64,000 nt of DNA from Yuukianura sp. NJ FZ-2021 (Eukaryota). Below, piece after piece: positions 1-64,000 of the stretch. Position 1 is the stretch's first letter. Each line of letters starts with the position of its first letter. The notes under the pieces were generated by a model. It did not search any database and was not told where the DNA came from. It was given only the letters and a program-made list of their open reading frames with translations. The stretch is taken from positions 5,704,001 to 5,768,000 of the forward strand of contig CM102287.1 in NCBI GenBank assembly GCA_046563655.1, in the 5' to 3' direction. The position numbers and the translations under genes are program-made.

Positions 1-2533
1 GGTCAAATCACGTTTTTGATTGATCAAAATGGAGAGGGTGAGTTATCAATTACATCGTAGAGTTTACTGGACAATAAGGATTAAGTACTTAACAAATATT
101 AAATTAAATATTATATGTTTATCTTTATATGTACTATATAAAAAGACTAACTTTTAGCTTAACTACAGCATGCGATCGATCGTTAAGCGCTTTGTTCACT
201 TTACATTAGGATACGAATACTTTGACGTTGTTCCCGGCGATGAGGACGGAATATTTTACATAGCAGTCAAGGCCCAACTGGTTGTAGACGAACAAGGGGT
301 ACCGTTGCGGGTAAAACTCGAAAAATTTAATTTTGAATTTTAAAATTAAGTTTTTACTTAAAAATTTTTGTTTTAGGTAGGAATTATTGCTAAAGACAAA
401 GCCGCTCCTCCGAGACAATCAGAGCCGCAGATAATGCTCATCAGCGTCGTACCTGAATCCAACCAAGAACCAATATTCGTTGGAGAAAACGCTGAAGTAC
501 ACATCCAAGGTTTGGCACGCTTTAGTCATTATAAGCTGTAAAAACACGTTTCCAGTTCACTGTTCACTGGTTGAATTTTTAGTATAATAATTTTGTATAT
601 AATTAGTATAACTAACTTCAATTTTAGAAAATGCAACTCTGCCAGCACCGATTGTTCTACTGGCAGCTTCAGACCTGGACACAATTGGAGACGACCCTCT
701 GGACCGCTTCGGATATGACATTTGTTACTACATTATAGGTACGCAAATATCTGTTTTTAGTTAAAATAGAATACGATTTTTTGTGCATATCGATTATTTA
801 TGTATATTATATTTTGTATTTTATGTTTCTAGCTGGAGACACGACGCAATCGTTTCAATTGGACGAGTATACAAACACGCTGACTTTAAAACAAGGCATA
901 ATCCTGGATCGCGAGCAAGTTCCTACGTACCAATTATCAATTCTGGCTAAGAACGACAAACCAAATGCTTGCCAACCTCCGACTACCATACCTCCGCTGG
1001 ACTCACCCAGTGTTCTCAATGTCCAGATCATCGTAGATGACCTCAAGGACACTGCACCTCGGTTTGTTGACCTTGGTACTTGTTCTGGCGGAGTTCGTAC
1101 CTCTACAGCAGAAATCGGCAGCTCAACGTCTATTGTTCTACGGGGCGAAGAGGATGACCTCAATGACCCCATCACGTTTACCATCGATGACAAAACACTT
1201 GAAAGATCAGATCCATCGCTAGCTGGAATCCAGGATCCTGTTTTTACAATCAGCGAAACTAACGAAATTCTGATCAACTTCCAAGCTAATGAAGCTATGA
1301 AGGGATACTTTACGTTTACAGTATTCCTGACAGATTCTGGTAAGCATCAAATAGCAAATTTTTTGCATCTTGTCAACTTCTGTTTTTAGTTTTAACAAAA
1401 TTATGCACTCTGAGACCAAAATTTTGAAATTTTGTTTGTAGTTGGGGAGGAGGCAACTCAAATGTGTAAAGTGTACCTCACTACTCCAGACAACTACGTT
1501 GAATTTCAATTTGACGATGGTTATGAAGAATTCACTGACTCAATTATATCCCAAGTAGAAACTATCATGTCTGAAAACTATGGATACCTCTGCAACATTG
1601 ACAAAGTACGCAACACGACTGATGAAAATGGAAACGCATTTGCTGGAAAAACAACAATTGAGACACACTTTATCGATGAAAGCAAAACCGAACCTGTCCC
1701 GAGCTACTTAATTACGGAGTAAGCTCTAACTTTTTTAAGCTTTTGTATATTAATTGACGTTAACTTTTTAAATTTATTTAGTCTACCATACGATGAACCT
1801 GAAAAGTTCATTAACCTCACAGCGGCTCTCCAAGATATTGGACTCAACCTGGACATAAAATCATACTATGAAGAACCGGTAGATGAAACACAAGGAATTT
1901 TGACCTACATTCTCGTCGGAGCTGTAATAGTTCTCACAATCGTCGTTGTCATTGTTTCAGTCAGTTGCTGGTTCAACTCTAGACGGTAACTGCGAAGATT
2001 CCAATCTATGAATTCCGTAAAATACTTTTGGCAAATTGTTCATTTTGTGTTTTTCTAAAAATTTTGGTCATAGACTGTCCCTTCGCGTCCGAGCTTTGAC
2101 AGCCTCGACATTCGGATCGCAGGAATCCGGATTGAACCGAACTGACAGCTTTAAACTGCCCAATACGAACCAACATGCCGTTCAAGGTTCAAATCCTGTT
2201 TGGGCCACGGAGGGTGCAATGCGGGCGTTGGATACTGAAAGTGTCGGAAGTGGAGGTTCCGTTTTGATTGGACTAGAAAATGACGAAGATTTTAAAAACT
2301 ATGCAGAACCAGAGAGAGAAGATGATTTCAGCTTTGCATTTGGCCCGGAAAGAACCCAGGGAACTTTTAATCCGATATTCGGAGCAAATTTTGGCGAAGA
2401 GGATGCTGACGAAAAAGAAACACAAGATCATGCAGAGGAAAACGTAACGCAAGATCCATTGCCATCAATCTCGGGAACCATCGTAGGTCGACGAAATCCT
2501 CTTTCAATGCAGAATTTTGATGATGAAGAGTAA
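1..2533 (+). CDS. 3' part of a cadherin of the Cad88C / lepidopteran Bt-R1 type; 5' end lies outside the window
   Basis: Exons approx 1-37, 210-310, 377-508, 628-738, 833-1339, 1442-1718, 1782-1985 and 2074-2533 join in frame. They contain cadherin motifs (LDRE, DDLKDTAPRF), a TM segment ILTYILVGAVIVLTIVVVIVSV, and cytoplasmic FGSQESGLNR...PNTNQHAVQGSNPVW. Confidence 0.88.
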
Positions 2534-3180
2534 CTTGTAGCATTAACATCCAAGTTAATTAGTGACACGAATCAACAATTCCATAACGAAATCGTACTTG
2601 GCCATTTTTGAATAACAAAAAATAAGAAAGTGACAAGTATTTACTATGAAAGAATGTAATTCGAAGTAATCGAAATGATTGCATTAATACCTTTTCGTAT
2701 TGATAAGGACGGTACTTGAGCGCGTCTTCTTTTTGAAAATGGCGCGAAAGTATCAAGAGCTTGAAGGAAAAGAAAATATTTTTGTTTTTAAAAATCTAGT
2801 ACTTTTGTTTATTTTTCAAATCGATCGAGGATTGTTTTGGTTGACCGTTGACCTCTTGACCTCCTCGGGATGCATTCTTGTAGAGTTTTTTGTTTACTCC
2901 ATTTCCTGGTCGGCCAATGACGCTGGGACGCACGCATGCCCAAACACATAGACTAAAGACATCTGTTTAATGCGAATCTGAATTTGTAAACAAGAGGTAT
3001 CAGCTGTTCTTATTTTGATAATCTTTCATTTCACATTTTTAATTTTAAGCTACATGGTTTCAATTTTTACTGTGATCTTTTGTAATTCCATTTTAATTTT
3101 AGATTCCTGTTTATACCTCTAGTACCACCGCGATTGACGACCTTCCGATTGCCAGATCAGGTGAAGCAGCCAGTACCGAA

Positions 3181-4871
3181 ATGTCGTTACCTCCTGTACA
3201 GGACCAGCCTCAAGTTGAGTGTTTCACGAAGATGGGCCCTGCTGTGGGTGGGGTTGTGGATTCTGACATTGCGGACGATTCCGCAATTGAAACCGACGCG
3301 GATATGGATGCGGAAGGGCAGGTTCCATTAACTCTGGAGACACTTCCAACAGAGGTGAATAAGCTTACCTCGAGTACTGTGCAGATTCTTGATAATATGA
3401 TCAATAATAATTCCTGTTTTTTGCAGATGTTTCTCCATATTTGTTCTTTTCTTGATGCTGGATTTCTAATTCATAAACTTGGCTTAGTCTGTAAACAATT
3501 TCATAAAATACTGGCGAACGAACAGACCTGGAGAATTCGGCAAATGAAGCTATGGGGAAACAATGGGCTATATCCTCCTGTCCCGGGTGAGTATTCTCAT
3601 TTCCACAGAGTCCTTCCGATTTTTAGATTACCCGAATTTCGTTTTCTGTTCTTTGCAGTAAATGAAGACGAATTTCCTTGGAGCCGAGCCTGTGTCAAGC
3701 GCGAGGAACAGATCAAGCTGTGGGGAAACAATGGTTCTAACCTTCAAAAAATTGAACTCCGAGGGCACATTGCCTGTGTCGATTCTGTTCACCTTTTTGA
3801 GGTAATGCTGCCCCGGTTGCTTTCGTTGTGTTAAATAGTCAACCTTAAAGAATCTCAATTAATCTGTTTCATGTTAATAGGGTGGAAGGTACATGGCATC
3901 CGGAAGTAGAGATCGTTCCATCATTGTCTGGGATTTGGATAAATGTTTCGGTGCTAGAACTAGCAATGCCTATTCCGAAGGCAAAATTGATACAAAGTCT
4001 GGTGCTCATCAAGGATGGATTTGGTCTCTTGCAAGCAACTCTTCGCATCTTTACTCAGCGTCATGGGACACTAAAATCAAAGTTTGGGACAGAAAGAATA
4101 GTTTCCAGCTTGTCACAGAATACACGTAGGTCTTTCTTCCAAAGAATAAGAAATATTCACACTAGATACTTTGTTTAATTTTTGGTGATTTTTCAGAACA
4201 AAGGCAGCTTGCTTGTCTCTTTCTGCAATGGAAAACCTCGTTTCCTGCGGCACAACCAACAAGAACGTTTTTCTGTTTGATCCAAGAAATGGAAATCAGC
4301 CTATCAGATCTTACAAGGCTCATAAAAATTCTGTCTTAGCTTTGGGAATGGACGAGAATCGGATTATTAGTTGCGGTGAAGATGGGCGCGTAGTTTGCTA
4401 TGATCTTCGGGGCAACAAAACTACGAAAACTTTTTCGGTAATTTTGGAGTACTTACGATTCTTTTCATTCCAAAATAATATTTTGCTAACTGTTTTTTTT
4501 TGACGCAGCTTCCAGAAACCGGTGCCTTTCCGACCTGCTTGTCTTACCGTCGTGAAGATCCCGCTCCAATATTCTACTTGGGTGATCAAGTTGGCAACTT
4601 ACATCTCGTGTCAATGGATCTGAACATCGTTCACTCTTATGAAATCGGTCACAAGAGATCAATTCAAGGCGTTTTCCATGGACTCGGCAGCGTCTTCACT
4701 TGCTCCAGAGACGGAACCATGAAAATTTTCGAACCGAGCCTTGGCCTCAAAGAAATCGCTTCGTACTCAATTGGCGAAGAACTTCCAGCGGTCCATTCAC
4801 TCTACAATACCGTTGCATTAGCTGACGGCAACGGTGTCATCCACTGCTGGTCACCCGTCAATGGATTCTAA
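3181..4871 (+). CDS. FBXW9: F-box/WD40 repeat protein, FBXW9-like
   Basis: Exons 3181-3354, 3427-3586, 3659-3801, 3881-4125, 4197-4437, 4509-4871. F-box LETLPTEMFLHICSFL followed by WD repeats (GHIACVDSV, ASGSRDRSIIVWD, AHQGWIWSL, ASWDTKIKVWD). Confidence 0.85.
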
Positions 4872-5614
4872 ACACTCGTCTAACGTAACTAGTACTAGTC
4901 CTTGCTAACGAAAACCAAAGTCTCAATTTCTACTTTTCTAATTGTTACCATGTCTGTTTCATTCTTCATCGCATATCTATTACTCGTATTTCCTACTTAC
5001 GAAATTTTTATTGCCGGTACTAATTTTTTAGTCTTTTGTACTAAACTTTTAGGAAATGTCAAATTAACAAGCATGTGATGTAATACCACAAAAACAATCT
5101 TCCGCTGTTTTTATTAACTCGAGCCAGAAGGGAACCAGCGGCAGTGTTTGTGCAAATAAACGACATCGCCTCTACGCCAACGCAATGAATGTGGTCACTT
5201 TGGTTTTGGATTCTTGCAACGCATGTGAGTTTTGAGAGAGGTCAACCATGGCTAATTAAATCCACGGTGGGCCTTATTTCCTCGGTTGGCTGAATGTCGC
5301 GGTCTCCCTTTATGTAAGTCTAATACACAAAATTATTGCATAACATTTTTTTCACTTTCATGTGGTAATTTCATTGCCATTTTTTCCTTTGTAAACAGGC
5401 CAAAAACACTCAAGACAAGTCAAAAAAGACATAAAGATTGGAATCATTGGAAATTGGCAACGGGTTGCCCTCCCTGGCTTTTGACTCTAGTACTGCTAGT
5501 GCTTTTGCTACTTTTCGACAAGATTTGCCACTAGTACCACCGCAGTGTACCAAAATGTAACTTGATACGGAGGGCACTTATGCGGTTGTGATTAGTGTGA
5601 CCAATTTACCAATT

Positions 5615-5657
5615 TATATAAAAAGAGGCAGAACGGGCACAACAATGTATTCAGTTT
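5615..5657 (+). promoter_or_regulatory. TATA box and arthropod initiator of cuticle gene 1
   Basis: TATATAAAA at about 5616 and TCAGTT at 5651, upstream of the ATG at 5705. Confidence 0.65.
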
Positions 5658-5704
5658 CTGTTGACCAATTTGGAGGAGAAGAACAATAAGTTTTTAGCCT
5701 GAAA

Positions 5705-6722
5705 ATGAATACAATCGTAAGTTCAAACACAGTTTTCAAAAAGATTTACGAAGCTGAGTTTATATTTCCGCTTTTTAAAAATTGTGATAAACCATTGAAG
5801 TTTTGGACTTTTCAGTTGGTGGTTCTGTCTTGTTTGGTGGCTCTGGCAGCCGCTAGACCGGAGTTTGCTGGACATGGAGGACCCCTTCTTGGACACGGAC
5901 ATGGACATGGCAAAGCCATTGACTACTACGTAAGCTGCTTGAAATTCTATAACTGATTCAAATCGTTTCGAAAAAAAAGTTTAAAAATCTAAAATCTGAA
6001 AAACATTTTAGGCTGTTCCAAAATATACCTACTCTTATGGAGTTGATGACCACTACACTGGTTAGTATCTTTTAACATTTAAGTTCATTAACATTCTATT
6101 GAAATTGACATGTTGGTTTTTTCTGGACATGTCATTAGGTGACAAGAAATCTGCCCACGAGACACGAGAAGGTGACCTGACCAAAGGTCAATACAGCGTT
6201 CTTCAGCCTGACGGAGTCCTCAGAACTGTCAACTACGTCGCGTAAGTTCAATAACACATTTGTAAAATAATTAGAATAATTTGCTAAAAAATAAGTGTGT
6301 ATTATTATCCTCTATTTCGCAATTGCAGGGACCCTGTTCACGGATTTCAGGTAAGAAGTTCATTGCTTGAGGTTACGCATTCACTCGCATTGTTATGCAA
6401 CTAAATTCTTCTTTTTGCAAATTACTCCTCGCCACAATCAACTTCGAATCGAATCTTTGCAATTATCGATGAACTTTTGTCACAAAAATTCAATTTGACA
6501 TTGAAACTATTCTGACAATTGGAACAATTACATTTCAAAGGCCGATCTTTTAAAAGCTTGAACAATTTACAATTGAATTAACATTTGCATGATTTGTTCT
6601 AATTTTTCTAGGCCACTGTTCACAATTCAGCCCCAGCAGTTCACGCTGTCAAGAAGGTCGTGGCCCCTGTTGCTTATGGCCATGGACACGGACACGCTGG
6701 GTTTGGAGGTCACCCGTACTAA
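5705..6722 (+). CDS. Cuticle protein, CPR family, RR-2 type (chitin-binding R&R domain)
   Basis: Exons 5705-5716, 5816-5929, 6012-6060, 6139-6241, 6329-6350, 6612-6722. Signal peptide, then [59 protein letters not shown]. Confidence 0.93.
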
Positions 6723-7770
6723 ACAAACCATACAAACCAACTTTTTCTGAAAAAAGTTTGAAAAATGGCTCCAAAATTGACATTGACCAAAAACACAATG
6801 GAGGATGAAGCTTTTTTGAGCTGCCGCTGCATTTTTCATTTCAATTCTTCCATAAAAACCTAGTCTTCCTCCTTCAGTTTCTTTTACTATCACTGCCTAA
6901 AATCTTTTCTGTACTTTAAACGCTTAACCTAACCCAATGCTAACTCTAACCTTAACATCTTTTTCTTATTTTTATTTATTTATCTTATTTTATTTAGATT
7001 AATCTTTAGAATTCTTCTTGTTTTTCCTCTTTAGCTTTTGTTCTCTGCTCAAATCTTGTGATATCTCAAAGTTATTTTTATACAAGCCTAACTTAAAGTA
7101 AAATAAATCTAAATCTTGCCAAAATTTAAAAAAAAAAACTTGCAGATCGCACTCTGATATTTAAAATCGGCGTTTCAGAAAGCAAAACCTGACACCAAGA
7201 ATTATGAATTTTAGTACTAGAAATGATTTCAATTTAGCGACATTAAAAACCAGCGAAAGTGCTTTTCCGATGTCTCCGATTGCGTTTTTGCATGCATGGA
7301 ATCTTGCTTTAGTGATTCTTCTTGCAATTTATTTTAATTTTTTAATTTTTCTATGTGATTCACTGTTTCTTGTAAGTAAAAAGTGACAAAGTTGGCCCAG
7401 AATTTGTTCAGGAACAAACCAAAAACAAAACAGCAACAATTAGCATCATTTTAGCTACAAAAAAAACGCAATTTCGCGTTCTACGTTTCAAATTAAGAAT
7501 TTGTAGCACGTAATGAATTGTAGTAGTCTTTAGTGTACACCGTGTACCCAGAGGCGAAGTGGCCAGGTTTTTAACATACTGTTTTCACTCCGTGTCACTG
7601 AAAGTGTCAAACATGCATCAGTAACATTTTCCCTTTTTGAGTACAAAGCTCAAAGTGTGGCTCATTTTGAGAATTAATCACCTAATTGAGGTGTAAAAGT
7701 GACAATTAACGCCAAGAATGGTTGTATATAAGACTTTAGGACCGGAAACGACGACGACGCAGTCAGAACA

Positions 7771-8838
7771 ATGGAAGGTTCCAAGGTAAGACACGGTTAT
7801 GCATTCTGCGTCTGTGCAACGACGACATCTTGGACGCACACTTAAAACAATCTTGTTTTGCTACAGATTCTGTGGACAATTTGCATTTTGGTGTGCTTGA
7901 CCGCGGCGGTGAGCGGGAAACGGCCAGATGACCGTGACGAGGACAACGGTGTAGCTCCGCGACCTCTGCGAAACAAAAATGTAAGGTCGAGTATTCGCAA
8001 AACCACACTCAATCTGGAATTCAAAAAAATGATGAATTTTATGAAAATTTTAAATTTTGAAACGTATGATTTTAAGGGCCCGGATCGAAATCCAGAGCTA
8101 TTCGCAGGCCTTCCTGACCCGGATTCTAGTGCTCAGCAAGTTTCGCCTACAATTTCTGGAGCCGGATATCAAGGAAATCTTGGAGGTCAAAACGGACTGC
8201 TTGGTGGTCAGGGTTTATACTCTGGTTTCCAAGGACAAGGGATCAATCCAACCCTGGGTCAAGGTCAAGTTGGTCTGAACCCATACCTAGGCGGCTTTGG
8301 AACAACAACTAACCTAGGTGGTGGCACTTTCGGTGGAATTGGCACTGGCTTCCAGAATCCATATGCCTTCGGTGGAGCAAGTGGTCAAGACATTTATAAT
8401 CAACAGGCAGGACTCGGCTTCGGTGGAATCTATACCTCACAGGGTGGCTTCGGAGTTGGTGGCTCCGGAATTTACAGCACAAATCCCTACTTTACCCAAG
8501 GTCAAAGTCCGTATTTGAGCCAAGGTCAATCACCGTACTTGGTCAATCCTTACTTCCAACAAGGTGGTGGAGTCTCTACACAGTATTTGGGAAGTGGAAA
8601 TCTAAATCCCTACTTGTTTTCCCAGCGAAACCCTGGCTATGTTCAAACCCCATACTTCGGGACAGGATTTAATGGAGGCAGTGTCGGTGGTTTCGTGAAT
8701 CCCTACGGTTTGAACAATTTCAATCCTTATGGTTCATTTCCACTGTCGTCTAGGTTTGGACTGGGTGCTGGACGGGGGTCATTGGGGTCACGCAGTAACA
8801 GTGCAGGGTCATCCTCGTCTTCGTCAACAGACGAGTAA
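7771..8838 (+). CDS. Secreted Gly/Gln/Tyr-rich low-complexity protein, probably cuticular
   Basis: Exons 7771-7785, 7867-7980, 8077-8838. Signal peptide MEGSKILWTICILVCLTAAVSG, repeated (N/S/T)PY motifs, TATA-like element near 7726, and a position between two cuticle genes. Confidence 0.78.
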
Positions 8839-11800
8839 CTACAATTCCGAACAAACAAATAAAAGCATTCTGATGCTTCAAACAAAAATATGAAGATTTC
8901 ACTGGGGAGTTTTCCGTTTTTCGAAATTTGACAACATCCGTTTCAGCATTTAAGAAATAATTAATATACAATTAATTAAATTTTGAGCTGCTAATTACTG
9001 CTTTCTTATCGTTAACTCGTCGGTGTGCTCGGTACCATTTTTAATTTTAAACACATTGTTTCATGAGGATGCTGTTCACATTTTGTAAAGTAAACTGCAA
9101 TTTTTGAAGTACTAAGACAGACAAAGTTGCACGACGCTAAATTTTTGATTTTAAGAAACTGTATGAATGAGTGCTAATAAGAAAAGTTGCGTTCTCTTTT
9201 TCATTTCGGTTTTCTCGAAATTTTGAAATTGTGCCTTGATCATCGAGTACTTAACGATAATTGTTCATTTGAATTGACATTATTGCCAAATTCCATTCTT
9301 ACAACATTAGAAGTTGAAGACAATGAATTAATTGGAGGATTTGAGCAGAAATTGAGAGTGTCTGATTCCCTTGGTAAGTTTAAGTTACACTTCTTCAGTC
9401 TCTCTCCAATTAATCACATTGTTAAGCACAATTAAAGTCTCCTTTTAATTGCAATTGTAATTACGTATAGCAAACACAAGCTTTTAAGTCCACTGAAATT
9501 CACACAAACGTGTCAAACGATCTACTTCCAAATTCTCATCAAAAAATATTTTTTCAAGCCAATTTCATGTGGGTTGCGGACGTGCCTCTTAAACTATTTT
9601 CGCACGTGCCAATTCTTAATAGTCCTCATTAGTAACTTTAAGCACTTGGAGTTATGTAACTATGAGGTCAAAGGTCATCTGCAATTTGAACCTGCGCAAG
9701 TCAATTTTTGCTGGTCTCTGATTGGTCCCTGAGGAGCCGAAACTGCAATTGTTTTTGAAATGTTTGCAGTTTATTGCAGTTTAAATTGATAATCGTGTTT
9801 TCAGCAAACAAGACAGATAGTAAACTCCGAGCCAAAATTTGTCAGTTGTGTCACAGGCAAAATTGGTCGTTTTTTGCCAAAATCAGGTCAACTTTTGGAT
9901 GTCTCATGGCTTTTCTCAACATCAAACGCGACGTTATTCATGTTTGGCAATAAGATGTTATGTGTTATGTTGGTTTAAGTTTAACTGGATCTTGTACTTA
10001 AAATTTACTGTTTGCTAAGGGCATTGCAATTTTTTTGGTGCAATTTTTTGTAATTTCAGTTGTCAATTACTTTTTAAAATTTAGCGATCACATTTTGAAG
10101 AATGACTTACGACTTGTGTGACTTGCAAGATCAAAAGAACCGTGCTAAACTATCAAAAAACTGCCATGAACTGAAGGGCGTTGGCATTGCTCCTTTTCAT
10201 GTTGACAAAAGTTGAAATTGTGAAGGTCTCAATGCTTGGGCGATTAAACGATTGTTGTAAAAACTTTAATTTTTAGGTTTTGTGGATTTTGAGTAAAGTT
10301 GTGAAATAATTGAGGCCAAATTGGATCAGAAAATCATGTTTAGGAACTCAAAGAACAAAAATTTATTATGAAGTCCTGAGTCATGGGACAAGACAGACAG
10401 CAGAAATGCCCAAAACGTGATTTGATTTCAATAGATTTTGTTGCAAATGAGGATAACAAAAGCATTTCTCTTTCTTTCATTTTTGGCAAACTTAAAATAA
10501 AATTCGCATAGCATTGAGTCATCAGAGATGCCGAGGGCAAGGGCACAACCACAGCTTAACTACTTTGCTCACGGTGACAATGGACACAAATTCAAGGAGC
10601 CGGAACAGTCAACAGGCAGGAATTGCGTGTGTGACAGTTCTTGGGAACTTTTGCAAATTGCGAATTCCCTGGCTTTATTTTCGCAAATTGCAAATTCCGT
10701 GGTTCAGTGAAATGCTTAGCCTTTGGAATATTAGAGAGTCAAGGGAGTTATAAGAGAAACTGCAAAAGAGAGTCTGAAAAAAAAATTTGCGAAATTTGGT
10801 AGAATATGGAAGTAATTTACAATTAAATTTTCATTTGGAAGTTAAAAATGCACGGGATTGAGCAACTTGAAACTGAAACTGGCGAGGAGTCTGAAAATTG
10901 TAGTCTGTTGATGTGAATGTCCCATTGTTAAGGGTATTGTTGTAGAAAAGAAAATTGGATCATGTGACCTCTGTCCTCATATTAGCATCACTTGGGACAG
11001 AGACCTTTACTTCCTCTTGTGCAAAACCATATTCCTTGCAAATATTCGCAATTCCTTGCACTCCAAGTCATAATTCATGTTCGTGTTCGTCAAAAAAGTA
11101 ATAAAAATCAAAATCAAATCGAATTCCAAAAAAGAACAAAATTTTGAAGTTGTTATTATGCAATCCTGTTGAGGTTCGCTGTTTTCGGTTAACTTTAAAA
11201 CCTTTTTGAAAATTCATTCCAACGAAAAACATATTTAAGTAAATGGAGAAAATATCTAACAAAATGTCTGGATACTTTTTTTTTCTTCAAAATTTTGGTT
11301 TTATTTTCACTTTTTAAATTTTGCAATATTATTTAGTGTTGGTGCCCTTCATCCTTGATCGTTTAGTTTGATTCCTTTGGTATCAAGACTAAATCAATCG
11401 TGCTCTTGAATTCAATTAACTTGTTAACCATTTCCAAATATACGTTTAATACACGTATAGTGGACAATACCCAATTTGTAATAGCTTTTGAAGGTAAAAT
11501 TCTGCACGCTTGGGTTAGGATACGATCCGAGTAGCACGATTAATTCTGCTAAACCAAAATAATCTAAAAATCTGACAGAAAAGTCACTATTTGTTCTAAT
11601 TTTACGTAAAGAAAGGAATTTAATGTCTCCCCTTAGGGAATTCAAAATCAAAATTTTCACGGATGAAAATTCAAGGTGTAAACATCGTGATTAGACGATA
11701 ATTAGCTGCAGATTGCTTCTCGATTGGAATTTGCGGAAGCAACCTTTACATCTAACCGTAGTTAACTAATTATGGGACGCTTTAAATATAAACCCTTAAG

Positions 11801-13155
11801 CATTTGCACATTGTCGTTACAGTTGGTATCAAGGCGTTTTCGTTTTTATAAATCTGAAAAAATGTGAGTAACCTTGCGTTTTTTAGAAAAAAAAGTGTTT
11901 GTTAGAGTTAATAAAATCGAAATAATTAATATCTTAAATAACACAAGGGATTTCAATTTGTGAATTTAGTCCAAGGTGGAAATCAGTGGAGACTTTTAAA
12001 CGATCCTATGAAGCAGATGAATGGAAGTTTTTTTTAGGTTAGGTTAGGCCTAGCTTGTTAACGATTAAGCCCCCCTTGTTACTATACCATTGTAGTAATT
12101 TCCCTTCTAGAATCCTCTAACCTCCAATTTTAATCCAATTTTAAGGAGGAAATTAATTGGAAAAGTGATTAAAGTGCCCAATGGGACATTTTAACACCTA
12201 ATGTTATGCAATGAGCTGAGGGAAACAATGCAATATGCCACGGCTAACTACACAATGCGTCGTTGAAAAAGTGAGGGGGAAGGCGTCCCGTGGGGCGTGA
12301 GAAAAGTGAAGAATTAATATTGCGAATCTTGTGGATTTATTAACTCTTGGAATTACGAATTCTCCAATTTGCAAATTGGCGAATTTTCCAAGGTCTTCCT
12401 CTTCATATTGTCATTTGTCACCAAACAGTCAACAAAGAAGGAAAAAACGAAAAAAGTTTTATGTCGGCTCACGTTTTCAAAAAGAGACCAAAGACAGTAT
12501 TTCAAAACTAAATCGAAATTTTTAAAGTTTATAAATTAATTTAATAAATTAATTTCGTATTTTATTTTTCAATTATATGGTCTATGGCAATAAATTTCCA
12601 TTCGGGATTTCATTCTGAGAGTAAATACCAAAAGATGTCGTTTTTTTTCCGAAAAAGAAAAGTAGTCGGGTTTTTTTTCTTATTTTCTGAAAAAACATGG
12701 TGGGTTGGTGGTGATAGATTTATGAAAATTTTGAATTCCTGAAGCTCAAAATTGAAAATTGCAATTCACAAAGCCTGCAAATACTACGAAAAAAAAACGA
12801 AACAAATTCCTAAAAGTTGGGGAAAAAACTGTAATATTATGCTGTTTTTTTTTAATTTTTGTAAAACTTTTTCATTTTTTTATAATGCAATTGTGTCCAC
12901 TGACAAACACCGTTGAGCCTTGCATGTTCGTTTTTCCTGACCTTAGACATTTTTTGTACATGAAACAAAAGTAAAAGGTCACTTGTGATCCACTTGGAAT
13001 TGAAGGGGCTGGTGGCACTGTGAGGTGTTTGACAAAGTGTTTTGGGTTAAAAAATTGGAATTTTGCATCAGAAGATGCGAGGAGGAAGCTAACATTATTG
13101 TGGATTCTTATTTTCTGCATCGTAGGCCAACACCCTTGGTGGACTTTGGGAATGG

Positions 13156-13191
13156 ATATAAAAGGCTCCGTGCCTGCCCCCTCCGTCAGTG
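13156..13191 (+). promoter_or_regulatory. TATA box and initiator of cuticle gene 2
   Basis: TATAAAAGG at about 13158 and TCAGT at 13186, upstream of the ATG at 13278. Confidence 0.65.
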
Positions 13192-13277
13192 TCCCACCAA
13201 CTTCCGAACTTTGCAAAAACTGACCTAAGGAGCATCATTTTCTGCAAATTCAAAAGTATTACTGCGGTAGAGACACA

Positions 13278-14779
13278 ATGAGAAATCTTCAGGTGTGTGT
13301 TTTCCCGCAGTTATTAAAGTTAACTTTCCATTTCACTTCTTCTGCCAAAGTGTTACTTTTCTTTTACGATTTGTTTGATTTTAATTTCCAATTCAGCTTT
13401 CACTGCTTCTGGCCCTTGTGGCGTCTACCTTTGGACAGTACGAAGGCGGATTCGGCGGAGGATATCATGGAGGACACGGGTATGGTGGAATTGGAGATGA
13501 CTATGGATATGGTGGACATGGGGGATACGGACATGGACATCATGGTGGCCATGGACACGGATACGCAAGTCCAGTCATCAAAGCAGTTCCGGTCATACCC
13601 AAGGTGGCTGCGGTGGCTAAAACTGTGGATTATTACGTAAGAAGTTACAATTTACAGTGAAAATGCTGCAAAAATATATTTTTACCAAAAAAAAAATCTT
13701 TTTTTAAAAATTAATCGCAGAGTGAACCAAACTATTCGTATTCGTATGGAGTGAGTGACGCCTACACAGGTAAGAGATATGCTTCGGAGACTATAAAATG
13801 AAGCAAAATTACGATTCGTTTTTCAATTTTTTTCATATGTTAATTTTTTTTATTTCAAAAAGTTCGAAATTTCAGTTTTGCTTTGTTTTAATTATCCTCA
13901 ACTTATGTATTACCATCCTTGCTGAACTACATTTTATCAAAGCACATTTTTTTTAAATTATCAACTCAAATTTTAGGTGACAAGAAATCTGCTCATGAGA
14001 CACGCGAGGGAGCTGTCACTAAGGGACAGTACCAAGTCCTCCAACCGTAAACGTCTCATGTTGCATTATTTTGAAAATTGAAATTTTTTGATTTGCAAAA
14101 TGTTGAAATTTTTATTCCAGTGACGGAGTTCTGAGAACTGTGAACTATGTTGCGTAAGTCGCAAAGGAGAAAGATTCTGAAATTTTGGGAAAGTTTTCAT
14201 ACAAAATTTATTCTTTTTTTCTGCATTTCAGAGACCCAGTACACGGTTTCCAGGTATTTTTAATGAAAAATGAAATCTGGAAGTTCACTTTTTATTAATT
14301 CTCACAATTTTTGTATCCAAAATTCCCGTTGCCAGGCAACTGTTCATAATTCGGCTCCAGCAGTTCACGCCGTTGCCAAAGCCGCGGTACCAGTTGCTCC
14401 AGTTGTAGCCAAAGTTCCCGCTTACGGACACGGTCACCACGGAGGCTATGGTCACGAAGGTGGTCACTTGCTTGGTGGCTACGGAGGTCATGAAGGCTAC
14501 GGAGGCCACGCCCACGTCCATGCAGCTCCGCTCAAAGTTGCCACTCCCGTTGTCAAGGCCGTAGCAGCTCCTTACCACCACGGTGGTGGCCACTACGGTG
14601 GAATCGGAGGTGGCTATGATGGAGGCCACGGCGGTCACTACGGCGGTATTGCTCCTTACCACGGTCAAATTCAACGTGTTTCACATGCCAGTGGAGTTAC
14701 ACACTACGGTGGAGCGTTAGCCGTTCCCGTTCATGGCGCTGGTTACGGAGGTCACCATCACTCAAATTACGACTACTGA
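13278..14779 (+). CDS. Cuticle protein, RR-2 type, Gly/His-rich; paralog of 5705-6722
   Basis: Exons 13278-13292, 13397-13636, 13721-13769, 13977-14046, 14121-14153, 14232-14253, 14336-14779. R&R domain [59 protein letters not shown]. Confidence 0.93.
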
Positions 14780-16392
14780 AAACGTAATTAGTCGTAAAAT
14801 TTGATACCGTTTACGTTAGTCTGCTTGGTCCATCCAAAAGACTATACTGACATGAGTCCATTTTTCTAATTATTGACTTCCATAACTAACGACTTCTTCT
14901 GATTTATGTCCGTCTGTCCCTTTGTTACACAAATTTTAATACCCAATGGTAACGATCCTTATTTTTACGATTATTAATCGCCAGTCAAAATACTCTCATT
15001 CTCAGACTTAGCTTTTACGTTTGCCCCTTTCGCAAAATTTTTGCAATTTGCAAACTATTGCAAAAATCGAAAAATTCTTCCGTTTCTGTCCTTCCCTTGC
15101 TTTTTATTTAATGTTTCCTTCATTTCCGTTCGTTTCTGGTCAAGCTAGAATGATGATCAAGCATATATCTAACGTAACTTTCTGCCTCAGTAAGTTAACA
15201 TTAACTAAAAACCTAACTTAAATTAAAGTTTCCCCCTCATAACCTTCTGTAATTAAAGGTTTTCTATAACAGTGGAATCCAAATACTCCCACGCAGTCGT
15301 GCCATTGTTTTGTCTTCCTAAACCTCTACATCATCATCATCACCTTCACTTTCTGTACATTCTTTATGCTTCTTCCCAGAATTCTCAGATGGATCAAGAT
15401 TAAGATTAAAGTTAGTTTAAGTTTACATTATTATTATTATACTAAGCAACAAAAAACAACAATGGAAAGGCCAAAACAATAGAAATAAAAAATTCCCAGT
15501 TTTTTTATACAAAAAATATACATTTTTGTGGTAACATTTCCGATGTATTGTCAACCTTGGTGCGTGGGCTTCGTCCAAGCACGCAATTGCGTCACACCGT
15601 GATGCCACCGTTGTGAAAATTCGCACGGTGTCGTCATGTCGTCGCAGAATCTTGATTTCAGTGAGGCCAAGAAGGCGTCTACTCCAAAATGCTGCGCAAT
15701 ACTTTGAAACAGCATATGTTAAACTTACAAAAAAAATCGGTTTAGTAACATTGGTGTGCGTCTGCTTTTACTTTAAACTGATGCAAGGTGAGAGGAAATA
15801 CTGGCAAGCACATCGTAACGTCTACAATTTATTGCATTGTTTTGTCATGTTGCATAGGATATTGATTGATTTTGAACAAGGAACAAAGATTGCATTTAAA
15901 ATTGACTTGGAAGCAAACAAAGCGTGAGAAGCTTCGTCAGGAAGAAGTTAATAATTGAGAAGACAAGTTAATTAGAAGATCCAATAGTATTGCTTTTGAA
16001 ATGTCTCAGGAAACAGTATCTTTCCACCAAATAAAGTCATGCTTGACTGAATTAATTTCAATTGATGAGTAAAACGTAACAGGAACATATACATAGTAAC
16101 TATGGTAGTAATTGTGATTAGTGTTGAAGGAATGACATGACCTTCCAGTCTGTCCAGGGAATGAGAGTGAGAGATCAGTGGTTGGAATATTGGCAGCAGT
16201 AGCAGCATGGCAACAAGCATCTCTCCTCTCAGGTCTAATCAATGGATGAAATACGAGTTTTAGAAATAGAGCTAATGGAAAAACTAAGGAAAATCTAGCA
16301 AGTAGTATCCAGCAGCACATTAGTTCCAGCAGTTGTCCAGTTCCAGTTCCCCAGTAGTCGTGTTCGAAGTATCCGTCCAGCCACCGGCTTCC

Positions 16393-19300
16393 TCAGCTAG
16401 GGAATTTGGTGAAGAATGCGTAGGTCAAGTCGTAGTTCTGGAAGCGACAGAACTGACTGTCCAATCGAAGCCATTCTTTCAACGCCACGGTCCGGTCCAC
16501 TTCCGCATGCGTTCCGCCAGCCATGCTTGCCTGCAAGGAAGAACAAAAACATGTTAGGAATTGTCTCTTAGTCGTTTTTTAGTCTTATTTTACTCTTTTT
16601 TAGTCCTAGATTAGACTTAATGAGGCTATTTTCTTTAGCAACATCTTTATGTGAGATATGCATCTTGGCTTACCTTGTTAGCCATGAAAGTGAGGACAAA
16701 TTTGCCCGGTTGGAACGTTTCCAAGACGCGAATGATGATGTCCTTGTAAGAGCTTTGTGGATAGTTCGTTTCAAAACTCACGTAAGAAAACTCCTCTTCA
16801 GGTGTAATATGGATCGTCATGTAGCTTCCCTGCAATAATTTCAAAACAACTTTTTCAAAAATTGTTCAAAATTTCTTTAGAATTTGGATATCCTAAAAGA
16901 AACGAGAAGAAAGTTCTACAAAATACAAAATACACTAAAGAAAAAGGAATTTGCACGCAGTACAAACGGAATGACAAACTCACGTTAGGACAATCCTCAT
17001 TTTCATACTTTTGGAGTTGGTGTAAGGAAACACACGGAAAAGCATTTTTAAAACAAGTGCTCTCAGTTATACATAAGATACATCAGTTTTTTAAAACAAG
17101 ATTTTTGGAAAATACACTTTGTGAAAGCATTTTCTTACATTTTTGAAAATTCCATTCATAGAGTAGCCGCATGGGTCAAAAAGATGTTCATTGATGATAG
17201 CGTTTGGGATCAGCTTGTCAATTCCAGATTTCTGGAAACAAAAATCATGTCAGGTTTAAAATTTTTATTTGAAAACAATTTTTGAACTTGGCAACAGTGC
17301 ATAGTTGACATTTTAGGAACTACAGTGGGAAATGTGTCCTTCAAATTTCGAAATCTTACGATGGTAGCTTCCTCCCCACTCTTGCAAACTGCCTTGGTAA
17401 AGATCGACATGACCTTTGGATCCAAATGTGTCATCAAAATTTCAAGCGTTTGATCCGGTTCCTAAACATTTTCAAATTTCAAATGTCAAAATCAAAATTA
17501 TTCATAATTTGCATAGCAAAACGTACCTGAATGCCACCGACACGTCCCTTGGATCTGATTGGTGGATTTAGCGTGTACAGATACCAACAGTCACGGTTGA
17601 TTCCTGAAATGTCACCCACGGAATAGGCGACGCCATCTGAAAAATAGTCAATGCCTAACATAGTAAAAATTGGTTATGGAAGGTGAAAATGTGCCTCCAA
17701 TGAAATATTTATCCGAATTCGGTTTTTTCTCATACCCGTGAACATGTTGTCCAAGAGGTTGACCTCTTCCTCGAAGTTGCGATGAGGAAGGAGTTGAAGC
17801 TCTAACGTTCAAAAATAAAACTTACATAAGTAAAATGAAATTAATAAACTAATTTAATTCATTAGATTAATAAAAACTTACAGGAGCATAGTTACTTACC
17901 AGGACGCTTGTAGTTCTTCCTGGAGTAGAAAACATCTTCAATTTGATCAAATCCAGCATACTTCTGAACGAGCACAAGGAGTGGCTGGAGACACAGCAAA
18001 GTCGTTGTCGTTCCGCAAGTTTTGATCAGAAATCGTCGCTTGGACACAAACAAGCTACTCTCGCTGTAAACCAAAAAGAGAACAAGTTAGGGTCAGGCGG
18101 ACACCCACGGGTCAACTGTGACTCTCCCCAGGTCAACGACACCAAAAAACAGACAAGGGGAGTCACAAGGTTGAAGAATCTTATGAAAATTTAGAACAAA
18201 GTTAAACCAAACTACAAATTAACTTAATTAGAGTAACAATTAACTTAAACCTAGTCAAGCGCATCCACCAAACCGGTGGGGAAAGCGAAGGGGTAACCGC
18301 CCCTTTCTCTGCCTACAATCTACCAGTTACTCAATTCCTCAGAAAGTATTTTCTTAAAAAAAGGGAAATTTTGAAAATTTCGTTACTTTTTTTTAGAAAC
18401 AAAGTGGAGGGCATTGCTTAGAGAAAGTTCATCGGAGTTGACCTTTGTGTAGACAGAGAAGTTAGGGGGTTCCAGAGCTTCAAGGTTGACCTGTAAGCCT
18501 GGGGGCGACTCTAGGAGATCAAACAACGGCAAAGGTCCACCGCCCCTCCGATCGAGCCCCCACGTCCCCTTGCCCCACTCCACTGGGGGGCCACTCCCCA
18601 CCTCTTCCGACTTTACAAAAAAATGCAACGTTATTGCATTAAAATTCAAGCAAAAAAAATGAAAACAAACACTTTAAGGGATTTCAAATTACGAAGAAAA
18701 CAACTTCTGCAAAGAATTTAGAAAACTGAGTTTTAGTCTTTATCTTTACTTTACTTTAATTTTGATTTCCAAATATAACTTTTGTGAAATTTTGAAATTG
18801 TGAATTTTTGTGAAATATGTGAAAATTTAAAAAAAAGTGTCGGAAGAAGTAAAGAGTGCTAAAATTGGGAGAACTGATGAAGTCATACGGTTTGTTTTGG
18901 GCTGCAGCGTTCGTCGATAATCGACTTTGTGGGCACTTTTAAGCACCAATCATGAAGAGAGACTCTGTCAATATGGTTGATGGTACTCAGAAGGCCCTTT
19001 GACCCGCCATTTCTCCATAACAGAGGTCAGAGGTCACAAGACGGACTATACTAAAATGTGGACTAGAGTTTCAAAACGCTCGAGGGCGTCCAGGCACAGA
19101 AGGAAACCGAAGTCTCCGGAAACACGCCTTGTGGGCTCCACCACGAAAGTCCACTAAAATAATCATTGATTAAAACTCAATTTGTTGTACAACTAACATC
19201 ATCATACCCTGTGATGTTTTTTAGTTGTTCTAAACAACATTTGTTTAAAAAAATTGTTGTTGATGAATTTCGAACATTTGATAAAAGTTGAAGTAGACAA

Positions 19301-21851
19301 GTATTGCCAATAGGATAGCAGATTAGTCAGCAACTCGCAAAATAAGCTAAGCTAAAGCAAATAGAAAATCGTTATTTTCGTGAGTGCTAAGATTAGTGCT
19401 TAACAATGGCAGAATTATTTGCCAATTCGCTTGACTTTGGATGATGAAATGACCGATTCGGCAGTGAGTTCTAAAAGTTCAACTCAAATGAAACGTCTAG
19501 CGTTTCAAAGCGTCTATAAATCTTATCAAAGGAAGTTCTTAAGGAGTGTCTGTAGTCTTGTTAAGTATTTAAGAAGGGAAAGGGCAAATCAAAGGGCAAA
19601 AGTCGCTTTCTCAAACAGCATTTCAAATCCTTGATTTTGAACTTTAGAACTTTAGAAATAGAAACTGGATCCTTCAAAATTGAAAAGTCGTTTTTAGAAA
19701 CAGCTTCAGAGATTAGTTCTGTTAAGATGACTAGAAGAGGAAGGAAATCTAGAACAATTGACAATCACTCATGCCAGACCAGACATCGAATGACCAGATA
19801 TTGACCCCATGGTTCCTGCCAGTATCATGAGTATAGCATGACACCACAGTTAAGCTCAAATGTCATTAAAAGTCAAACGCCGATTAGCCAACTTCAGCGG
19901 AACTCCTCAGAAGTGTTTGATTTGACGTCAGTCGAAGGCTGGTTTTAATTCAAACGGGATTTGATAGTCTGACTCTTTGACTTTTACTTTTGACGTTTTA
20001 AGCGAACTTAGCAAAAAGCAGACAAACAAAAAGCGGATGAAACGAGTTTAGAAGAAGCAGAAAGGTTTATTATGACAATTTTGAGAGCCAGAAGTTAGCA
20101 TAAGTTTTTTTTTTGTTTTCGCTTTTCAAAATTTTGTTAGAAAGTCTTTTGGAAAAATTTGTGGCCTTACCTGAGAACGTATGCGTCAATGGAGTCATTG
20201 GACATGAAGCTTACAACTTCACATTTGACAATACGAAGCAAGTCCTCGATTTTGTTGCTGAAAAACAAAAAAAAAATGACGTTTTCGAAAATATTTTGGC
20301 AAAAACTCAAATATTTACAAAAAGCACAAAAAAAACTAATGATAAACTTGGATTTGGAGATGATGAGAAGATTTGATCTTGTCGCAAATTCAGTTCAAGA
20401 ACATTTTGATGCTAACCGCGCATGTTCAAAATTACGAAAAATTGAACCGAATTTGCTATCAGGTTTTTATCACTCTGAAAACTCATGTAAAGCAAAGCAA
20501 TCGTGACCTTTGCCCAAGGCGAAGTCGGATCCGCTGTTCAAAAGTGCTACGAATCTCTGCGGTTTACGCAATTTTAGGAATATATGGTTTACGCAACTCA
20601 AAAGTAATCGTTTCAATTAAGTTTCAAAGGTTAATTAAAATTAAAACCGCGTTGTTATTATTCGAAATGCAAAATCCAATTGAAAAACCGCAAGAATTCA
20701 AAAATTCGTTCAACTCAAACCACGTATTTCAGAATATAACTACTTCCCAGCCTGTGTTTCAAAAAAAAAAACTGCAAATTGAATTTTAGAGAGAAAAAAT
20801 TTCTTGAAATTTTTCAGAAAAACAGACATGTATTTTTAAATTTCAGAAAGAAATTGGGTTGCTTCTTTTAACACTTTATTTTCGACAATTTATTTTTTTA
20901 TCAAGTTCAATGTTTGCCAAATTCTGAGACCCAAATAGCAACAAACAGCACAGCAAAAATTAACATCACAGCACGAGTTTGCTGTTGTGACTCACTTGCC
21001 AAAATTGACCTTCAGCAAATCGGTTTGGCAAAATTCCAGAAAAAAAGTATTTCCGGAAAAAAAATTCCGAAAACTTTGCGATTAGGATTACTGACACATT
21101 TTCGGTTTTAGCTTGAAAGGAACAAACGAGAAGTTGAAGGCTCAGCGTGTAAAAATTATTGATTGACGTTTTTTTTCTAAATTTTTGCAAGGACACACAC
21201 GATGAGAATTTTGTAACAAAGGGCGTAAAGGACGCTTATTGATTTTTCGTTTTAGATGACCGTGCTACAGCATTTATACACAGCTCAAGTGTAACCTTTA
21301 GACGTGAGCAAAAAGTTTGACGTTTTTGCCAAAAAAAACTGCTGCAGTGCGGAACTGAGCAAATTAGCGTAAATGATCCTATCCTACGGTATTTGGACTT
21401 TTGCAAATCCTTGTCACATCTGCAGCTACTCTCACATAAATAAAAAATAGAAAATCCAATGCAAATCCTTCACAGAACTCAATTTGTCTCACGACTTCAT
21501 TCAAACTTCATTTAATATTAACCAACAACACGCAAACAGTTCTGTCAAACCTCTGTCATTTTTTGCAACCATGAACTAAGAGAAATGGGGTTTGAAACTT
21601 TGCCAAAAAAGAAAAACGCTGGCCTCACTCATATACTTTTTGTCAAATCAAATCAAAGTTTAACTTTGCAAAAGCAGTTTGTTTAAAAATCATGTTGAAA
21701 AATGGTAATTTAAAACTGCTTACCGTGGAATTTTGCGTAGGTCGCTCGAGTGCAATTTTGACGAATCCACATTTGTAAACCAAATTTCCAGTAACTTTTC
21801 AACACCTTCGAAGTGCTGGGGTGTCTCATTTTCTTGATCTGAGTCACCCAT
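16393..21851 (-). CDS. SamDC: S-adenosylmethionine decarboxylase proenzyme
   Basis: Exons 21851-21724, 20257-20171, 18063-17900, 17801-17736, 17636-17527, 17461-17360, 17231-17139, 16829-16674, 16530-16393. Motifs [25 protein letters not shown] (autocleavage site), [31 protein letters not shown]; ends FTKFPS-stop. Confidence 0.96.
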
Positions 21852-21939
21852 CCTGTCCAGTCTATCAGAAAAAGCAAAGAACTTTAGTTAACTTAAGATT
21901 AGGATGGACAGATTCGCTTAAACGCAATTTCCCATAAGA

Positions 21940-22257
21940 CTTCTGGTGCATCTCCTGTATGATTGGTTAGGCGCTCAAAAAACTACGACCACACTTTTCG
22001 CAGTAGCACACGCTGATGATCAAAACATCGGACAGCTAGGTGACGAAAACAGTACCCTTCGTCCAGAAAACTTAGGTTTTCCGGAAAATGTTTCTGAAAT
22101 CCTCGGGAAAATCCAGAAAAACTAGGTTTTCTGGGTGAAGGGTACTCTTTTCGTCACCTACTTGTCCGATGTTTTGCTGATCAGCGTGTGCTAATGCGAA
22201 AAGTGTGGTCGTAGTTTTTTGAGCGCCTAACCAATCATTCAGAAAATGCACCAGAAG
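21940..22257. mobile_element. Palindromic MITE-like element in the SAMDC 5' leader intron
   Basis: About 145-bp imperfect inverted arms (cttctggtgca...gattggttaggcgctcaaaaaactacgaccacacttttcgca / tgcgaaaagtgtggtcgtagttttttgagcgcctaaccaatc...tgcaccagaag) with a short spacer. No clear TSD. Confidence 0.75.
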
Positions 22258-22838
22258 ATTGGGTCAGAGTTCACGAATTTCTTGTTTACAATTTATTATT
22301 TCGCATTACGTCACTAAGAGTTGGGGCGACCTGAGAATTGAGTCTCAGAAGTGGCTCATCCACTTCGCCATACCCATTTAGAAAAACCCGCGAAGGAGCG
22401 TCAAATTTGAAATCCAACGCAGTGATTCGCAAGTTAGAATGAGTTGTGCAAAATTTCAATCGTTAAGAATCCACCCGTCCGGGTTTTGCATGATTACGTA
22501 ATGTGGCATTTCTCAATTCTCAGTCGTTGCCATGTCTACAAAACGTTATTTGGCGTTATTTTTATTGACCTGCTGTCTCCCCTTAAAATTAACTTTAAGT
22601 TGTAGAAACTTTCACATTATTTTGGTTCTAAAATCTAAATCAGGCCAAAGAGAAATCTTTTATAGCCTCGCCACGTTTTATGTCTAAAACGTTATGCGCA
22701 AAAGTTAGTACACAACGCGAAGAAACTAGAACTTTCTCCTTTCCCGTTTTCTCCTGCAAAAACGTGCAAAATGTAAAATTCCAAGAGGTCAAACTCGTCT
22801 GTCTCCCAGACTTTCCCGAGTTTGCTCTCAAAACTTAC

Positions 22839-23658
22839 TTGGTTTTTGGTTGTTTCCGAACCTTTTCGGCTTGGATGTTCCGAACTTGCTAATAAATGAA
22901 AAAAATCGACACCGTTTCGGCTTAAACCTAAAGCTTTTGCTGCTTTTACTTTCTCCCTCTCGTGTCTAGAGTTTGCTGAACGTCAGGTAGCCTTGAAGAC
23001 GAAACTTCAACTGAAGCTTCCTTGGGTTACAGGTTCTGGAAGAAGATTTTCTCTGTGGGTTATGAACGTATATAGACAGTCCCCGCCTACCAGCTTTTAG
23101 TCGTTCCCGTTTCGATATATGAGTCAGCCTTTCTTCAAATTGCAATTCATAGGGAAGCCGAAACCGCATGAACCAAACAAATCTGTGACGTTGACAGAAA
23201 AAACTGGTGCGGTTCTTTCCAGTCTTTTCCGTTGAAGAAGATATGATTGCGTAAGAGCTTCTTGTCTCCTAGCTAGGCAACTTCAATTTAAGCTTCCGAA
23301 GCGATCACTTCAGTATGATGTTGTTGTGTACTCGGCCTGATTTCGTCTTTTCTGAACAAACAGACAGAAAACATTTTAAAGTCAATGACAGACAATGGAT
23401 TCTTCAGTGGAATTGTACCAAAAAAAGACTAACCTTTAAACAAATGATAAATAGAAGGTTTCAAACTCCTTTTCTAAGAAAAGTTTTTCAAAAGTTTTCC
23501 AAATTGCATCAACTTCTCTTCATTCAACTTCAGATTCAGTTCATTTCTTCAGATTTGGCAAAATCCCAAGCTCCATCGATTTCTGCAACAAACCAGAAAA
23601 CAAGTCTCAATTGACGTAAACAAACATGCGCAAAGATTCCACTCTCTTCCAGCGAAAT
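22839..23658 (-). other. Predicted non-coding 5' leader exons of SAMDC, containing uORFs
   Basis: Plausible acceptor/donor pairs give exons of about 23658-23434, 23351-22927 and 22888-22839, spliced to 21861. Includes an AUG ORF at 23169-22966 and a PS-stop micro-ORF at 23286-23269. Confidence 0.5.
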
Positions 23659-24049
23659 CTAAAAAAACAGAACAACATTTGATTAAAAAAAACTTCAGAA
23701 ATATTGAGACGCAGTGTACTCAGACTTACTTTATTCTTAAAAATGCAAAAAACGATCATCAACTCTTACTCATCATTTAAGTTCTAAAACGTAGACTTTG
23801 ACAATAACGGGACAAGTTATCGTTTCTTAATTAATTAAGTAAGAGAGAGTTGATAAATTGATTAGTTTTTGAAGAGTTTTTTCTCACCTTTGTTCGTGAG
23901 TCGTCAATACTCCTAAGTTCTAATAATAAATTCACGATTCAAACTTATTCTTAACTCAAGCAGTGATCGTGAATCCTGAGTTTGGGATAAATAAAATACT
24001 CTACTAACGTTAAAACTCTGAACATAATTAGTTAACTTAGGAGTTGTAA

Positions 24050-27000
24050 TTAGGAATTGTTATTAACTATAAAATTATGATTAGGTTTCGGCTGTCGCCA
24101 TCGTCCTCCTCTGCCCCCTCTCATCGGTGGCCCGCCGCGACCTCTCCAAGGACCAGGAGGGCCCTCTCTCCACCCGCCCCGCTTATTATGAAAACGTTCA
24201 TTAGGCCCGCCAAAAAATTCACGGTCTTTCGGTCCACGTCGGTCGTCGAATGGGTTGTCATTGGAAACAAACGGATTCCCGCCTGGTGGTACGAATGGGT
24301 TAGGTGAGGGATTCATAAATGGATTTTGGTTGGGCGGGCCTCCGTCAAACCATGGTCGTAGTCCACCTCGGTCGTTCATAAATGGTGGTCGGAATCCGCC
24401 ACCTAGATATAAGTATTGCAATATTTAGTTACGGAATTTGAGCTGAGTCTTGAAAATAGTGAATTGTAACTTACGAAAATTATTCGGACCACGGTGACCT
24501 AGAAGTGGCGGAGGGCCACCGACAATTGGTTGTCCTAATAAGCTATTGGCCAGATTCATTCCACCGTCCGAATTTGCTCCAGGATTGTTCAAGCCATATC
24601 CGCCAGCCATGGATTTCAGACGATCGAACAATTTATCCTCGGGTCGTTGCTCCTGAACACGAGAAGAAATCAATTATAAGATCATGATCATCAAATCCGA
24701 TAGTATTTAGAACTTAGTAACGGCATGAATTGAGTTTTAACCTGAGGAAGTTCATTTCTTCCATCCATATCACGAGTCGGGGAATACTTCTCGTCTGGAT
24801 TATTAAAGCGACTTCGTTTCCTACAAAATCAAACATAATTCTTAGCACGCTATTTTATAATTTTAGACTTCTAAAGTATTTCCTTTTTAGGTAAATATTT
24901 TATTCGAGGATTTTATGTGTACTTGAAATGGTAAACCAAATACACTCAAACAACCTCAACTTTGATTTGGCAATCTGACATGCTCCTGTTCAGTTTCAAA
25001 CAAACCAAGAGTATTCAGATCAGATTGCTCACTTAATATTTAACTTAAATATTTATTCTGGAACTGAAAGCACTTGCCTTTCTCTCTCTCCTCTCTCTGG
25101 ATTTGTTCGTTTCCTTTCATCTTCCATGTCATCATCCCCTCCCATAGAATTTGCACTGGTCATTTGAACGTTACTGGAGTTGTCTAGTGGTACAAGCGGT
25201 GCATCTCCCAGCAAGCCTTGCGCACCGGGGGGAAGTTTCATTTGTGACGCAGATGAATCGGAATTCATTCCGAGAGGTCCTGACCCCATCATACTCATCA
25301 TTCCAGGCAATTGGAATTGAGGCATTTGGGGCATTCCCATTGGCCCACCTATAAAACACATGTTAACATTCAACAGCGCTGCACTATATAGTAACTTAAC
25401 AGTACAATTCTTACCAATTATCTGAGGTGGCATTATCATATTGAGTGCCATTGGGGGAACTCCAAGCATTCCAACCGATTCTGAAATTGGACGAAAAATA
25501 AATATCGCAAGACAGAACGTAAATAAAACTGATAAATGCAAAAACTAACGTGGCATTCCAAACCCAGCGTTTGGCATGACAGGCGGAACAGGAGTAGGGA
25601 CGGCTAGTTGATTCGTTGTAAGATCTTTTCTGGCATCAACGTCATTGGCAGCGACACCGTTGGTTCCTGCTTCCTTTGACGGAGCTTTCGCTGGGGTCGT
25701 TTCACTATTTGAATCGGTCGGCAGTGTAGCCGTTGCAGAATCCCCACTTTTCTTGTCTTCTGACTCCGACTTGTCTTTTTTAGGTCGACCTATGAAAACA
25801 ATTGAATAATGCTTAGAGTTAATAATGTCAAATTCCGAACGGAATGTTTAGAAATGCTGAATTATTACTTTTGAGAAAGTCTGGCAGAGTAGTTTCATCA
25901 GTACAACCACCGTCTTCGAACTCTTCTAGATCAGTTTCAATTGTAAGTTTGTTCCAAGGAATATAAGAGATCCCACAGTCAACCTCCCAGTAGTCTTTCC
26001 AGTCTCGCCCTTTCACACCTTTCCCAGGCGCCCACGCAAGCTATAACACAACATATTTTAAAGTAAGCTGAAAATTCAAACTGAACAAGTAAAAAACTGG
26101 AGTGAATTCTCAATGTCAAACAGACTTACAGTTATTTCTTTTCCTTGCAGTTTCGTTCCTTTCTTGAGTCTGTCAAGCGCCCTTACAGCGTCTTGCCTTC
26201 GATTCATAACAACAAAGGCACAACCCCTCGACTGTATCAAGTCAATGGAAACGACATCTCCGTATTGCCCGAAAGTATCCGACAACTCTTCTTGGGACAC
26301 CAACTTCGACAAATGTCCCACCCATAACGTTGTACTGCAGACAGAGAGATGTTCTCTTCGTGAAGTCCCGAAACCTTTTCGCTGTCGTTCTTTTTCCTCT
26401 CGACGTTCACGAGAGCGGTCACGACGTTTACTTGATCGGCTACTTGAGTGATTTCTGGACGACGATCGTGATCCTCTGGAACGCCGAGGCGACGGACTTC
26501 TGTCGTTGCTTCGAGACCTTCGTGACCTCTCCCTTGACCTGGATCTGAATCAAATTCAACCAATCAGTAATCTCATAATGAGAAAAAGTAATGCTTAAAC
26601 TTTCAATGAAGTTTCATACCTCCGCCTTCTTCGATCATTTCTATTTCTATCTCTCTCGCTTCGATCTACACGATGACTACGAATTTCTATGATATCGTCG
26701 TCCAGGTCCATGCTATTGCTCCCCTGAATAGAAGGATCGAAAGGAAGAGGCTGTTGCGGTGGCGGCTGAAAATTTTGGAACAACCCACCTTCGTGTAGCT
26801 GCGTAGCATACAATGCCATTGCATTCTAGGTTCATATGAAATTTAAAAAAAAATAAACATTGAGAAACATTTCCGACAAGCGACAAATGACAAATTATAA
26901 ATAGCTAAATAAAAGGAATAAAGTGAGTTACCGTTTCAGACTGTTGCTGCTGGGCAGCAAATTGTGATGCAATGAGTGGAAAATTGAGCGGAAGTCCGAA

Positions 27001-28365
27001 AGGATTTCCAGCAACACCTTGGTCGGCAGCGAGTTGCTGGAAAAAAGGAGGCGGGGCAAGTACTCCGTGAGAGAGTTGGTTTGAATTTTGGTCAGTAGAT
27101 CCGCCAGCGAAACCATCTTCTGGCGATTTCGCTTTGTTTTCTTGATCCTCAATAAAATCCCCACATTCAACAGCGAAATGCGTTTTCTGAAACAGGAGAA
27201 ATGACGGTTTTAAAACAAAGTCATTAAGTCAATCATGTGACGAAAATATTGAATGCAAAAGTAATAATGTGATACTTACTGCAACTGTTTGGGCTAAACG
27301 TTGATCAAAGGCGGCTTCTTGCTTATTCAGTTCAGCCAGTTTACGTTGCCTCTCCTGTTCTGGAGTTAGGTATTCCGTTTGCTGCTGAGCTTGTGCGGCA
27401 GCAGCAGCGGTCATTTGCTCCTGAAGCGTCTGTAGTTGCCGCAACACTTCTGGATTACTTAAAATACTCCCCAATGCATCCATTCCCGCCAGAGGATTGA
27501 CGGCTAATTGAGAAGCAGCAGGTTCGTTTCGAATAACTGGCGGTGGCGGAGCTTGGATATTCGAAGAAGATGCTGCATTATTAGTCGTAGGCTTCTCTCC
27601 ATCTTCTTCTTCATCGTAGTCGTAGTCAAGTAGATGAGATTTGAACTGAATTTCATTATAAAAGCTACTGGCGGTGGCATTAGAATTGGACGTCTGTCCA
27701 TTTCCTGCATTGTTCACCGGTCCACCACTTCCACTTGCACTGGTATCCACTAATGTACTCACTGTTTCCCATATCGCGTTATTAGGATCCGCCAAGTCAA
27801 ACAGTGGTGCAATAGCTTCCGGGTTGAAGATTTTGTTCTTTTGCCATAAGTTTAACACACGAATCACTTTGGGTTTGTCCTCTTCCGGACAGCGATAAAT
27901 ATGGACGAATGTTGCTTGGAGGTTACGAGCAAATCTCGTCGTGAAAATATCTTTTTCGACTCCGTACTGATGCCGAGACTGGCGAATGATTGAGTCGATT
28001 ACGTATAGCCCAGGAATCTTGTATTCGGCTTTACACTGCAAAGTATAAAAGACAGCACACAGTTATGTTTGTAAAACCTTAACCTTCATAGGTTACTTGC
28101 ATAGTTCGTCATACGTACCTTCTGGATAAACTTCTCAACACTCTGGACGACATGTTTATACAGTTTCACTGCTTTCAGAGCAGCTTTAGTGATTGCCGTC
28201 ATCTTTCCTTTAGAAATCGGTGGCTTTACATCATACAGGGAAGAGAGCTGAAAACAAAACAAAAAATCCATTAATTACACGTAGGAAAGTATCCGGAAGT
28301 ATCCAAAATTCGAGATTAGGTACCTCCGAATTGAACAAATTGACTAGGTCCATCTCCGACGCCAT
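24050..28365 (-). CDS. SCAF8: SR-related CTD-associated factor 4/8 (CID, RS region, RRM, Pro/Gly-rich tail)
   Basis: About 13 exons. CID (FNSELSSLYDVKPPISKGKMTAITKAALKAVKLYKHVVQSVEKFI; YKIPGLYVIDSIIRQSRHQ), RS repeats, RRM (LWVGHL, RGCAFVVM), WKDYWEVDCGISYIPW. Confidence 0.92.
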
Positions 28366-30084
28366 CTTATGGAAAACTCCCCGCCGTCGCCGTCCCCTTA
28401 AAGGGGGTTCTTCGTAATACCGAAAACTAACTTTCCAAGCGGTCAATGGTACTGTATCTCGTCACTATCTGAACCGATTGATTGAAGTCACTGTAACGTT
28501 CCGGAAACGAAAAGTAAAGGGAACTGCACAGTAGATTAATCTCGTCTCTTCGTGCTGACACGCCTTCTTAACTGCCCCGGTATCTGGTATTGGTAATTAA
28601 AACTTCCACACCTTTTTAATTCTTCCTAGTTAATGCCGATTACAAAACGATAGTGGTTAAACTGCATTCGCAATTAAATTGTGTTTGTCGCTAGTTATCA
28701 CGTAAATAACAAAACAAACACAACGTAAATATCTTTTTATACTCAAACTTGTACAACAACTGATCTCTTACTATGAAATTACAGAATTTGTCCCATAGTA
28801 AGTTAGTAAACAAAATTTGTAAAAGTCTGTTTTAAAATTTTTCAAAAACCCCGATTATTCGATGTTTTTGAATACTAAACAAATCTTAGAAAATTTTAAG
28901 GCTATGATTCCTTCAGATTCAGAACTTAAACCTGTCTACTTTTTTTACATTTGGTATTTGCATTGCTTGGAGTTGCGTTCTTGCATTTGTCGTTCTCCCG
29001 TATAAAGACGAGTGAGAGCGACGGCAAACTTATGCGGGAATAAGCTAAGCACCTCTTAACACCTTTTTAGTTCATATTTACCCGCCCATAGATGACGCAA
29101 ACACACAAAGTCATAGTTCATCAATTAACTAATTAATTTAAAACATAATTAATAACACTAAAACACTAATCAAGCATCCGCTAAATTCAATTAAATAATG
29201 GTGGGTGGTATAGAGCGTGGAGCGGAATTCGGAAAAAAACTTAAATGGATTCGTGCCTCACGAGCATGGCGCATATTAGATTAATTACGTTCAAATCATC
29301 AAATCTCATAAAACTATTTAAAATTGAGGCATAGCATGGGTCAAAGGTTGACCTTGATAATTAGTAGAGTTAAATTCAAAGAACTAGAACCAAACCAGTG
29401 AATCAGTGCTGGAAGCAACAGAGTTTAAACAATTTTTGCCTATTTCATAAAATCCAATTCATTGCTCCAAACACTGATTCAAGTTCCTTTGGTCAATTAT
29501 CAACTAAGTATTAGTTGATGTTTTTGATATGGGCGCAGTTTTTATTCCACAAAATTGACATGTAATAGCTACAACTAACTTTACTGGAGCAGCATCGATC
29601 ACAAGTTATCAATCCCGACGATACTGCTAAAGGCTGCCTAAATACCCTAGACTAAATAAGTACATAATTAACATTTGGATGACAGAGGACAGAACGACAG
29701 ACAGACTCGCAAGCCAGGAAGTAGTTTGTAAAGAATAAGTTAATGAGTATAAGTAAAGGAGGATCTACGTGTTTACAACATTTGCTAAGGAAAAGAAACC
29801 ACAATTACGAAAAAACTTAATGAAAGTACATATCGTTTTATCGGTTGTAATAAGTTAAGTACGGTACACAGGTTCAAGTTGCGTGAAACACAGGTTTTTA
29901 TAACATTATTGGGGATGCTTATCGAACAAGCAGTAAACGAAGAGATAAGTTTCCTCTTAGATTGGCCTCCGGTTGAGCCAAATAATAATTAAGTTTCCCG
30001 TGTGTTTTTGACTCGTTTAGTAATGATACTGACAGTAATAGTAGGTGGAATTATTGTGTTAGACCAGTGGTTGCTTCATCTCGA

Positions 30085-31026
30085 TCAGTCAGGGCGTTTG
30101 GTAGGAAGATACTTGGGCTTGGCTCCGTCGACGGGAGTGACAGGACTGAGACCTTCCATGGCCTCGTCATCAGCAATGTGGACAACAATTGAAGGGTGGT
30201 CCACTGATTCTGGTTTGTGCAATTCATGACAACCTCCTGTAAATGATCAAACAAAAACATCAATTTAGACCTGCAAATTCGGATTAGTAATAAAAAGTTT
30301 GAGTGTAATTCGTTCTTTGGCATTTGAGAGAAACACAAGCATTCTGTGACGTTTACCTGGTCCAAGTTTAGCCAGTGCTGCAACTAAATCAAAATCCAAG
30401 TTCGGATGATGCTCTTTAATTGGTGCCCAATCTACCGGTGGAGATGCTGGAGGCGAAATCAGGAACAATTTGTCTGGAACTGGCGGGTGCAATAGTCCGT
30501 CTTCGGAAGATTTTGATTTGACCTGCAAATTATTTGTAAAGATAATGTCACGTCTTTATGAATCAATTCGATGTAAAATTCATACCAGGGGTTGTCCGAA
30601 ATAGCACTTGAGTGTGGAGGTTCCAAGAGTACTCATGTGAACTTTGATTCTAGCTTTGATAGCACTAGCAGCCGAGTCGAATGTTACTCGAACACGTCTA
30701 AAACTTTTAAAGTAGTACAATTGGGCGTCTTCTCCATAAAATCGGAACATCCCTTCTAGTTGTTGCTTTAGGAAGTTGTTGTCAAAAAAGTCATCACTGA
30801 ATCCGGTAACGATTAACGAAGTAGGAAATTGCTCTGGATCACTGTTGACCAAATCCTCTAGAGTCATGTTGCTCAGTTGACCTTGGATATGATTCAAATT
30901 TACACCAAGTTCCTCCAGTTGTCGACGGATTCGATTTTCTTCATCCATCGCACTATAATTGAGGCCGTCTTGAGCGTTAACGTAAATCTCATCGTCGCTA
31001 CCAACAGGGCTTTCTTCTCGGAACAT
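30085..31026 (-). CDS. RCAN: Regulator of calcineurin (calcipressin, sarah)
   Basis: Exons 31026-30586, 30522-30357, 30236-30085. Motifs FKSFRRVRV, FLISPPASPP and PSIVVH; C-terminal PTKRPD. Confidence 0.95.
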
Positions 31027-31749
31027 CCTGGTTGATTAAGTACCGCTTCCGATTCCAAGTGTATTCTTCCTTCCAAATGAGTTCAGCAAACTACTGCTGT
31101 CGATTTGATGAATGGAGTCTTTCCTACAAAGATGAAACAATGGAGTATGGAACAATGTTAGTTACTGTAAATCAAATAATTTGACGCAGAGCATTCCCGG
31201 TAGCCGCGCTACGGAGACCGAGGCTCTGGATCGGCCTCTTTCGGTTTCGGTCCAACAGAAAGTAACTAGAGTTCGAAGTACATAACCTAATAACATTAGT
31301 GTCACGCTTGAAACCCCAGTCAAGCCGTACATTGTCTTTGTCATCAGTTACTCCTACTCCTTGCTATAGGTAACGTTCCACGGGATTGAAAATGAATGAA
31401 TACTTGACTTACCTGCGACAGCGTCGGAATCGGAATCGGAAATACGGAAATGAAAAATCCTATCCACGGTTGTGAAGACAGCAATTCCCCCGAGATTAAT
31501 TCGGAGTAAAATCAATCACGGATGAGGACAAGAAGAATCAAATGTCGTCAACTGGACACTGATTGACTGATTATTGATGTCGCTCCGTCTTTATATTGTG
31601 GTGCGACCGTTGTTTATGTATTTTGAAAATGCAATCAACACCCCTTCCTTGGTATTGTTATTCCTTTGATTTTGAAGATAAAGAAAAACAACCGCTGCGC
31701 TTGGTTGTTCTGTGGTCCTAAACTCTTCCTTGAATGAAATTGCTCCGAA

Positions 31750-32791
31750 CATAGAGTTGTCAAGACGACGATTTTTCGTTTTTTCTTTTAACTAGAGTGG
31801 ACATGAGGCATTTTTTCAACAAAATTTTTGAAGCAAATTAAAAGAGGTTAAAAGAGGTAAAAAACCGATTTCACCTGAACTTTAAGCTCGGTTCACACAA
31901 ACGACGAAATTTAGATTTTCAGTTTTCAAAATTTCTAAAATTATGAATAAAAATGCGAAAAGCAGGTTTTTTTTAGACTTTTTAGACAAAATATCCGCGC
32001 ATATCTGTCATGATACAAATGGTGACTAGTAGTGTGCCAAGAGGAGGTGGCTACCGGCAACCCAACCCAACAATTGCTTCTGCTGCTGAAATTGCTTTGG
32101 CAAAAAGTTAAATTGAAGTTACTATTTACTAATTCTAATTAAATTACTGATACTTAAGTTAATTACATCTAAACAACCTATCTACATCTAAGTTACTATC
32201 TACTTACTAAGTATACATCAATGGTAGAAATCACCAGGTTATTCTCCCGTGATTTAGGAACTATGGATCTGACACGGGTGTCACTGATTTGTTTGGAGTT
32301 TGAGGCGACACAAACAGTCAAATATGTAGTTTCTGAAGTTCAAAGTGTGGATCTTCAATTGGTGAACCCTGGAGTCAAATTAACTTCCTTCTAATTAGTT
32401 TCACTGCAATTGAGACTTCAAGCTGCTGTAGCTCAGAAGTTATGGATATCCTTCTAAAGTATCTAAAGTACTGCCACAACCGTTCTCTACAAATCTCACT
32501 TGCAGTAAAGTTAATTAGCAAGAAGTTTATTTGGCTCCACGATTCACCAACCAAAGATCCACCCTTTGCAATTCAAAAATTATTTGACTGTCTTTTCAAC
32601 TTTTTTTTATTAACAATTTTAGAAAGTTTGAAAGAACGTTTGAATTTCGTCGTGAGAACCGGGCTTAAAGTTCAGGTGAAATCGGTTTTTTTACCTCTTT
32701 TAATTTGCTTCAAAAATTTTGTTGAAAAAATGCCTCATGTCCACTCTAGTTAAAAGAAAAAACGAAAAATCGTCGTCTTGACAACTCTATG
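31750..32791. mobile_element. Non-autonomous DNA transposon with long TIRs, P-element-like (hAT not excluded)
   Basis: About 155-bp TIRs beginning CATAGAGTTGTCAAGACGACG. Perfect 8-bp TSD GCTCCGAA at 31742-31749 and 32792-32799. No transposase ORF. Confidence 0.88.
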
Positions 32792-33179
32792 GCTCCGAAT
32801 GTATTCACAAATTGGCCAATGACGTATCACAGTCACCCTCCAGATTACTGGTTACACGAATTTCTCAGTCAACGATACTTGTTTAGGTAGTAAATGTTGG
32901 AAAAACAGGAACAAAAGTATACTAAGAAATTCAGTTCAGCAGATCCACTTCCAGTTTCATTAGAATAGCAAACTAAACGTGTAGGTTCAACTGTGGTAAT
33001 GTTGGTAAACTGAAATAAAAGAATGACACCGATGATGTCAAAACCAAGAAGAATGAAAATGAAAGAGTTTTTTGAAATCAACGAGAAAATACGAGAAAGT
33101 ACTAGGTTACTCAAATCCCACTCACTGAAGTCTTATTCCGAATCCGAATTTCGGACTGCTCTCTGTGGGATAAGATCAG

Positions 33180-33672
33180 GGCTTCGATGAAATTTGATCG
33201 AATGAATTACCTACAACGAAACGGATTTTCCGAATAAATTTCTCCGATACCAATTTACAACGAAAGTCAACGAAAGAAGTACGGATATACCCTAACCTAA
33301 AATAATCACTATATCATGCTAATAAGTTAACAGGAAAATACTGTAGAACATAAGTGAATTCACTGAATGCAACCCTAGAGAAAGTTACTCTACCAGTTTG
33401 ATGTACTACACTGTTTCATTCATTGAAGAAAATATTTTCCCTATGTTGTGTTTTTAGGTTCTCACTGGGCAATAGCGATTAGGCTTAAAACAGGTTTTGG
33501 GTTAGGTTAGGTTGTTTTTATCTCTTCTATTGAATTTCAACTTCCATTGTAATTCAACTTTCGTTGTATCTTCCACTTTTGTTTTAATTCACCTTTCGCC
33601 GTAATTAGTTTCGGGAAATTCATTCGAGGAAATTCGCTTCGTTATAATTCATTCGATGAAATGGCGTGCGGC
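33180..33672. mobile_element. Degenerate inverted-repeat element (old MITE)
   Basis: Nested inverted matches tcgaatgaatta/taattcattcga, cgaataaattt/aaattcattcg, aatttacaacgaaag/ctttcgccgtaatt, cctaacctaa/ttaggttagg. Confidence 0.5.
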
Positions 33673-34742
33673 CAAAACTAGGAGAGATTGTGAGAGAGAG
33701 TAACATTCGAAAATTGGTTGAAACAGGGAACGTGACACAGCATGTAATCGCCCCAAGTTAAGTTACCGCATGTTTGGAAGTTGTGGACAACGTCTAATTA
33801 ACTACAACTTGTACTTAATTGTTGTAGATGTAAATAACAAGATAGACTTTTCATTTCATTGATAAAGACAATTTACGATTTTAGTTACATTAGACGACAA
33901 TAATTAACATTTCAGTTGGATTAATAAAAGAATGGTTACACGACATACTTTTATTTGTTACTTCAACCAGTGTAGACCTTGAAATACTAGGGTGAAGAAA
34001 ATTTAAAAATTCCCGCGGCGAATTAAAAATTGAAAGGCACAAACTATAGATGGATAGGGGTTCGCAATTTGCGAATCGCAAGTTGCGATTCGCAACTCTA
34101 AAAAACAATTTATTAATCATTAATTAAAATCATCGCGTTTTCTTAAGTATTTAAATTTACTGGCACATGTCATAAAAACGTGCGAAGGGTTGGGACAATC
34201 GGAGAATCGTATTTTCATTTTGGATGGATAGTACACGCTATTCGAGATCCTGAATCACAATTTGCAAAACTTTTGCATCTTGATTTTGCAATTGTTTTGC
34301 ACGTTCCCTGATTTCGTACAATTCCTTGGTTTTCACCGCCATAATAATTTTCACCACAATTTATGCTTAGAGACTTATGTTCTCTAGCAAAAAAAAATTA
34401 AAAGAGAAACCAGGAATTTTATATATAAATATGAATAACGTTTTGAATTTCAACTCGATTTTGTGTTTGAAAACCTCGTAAACATTTAACTGCTTGAAAT
34501 TTTACACACTTTTGCATTCAAAAGTATTGAGAAAAGAAATTCGAAATTTTTAATTCTGAAAGGAAATTGAACATGAATTTCGTTATGACAGGCGTGTGCC
34601 AAAATAAACAAACTTTCAAAAATTGGCCAAAATCTGTTATGAAAATCGCTTCAAAAAATACTTGTACATACTTTTTTTTTGTCAAACCTTATTCTAAATT
34701 TTTCTTCTATTTTCAGTAACTCTTTTTAAATCCAAATTCCAC

Positions 34743-36440
34743 ATGCGTAAGGTAGAAGACAACAACAAGAATGACAACCGGAAGAAACGCCCACAAGGTC
34801 AAAGGTCACCACAAGCAGCTAGGGAGCTTAACCTCCCAGGGATTCGTGTATGCATTCTGCAGTACTCAACCAAGTTTTTTTTATATAAATTAAAATTATA
34901 ATAGTTTTAAAGATTTTATAACTTGCTCGGATAGCTAACCTAACCATTGACTGAAATACTTTGACAGAAACTTCGAAATCTCAATTTGCGAAAACATTCG
35001 GAGCATATTTGGCGTGACCCTGGTGGTGGTGACGTCTACTCATCTCAGTCAGAAGATGAAGATCATCCAGAACGAAATGTTACACAAACTGGGGGTCCAT
35101 TTTTGTCAACTTTGCATAGATACATTCCGAGAACACGCCGGAATTGTCCCATTCCGCGATTTCTGTCACCACGAGGAGAGCAATTCATAGACGACGGTTC
35201 GGCTACTTCCGTTCGGAAACACCCAAGCAGCTTCCGGTCCCGAGTTGGTGTCACACCATTTCCTGATACAAAATCCAGTACACGTGACCTCGATAAAAGA
35301 TCGTCCAAGATCTCCGGATGGCTTCGTCCTTCCGAATCGCGTCAGACTCAGAAGTCGGTACCTTCTAGAACGACTTCGATAACACGAAAAACTCAATCGG
35401 AAAGTGTCATACCGGATACGCAGAGTTCAAAATCCGTTCAGCCTCCTCTGCCCTACTACTCCCTACCCGATAAAAAATCCAGCGATGTCGGAGCCGTAAG
35501 CGAACGAAAACGCTCTTTGCCAAATTTTTATTCCAGCTCAGCAACCGTTGCCAAGAAACAGCAGTCTCAACGGTCAGTACATCCGGAAGTATCTTCATCG
35601 AGGAATCTGCATAGTGACGCATCATCAGCGTCATTGGCTGCAAAGCCGCCGGTACCGCTACCGCGGAGAAGCTTGATTCTAAAGAAAAGTCTGCACAAAG
35701 AAGTTTCTGAGGATACCGAATCTTCTACTCTGGAAACCGAACCGGTTCGACCGGTTGCGAAACCGCGGAGCCAACGACTCAAAGTCCCCAAGTCGTCTGA
35801 AAAAATTGAAGAGGTGTCCACATCACAAATGAAGTTTGAAGAATCAGCCGACGACGCTTCGAGTACCGAAGATACCTCTGAGGTACCTCGGTTTTACATC
35901 GAATTCGACCCCTGTTTGGTCTTCCACGACGAATCTTCGCCATTAGATACCGAAACCTTGAGCCAGACCAAATCGACGACGTGTGACCCTTGTCAAGGTT
36001 ATGCTTTACCAAGGCATCGCAGGATACCTCCGCATCTGAGGTACCAACAAGAGATACAACCGCGGTACACCGACGAACCTATGTTTTGGGCCAAATCAAG
36101 ATGGGCACGCATGCGTGGCTGTGAAGATCCTGCGTTGTGGCCACCAGATCCCAAGCGGTACCCAATTCCTGATCATATTCTGAACAATGCCCTGCGTGTC
36201 GTGAGGGAACCGAAGAGGAGACCGATTCCGAGGTACCAGGACAGTACCGGTAAAGTTTCTAACTGGTGTTCGTCTGGTCTAGCACGAAACTACATTTACA
36301 AACCGGATTACGGTAAGGTACCGGCGTACCTTCAGTCATCCCGAAGAGAGCCGCAGGGGCTACGTCCAGACGAATTTGGATCCATTATGAACATGTGCCT
36401 CCCGAGCGAGTTTTTTGAAAAATGTTTTCCAAAATCTTAG
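34743..36440 (+). CDS. Uncharacterised Ser/Pro/Arg-rich protein with an enkurin-like C-terminal motif
   Basis: Exon 34743-34847 splices in frame to 34968-36440. The long ORF is mostly low complexity; NYIYKPDYGKVPAYLQ resembles the start of the enkurin domain. Confidence 0.65.
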
Positions 36441-36597
36441 TGTTACGGCTTTAATTGGTAATTGATTCAGTAAAAATGAGATCAGACGTAAACAAAAGTT
36501 AACAAATTGCTTCCTTCAACCAAAATTTCAAATTCCAAATTATTTTTTGAAAATTTTTCAAAATCGATTCTGTTTGGATTCGAAAGTGCCGAGTTTC

Positions 36598-38436
36598 TCA
36601 ACTCAATAGATGACGCTGCATAGAATTTGGCCAAAATTCGCCACTTGTTGACGTGAACTGCTGTCCAGTAGGAAAGTACTGCTGATATTGCGATTCTTCT
36701 GAACCAGTCGTCACTTGATGACCTTGAAATGTCGCTTGACCTTGATATGCATAAGGATGTGTCTGGTAGTCCAGTTGACTCATGTGGGTTGACAAGTACG
36801 GGTACCAGAAATGACTTGACTCATCTTGTGGTGGTGGATACTGTTGAACAGAATTTGAAACTTCCGCGTCATGGACACAATTGGAATGCTGCTGAAAGTA
36901 CTGGTGACCTGCGCAGTATTCTTCCTGGTTATGGCTAGACAGTGACTGATTGTCCGCGGGAAAAGGAACTCTGCTACCAGCAGCCTCTAGATTGAAAATA
37001 TCCGAAGGCAGAAATGCTTCCGGACTATTGGCAGCATTCGGTACACCTTCGGCAGAGTACTGGTCATGGTAACCATTTGAACTGGCTAGATTAGGTTGAT
37101 GCTTGGACTCATACTCAGCTCTAACAGATGCGAGGTCATGACCTTGAGAATGGTCCTGATTGGAGGAACTCCAGTAAGTGGTGCTGCCAGTGGCAGAGTA
37201 CCATTCGGTGGGATTGTCATAGTGGGTCCAAGATGACTGCGGTGGGTCTGGAGGTGGGACGTTGTGACAGAGACAGTAGTCTTGGTAACACAAGTGGCAT
37301 CGCAAAGGCACAAAGTGCTCACTGGCATGACTGTGACCTTCGTTGACCTCTTCCTTCAACAAGGGCTGAGTACTAACAACTGCTTTTCGACGAGGCTTCA
37401 TCTGCTTCGCTTTTGTGTGAGGCTTCCTCTGTGTCAAAATACAACGAAAAACAAAACTCAAAATTTTGAATAATTCTAAAATTCAATAAAAATGAAATGA
37501 GTTTCTTGAATTTCTTCACAAAAGCTAAGCTAAATCATCATCAATTTAATAGTTTAAAAAAAGTTAGTTAAAAAATTATCTGTGTTAACTTTGTTTTTCA
37601 AATTAAACAGATCTCTATTCCATTTTTTACCTAAAAGTAATTTTCAAATCTGTTCAACAAAAGTTTTTGGAAATGTGAAAGCGGAGCTAAAATTTGCATC
37701 ATCAAAATTTCACAACTCAAAAAAAAAGTTTAAGAAAAATCTTCATGAAAAAATTACCTTTGGTAAAGTTGAACTAGAAAGTGAAAGTGGAAACGATTTT
37801 TTCTGTTTTCTTTTTCCAATTCCAGAAATCGTTTTCCCAGCTTCCAAAGTAACTCTGGCTTCCGGTTTCGGATGATCATGTACTCCTTTGGCCTTGAGAA
37901 AAAACATTTACATTTTTTCATAAAATTTCTTTTATGAAAAACTTGACCTTTGACCTAACCTGAAAAAATATAGCCCTTTCAGTATGTCTCCAGAAATGTG
38001 TCACTGGATAGCCACAATGACCACGACAAGCCAAAATTTCTAAAACTCCGTTGCATGTCGGATTTGGACAAGGTTTGCCCTGTTGTTTTTTCCTCGCTTT
38101 ATCACAAATGGCTGGACGCAGACGCAGCGTCGTTCCAGTGCTGGTCAGTTGACATCGTTTTGAACACACGAGCACTCCCAAACAACTTTTCTTGAGGATA
38201 TGGACATTGTGATTGTTCGTATTGCGCATGGCCCATCCCGAACTGTGTTTTTTGGCACCCTCCGAATCCACTGAGTAGATGTAGCGACAGTGACCATCGG
38301 CCCAGTCCTGGAAGGTGTCCCAGTGACTCACTTGAGGCACATTGGCATCATTGATGTCCCATTCAGCCACGGCCTCATTCGTCCTACTCCGCTGGAACAT
38401 TCTTATGGTGCGGTGACCATGACCTGCTTCACTCAT
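36598..38436 (-). CDS. gcm: Glial cells missing transcription factor
   Basis: Exons 38436-37960, 37892-37758, 37428-36598. GCM domain WDIND...[23 protein letters not shown]...[12 protein letters not shown]...[14 protein letters not shown]...[12 protein letters not shown]. Confidence 0.97.
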
Positions 38437-41400
38437 AACGTAATTCTGCTTTTCTAAAAAGAACAAAGCCTTAAAAATCATTTTGAATTGACATCAAATA
38501 CCGCCAGGGCGTCATTTCGTAATTTCGAGGCTAATCTCATGTCATCACCATTACAATTTCATGGATTCAAAAAACGAGAAACATGATCTTCTCTGGTGAC
38601 GCCCATTGGACAACAAAATGAAATTTTAAAAAATTGAAAAGATTTTTGAAAATTGAAAAGAACCAACCTGCCAAGAGTCCACAGTGGTGGGTGCAGCGGT
38701 AGAATCAAATTACATCATAATCCTCAACCCCTTCTTCCTTATTCACCGAATTCTTAAAACTTACACTCAAAAGTCCGAAAAAATGATGCACGTTTTCGAA
38801 AAAGAAACTTTGGCAGGGTCAAATTTTAAAAACTGAAACTTTGAAACACATTTTAATTTCCAGAGTTAGTTAGTTCCACACTTTTCGAAGTTTCAAACTC
38901 GAATGCTCAGCTTAAACTAAAACTTGATCCAACATGTCACCAACATGTCTGGTCACTAAATTTTTCAGCGCCAAATCCGAAAACGTAATTTTAAAAATTC
39001 ACACTTTTTGAACATTACCGTCACCCAGAAAATGGTTCCTTCTTCTACTAAGATTTTGACTATGACGGTTAGGTATTGACGTTGCTCAGTTCATGAGATT
39101 TACTAAAGATATTTTAAAGCGAGTTGACTTTCACTTTCTGTCTTTTTTTTTTCGTTTTTAGCACGTTTTGACTCAAAAGAAAAGAGAAAGTATTAAGTTT
39201 TAGTTGAAGATGCTGATGCTAATGCTGTTTTAGGTGCTACTGGACTAAGTTCTTGTGTAGTAATGTGACATGATGATGAGAATAGAAGATGCTGATGTCC
39301 GAAGGAAGAGCAGAAGATGCGTTGTGATGCCAGTGCCATGGAAGGGGTGTGTCTACCCATGTTAACCCTTCCTCTTCATCCCTCCTCTGCAAATCCACTT
39401 TCACTATCACTTGCAAAACCAAAAACAAACCAAGCCCAAACCATTTATCCACCAAAATATAGTAGTAGTAGGTGATTAACCTCAATTCAATTTTAATTGC
39501 AAAAATTGCGTAAAACAATCAGAAATTTCAAAAACGGAGTCATAAGATCCAATTCTGCCTCCATTCCTTACCAAGTCCATCATCGACAACTGACACTGTA
39601 CAGCTTTTGCTATTCTCTGAAAATTCAAAATTGAAAATTGGAACTAAAAGCTCAATATTCTTTGTAAGCTGTGCTGAGTTTTATATTTGAATTTTCAAAC
39701 TTTTGATCTCATTTTGTCCAAAACAGTCTTCCAGTTGCAGTCTTCGCTTCTGAACCCAAAACTGGAGGTCATGGATGGGTTATCCATCGTAGTAAGTAGC
39801 CCTAAATAAGCCTAGTTCCAAGGCAAATTAAATCGAGTTTGTCAAGGCGGTAACTTTTTGCAAAACTAAAAAAGTTTTATTAGCTCAAAAACGGAAATTT
39901 TTTTGAAAGGTATCCATATAAGAACAACAAAAGTTTAAAGCAACAGAAACTGATCATTGCCGTCTTTGTTTACAAAGGACAAAATCAAAGGGCTTTTTCA
40001 GTTTTCAGATTTCCGATGGATTTCGGTGGAAGCTTTCACTTTCAATTTTGAAACGGCGAAAGTGCATTTGAGTGGATTGACTTAGCATTCTGTTCAATTG
40101 ATAGAGCAGGATTGTGTGCCAGAGGGTGTATCGTTGGCCACTTGTTTTCTGAAATAGTTCCTACTGGTCATAACTCCTGGATTTGTGACAGGTCTTAATT
40201 TTATTGGAGCAGGAGAAGAGTCGGCAATTAATTGACGTTGTTTTGGACCACACGGGAAGTGTGAATGGCCTCCAGAAACAGAGCCTCATCTCCACTTCAT
40301 GATTAATCTCAAAGATGAATATGCATGAGATGGACTTTTACTCAAGTTAAGTTGTTCTCTTGAATATGATGAAGGGTCTCCCAATACCAAACTAATCACA
40401 GTAGTTTAAAATAAGGAAGATCACTTTTCCCATCCTAACTCCTAGTCTTGCGAGGTCCGATTGTTAAAGAATGAAACGTGACAACCTCTCCATGCAATTT
40501 CAATTTCAATCCAATTCCAACCTTCCAACATCTAAATCATCCCGTCAAACACCTACTCATTAACCCAGTTCTGAGTGGTATCAATCTAACATAACCTATA
40601 GTATAACGTATCCAAAACGCCTCAATTTTCACTATGCAATTAAACAATTTTGGAGAAAAAAAGTTTCTTTTCTCACTCGGGTCTTTCAACCCCCTGCGTT
40701 TGCTGCAGTATTTGCAAAAAAAAATCTTTCAGAACTTTGTCGCTAATTTAACTTTTTTCTAAATTAAAAAACTGAATTTAATTAAAACTTGTAAAAAGTT
40801 TTTAAAAAGGCTTAAAAAGTTCAAAAGGGTTTTTAAAATGTTTATAAACATTTTTGTCTTATAGTTAAAAGGCATAACGCTTGGAACGAGTTAACTAAAA
40901 TGTTAATTCTAAAATGCATTAAAAGCGTATTAAAATTTTTACACGTCGTCGAAATTGGTTGGTTTTCGCTTCGTATTGGTTTGAATTGGCCTTTAAAGTT
41001 TATGTAAGATTTTGGACAGTTAGCTAATTGTTAAGTTTTGTAAAAACTATGTAGATAGGTTGAGAGGTTTAAATTATTTTAATAAGAGGCTCCTCCCACC
41101 TTTCAGGTGAAAAGTCCCAAGTCAATGCGTCATCCCTAGGCAATTACACCTGTTGCAACAAAACCACTTCAAACACATAATTCATTCAGCTCAAACAACT
41201 CCCGTTACGAACTGCGGTAGACAAAGGGCCCCCTGCCCCTTAACGTCAATCCACAACCAAGCTCCAGCGATGTTCTAACGTTTGAAATTGTCCAGTAACC
41301 ACAAGAAAGACTCTAACTTTAGGATTTGTATTGTTTTGATCTAAAATTGTAGAAGTTGAGAATAACTTCCACTGGTTTTGCTTCATTCCAAATTGTGGAT

Positions 41401-42877
41401 TCTACGGTACATGAAGCAACAATTGACAAATTTTGTGTGATTAATGTGATTAGCACGGGTCTATTAGATTCAAAAGTGAAAGATGGAAGGAAGCGATAAG
41501 TGTAAATAGACGTGACATTTACACCGAAAAATGAAACACGGAGCATCCGGAGTAACCGAAACTGAAAAAGATGCGGGAGGAAGTATTACAGTTTAATTCA
41601 TTTGTAATCAACTTCAATCGTTTTTTAGAACATAATTTAATTTCAATTCAACTCATGTATCCTTCAATACACAATTTCAGATGCAGACGAACTGGAACTT
41701 CTAAAAGCGAAAAGACGCACAAAATTTCAAATTTCTTTTGAAAGGCATGAAGATTTTACTAAAAAATAATAAATAGCAATTTTTCTTTTTCTATTTTTTT
41801 TTTTGCACAGAAAGAAAGTTTTTGATTTTTTGGACGCTCTGACACCGCAATTTCACGGAAGCGTCGGATTTTTTACCCCGAATTTTTCAGGATTGGCAAA
41901 CATCAGCTCCATAAAAGTTGGATTAACACAGACACCGAGGGGATGATGAAGGAATTAGCGGGTATTAGGACATAGGTCAGAGATCTCCATGCTCCCAATG
42001 CTTACTGCTGGGACTGACACTATCTCTGTAAGGTCCCTTTGTTGGAGAGACTTCAAGTCCGGACCTCAGCAGGATTCCTATCTGTGTGTGCTAATTGAGG
42101 CCAACTAAAACGTAAGTCCCCTCCTCTCTGTAGTAATTTGTTTGACCAAAGATAGAGATCAGAGACGGTTTTGCTTGGGAAAAGTTCCCAACTGTTCCTG
42201 GCATGGGCAGATGATCTTTTTAAACTTGTTCCTCCGCTGGATGGATCCAATGAGGATGGAAATTATTCTGGAGATGCTGCTGTTCAAACAAAAGAGAGAC
42301 TTGAGGGATGTAAAGAGCCCTTTGAGTCCTTGGAACTGATATTCTGGATTCTGGAAATGACAAAGAAAGGCCCAATTACCCAATTTTACTGTCGACTGAG
42401 TCCAGAAAGGAGACGAGGACAAACAAACGGAGTTGCGGAGTTCACAAGACTTTCTCTTTTCAAACTCACCTCCCTACGCTAATCTTCCACTTTCACTCTG
42501 CTTTCTTCCAGACTTATCCAAATAGGAAACAATGAAAAGCAACTTTGAGCTTTCAACTTGTGTAATCAACTTGTGTAAAAAGATCAAAACGGAAAACGCT
42601 TCCAAAACTTAACTTTTTTTTTCTCAAAATAGAGTTTGATATTCTTGAAAAACTTAGTTAACTGTTAACTGTTAACCAATGCTCAACTAAACCCCAATTC
42701 CTGTTTTTTTTTTTAAAAATCCAAATTCTTTGGCAAATATCGTAATGGTTTGACATGTCAATTCCAGAATCAGGGTAGTACTAGTGTAATTAGCTTGAAA
42801 CGTTCTAACTAAAGTAAAAAGGAAGAAGAAAAAAATTGTCGAAAAAGTTGTCAAAAAACTTTTTTTCTGGATTCGAA

Positions 42878-43475
42878 AAAGGAGAAGGGCCAAAACCCTA
42901 TCAAAAGTCTGGTTGGTGGTAATCGAACGAAATTTTTACCACATGTTAAGATCAATATTAATATCATTTTTGCAAATTTTCAGCCCCCTAGAAACGAAGG
43001 GTCACAGGTCACGGGAGGTCAAAGGTCACCATGTCATTCCATGACAACCCCATACAAGTAGCATATCATTGGAAAGCCCTTGATGTGCTGATTCATAAAA
43101 TGTATACATGTTGCTATCTACGATGTTAACCAACACAGTTATGGCGACCTAAAGTATGAATCACGTGTTCCATCCGAGTTTCACTCGACGACTGCCACAC
43201 GCGTCATGCTGTAGCTCTGTTGTTCAACGTCGTAGATAGCAACATGTATGCATTTTATGAATCAGCACATCAAGGGCTTTCCAATGATATGCTACTTGTA
43301 TGGGGTTGTCATGGAATGACATGGTGACCTTTGACCCCCCGTGACCTGTGACCCTTCGTTTCTAGGGGGCTGAAAATTTGCAAAAATGATCCTAATATTG
43401 ATCTTAACATGTGGTAAAAATTTCGTTCGATTACCACCAACCAGACTTTTGATAGGGTTTTGGCCCTTCTCCTTT
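42878..43475. mobile_element. About 600-bp palindromic (foldback/MITE) element
   Basis: About 265-bp near-perfect inverted arms from aaaggagaagggccaaaaccctatc to gatagggttttggcccttctccttt, with a spacer of about 65 bp. Confidence 0.82.
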
Positions 43476-44386
43476 CCAGGCCTAGTTTCAAGGGTTCAAA
43501 AATTTTTTTGGTTCATTCTACGTTTCCGCAGTGTAACAACAAGTTCTAAGCGGGTTTGGGCAAAAAAAAGCTAATTTTTTTTTCTTGATGTAAGGCCTCC
43601 CCGTTCCCTTCATTTCCGAAAAACTTAAAAAGCCAAAGTCAAATTAGCATGCAAAGGGGACACTTCAGAAGTCGACCCGGAGCGGGGAGCGGGAGTGGCG
43701 TGTGGGACCGGGGATTGAAGGATCGGGAATGTAGCAAAAGTGCCGAGCTATGTTACATGGAGAGCAGAGAGTAATACAAGTTTCATCTTGTCTCGTCTCT
43801 CGTGCTCGTGCTCCATTGCTCATCTTGTTTTTAGTTTTTTTTTTCGCATTTTTTGTCAATTTACTTAATTTAATTATCGTCTAATTCGAGAGTACTAATA
43901 CGAAGTCCGGTCGTACAACACTTAACCTTAAGTAGCCTCTGTCGTCTGGTGGTTGTGGCTATTTGTGAAACGGTGAGTCGGGCTGCGAAATTAAATAATG
44001 TCAGTTATAAAAGTATGTCTTCTTGACTCTTGAGTCATTTTAATTGCTGGGTTGTTGTGGAACGACTCTCTGTTTGATCGGACCGGCACCGGAGACTGAG
44101 TGTCCTCGTCCTCTATTCAATTCCAAATTCTAACGCTTATAATTACAAACGAATCGATAAATTCAAAGTTAGAGTTAACCGATGATCAACTGTATTTTGA
44201 TTTACAGAAATGAACACACGAAAACTTCAAGCCAATTGGAATTGCAATAAGGAATCTCTTTAACAGGGCAAGTGCTCAAGTCCTACCGTGTCCCGTGTCC
44301 ATTGCTCGAGCGCGAGCACTTATCCCGATTAATCATTTCCTTAGAGGTTCGTCACATTTACGTTAAAGTTTATGCGCTGTTTACTT

Positions 44387-46085
44387 GGCTGAGTTGCAGT
44401 TTTGTTCTGAAGCCTCCGTGGCGGCTGTCGGCTGTCGGCTGTCGGCTGGCGGCTGTCGGCTGGCGGCTGTCGGCTGTCGGCTGGCGGCTGTCGGCGGCGG
44501 CTGGTGGCTAAATTTTCAAAATTTTGAAATTTTGAAAGAATTTTGAAATTTTGAATTTTTTTTTGAAATTTTGAAATTTTTTTTGAAATTTTGAAATTTT
44601 TTTGAAATTTTAAAATTTTTTTGAAATTTTGAAATTTTTTTTGAAATTTTGAACTTTTTTTGAAATTTTGAAATTTTTTTGAAATTTTGATTTTTTTTGA
44701 AATTTTGATTTTTTTTTGAAATTTTGAAATTTTTTTGAAATTTCGAATTTTTTTTGAAATTTTGAACTTTTTTTTTAATTTAGAATTTTTTGGAGCCTCC
44801 GTGGCGGCTGTCGGCTGTCGGCTGTCGGCGGCGGCTGTCGGCTGTCGGCTGTCGGCGGCGGCTGTCGGCTGTCGGCTGTCGGCTGTCGGCTGGCGGCTGT
44901 CGGCTGTCGGCGGCGGCTGGTGGCTAAATTTTGAAAATTTTGAAATTTTGAAAGAATTTTGAAATTTTGAAAGAATTTTGAAATTTTGAAAGAATTTTGA
45001 AATTTTGAAATTTTTTTGAAATTTTGAAAGAATTTTGAAATTTTGAAAGAATTTTGAAATTTTGAACTTTTTTTGAAATTTTGAAATTTTTTTGAAATTT
45101 TGATTTTTTTTTGAAATTTTGATTTTTTTTTGAAATTTCGAAATTTTTTTGAAATTTTGAAATTTTTTTGAAATTTCGAATTTTTTTTGAAATTTTGAAC
45201 TTTTTTTTTTAGAAATTTCGAATTTTTTTTGAAATTTTGAACTTTTTTTTTAATTTAGAATTTTTTGGAGCCTCCGTGGCGGCTGTCGGCTGTCGGCGGC
45301 GGCTGTCGGCTGTCGGCTGTCGGCGGCGGCTGTCGGCTGTCGGCGGCGGCTGTCGGCTGTCGGCGGCGGCTGTCGGCTGTCGGCGGCGGCTGTCGGCTGT
45401 CGGCGGCGGCTGTCGGCTGTCGGCTGTCGGCGGCGGCTGTCGGCTGTCGGCTGGATATATAGTCTTTAGGTTAGGTTAGTTAACCTTAGGTTAGTTAACT
45501 AACTGGTAAAAGTGCAGAGTAACTGGTAAGTTCCGATTTGCATGAAAAATTTTTTCTAGACTAATTTGAAGGTGCTGAACACGAATATGATAAAAAATTT
45601 TTACCAACCACTTTTTCAAATTTTTTGAAAATTTAAAAAAAAAATTTTTTTTGAATGGGTTTTCGCCTCCGATATGCGTAAAAAGTATTATAAACTCAGT
45701 AACCTAGACTAAACCTACCAATGGAATCACTATTGTCAACTTAACCAAACCTAACACCGCGCCTTCGGCGCGGGAAATTGAAAGTCATTTCGTTATTTGA
45801 GGAGTCAGCCTAAATTTGATTCCAGATTCGAGTTCAGCAACCCGAAATTAGTCTGGGAAATAAATTTCATGCAAATCGGAACTTACCAATTACTCTGCAC
45901 TTTTACCAGTTAACTAACCTAAGGTTAACTAACCTAACCTAAAAAGTATATATCCAGCCGACAGCCGACAGCCGCCGCCGACAGCCGACAGCCGCCAGCC
46001 GACAGCCGACAGCCGACAGCCGACAGCCGACAGCCGACAGCCGACAGCCGCCACGGAGGCTTCAGAACAAAACTGCAACTCAGCC
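44387..46085. mobile_element. Foldback-type non-autonomous DNA transposon with satellite-containing TIRs (Merlin- or MULE-like termini)
   Basis: TIR GGCTGAGTTGCAGTTTTGTTCTGAAGCCTCCGTGGCGGCTGTC at both ends. 8-bp TSD GTTTACTT at 44379-44386 and 46086-46093. Inner inverted arms at about 45450-45547 and 45864-45959. Confidence 0.88.
44412..45452 (+). repeat. Composite minisatellite: three (GGCTGTC/GGC)n blocks alternating with two (TTTTGAAAT)n blocks
   Basis: GC blocks at about 44420-44507, 44800-44925 and 45277-45452; AT blocks at about 44510-44790 and 44927-45267. An inverted (GACAGCC)n block lies at 45955-46052. Confidence 0.93.
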
Positions 46086-46407
46086 GTTTACTTTGTCTTT
46101 TGACATATTTTCAAATGTTTTTTTTTTGTTTCGTTCGTTTTTAGTATTTTCTTTAGACTCCAACCCCAATACTGGAAAGTGGAAACTGGTGCTGCTGCTG
46201 TACGAACCGTTACGGTAAGGCAAGTTGTGTTGAAGTCTAGTCGTGTGCAGAGCGTAACTGTTCTGTTCACCATCACCACTGATATTTTCAATTTTCTGCT
46301 ACACTTGAAACATAGTTGTAGAATACAGAATTTAGAAGTTAACGCTAGTAATTTGTTACTTTATTTAACAGGATCTGGTCTGGATCTGGAAGTGAGTCGG
46401 ATGAAAA

Positions 46408-48252
46408 ATGGATTCCAATAACGTTGAAGAGAGTACGGATTGTGAACAGACCGAACGCCACGACAGAACACCACACACCGAGGATATGAATATAAACATA
46501 GCGATTGAGACTGGTCCAACTCCAAATACTAGACCCCGCAAAAGGCGGTCAAATGATGATGATGACCTACCCCGTGAGCTTCGAATACTTCTAAGACATT
46601 ACGTTTGCTTTAGAATCTTGTCACCGCACACCTTTTTTTAAGCTCATAATACGGACTGTGATTGCTCGACCTCGGATGGTGACTACGATTCCAACACTTT
46701 CGAAAACGAGGCAAAAAGACTGAGAACGGACGATGACGCACATCCAGCTCCAACAGAAGTGACCCGCATAGATCCTCCTAGAGAACAAGACGAAGGACTT
46801 CGACGAAGTATCGAAGACTTCTGCCGTGAACAAGCTGTAAATGCTTTTGAGGCTTATACCAGAGGAGGTAATTCTTGAAATCTAATATTGTACATGTATT
46901 TTTAGCATAATATTGACTTCGAATCAGAGGACCACAATTTTCTATTTTTTGATTTCTACGAAGCAACTAGATCATAGCAACAGCCTCTCTTTATTCTCAA
47001 GTCCATTATTCTTATTTTTAATAGACCCGGTTCCAGCAAGCAGGCTCCTGCAATTGCGACTGAATGATGGAGATCCTCCAATACCAGCTGACGTCGCCGT
47101 TGCAGATGTACTCGCAAGAATGTCAGACAGGCATCTGGACGAAGTCTATGTATCGGATTCCTCTTCCTCGTTCATCTTGTCTGAAGACATGAACTTCACT
47201 CGTCTGCCTACACGACCACGCTTATGGAATGATAACCCACAATTCTACGAATTTGAGGTGGGCTCGGTTTCTCCGTCGTTGGAGAATCCAAATCCAATTG
47301 AAGACATGACGACTTCCACTGATGATGAGGTAATGAGGTTACGAAACGATACAGTACATATAATACACTATGCATGCCTGTTGTTTCTAATGATCTGTTC
47401 ATAGGATAATAGCTCATATCTTCGATAATCTAGGCTGCTGGAGCTGTGTTGGTCCAAACTTCTTCCTCTTCAGATTGGTCCGCTAAAGGTGAAGCGGAGC
47501 GTGGAAATTTTGCAGATTCGTCGGACTCAGAATCTGATGCAATTTCTAAAAAGAGTGGACTGTCTACCGATTCTGAGCTCTCGGATCAAGATAAGTGGTT
47601 CTGTACTCAATGTAATGCCAAGACAAACGTTCCTTACTTCCGATACTGCCTACGGTGTTTCAATGTAAGTCAGCTCACCAATACCGAAACTTTCACGACT
47701 TGCGTAACTCAAACTAAAGTTGTTTCGTCCTTCTGTTTGATTCAGCTTCGTCGAAACTGGTTACCGCCCCGTCCCAAATTAAGAGGAAAAGCTCGCCCGC
47801 CAATCAAAGCTCACCGCCAACGACTTCGAGCCTTGTACACTTATCCGCCTGTTGAAGAAGAGCCAGGCTCCATTCCATGTTCAACCCCAGATGAAGAACG
47901 TGCAAGTACACACTCATCTAATCTTGTGAGATCCAACTCCACTGAATCATCAAGTTCGCCGGTATCCAATTCTGGAGCTACAGAAAATGTACCAGGACCC
48001 AGTCGTGATCTGTCAGTCAAGTTACAGTCGGCATTGGATGCTCCACCGGTTTCTGTGTCTGCAGCAACTGATGCTCGTGACGAGCCGCTTTGTATCATCT
48101 GTATGGGCCGGGAGAAGAATGCTGGCTTTGTCCATGGCAAAACTGCTCACTTTTGTTGCTGCTATCAATGTGGTGATAAAATTCTGAAGAAAGCTGGAAA
48201 GTGTCCAGTTTGCCGTAAGCGGATTCTTCGGGTTGTTAAGATAATCAGTTAA
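46408..48252 (+). CDS. MDM2: MDM2/MDM4-like E3 ligase (acidic region, RanBP2-type zinc finger, C2H2C4 RING)
   Basis: Exons 46408-46573, 46643-46868, 47025-47329, 47434-47664, 47746-48252. FYEFEVGSVS, DKWFCTQCNAKTNVPYFRYCLRCFNLRRNWLP, and RING CIICMGREKNAGFVHGKTAHFCCCYQCG...CPVCR at the extreme C-terminus. Confidence 0.88.
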
Positions 48253-48626
48253 AGAACTTGGCAGTGGAGCTTATAATATCATTCAATTAGTCTTGCTAAC
48301 TTATTGGTGTTATTATTATAGTTATTCCTTCCTTCAACTCTGTTTGTTATGTTGGTCACTGGTCACTTGATGAACTTTGTATTGTACTTTAGGCACGATA
48401 CAAAATCTTTACAGATTCTCTTGGTTATACTACTGTGAGAGTGACCATGACCAGCGTGCAATAAAAATTATTTATTTCGTAACGATTTAAAACTAAGCAA
48501 AAACAATACTTTCGGATGGGGAAGGGTACCAATACTGAAGTTAATTTAAATTCAATCCATTCTCGAAGTATCAAAGTTCATCTTCCCCAGTAGCTTATCA
48601 ACAACTAAAAGTTCATTTTAACATGC

Positions 48627-50106
48627 TCATTTTGATACCGAGTTCTGAGTCCAGGGACGTAGCATAACGTTATAATCCAGTTTGAAGTTCAGCCAGGCGG
48701 GGGCACCACGTCCAGCAAAGAAATCGAAAACGTCTTGCTGAGGCTCTGGCTTAGCAACTGGAACTGGATTTGGTTTTGGTTCTTCAAAGCCCGTGAGTTG
48801 TCCATTGGCTGTTTGGCCAAACAGCATGGCCAGTGACAAGTTTCGAGGAAACGATTGAGTTTCTTGCTGGTTGAGTTGCAGATGCTGCGGAGTGTTGTCC
48901 AAGTTTTCAAAATCCAGTTTTCGTTTGACAAGTTGAAGATTTGGTGGCGTTTGTAAAAGCGGATGACCCTTGAAATTAGCACCGCTGGACATCTTAGGTT
49001 TCACCTTCTTTGGTGACGGTGATTGGAACATTGCAAACGTTGGTTTCACAGGATAGTCACCAGCTCTATCCACGTTTGTTCTGCCGTAATTATCGCTGGC
49101 TTTGAAGTTACGGATATGATTCGTCCCGTCTAATTTGTCAGCAATCCATCGCTTCAAGCGTCTAGAACAAAATTGAGAAGTTTAGTTTGATTTAATTGAT
49201 TGCATCGTAAATTCTGACTTACTTGACAAAGGCAAAGGCAGTGTAAAAGTGTGCATTTGAGTAAATTCTGTTCGGGTAGACACTTGGATCCTTGCGATGC
49301 TCTGGAAGCTCGGCGACAGGGAACCAGCTGATTTCTTTGATTTCATAAGCAGTCCGAGGACGAAAAGAAAAGTGACGGTGGACACCGACAATAATATACA
49401 GTCTTGTAACTCTTTCGTTTTGTGAAGATTCAATGTAATGATCTTTGTTGATGAGATGTTTGATATCGTAACCCGTTTCCTCTAGGACCTCACGAATGGC
49501 ACATGCTACTTCATCCTCGTCCTTGTTGATCTTCCCCTTGGGGAACCCCCATTGGTTTCTAAATCCTTGAACCAACAGAACTTCTTGCATATCAGTCGTG
49601 AGTAAAATGGCTCCATATACGGGAACCTTATTTTTGTAGGCTCTGAAATCAGCAACTGCTTGTTCAACCTTATCCAAGTGACCGGACAAGTGAGGCGTCA
49701 ACTGAAAAGGAGAGGAAAAACTTTAGTAACATATAAAGGGAATGTTTCAAACCTTTGATGGCAAAATTGTTACATTGTTACCTCAAACATTTGGAAAGCG
49801 AAAATATCAAAAGGGATATGCGTAAGATGGTCGAGTTCTGATCCTGGCTGACAGTAGTTATCGACAAAGTACCAATGAGCGAGTTCAATTTGAAAGCAAA
49901 TCCGAACCAGTTCGGCTCGCTCATCTTCCGAAATGTTTCCAGTGAATCGACTAATGAAATAATACAAAACAACATTAGTATAATTACTCAATACTTGTTT
50001 CACTACTATCGTTAATATAATGTTGAAAATTATACCTGACAAGTTCTACAAGTACTTTTCGTGGAATCGCATATCCCAGCGCAACAATATCCTTCGATAA
50101 AGTCAT
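48627..50106 (-). CDS. DCP2: mRNA decapping enzyme 2
   Basis: Exons 50106-50036, 49950-49782, 49701-49223, 49161-48627. Box A (LVSRF...RICFQIELAHWYFVD), YKNKVPVYGAILL, Nudix box WGFPKGKINKDEDEVACAIREVLEETG. Confidence 0.96.
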
Positions 50107-53100
50107 TTTGCGCCGGTGACCTTCCGTGTTGTTCTTTTGCTTATCCTTCGTAACCGTCCGTTCGGGTGTGGCGCGTTCAATGAGCAATCTACGACCTGGA
50201 GTTCCTAATCTTTATCAAAATTAGCTGCAGAAAAGCTCCAAAAGTTGACGTTGACAGTTGCCTCCCACTTCCACTGTTCAAAAGTCCAGTGCCAATTCTT
50301 TGATCTAAGGAAAATAAACAGAAACAGATAAGCAATTTCTGTCTCAGTATCAACCAAATTGATGTCCTTGGTGAATCACCCCTTTCGTGGACTTAAAAAT
50401 TAAGATTCAATTCAATCATTAATTCCCCGGAGTTATCGGCCTTGGCCTTGGTAATAAAAATGAAAACCGTATGATGAGTGATGGCTTTTTCTGATAAAAA
50501 TCTGTTTTTTTTTATCAAGATCTCTGGTTTGGATTTTGAAATGCAAAACATAAAATGCGTTACGTAAATTACAAATTTATAACTTACGGATTGAATTGAC
50601 CTTTGCCGACTCGTCAACTTTTGGCGACTGACGAGGACGATTGATTGACAACTTTACTCTCAATAGCGATACACAGCTGATCCTGACAAGGAAAATAAAC
50701 AATTGAAACATTTTCAATATCTCGCGCTGGCGTTTCTGGATTTACCATCGAACGAGAGAATGTGGCGAATGTGTCAAGCAGCTTCTTCTTACAATAGTAA
50801 TTTTATTGAATACAATACAAAGTGTTCCATAACGCATTTTTCTTATTTTGCGGTATATTTGGACACTCCATGGAAGTTATAAAGTTATAACTGTAATAAC
50901 TGTAGTTATAACTGTAACCATGTAACTAACATGTTATGTTAGTCAATTGTGCCAATTCCAAAAAATCCTTTTGTCCAAACGTCTCATTTTTACAATAACC
51001 TCGACTGAAACATGACAAAAAAAAAACATGCAATTTCTTTGAAAAGTGTGTAGCAAAATTTTTCGCGATAAAAAAGAAATTGAGCCATGTTTTAATTGAA
51101 AAAAAAGTTGTTGGTAACCCATTTCATTTTTATGAAGAAAAAAAATCAGAGCGATGGTTTTTTTTTTTCAGATTTTGTCACCGATTTTTTCTAAAGTTTT
51201 CTATATTTTTTTTTTTTGAATTTACCAGCAATCAGTACAACCTAAATAAGCACGCAAATTCTTCATGGCGTGGTTTAAAGCCTAAAACCAGCTCCCGTCA
51301 GCACATTAGTTTTCAGTGAGATTGGAGTGTGGTGACCTCTGACCTCTCTGACCTCCTTCTCTTCCATCTCGTCACCTTCTCCTGTTGAATTAATTTATCA
51401 AAGTTTGTAGAAACAAAGACTCTGTACTTCACAAGGGCACTCGACAGCAGAAGAAAGGGAGAGAAAGTGTTGCTAACTTTCTCCCGCCTTTCATCTGGCC
51501 GCTCATCTTCTTTAAAAGTTTTGGCACGGAGCCCTTCGGTCCAAAAATAGCACAACCCTGGGATCCCTCCGAGTGCCCATATTTCTCAATCAAGCCGTCA
51601 ATTGAGCCTAGGAGCTTCCTAAAAGTGGAGAGCCCTTAAGTCCACTAGTACAGCGTTTTAGAACTCCCGCTTACAGCACAAGGACTCAAGGTAAGGAAGG
51701 CGTGCCAAAGAATTTTGGATTTGAGCAAGGCAGTGATGCGTTATGAATATGGATTTTATTTGAGGCTATTATTGGCTCCAGCAGTCGTCATACATCAAAT
51801 GGCCCTCCAAAAAAATTCCTGGAAGTTGGCCAAGTGGGGTCAAGCTTTCCTTGCAATTTTTTTTGCAAACATTTTCCTTCCAATTTTGTTTTTGCAAAAC
51901 ATACTCTAAGTCCTTCCTATTACAAAACCTACACTTCCTATCCAACTGTGTTAAATTTCCAAATTGGCTTGGAAATGAGTCCCTTCCGGCGTTTCTTCTT
52001 CCTGCCCTGTTTTCTTTCCATCATTCATCCCAGCATAGGAGTTGATGAGAAATGCAAAAATTTTAGTAACATAAACTCCCATTTCTGAAAAAAATTTTCA
52101 CGAAAGACGCAAGTATTTTTTTTTTCGTGGAGAAAGCTCACTGCGGAGGAAGTTGAAACTGAGAAGGAGTGAAAGTTCCACCCACGCTTTGCTGCGGCCA
52201 TAGCAGTGGTGGATCACAGTGCAGAGCCACCGTCATGTCTTGTCTTCTTTTCCTGCGGTTTCGTTTTGCTGTTGAAAAGAAATGACAGAACAGGGAAAAG
52301 AAAATACCAAAAGACATTTTTATGCCGTTCCATCTTCCAAGTCTCTGGAAAATGGAAATTTCAGCACAGGAGAAAGTTGTCATTATGAATAAAGTTACAG
52401 TTTTTGTTACATTTTAGAGCATGGAGAAACGCTAACTAGAAAAAACCTAACTTTCATAACTCAACTTTCCCCATTTAATAGTTGAGGAATAAAACAGTTA
52501 CCGTCACGCGGGTCTCCTTCTCTTGCCACTTTCACTTTAATTTCATTTTCCATTTTGCTTACTTTATTCTAATGAACTCAGAATAGCCTAACCTAACTTA
52601 GCTTTTCAGACATTTTTAGTCCCCCTAGGCTTCATGCTTTGCAAACTTCCGCTGGAACAGTGTTTGAATGGAAGATTTCTAGCGGAGATTAACAGTGAAA
52701 GCATGAGAAGCAACATGGTTTTCACTTCCTGTTTCACAGTTCCGCCGTAGGAAAAAGGAAAACAAGGAAAAAGCTACAAGTTAAAATGTTCCTTCCAGGA
52801 ACAACCTCCATATTCAAAAGTTACTTTCTTCAACTGTTATGCTATGACTTTATGTTATATAAGTATGTATTATGTTGTATAATACAACTTTGCATTAGTA
52901 GCACAGTCCAAAATGAAAGTGAAATTATGAATTCAGAGGAATCGATATCCTAGCAACGAGCACTTAAAAGCATTATCCAAGTCGTTGCGTTGATACCGAA
53001 CAGTACTGCTGTTCTCTTGTCCAGTCCTTTAGAACAACACATTATTATTCCAACGTCTTTTATTTTTCAAGATTTTCAAAACAGAAACAACATTCTTATG

Positions 53101-56100
53101 AGCGGTTTAGCCTTGAAAGTATCCTGTTCCCAAAACGGACCATGAGTAAACAAAATGTACGACACGAATAAGTAAAAATAGGATTTTTTTGAAAAAGTTA
53201 TGCCAATCGATTCAAAATTCAGTTCGATTGTTTCTTCGTGTTTCACATGTCTACAAACTCAGACCTTCGATTTCAAAATCCCAATGGCCAGAATAAAAAA
53301 TAACCAAAAATAAAAGAAATGACGTAAAAAGTCATACTTTTCCTGTCTGTTTTTACCAAATGACATCATCATTTTATACAGACTGTGCCGTGTGCCATCA
53401 CCGCCGCGGTCCGCCTTGCCACCGCGGCAAAATACTTTCATATTGGCACGCTGTAGAGTTACTACCATTCCCTTTTCCCATCATATTTTTCACTCATAAT
53501 TTAATCGATTCCTGTCCCGCTGAGAAATTGAACATTTCCTCGAAGATTTATTTTTATTTCAAACGAAAAATTTCCTTCCAAAAAGGAATTTTCCTTTACA
53601 AAAAGAAAACTTTGCTTTAAAAAAGGGAAATTTTCGGTGAAAGACTTTGAAAATTCCAATTCGAATTGAAAATGTGAAACATGAAGTAAAAGCGTCGCCT
53701 ACAATTCGAGCCATTTCCGTCTTTGCTAAAGTTTAGGCGTTAGGTTAGGTTAGAATTCTACCACCCCCGAGAGTATGTAGGGATGATGATGTTGCTAACA
53801 AAGCTTCAAGGATGTGTAGGAGGATGGTCCATAATGGATCAGATTCAGTATGATATTATTGCCAAAATCAAAAAATATTCGAGCAGATCGTGCCGTTACC
53901 GTAGAAAGTTTTTCAACTTTTATCTTTACTTTCACCTTTTATTGTTCTCAAAACACTTCAGTAAGGTTCGAACTAAGTAAATTGTGTTCGTCGGTTTGAA
54001 AAAAGGCTGTAAGCAACAGCATAGGCAGACACTTCCGTCACTTTCCAATTTAAGTGCTGGAAGACTTTCGAAGTCATGGAGGCGTTTAGAGGTTCTTATG
54101 AAGCCTCACAAGAAAATAGGCGTACCTTGACACTCAGGAACGGTAACCTTCGCACTCCAGAACCTTATCATAATATTTCTTTAAAAAAGTGATTAACGAT
54201 AACAGGACAAACCTACGCCTAAGGATAACCTAAGCCAAAGAATGTCAATGAGAAGCCGTCCATCAGAGATTTTATGAAAATTGGCCGTCCATAGAAATTT
54301 TCGTCCATAAAGGACGGCTCAAACAATTCAGTAAAATTCCGTCCTAAACCTTCCGTTCCATAAATTTAACTGGAGAAGCGCCCTTGTTTGCTTGTTTACA
54401 ACTCTGTTAAACAAAAATACATCCATTGAAATCCCCGTGCATGAGTAGCCGTGCACAAGCGTCGAGGAAGAGTAGAAAGTAAGTAGGGAAGAAACATTTC
54501 CTGTTCGTTAGTCACTTTCTTGCTAATTAGTTCAAAAGTATCCCAGAACACTTTCTCCTGTCATCACCACACAAATCCATCGTACTCCCACTTATGCTAA
54601 ACTAAACTAGAATCCTGTATGATAAACTAGCGTAAGGAGAACATGTTAACTTAATTTTCCTAAATCCAGAAACTAAACTTACGAAAGACTCATCCTTCTG
54701 CTGCATACCTTCTGGGCATCATTTCTCAAATAATGCATACGAAACTATGGACTTAAAACTAACGTCACACAGTCATCATCACCCACGTTCTTCATTTTAA
54801 AATTTTAAGCCACAAGGCTTTCAAAAAACTAGTATCCTAATTGCTAAAAACGGAACTCTATTGTTTCAATGGCGGTTGAACTAATGTTAGTCGCTTTTAG
54901 TCTGTTGGATTTTAGTCTCCCAGTGATAGATTTATAGTCGTTTACAAAAGGAAGTGAACATTGGTCACATCATTACAAGGAACAAATGAATGTCAGATCC
55001 CCTAATAACTAATTAGCTCACCCTTGAAATTACGTGGGTGACTTGACTAATGTTCTTATGGTGTGAAGATCACATCCAAGGTTAGGTTAGGTTTCTAGTT
55101 CCAATAGATTTGTTCTAGAGTGTTATGACGCTATAAGTGTCACCAGCGTGAATTAGGTTACCCATCCCACTCAATTCGCCTAGTTTCAAAATTTCAAAAC
55201 AAAAACATTTTGAAAAAAAAAAAAAAAAAACTTTTTAGGTTGGTCATGTCCCTATTACTTATTCAAACCATCTCACATCCTTTCTCCATTTACAATACAT
55301 TGGGCCAAAAGTGTAATACGTAATTTTGAAACCATGCCAAACTTTGAACTTTAGTCAATTTTGAAATTTCATAAACTTTTGAAGTTGTGTGGAAAATTGA
55401 CCTTTAGTGTTTTTATGCTTCCGAACGTATGTCATCATTTGGAAAAAAATTATAAAGAATTGGGTGAGTAGGTGAGCAAAGCTTATGTTATACGTTAGGT
55501 CCTAATGAGAAAGCAAAAGAAAGCAGGAGCTTTGTCATCATAATGAAATTGTGAGTGTGACAAAAGGTGAGTCAGTCTGTACTTAACGTTTTTGTCATCA
55601 CCTCAAATTTCCTGGATTTGAGTTGATTAGCTTATGAACGTTTTTCACGGTATGCGTCTACAGAATAGACATTTTCTGATTTTTAATTTTTAAAGTTTAC
55701 TAAAATTCACGAAAGTGTTACCCGTTGTAACATTTTCCAAATAATTTCATTGTCTTTCAAACTTTAGTTGTTGGGTGCGATCTGTGACTTTCTCTAAATT
55801 TCAATTTTAATGTATAGATGGAATCACAGATTTTATGTACAGATGCATTAATGCATTAATGAAAAACCATTACATAGCCGTTAGAAAGCCAAATTTCTGT
55901 ATGAAATTTGTAAGAAAAAAAAGTAAAAGTAAAACAAAAATAAAAATAGAATGAACTATTGGAACTTCTGTCATGTTCATTTGCACAATTTCATATTTTT
56001 GAAAAGTTGAGTTTACATTAGGAGAAGAACGACATTTTAACGTTCTTGGTGGTTTAATTTGTTACACTGATGATGTCGTAGGCGTATAAGGCCAAAGGCA

Positions 56101-57391
56101 ACAGTGTCGTTGTCTATTGGGACCGTTTGCCACGTGGAGAAAGTTTTATGTGGCAAAGGAAAAGTTACACCTTAAGTGTCTTACCACTTGAGCAATATTT
56201 TCCTCTGTCTCATAATTTTACCCTCGAATGTTAAATTTTTAATTTTTCGTATCTTCAACGATTTCCAACAGATCGCGTCACATTTTCATAAGAAAACGTG
56301 AGTTTCAGTGACACGCTTTAACGTCGTATGAAAAAAAACTAGAAACAGCTCTGCCCGATATCACGCGACAAGCGTTCAGTTCGAGCGATCAGTCTGGGAA
56401 CCAATATTAATAACAATTTTGAAGTAGTAAATTAATTTTGTAACTTACTAAGATAACTGCAATAAAAATACAATAACTTGAAAAAGCAGTTCGTTAGTAG
56501 TTGTTTCGTTCACTCGGCTTAGCTCACTTGGAGTTTTAGTTAACCCTCCTTTGGGTTAGAATTAATTCAAAATTGGGAATCACGCAAACTCAAATTGTTT
56601 TCACCGTCGTGCATTGAAAAGTAAATCTAAGTAAACATGATTCATGATTCTTTTCAAAATGACTTACTAGGGCACCAGTCCTGTGAACCAACCCCTGAAT
56701 TTGTGGATATCGTAGCAATGTGGCCTGGAGGAGGACTTGGTTGAGGATGGTTGCGAAGAGGCATGTCTAACCTAACCAGTGTCTGCCTGTGTCCAGGGAA
56801 GGCACTGTGCCCTTTCCTTTTCCTTTTGTGTGTAGGCGGTAGTAGGCATTATGCCTCCGAATTCGGAGTTTCCCCACTTGCTTTCTCCCTCTCCAGCCAC
56901 AAGGACTTTCTTATTCAGTCTCACTCCAGCCACTCTGTCAACCAGACCAACTACCCTAACGGCTCTCCAACAAACATTAACCAAAGCGTGCTAAAGCCTT
57001 TTGGACATGGTCAACTGCACACAGTGAAGTGAGGACCCGATTCTATTCAGCCCTGCCACTCAATCCTTGGCCACAGTCAAATCTTGTCACGGAAGCATCC
57101 AGACCTAAGGTCAAGATCATCGTCTGGACTGCTGCTAAAAACTTCTGGATCTTCTTCAGAACTGCTTGGCTTCTGATGTCACCTCACATGGGGACACGCC
57201 ACAACCTCACGATCAGCCAATCACATCCAACTATGATTTCCGTCTAAACAGGATCATTCCAAACATAGTAGGGCCAAGGATCTAAGGGCTGCTCACTTTT
57301 CCTAACAGCGTTAGGTTAACCTAACAAAATTTTAAGTGACTCTTGGACCAAGAGTGACCTCAGAAGGAACCTAATCTCCGACATATTCAAA

Positions 57392-57842
57392 ATGGAAGGA
57401 TACTTAAGGCTCACCCTCACGGCTCTTGTTGTGCTGACCCTCTGCGGCTCCGTTGTCGTTGCCCTGACGCTGCCAAGTCAAGCTAAAGAAACTTCGGAGC
57501 GGGAGAAGGAGGGGCGGTGGGGACGTGTTGCTCCGACGATTCCTATCTGGAGCTTCCTCCAGCGCCACCCCGTTGGAGACGGTGGTTCCGGTGGCTCAAG
57601 TCTGGTGGCTCACAGTCCTCCTCGGCCCAGGGACAAGCCGAAACGCGCTGCGTCACCGTACGCGTCAGACAGCAGCGATTCTGATGAGATTCTGAAGGCC
57701 GAAGACCTTGCCTCCCTCCTCAGTTCCAAAGCGCGACTTTTGAATAACTCCAAGCGATCCCCTTCCTACTCCATCTCAGGAGACTCAAGTAGAAAGACAG
57801 ACGACATCAAGCGAAGTCGTCCTTATGATGTACCTCTCATAG
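57392..57842 (+). CDS. jeb: First coding exon of a secreted precursor, probably jelly belly (ALK ligand); the rest lies beyond the window
   Basis: Signal peptide MEGYLRLTLTALVVLTLCGSVVVA and several KR dibasic sites. The exon ends KRSRPYDVPLI before a GTAAG donor, resembling the YDVPQIECP motif I recall preceding the Jeb LDLa domain. The LDLa exon was not seen in the window. Confidence 0.6.
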
Positions 57843-60800
57843 GTAAGCAAATGACCTTTGACCTCTTCGCATTTCACTCCGAGAGGTAGCTGCACTCAAC
57901 TTGACCTCTAGCATTCCACTTTTCATTCTAAATTACCTGCAAGTATAATCATTTGCATTTCAAAACCTTCAATTTAGTACTTTCCCTTCAGCAGCATTTA
58001 AATGTTTTCAAAACAAAACTCTCAGTCCCCCTCTAGCGCTATTCTGGCTTTTAGCAAATTTTATTCGCACCAGCTAACCAGAATTTTGTTTTATGTAAAA
58101 CCAAAATTGTTCAAATTTGTATGATAAAAATCGTTGCGACTGATGACTTACTTCATTTTGAAGTTCCTTTTAGTTGTAAAGCTAAATTAACAGAAAACTT
58201 TCATATAAGGTTTGGTTTTTAGTGCAAATTGACTATTCAACTCTCGAAGAAAGTTTTTGCTTTTGTATCTTAATTTCTTGTCACAAATTTTTTGGCCAAC
58301 TTTGCAAAAAACTAGGGATCAAGCGATCCGCTAAGCTTTGCATTTCCCATTTCATTTTTACGGAAAAAGTTGTAAAAAGTGTGAAAAAATGAGTTGGAAG
58401 AAAAGAAACCTGTTGAGGGTGGAGCGATTAGATCGAGAGCTGTTGGCCTCAGTTGGTACTTGTAACAGTAATAATTCCTTCCGAGAAATGGAACGGATTT
58501 CCAAGAAGTGGTCAAAAACTAAGCCAAGTAGCCACTAGAACACAAAATGGCTTTCTAGAAATCTTGCCACCAGTAGAAACTACTGCAAGTACTAAACAAA
58601 CTACGATCGCCCTCGGATATTGCTTCACCCCGTATGACCCAGACACTGTCCAGGTTTGAACTCTGAGAAGGAAGTTGGGATAGAGCGGCGGGAAGTATTT
58701 GAATGAAAAAGTACCTAAAACGAAAAGTAAAAAAACGAGTTCATTCATTCCTAGCGTAACTTTCTCCTGTGCTACCCGAAATGAGGGCACCAAAACACAA
58801 GGCGGAAAGTCCTGTTTAAACCTTCCGCTGGGCTAATATGGAAATCTTGTTGCTTTTTTCCTTGTCAAAACAGGTGAAAGTCAAAAACTCAAAACCTGGA
58901 ATAGTTTTCCTAACTTCAACGCAGGAAAAGTGGTCAAAAGAATGTAAAATCTGCAGAAAAAATGAAATGTCCACACTGTAGAAAACGTTTTTTCTCTCAA
59001 AAAAGAGAAATTCAAGATTTTATGAATTTTCAAATCGACCATGATACCATGAAATATAAGTGGTAAAACCATCTTATGTTTAAGGTTATTTGTTAAGGCA
59101 ACATGTGATGTTATGTTAGGGTGTTAGGATTTGTCACTTGGGAAAGTGGATTCTTGGAACATTAGGTTTCATTTCTGGATGAAGTCATTAAAAAGTCCGC
59201 CATAATGAAGAATTGTCTGCAGTTCTTGGAAGGTAAAAGTTCACATGCAAAAATTATAAAGTTTACGATTCCGTCATGTTTGTAGCCTCAGCAGAGGCGG
59301 AGGGAGGAAACGTCAAACCTTTTGCGTGTGATCAATAATCCATTGCCACTTAGCATGTTGGAACATTTTCAAAAAAAATCGGAAATTGTTTTTTTTTTAG
59401 AAAATTGTACTTTTATCAGTTCTATCTCTTTCACCTTCCCTGGTGTTGTTCTGTTTGATCGCCCTTTGAGGCTAATCACTTTCCTTTACTAATAACTTTG
59501 TTACTAAACTTGTTAAGTTAAGATAGTTTTCAATTAGCTTTCTCTTGTAACCCAATTTCCTTTAGGAAATAGATAACTTGCTGTCACTTCTTGGTTGAAG
59601 TAAGGAAGAAAACATCTCGTTGTGTCTTGTAACACACCGACCAAGGAAACACTACAACCTCATCTTCTTCTCTTTGAAAAATGAATTGGACTCTCATCCA
59701 TTATTCATTTGAAATCATCCGGCGGATCAATCCCTGCCTCCTTCGCTCTCTCTTTTTTTTTCTTGCCAAAAAGCCAAACAGATTCCCTTACTCTAGAATC
59801 CCATGAATCTTGAAGTATTATGACAGGAATTAGATGTTGGTGGAAGAAAAGGAAGAAGAAAATTCAGAAATAGAAAAGATATCAAGGGTCATTGGATCTC
59901 TCTTCCACAATTCCACAAATTTTTGATAAACTCTATCCGCCCATAACCCAAATTCTAAAGTTGAGGTAATAAGGCGTTCCAGAACTGAAAATAACCAAAA
60001 AAGAGGAAATAAAAAAGTGAAAGTTGCGTAAATTTCGTTTCTTTACAAACTGCAATCCTAATGGATCCAATTCAGCCGAAACTCAACCCAATAGCCAAAA
60101 CCTAACGTTTGTATATAACCTAACCTAAACCTAATTGAGAAAACTCAACTATCGATGATTGCCCAAGGATAAAAAAATAAGCGGAGTGACGCATGTTGTT
60201 GGAATTGGAAGAAAGCGGCAGACGTTTGTTCTTTCCGTTTCACTTTCACTTTCGGCTTTTCTTTTTCCTTCAATAACAAGTTCAAAAAAGAACAAAAAGC
60301 GGCGGGCACAGAGACTGATTGTCATTTGCCGATTTAATTCCAATGTCAACACAATTTTAATTAAGTTTCAATTCAAAAACAGCTCTAATTTCTCTACAAT
60401 CTTTTGATCTCTTGCAAGTTCCATTTTCTTCTGAAAGGAATAAGAGAATTTTCAAGTTTTTGTCTAAAGTGGTGCATATTTAGCAATGAAAGTATTCAAT
60501 TATTTGGATTAATTTAAAGATTCAATTATACTTGAAAGTCTATTAGGAGTAACTTGCGTCATAGGAAGAAGGTGATTGTTCACACAAATTTGAGCATTAA
60601 TCGAAACCTGTTACTCCCCCTATCCTGTTAATTAATTGCTACAAATTGGACAACGACTTTCACTTGCGTCAGAGCTCTATTCAACTTACGCAAATATTTT
60701 GGTTGTTTTCTGTTCTCACGGGACGAACGAAAAGGCGTTGGTATGTAATTAAATCCAATGTTAGGTTAGGCTACGACAAACAGAAGGAGGTAAAGGAGTA

Positions 60801-63800
60801 ACCAAAAAAGAGAAAGTTTGAGAAACTAATCTTGGATTCATATCTGAGTGTGGATTGTTACACTGCATGTTACGTTAGGTTTTAGGCTAAAAATAGGTTA
60901 TTTCTGACGTGCTAATCCACAGAGGCACGAGGACTGATTACTTTCTCCCTTTGTTGTTGTTCCTCCCCACAGAATGTCTTAATAGGACTTTTGGAAAGTC
61001 CTATCTATAGCTCCACTTAAGTCATAGTTCCAGGGTCAATATCTTCCGGCTGAATGAATTTTGCCGTGAGGACTAAGAACTCCTAAAACCTTGGGCTTCT
61101 AACCAAAAAGACTAAAACCGTAACTTAGAAAGGCTAAAAGCCCAATGCTAACCAATAGACTCATGGATATGTTCAATGAGTCCCACGAGACCCGCCCAAA
61201 TCCAGAACCACCCGGAGAAAGAACGCTTATAACCAGAAAACAGAGCGTAATAAAAATGGATTTAAAAAATTTAAGCTCTTTCCATCGTCAGGTTTTACTT
61301 TTTGTGCTTTCTCGGAATTCCAGACGGCAGACACAAGCAAAACCTCATCTCATTAGGCAGTTGATGACAATTTTTTGCAATTTGGCAATTTGTGTCCTTT
61401 TGCTCAGTTTTAAGAGTTTTTGAAAGGAAATAGTAATATTTTCGGAGTGCCTCTAATGTATTAGTTACGGCTTCCTAACCTAAAATTCTGCTGCTCCAGA
61501 ATCTAGAATTGGCTGGAGGCTGTAATCCTAGGATGGCTTTTGGTTTGGTTTGTTAGGTTAAGTACAAATGGGCATTAGGTTAGTTAGGCACAAATAAACC
61601 TAGTACAAATGGAATGTTCATGTTCTAGGGGAAAATAAAAGTTGGCTCCTGTCTCTGTAGAGAAGGAAAAAGTGTAACCTAACGTAATAGGATTCTGTAG
61701 TAAAAGTTTTAGAGATGAAGCGACCATTAGTGTCAACTTGGCTCAAAATCTCCGTTTTTATGCATTTCTCCATATGTAGTAAAATTTAATTTTTATTTTG
61801 GTCAAAGATGGTTGCAGTTTTCTTTCACTAAAAGTTGCCAATGCCTATTAAGTTTATAATACATTAACTTTTTTGGGAAGCCCTAACCTAACTTTGATTT
61901 TTGGACTTTGGATAGCCATCGGTTTTTAAAGTTTGGCGTTGTGATTGAGGAAAAAGTGTTTCCTTTCTGTAGGATTCGAATACTTAAATGACAGTTTCTG
62001 GGTTTTAAAGTTCAAAAAAGTTTTAAAAACGAAGTTTAAAAAATAAACGCCCTTGAGACAGTTTAAAAAGTCAGTTTAAGACGTCAGTTCTGTCCCAGTC
62101 GCTTTCACCATTTCTTTCTAAATGGCCATTAATGACACTGTGTTGTTCAGGAAAGAGTAGACAACCACTAACAAGTTTGTTGAACTGAAAAATTTTCTGA
62201 GGTGCTGATGACGTCCCAAATTCAAAGAAAACAATCCGGCCAATTTACTTTTTTTGCAGACATGTTTTTTTGTGTTCATTTGGTCCCAGACATAGCTGAT
62301 TTTGAAAAGAATGCCATGAAAAAGTTTTTGCGGTGTCGACGTTTTAGTGAACAACCCTGTACTATTTATTACCTTAAAGAAAAAAAGTATTTTTTTTTTG
62401 CTTTCGCTTATATTACTATTTCATAGCTTATTGCTTTCTAAACAATCCAAATTGTAGATATTTTAGTTAATAATTGGATTGCATGGGACAATTTTAGCCA
62501 CTTTTTGGACTAGTCTACTCTATAAAGCCTATTTCCAAAATAGTTCGACTTTATTTGCTATTTTTTTTTGAACATTAAGAATTACAAACCCTTTCATTAC
62601 TAAAAATCGCCATTTCAAAAATGCAGAAAGGCGTGCTAATTTTCATATTTGAAGTGACAGGGTGTCTAATTAGGCTGTCCACAAACGTCGACGGTACGCC
62701 ATCGAGCTAAATCTAAAACTAAAATTACGAAACTTAAGTATAACCTTATAACTAAAAAAAATATCTATTTTTACACAAACTTAGCCAACTTACAAAAGAC
62801 AACTTTCGCGAATCTAACAAAGTTATAAAAAATTCACAAGCCTACTCGAAAAACAGTGGCCAAATCTAAAATAAGCCATCAGCACCTAAGAAAATTTGTT
62901 CCAATTTCCTTGTCCTCCACCTCCGCATTGTTGGAAATCAAAATTTGGACAAATTACCTATTCTGTTTTTTTTTTCCAAAAGTAAGTTGTGATTCACAAC
63001 TCTTGAACTGCCAAGCAACAAAATAGTAGCAAGAGGAGACCTGCCAAAGTGGCTCAAATCTAATTTGAAGTAACGAGGATGACCTTTTGCTTCTCTCCCT
63101 CCCTTCGTTATTGAATTACGTGTCCAAACTCACCCAAAGTCCAGAAAACACGAAGAGACGAAAGCACGGACAGCACAACTTTCTTTTTTGATTTCTGTGT
63201 GGAATTGACACAAAAATTGAATTTCACTTTGTCCTTTTTAGAATATCCATGTTTGTAGGTTGTCAATTTGCGTGGGTTGAGGGCTTAGGTGGGATGGATT
63301 CTGCGAATGACCTTATGTGACCCCAGTCAAGGTCACAACTGAAACATTTGAAAGAATTGGTTAGGTTATGTTTATAGGCAACTAAGTGGCTGAAATCTTT
63401 GTTTGTCGTTTGGAGTCTGTTTGATCCCGTGTCCCTCGAGACTTAAAGCAGCTAAACTCTACATATGAATCAAAAGGCTTAAGTGTTCCAAGTCCATTTG
63501 TTTCTGAACAAAATCGGAGAAATAAAAGTTCTATTTTGGAAATAGGATGAGGAGAAAGTAAAAAAGTAAAGTGAAGCACTTGCTAAATAGTTTATGCAAC
63601 CAACTTTCTCTGACAACTTCACCTTCCCAAATCTTTTTAAATCTTTTTTATGTTTTGGGAAAACTTTCCTGAAAAATGAAAAGAAAAGCGGGCGAAAACT
63701 TTTCAAATGTAAGAATTAGAGACAAGAAATGAACGTATCGCTCTATAGTGGTTAGGTTAGGAATGAAACCAAGACATAAAGCTAACTTTACTTCATAAAA

Positions 63801-64000
63801 CATATTGCCCATGAGAGAAAAGGAAATAGAAAGCTGCTGCTACAAGGGATGTACATTAGCAAGTTGTTATTTCAAAAGCATAAGACTTTTAACATAAAGC
63901 TGACAATTTGAAGCTAAAAAGTTTTTCGAGAACAAAAAAAATGAAAAAAAAAAACCTAATACGTTACTTTCTCTATTCTACGTAGCGTGAACCAAAACAA

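Follow-up and report, generated by a model that had tools for sequence, protein, structure and literature searches.

A gene for the S-adenosylmethionine decarboxylase proenzyme (SAMDC) lies on the minus strand of the window, i.e. the whole 64,000-nt stretch of Yuukianura sp. DNA that was analysed. Its coding sequence (CDS) covers 16396..21851 in about nine exons, from the ATG at 21851 to the last sense codon AGC at 16398-16396. The Pfam family PF01536 matched three exon translations (E 2e-20, 5e-22 and 6e-5), and nine exons from 21848 to 16396 were mapped by tblastn with five SAMDC proteins (P0001-P0005). The last coding exon (16396..16530), placed by the tblastn map and the splice borders, encodes the C-terminal ...YAFFTKFPS, and the CDS ends AAA TTC CCT AGC TGA. 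This first stop codon, TGA at 16395-16393, stands in the context AGC-TGA-G (16392..16398, minus strand). The Pro-Ser C-terminus is common to 57 of the 124 SAMDC proteins fetched; the C-termini are KFPS in named insects and Folsomia, and KAPS in named chelicerates.

Beyond this TGA, the SAMDC frame stays open for 128 sense codons (16009..16392, minus strand). This candidate readthrough tail extends to a second in-frame stop, the TGA at 16006..16008, which is the presumed stall site and where the similarity between loci ceases. An earlier note on this DNA had reported the Pro-Ser-stop end and a 384-nt frame to the TGA at 16008-16006; both were confirmed, and the translation is the same as the one quoted. 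Its chance estimate of about 0.002 for 128 open codons also holds. The value is 0.0022 with equal codon use and 0.0008 with the tail's own base composition, and 2 of 2000 dinucleotide shuffles reached the observed open length (about 0.001). In the six frames of the window, 28 of the 6883 stop-to-stop intervals are at least 128 codons long (0.004, real exons included); in the same stretch as the tail, the +1 frame has five stops and the +2 frame has nine. The tail start GSRWLDGYFEHDYW (16351..16392) is common to the closest relative P0125 (GRRKPDGYFAHDYW), and partly to L030 and L002 (G-L-R...). An internal block, LFLKLVFHPLI (16237..16269), is identical in P0125 and reads LFLTLIFHPLI in L001. 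Polyadenylation upstream of 16006 had been named as evidence that would speak against a translated tail; no AATAAA or ATTAAA was found there, including within the tail, and the first AATAAA 3' of the SAMDC stop is at 15828..15833, 172 nt past the second stop.

The tail also contains the hydrophobic segment that had been pointed out previously (FSLVFPLALFLKLVF), but this segment is neither frame-specific nor conserved. The value for the hydrophobic 15-mers is 2.27 in the tail and 2.39 and 2.65 in two other frames, and the segment is missing from 5 of 14 related tails (L002, L003, L024, L029 and L041). It reflects the T-rich composition, since the off-frames of the same DNA are equally hydrophobic; a hydrophobic degron as a conserved tail feature was rejected for the same reason. 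No Pfam family was found on the window tail, and a word-indexed protein search with it gave no match of near length. When PDB sequences were searched, neither the L011 tail nor the window tail matched an AMD1 nascent chain; the GPR4 match to the window tail (E 0.006) was weak and was judged compositional.

The comparison set comprised 80 SAMDC loci from metagenome contigs, whose groups were assigned only by the SAMDC tree; L011 and L018 were identified as SAMDC in the ESM Atlas. Loci with a SAMDC ending in [F/Y]PS were defined as pancrustacean-type, and there are 16 of them, including 14 with a complete tail. The SAMDC end in the window (FPS-TGA-G) belongs to this type, having [F/Y]-P-S, TGA and a +4 G. 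A test of frame conservation in relatives had been proposed, and it came out in favour of the tail: the post-stop frame is open in all 14 complete loci (29-309 codons), and the frames of L017 and L019 are still open at the contig edge. None of 2000 shuffles reached the open length of L001 (analytic 1.7e-9) or of L030 (1.3e-5); the 29-codon frame of L002 is unremarkable alone (P 0.58). Overall, the open frame is kept across eight lineages, with P down to 1e-9. P0125, to which the window tail is most closely related, is a gene call on another contig with TGA read as W, in which the SAMDC C-terminus is joined to an in-frame homologue of the tail. In a search of 1.84 billion proteins it matched the window tail at E 4.8e-5, and the pairwise E is 1e-13; its SAMDC ends KLPS, compared with KFPS in the window.

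The first stop is TGA in 15/15 pancrustacean-type sequences and is followed by G in 14 of them. The preceding codon is AGC in 13/15 sequences (7/8 lineages), compared with 28% of the Ser codons in the same CDS. UGA-G is not a classical leaky stop context, which counts against readthrough. No shared or unusually stable RNA fold was found 3' of the first stop in 10 sequences (z -1.5 to +2.2). Within groups, the residues directly after the first stop are conserved; the mid-part of the tail shows hardly any conservation and varies in length. The dN/dS of the tail was 0.27-0.49, versus 0.05-0.12 for the CDS of three pairs (protein-guided alignments, which bias the values downward), and the FHPLI block of the window differs from that of L001 by synonymous codons in H, P, L and I. 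Between L004 and L005, which form the closest pair, conservation is 84% in the tail and 85% in the 3'UTR beyond it, which counts against coding constraint. Off-frames are also long in L018-L022. Given the frame and the tail-end peptide kept in all 14 complete loci, the 128-codon frame is no chance frame.

Directly before the second stop, a peptide of the family F-x-W-W-[R/K]-x-K-I-S was found in 14/14 complete pancrustacean-type tails. The strict pattern is present in ten tails, and L001, L024, L029 and L041 carry variants. The window version, DFIWWKDTVS (16009..16038, minus strand), is a candidate arrest peptide; it deviates at two of the best-kept positions, with T for K at -3 and V for I at -2. 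A leave-one-out matrix was built from eight lineages with the window excluded. The window tail end scored 16.6 bits and ranked first of 67,963 stop-free 12-mers, and the runner-up among the 3,239 stop-adjoining 12-mers scored 1.2 bits. A 12-column leave-one-out HMM also gave the tail end the best domain score among 3241 ORF segments; however, this HMM is weak alone (sequence E 0.92, the second match nearly as good), and the position matrix and the ranks were used instead. In the called frame of P0125, read as protein, the end motif was not found (best matrix score -9.8 bits). The six frames of 277,597 nt of loci contain no further copy of the strict pattern, and the 64-kb window contains none. 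Without exception, the motif lies in the SAMDC frame and adjoins a stop, and its codons are synonymous variants: AGG, CGA, CGG, AGA or CGT for R; ATT, ATA or ATC for I; TCC or TCT for S; and AAA or AAG for K. The second stop itself varies among relatives (TGA, TAG or TAA), and the sequence beyond it is unrelated between loci. On this evidence, the end motif is conserved as a peptide.

The tail had been likened to the readthrough tail of vertebrate AMD1. According to the part of Maldosevic et al. 2026 that was available (PMC13025110), the second in-frame stop of human AMD1 is 384 nt downstream, as given in the earlier note, and the 127-aa tail ends ...K-I-P-H-R-Q-G-F-R-P-H-stop; the arrest residues are the FRK clamp (K117, R121 and F124) and the Arg hook (R125). 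The two tails belong to the same enzyme gene, lie in frame after the CDS stop, and are most strongly conserved just before the second stop, in residues that are aromatic and basic. Like the human arrest peptide, the pancrustacean motif has aromatic and basic residues no more than about ten positions from the stop, and most relatives carry a basic residue at -3. However, at the positions of the human K, R, F and R (-11, -7, -4 and -3) the window carries H, W, D and T. Both the FRK clamp and the Arg hook are absent; in the pancrustacean relatives, K is present at -3, but a human-type F-R pair is not. No sequence likeness was seen between the window tail and the 50 human residues printed in the available source text, which were compared by eye. 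The AMD1-like tail stands as regards its frame and where the second stop falls with respect to the conserved peptide, but not as regards the human arrest residues. The similar length (128 codons in the window and 127 in human) was rejected as a meaningful likeness; it is a coincidence, since related tails have 29-309 codons. In vertebrate AMD1, readthrough has been measured (~2%), as has stalling, with footprints that peak at the second stop; for the springtail tail, we infer readthrough and stalling. The tail sequence of L016, which groups with vertebrates in the SAMDC tree, is truncated after 53 codons.

The 128-codon frame is probably a conserved SAMDC readthrough extension, equivalent in pancrustaceans to the C-tail of vertebrate AMD1, and its end is probably a termination-arrest peptide. 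Most ribosomes would terminate at the UGA at 16395-16393; a small fraction would read through in the conserved AGC-UGA-G context, and the tail would be translated at a low level. The middle of the tail might serve as a spacer that is under weak constraint and varies in length. With the second stop in the A site, roughly the last ten residues would occupy the exit tunnel and the peptidyl-transferase centre, and might there slow or block termination, like the aromatic and basic residues of the human tail. This would mark, limit or destroy the protein made by readthrough, and perhaps the mRNA as well. Readthrough, stalling at the motif and any polyamine link are the steps that we infer.

It is also conceivable, although rather unlikely, that the tail is read through but ends in a C-terminal signal (C-degron or sorting signal) and not in an arrest peptide, the long SAMDC isoform being functional or else unstable by design. 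That conservation is limited to the final residues ahead of the stop would be explained equally well by a signal and by an arrest peptide. Several of the ends are [K/R]-x-K-x-x, which loosely resembles a di-lysine signal; the tail ends do not fit the PTS1 pattern, which counts against such a signal. Further support comes from human AMD1, whose readthrough product is lost mainly by the proteasome via hydrophobic tail regions and BAG6, and not by queueing, according to the accessible part of a preprint (10.1101/2022.07.20.500724). In the tails compared here, however, the hydrophobic segment is unconserved and matched by the off-frames, and aromatic and basic residues tight against the stop are the means by which the human peptide arrests.

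A readthrough extension is also to be weighed against other routes by which the tail could be coding, namely alternative splicing around the stop, or a downstream ORF with an initiation of its own. The window tail does contain one in-frame ATG (codon 25); however, an in-frame ATG is missing from 6/15 tails, which means that entry must be via the SAMDC frame, and the Met positions are unconserved. The CDS is intronless in L001-L005 and L018-L024, whereas the window gene has nine exons, which indicates that these contigs are mRNA-derived. The CDS, the TGA and the tail are contiguous in these mature mRNA-like contigs. The conservation of the residues just past the stop, and an invariant first TGA with a variable second stop, also argue against another route, which we regard as quite improbable.

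The frame could also have arisen by chance in the 3'UTR, with the shared end being a conserved RNA element and not a peptide. One 128-codon frame arises about once in 1000 and was here picked from a scan of many genes, and a frame as short as that of L002 needs no explanation. This reading is already disfavoured and very improbable, given a frame kept in eight lineages and a motif that always adjoins the stop in the SAMDC frame and differs at synonymous positions. Moreover, an Rfam search at E<=0.1 gave no match in 11 loci or in window positions 14800-22500; one sub-threshold miRNA match was located elsewhere. A selenocysteine at the TGA, with the tail as ordinary coding sequence, would suit the invariant first stop but can practically be dismissed, since Rfam (E<=0.1) found no SECIS in the same 11 loci and window positions 14800-22500, the middle of a tail of 29-309 codons is barely conserved, and the named SAMDC proteins stop at PS.

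Literature searches for an earlier description of an arthropod SAMDC tail found only one supplement row. Anopheles gambiae AGAP009619, a SamDC orthologue, is a readthrough candidate with 268 codons and TGA-G (Jungreis et al. 2016, Supplemental Data S1, PMC5100048). The previous remark that such a tail was not known from arthropods must be qualified by this row, although the main text is silent on it. AGAP009619 is also an arthropod SAMDC with TGA-G and a long in-frame extension carrying a PhyloCSF-based protein-coding signature; however, no link to AMD1, an end motif or stalling was drawn for it, and it was compared here by its table entry and not by sequence. The SamDC of D. melanogaster is classed as non-readthrough in the same supplement, which counts against the proposed readthrough extension.

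SAMDC tails of 126-250 codons with short off-frames were also found in six annelid-/mollusc-like loci (L006, L007, L011, L012, L013 and L035). The first stop is TGA-G in four of the six (TAG-G in L012 and TGA-A in L035), and a conserved peptide is again close to the second stop. This peptide is different: the motif [K/R]-R-K-L-W-L lies about ten residues before the stop and is often followed by R-x-P-x-stop, an end that is nearer to the human F-R-P-H-stop than the pancrustacean motif is.

Mammalian AMD1 also has the MAGDIS uORF, with a spermidine-dependent pause at its stop (available part of PMC13025110). This uORF is from the same gene family, acts at termination and ends I-S-stop, and most pancrustacean tails end K-I-S-stop; however, it is a six-codon 5' uORF, whereas the pancrustacean element is a 3' extension. 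In the MAGDIS peptide, Asp and Ile are strictly required; the Asp at -3 is replaced by Lys in the pancrustacean tails and by Thr in the window, which ends V-S. A functional link between the two is speculation. No MAGDIS-type uORF was seen in 13 arthropod-type leaders, which, together with the K-I-S-stop end, leads to the suggestion that the 3' tail may carry a polyamine-sensing stall in pancrustaceans. It is possible, albeit doubtful, that a readthrough tail with a termination-arrest end is ancient in animal SAMDC, and that the pancrustacean 3' tail holds the polyamine-sensing stall of the vertebrate 5' uORF. As a part of this tentative ancient origin, pancrustaceans, annelid-/mollusc-like animals and vertebrates might each keep an in-frame post-UGA tail with different end motifs.

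The AMD1 tail is among the very few cellular cases in which readthrough and a programmed stall are coupled; what it is for is disputed, the proposals being a ribosome queue, a degron or mRNA decay. The literature examined describes it only as conserved across vertebrates. The freely varying length of the arthropod tail argues against a fixed-length ribosome counter. The arthropod version offers a natural comparison, with another end motif, a variable length and no MAGDIS-type uORF in the leaders examined. By comparing the versions, the essential features (the frame, the UGA and a peptide right before the second stop) could be told apart from the incidental ones. The pancrustacean end motif is also a new candidate eukaryotic arrest peptide, and these findings suggest that 3'UTR-based translational self-limitation of polyamine synthesis might be widespread in animals.

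The SAMDC (S-adenosylmethionine decarboxylase) gene of the window is encoded on the minus strand from 21851 to 16393. Nine exons were mapped by tblastn with five SAMDC proteins, three of the exon translations matched PF01536 (Pfam), the start ATG lies at 21851, and the splice borders are ordinary. The last exon ends AAA TTC CCT AGC TGA (first stop 16395-16393), and the frame then stays open for 128 sense codons (the tail, 16392-16009, minus strand) until a second TGA (16008-16006), just as the earlier note had described. The chance of an open frame this long is roughly 1 in 1000 (0.0008 by base composition; seen in 2 of 2000 dinucleotide shuffles), and in the other two reading frames the stretch has 5 and 9 stops. 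The objection of early polyadenylation was also checked: no poly(A) signal lies inside the tail, and the first AATAAA past the SAMDC stop is at 15833-15828 (minus strand). A 170-codon open frame rich in Gly, His, Ala and Tyr, with likeness to a low-complexity cuticle-type protein, lies convergently in a patch of raised GC content (at most 55%) at 14267-14779 (plus strand); the SAMDC 3'UTR should therefore be below ~1.2 kb. The tail matched no Pfam family and had no relative in a word-indexed protein search. A weak likeness of tail residues 4-100 (16093-16383, minus strand) to GPR4 (phmmer against PDB chains, E 0.006) was judged compositional.

Metagenome contigs were scanned once with a four-protein SAMDC alignment, giving 80 loci for comparison (L001 etc.). 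The C-terminus was located by tblastn in 33 of them, including three misreads across introns (L031-L033); of the 33, 23 had a post-stop frame that exceeded each of the other two in length (counted from the table), where chance would give about a third. Sixteen loci share the [F/Y]-P-S C-terminus of the window, and the tail is complete in 14, with 29, 43, 49, 50, 74, 97, 104, 106, 128, 133, 134, 137, 173 and 309 codons; in L017 and L019 the tail frame is still open where the contig ends. The frame conservation proposed as a test thus holds among relatives, together with the UGA context and a ten-residue peptide adjoining the second stop; the tail length is not conserved. A fixed-length ribosome counter is unlikely, because the tail lengths span 29-309 codons.

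In the window, as in each of the 14 complete tails, the residues that adjoin the second stop belong to a single peptide family. The tail ends are DFIWWKDTVS (window), HFIWWRDKIS (L030), DFICWKDKIS (L001), LFCWWRTKIS (L018, L020-L023), LFAWWQYKVS (L002), LFVWYRDEIS (L003), HFAWRRFKIV (L004, L005), TARWRSKIS (L029), TTKWRSKIS (L041) and YSYWPSRIS (L024). Their codons vary at synonymous positions between loci; the second stop may be TGA, TAG or TAA, and the sequence past it is unrelated between loci. A strict motif pattern matched 10 loci and the window; neither the six frames of the 277,597 nt nor the rest of the window gave any further match. Since this pattern was composed after the data were seen, a position matrix was built from eight lineages with the window left out. 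By this matrix the window tail end scored 16.6 bits and outranked all the rest of the 67,963 stop-free 12-mers from six frames; the next best of the 3,239 12-mers that precede a stop reached 1.2 bits. A 12-column HMM also placed its best domain score there, weak alone (sequence E 0.92). The window motif departs from its relatives by T for K at -3 and V for I at -2.

The window tail was also searched exhaustively against 1.84 billion representative proteins (HMMER), which found P0125 (E 4.8e-5). This gene call of 178 residues comes from a JGI contig of 973 nt, and its sequence runs ...NKLPS (not KFPS), then W, then a tail homologue; evidently the SAMDC TGA was read as Trp by the gene caller. 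The two tails align in one frame (E 1e-13, 36% identity) and share the blocks DGYF-x-HDYW and LFLKLVFHPLI. The counterpart in L001 is LFLTLIFHPLI, where four of the five codons for FHPLI differ synonymously. P0125 is the closest relative of the window tail, and its called frame holds no end motif (best score -9.8 bits). If its second W is a TGA, the tail would end about one codon off the homologous position with a degenerate motif; the absence may reflect loss, a frameshift or a paralogue.

The first stop is TGA in all 15 sequences, and the next base is G in 14. The Ser codon before it reads AGC in 13 of the 15 (7 of 8 lineages), and AGC makes up 28% of the Ser codons in these CDS; this excess suggests a nucleotide-level context AGC-UGA-G. 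UGA-G is not a classical leaky context, which counts against readthrough. No RNA structure past the first stop is shared between the sequences. A hairpin (ACCCAGA...UCUGGGU) is retained within the L018-L024 group ~11 nt past the UGA (L018:1668-1700, L020:1477-1505), where readthrough stimulators typically lie; neither the window nor the other groups showed an equivalent. No conserved AUG uORF or MAGDIS-like uORF was found in 13 arthropod-type leaders (L001-L005, L017-L024; 61-333 nt, possibly incomplete), only three of which hold any AUG uORF.

The tail might instead be an independently initiated ORF; however, six of the 15 tails have no in-frame ATG. Were the TGA a selenocysteine codon, or the tail end an RNA element, an Rfam match might be seen, but none appeared at E<=0.1 in 11 loci and window 14800-22500 except a sub-threshold miRNA match elsewhere. 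That match (22039-22157, plus strand; MIR2599 precursor family; 38 bits vs gathering score 120; E 1.3e-4) lies a short way upstream of the SAMDC start and is probably chance. Against splicing past the stop, the L001-L005 and L018-L024 contigs hold CDS, TGA and tail in one piece, and their intronless CDS show that they are mRNA-derived. With protein-guided alignments, dN/dS was 0.27-0.49 for the tail (six pairwise comparisons) and 0.05-0.12 for the CDS (three pairs); in the closest pair, the tail is conserved no better than the UTR past it. The tail is very probably a translated and selected extension of SAMDC.

The human AMD1 tail has 127 residues, with the second stop 384 nt downstream (Maldosevic et al. 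2026, PMC13025110), in agreement with the figure given in the earlier note. Its stalling requires an FRK clamp (K117, R121, F124) and an Arg hook (R125), and tail and stall are conserved across vertebrates (PMC13025110); the words "invertebrate" and "Drosophila" are absent from that paper. The window tail ends ...KHDFIWWKDTVS, with H, W, D and T at these four positions, so it shares no sequence homology with the human arrest peptide. The role of the human tail is disputed: no queue of footprints was seen (PMC7089771), a preprint ascribes product loss to hydrophobic degrons and BAG6 (10.1101/2022.07.20.500724), and the authors who first gave reporter evidence for queueing have themselves qualified it (PMC8831848). 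A hydrophobic segment had been pointed out in the window tail; hydrophobicity proved neither frame-specific nor conserved among relatives, and a conserved hydrophobic degron was rejected.

The earlier note knew of no description of such a tail in arthropods. A full-text literature search (Yordanova et al. 2018 and some supplementary files lay outside it) turned up no paper that connects SAMDC of arthropods with a tail like that of AMD1; however, the Anopheles gambiae SamDC orthologue AGAP009619-RA is listed as a readthrough candidate (268 codons, TGA-G) in Supplemental Data S1 of Jungreis et al. 2016 (PMC5100048). The same source classes D. melanogaster SamDC as non-readthrough, which counts against our reading, and SamDC, polyamine and decarboxylase are all absent from its main text. 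The central idea of an AMD1-like tail agrees with the comparison of relatives, and the best reading is that pancrustaceans have a variant of the AMD1 readthrough tail that carries a candidate arrest peptide of its own; a stall mechanism at its end has about an even chance.

The reference proteins in the SAMDC tree numbered 33: the protein P0001 and 32 from named species. The window clades with the springtail Folsomia candida, P0001, L001 and L003 (SH-aLRT 99), nested in a pancrustacean clade (99) with named insects, L002, L004, L017 and the L018-L024 group. By these placements, the window most likely stems from a springtail and the tail is pancrustacean-wide, not confined to one lineage. Named chelicerates, whose SAMDC ends KAPS, are the sister group; the post-stop frame of the only KAPS locus (L015) spans 28 codons and lacks the end motif. 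L016 groups with vertebrates (Xenopus, skate) and ends QQS-TGA-G; 53 or more codons then stay open until the contig runs out, as the known AMD1 tail would predict. Long in-frame post-stop ORFs also occur in non-arthropod loci, complete in L006, L007, L011, L012, L013 and L035 (126-250 codons; off-frames at most 59) and cut off by the contig end in L008 and L009. L011 and L013 group with the leech Helobdella, and L012 with molluscs. The first stop is TGA-G in most of these tails, which share a start ...H-H-x-C and [K/R]-R-K-L-W-L ~ten residues before the second stop, with synonymous codon differences; many end R-x-P-x-stop, recalling F-R-P-H-stop of human AMD1. Since annelid- and mollusc-like loci have tails of their own, with a different motif, the SAMDC tail arrangement may be ancient in animals.
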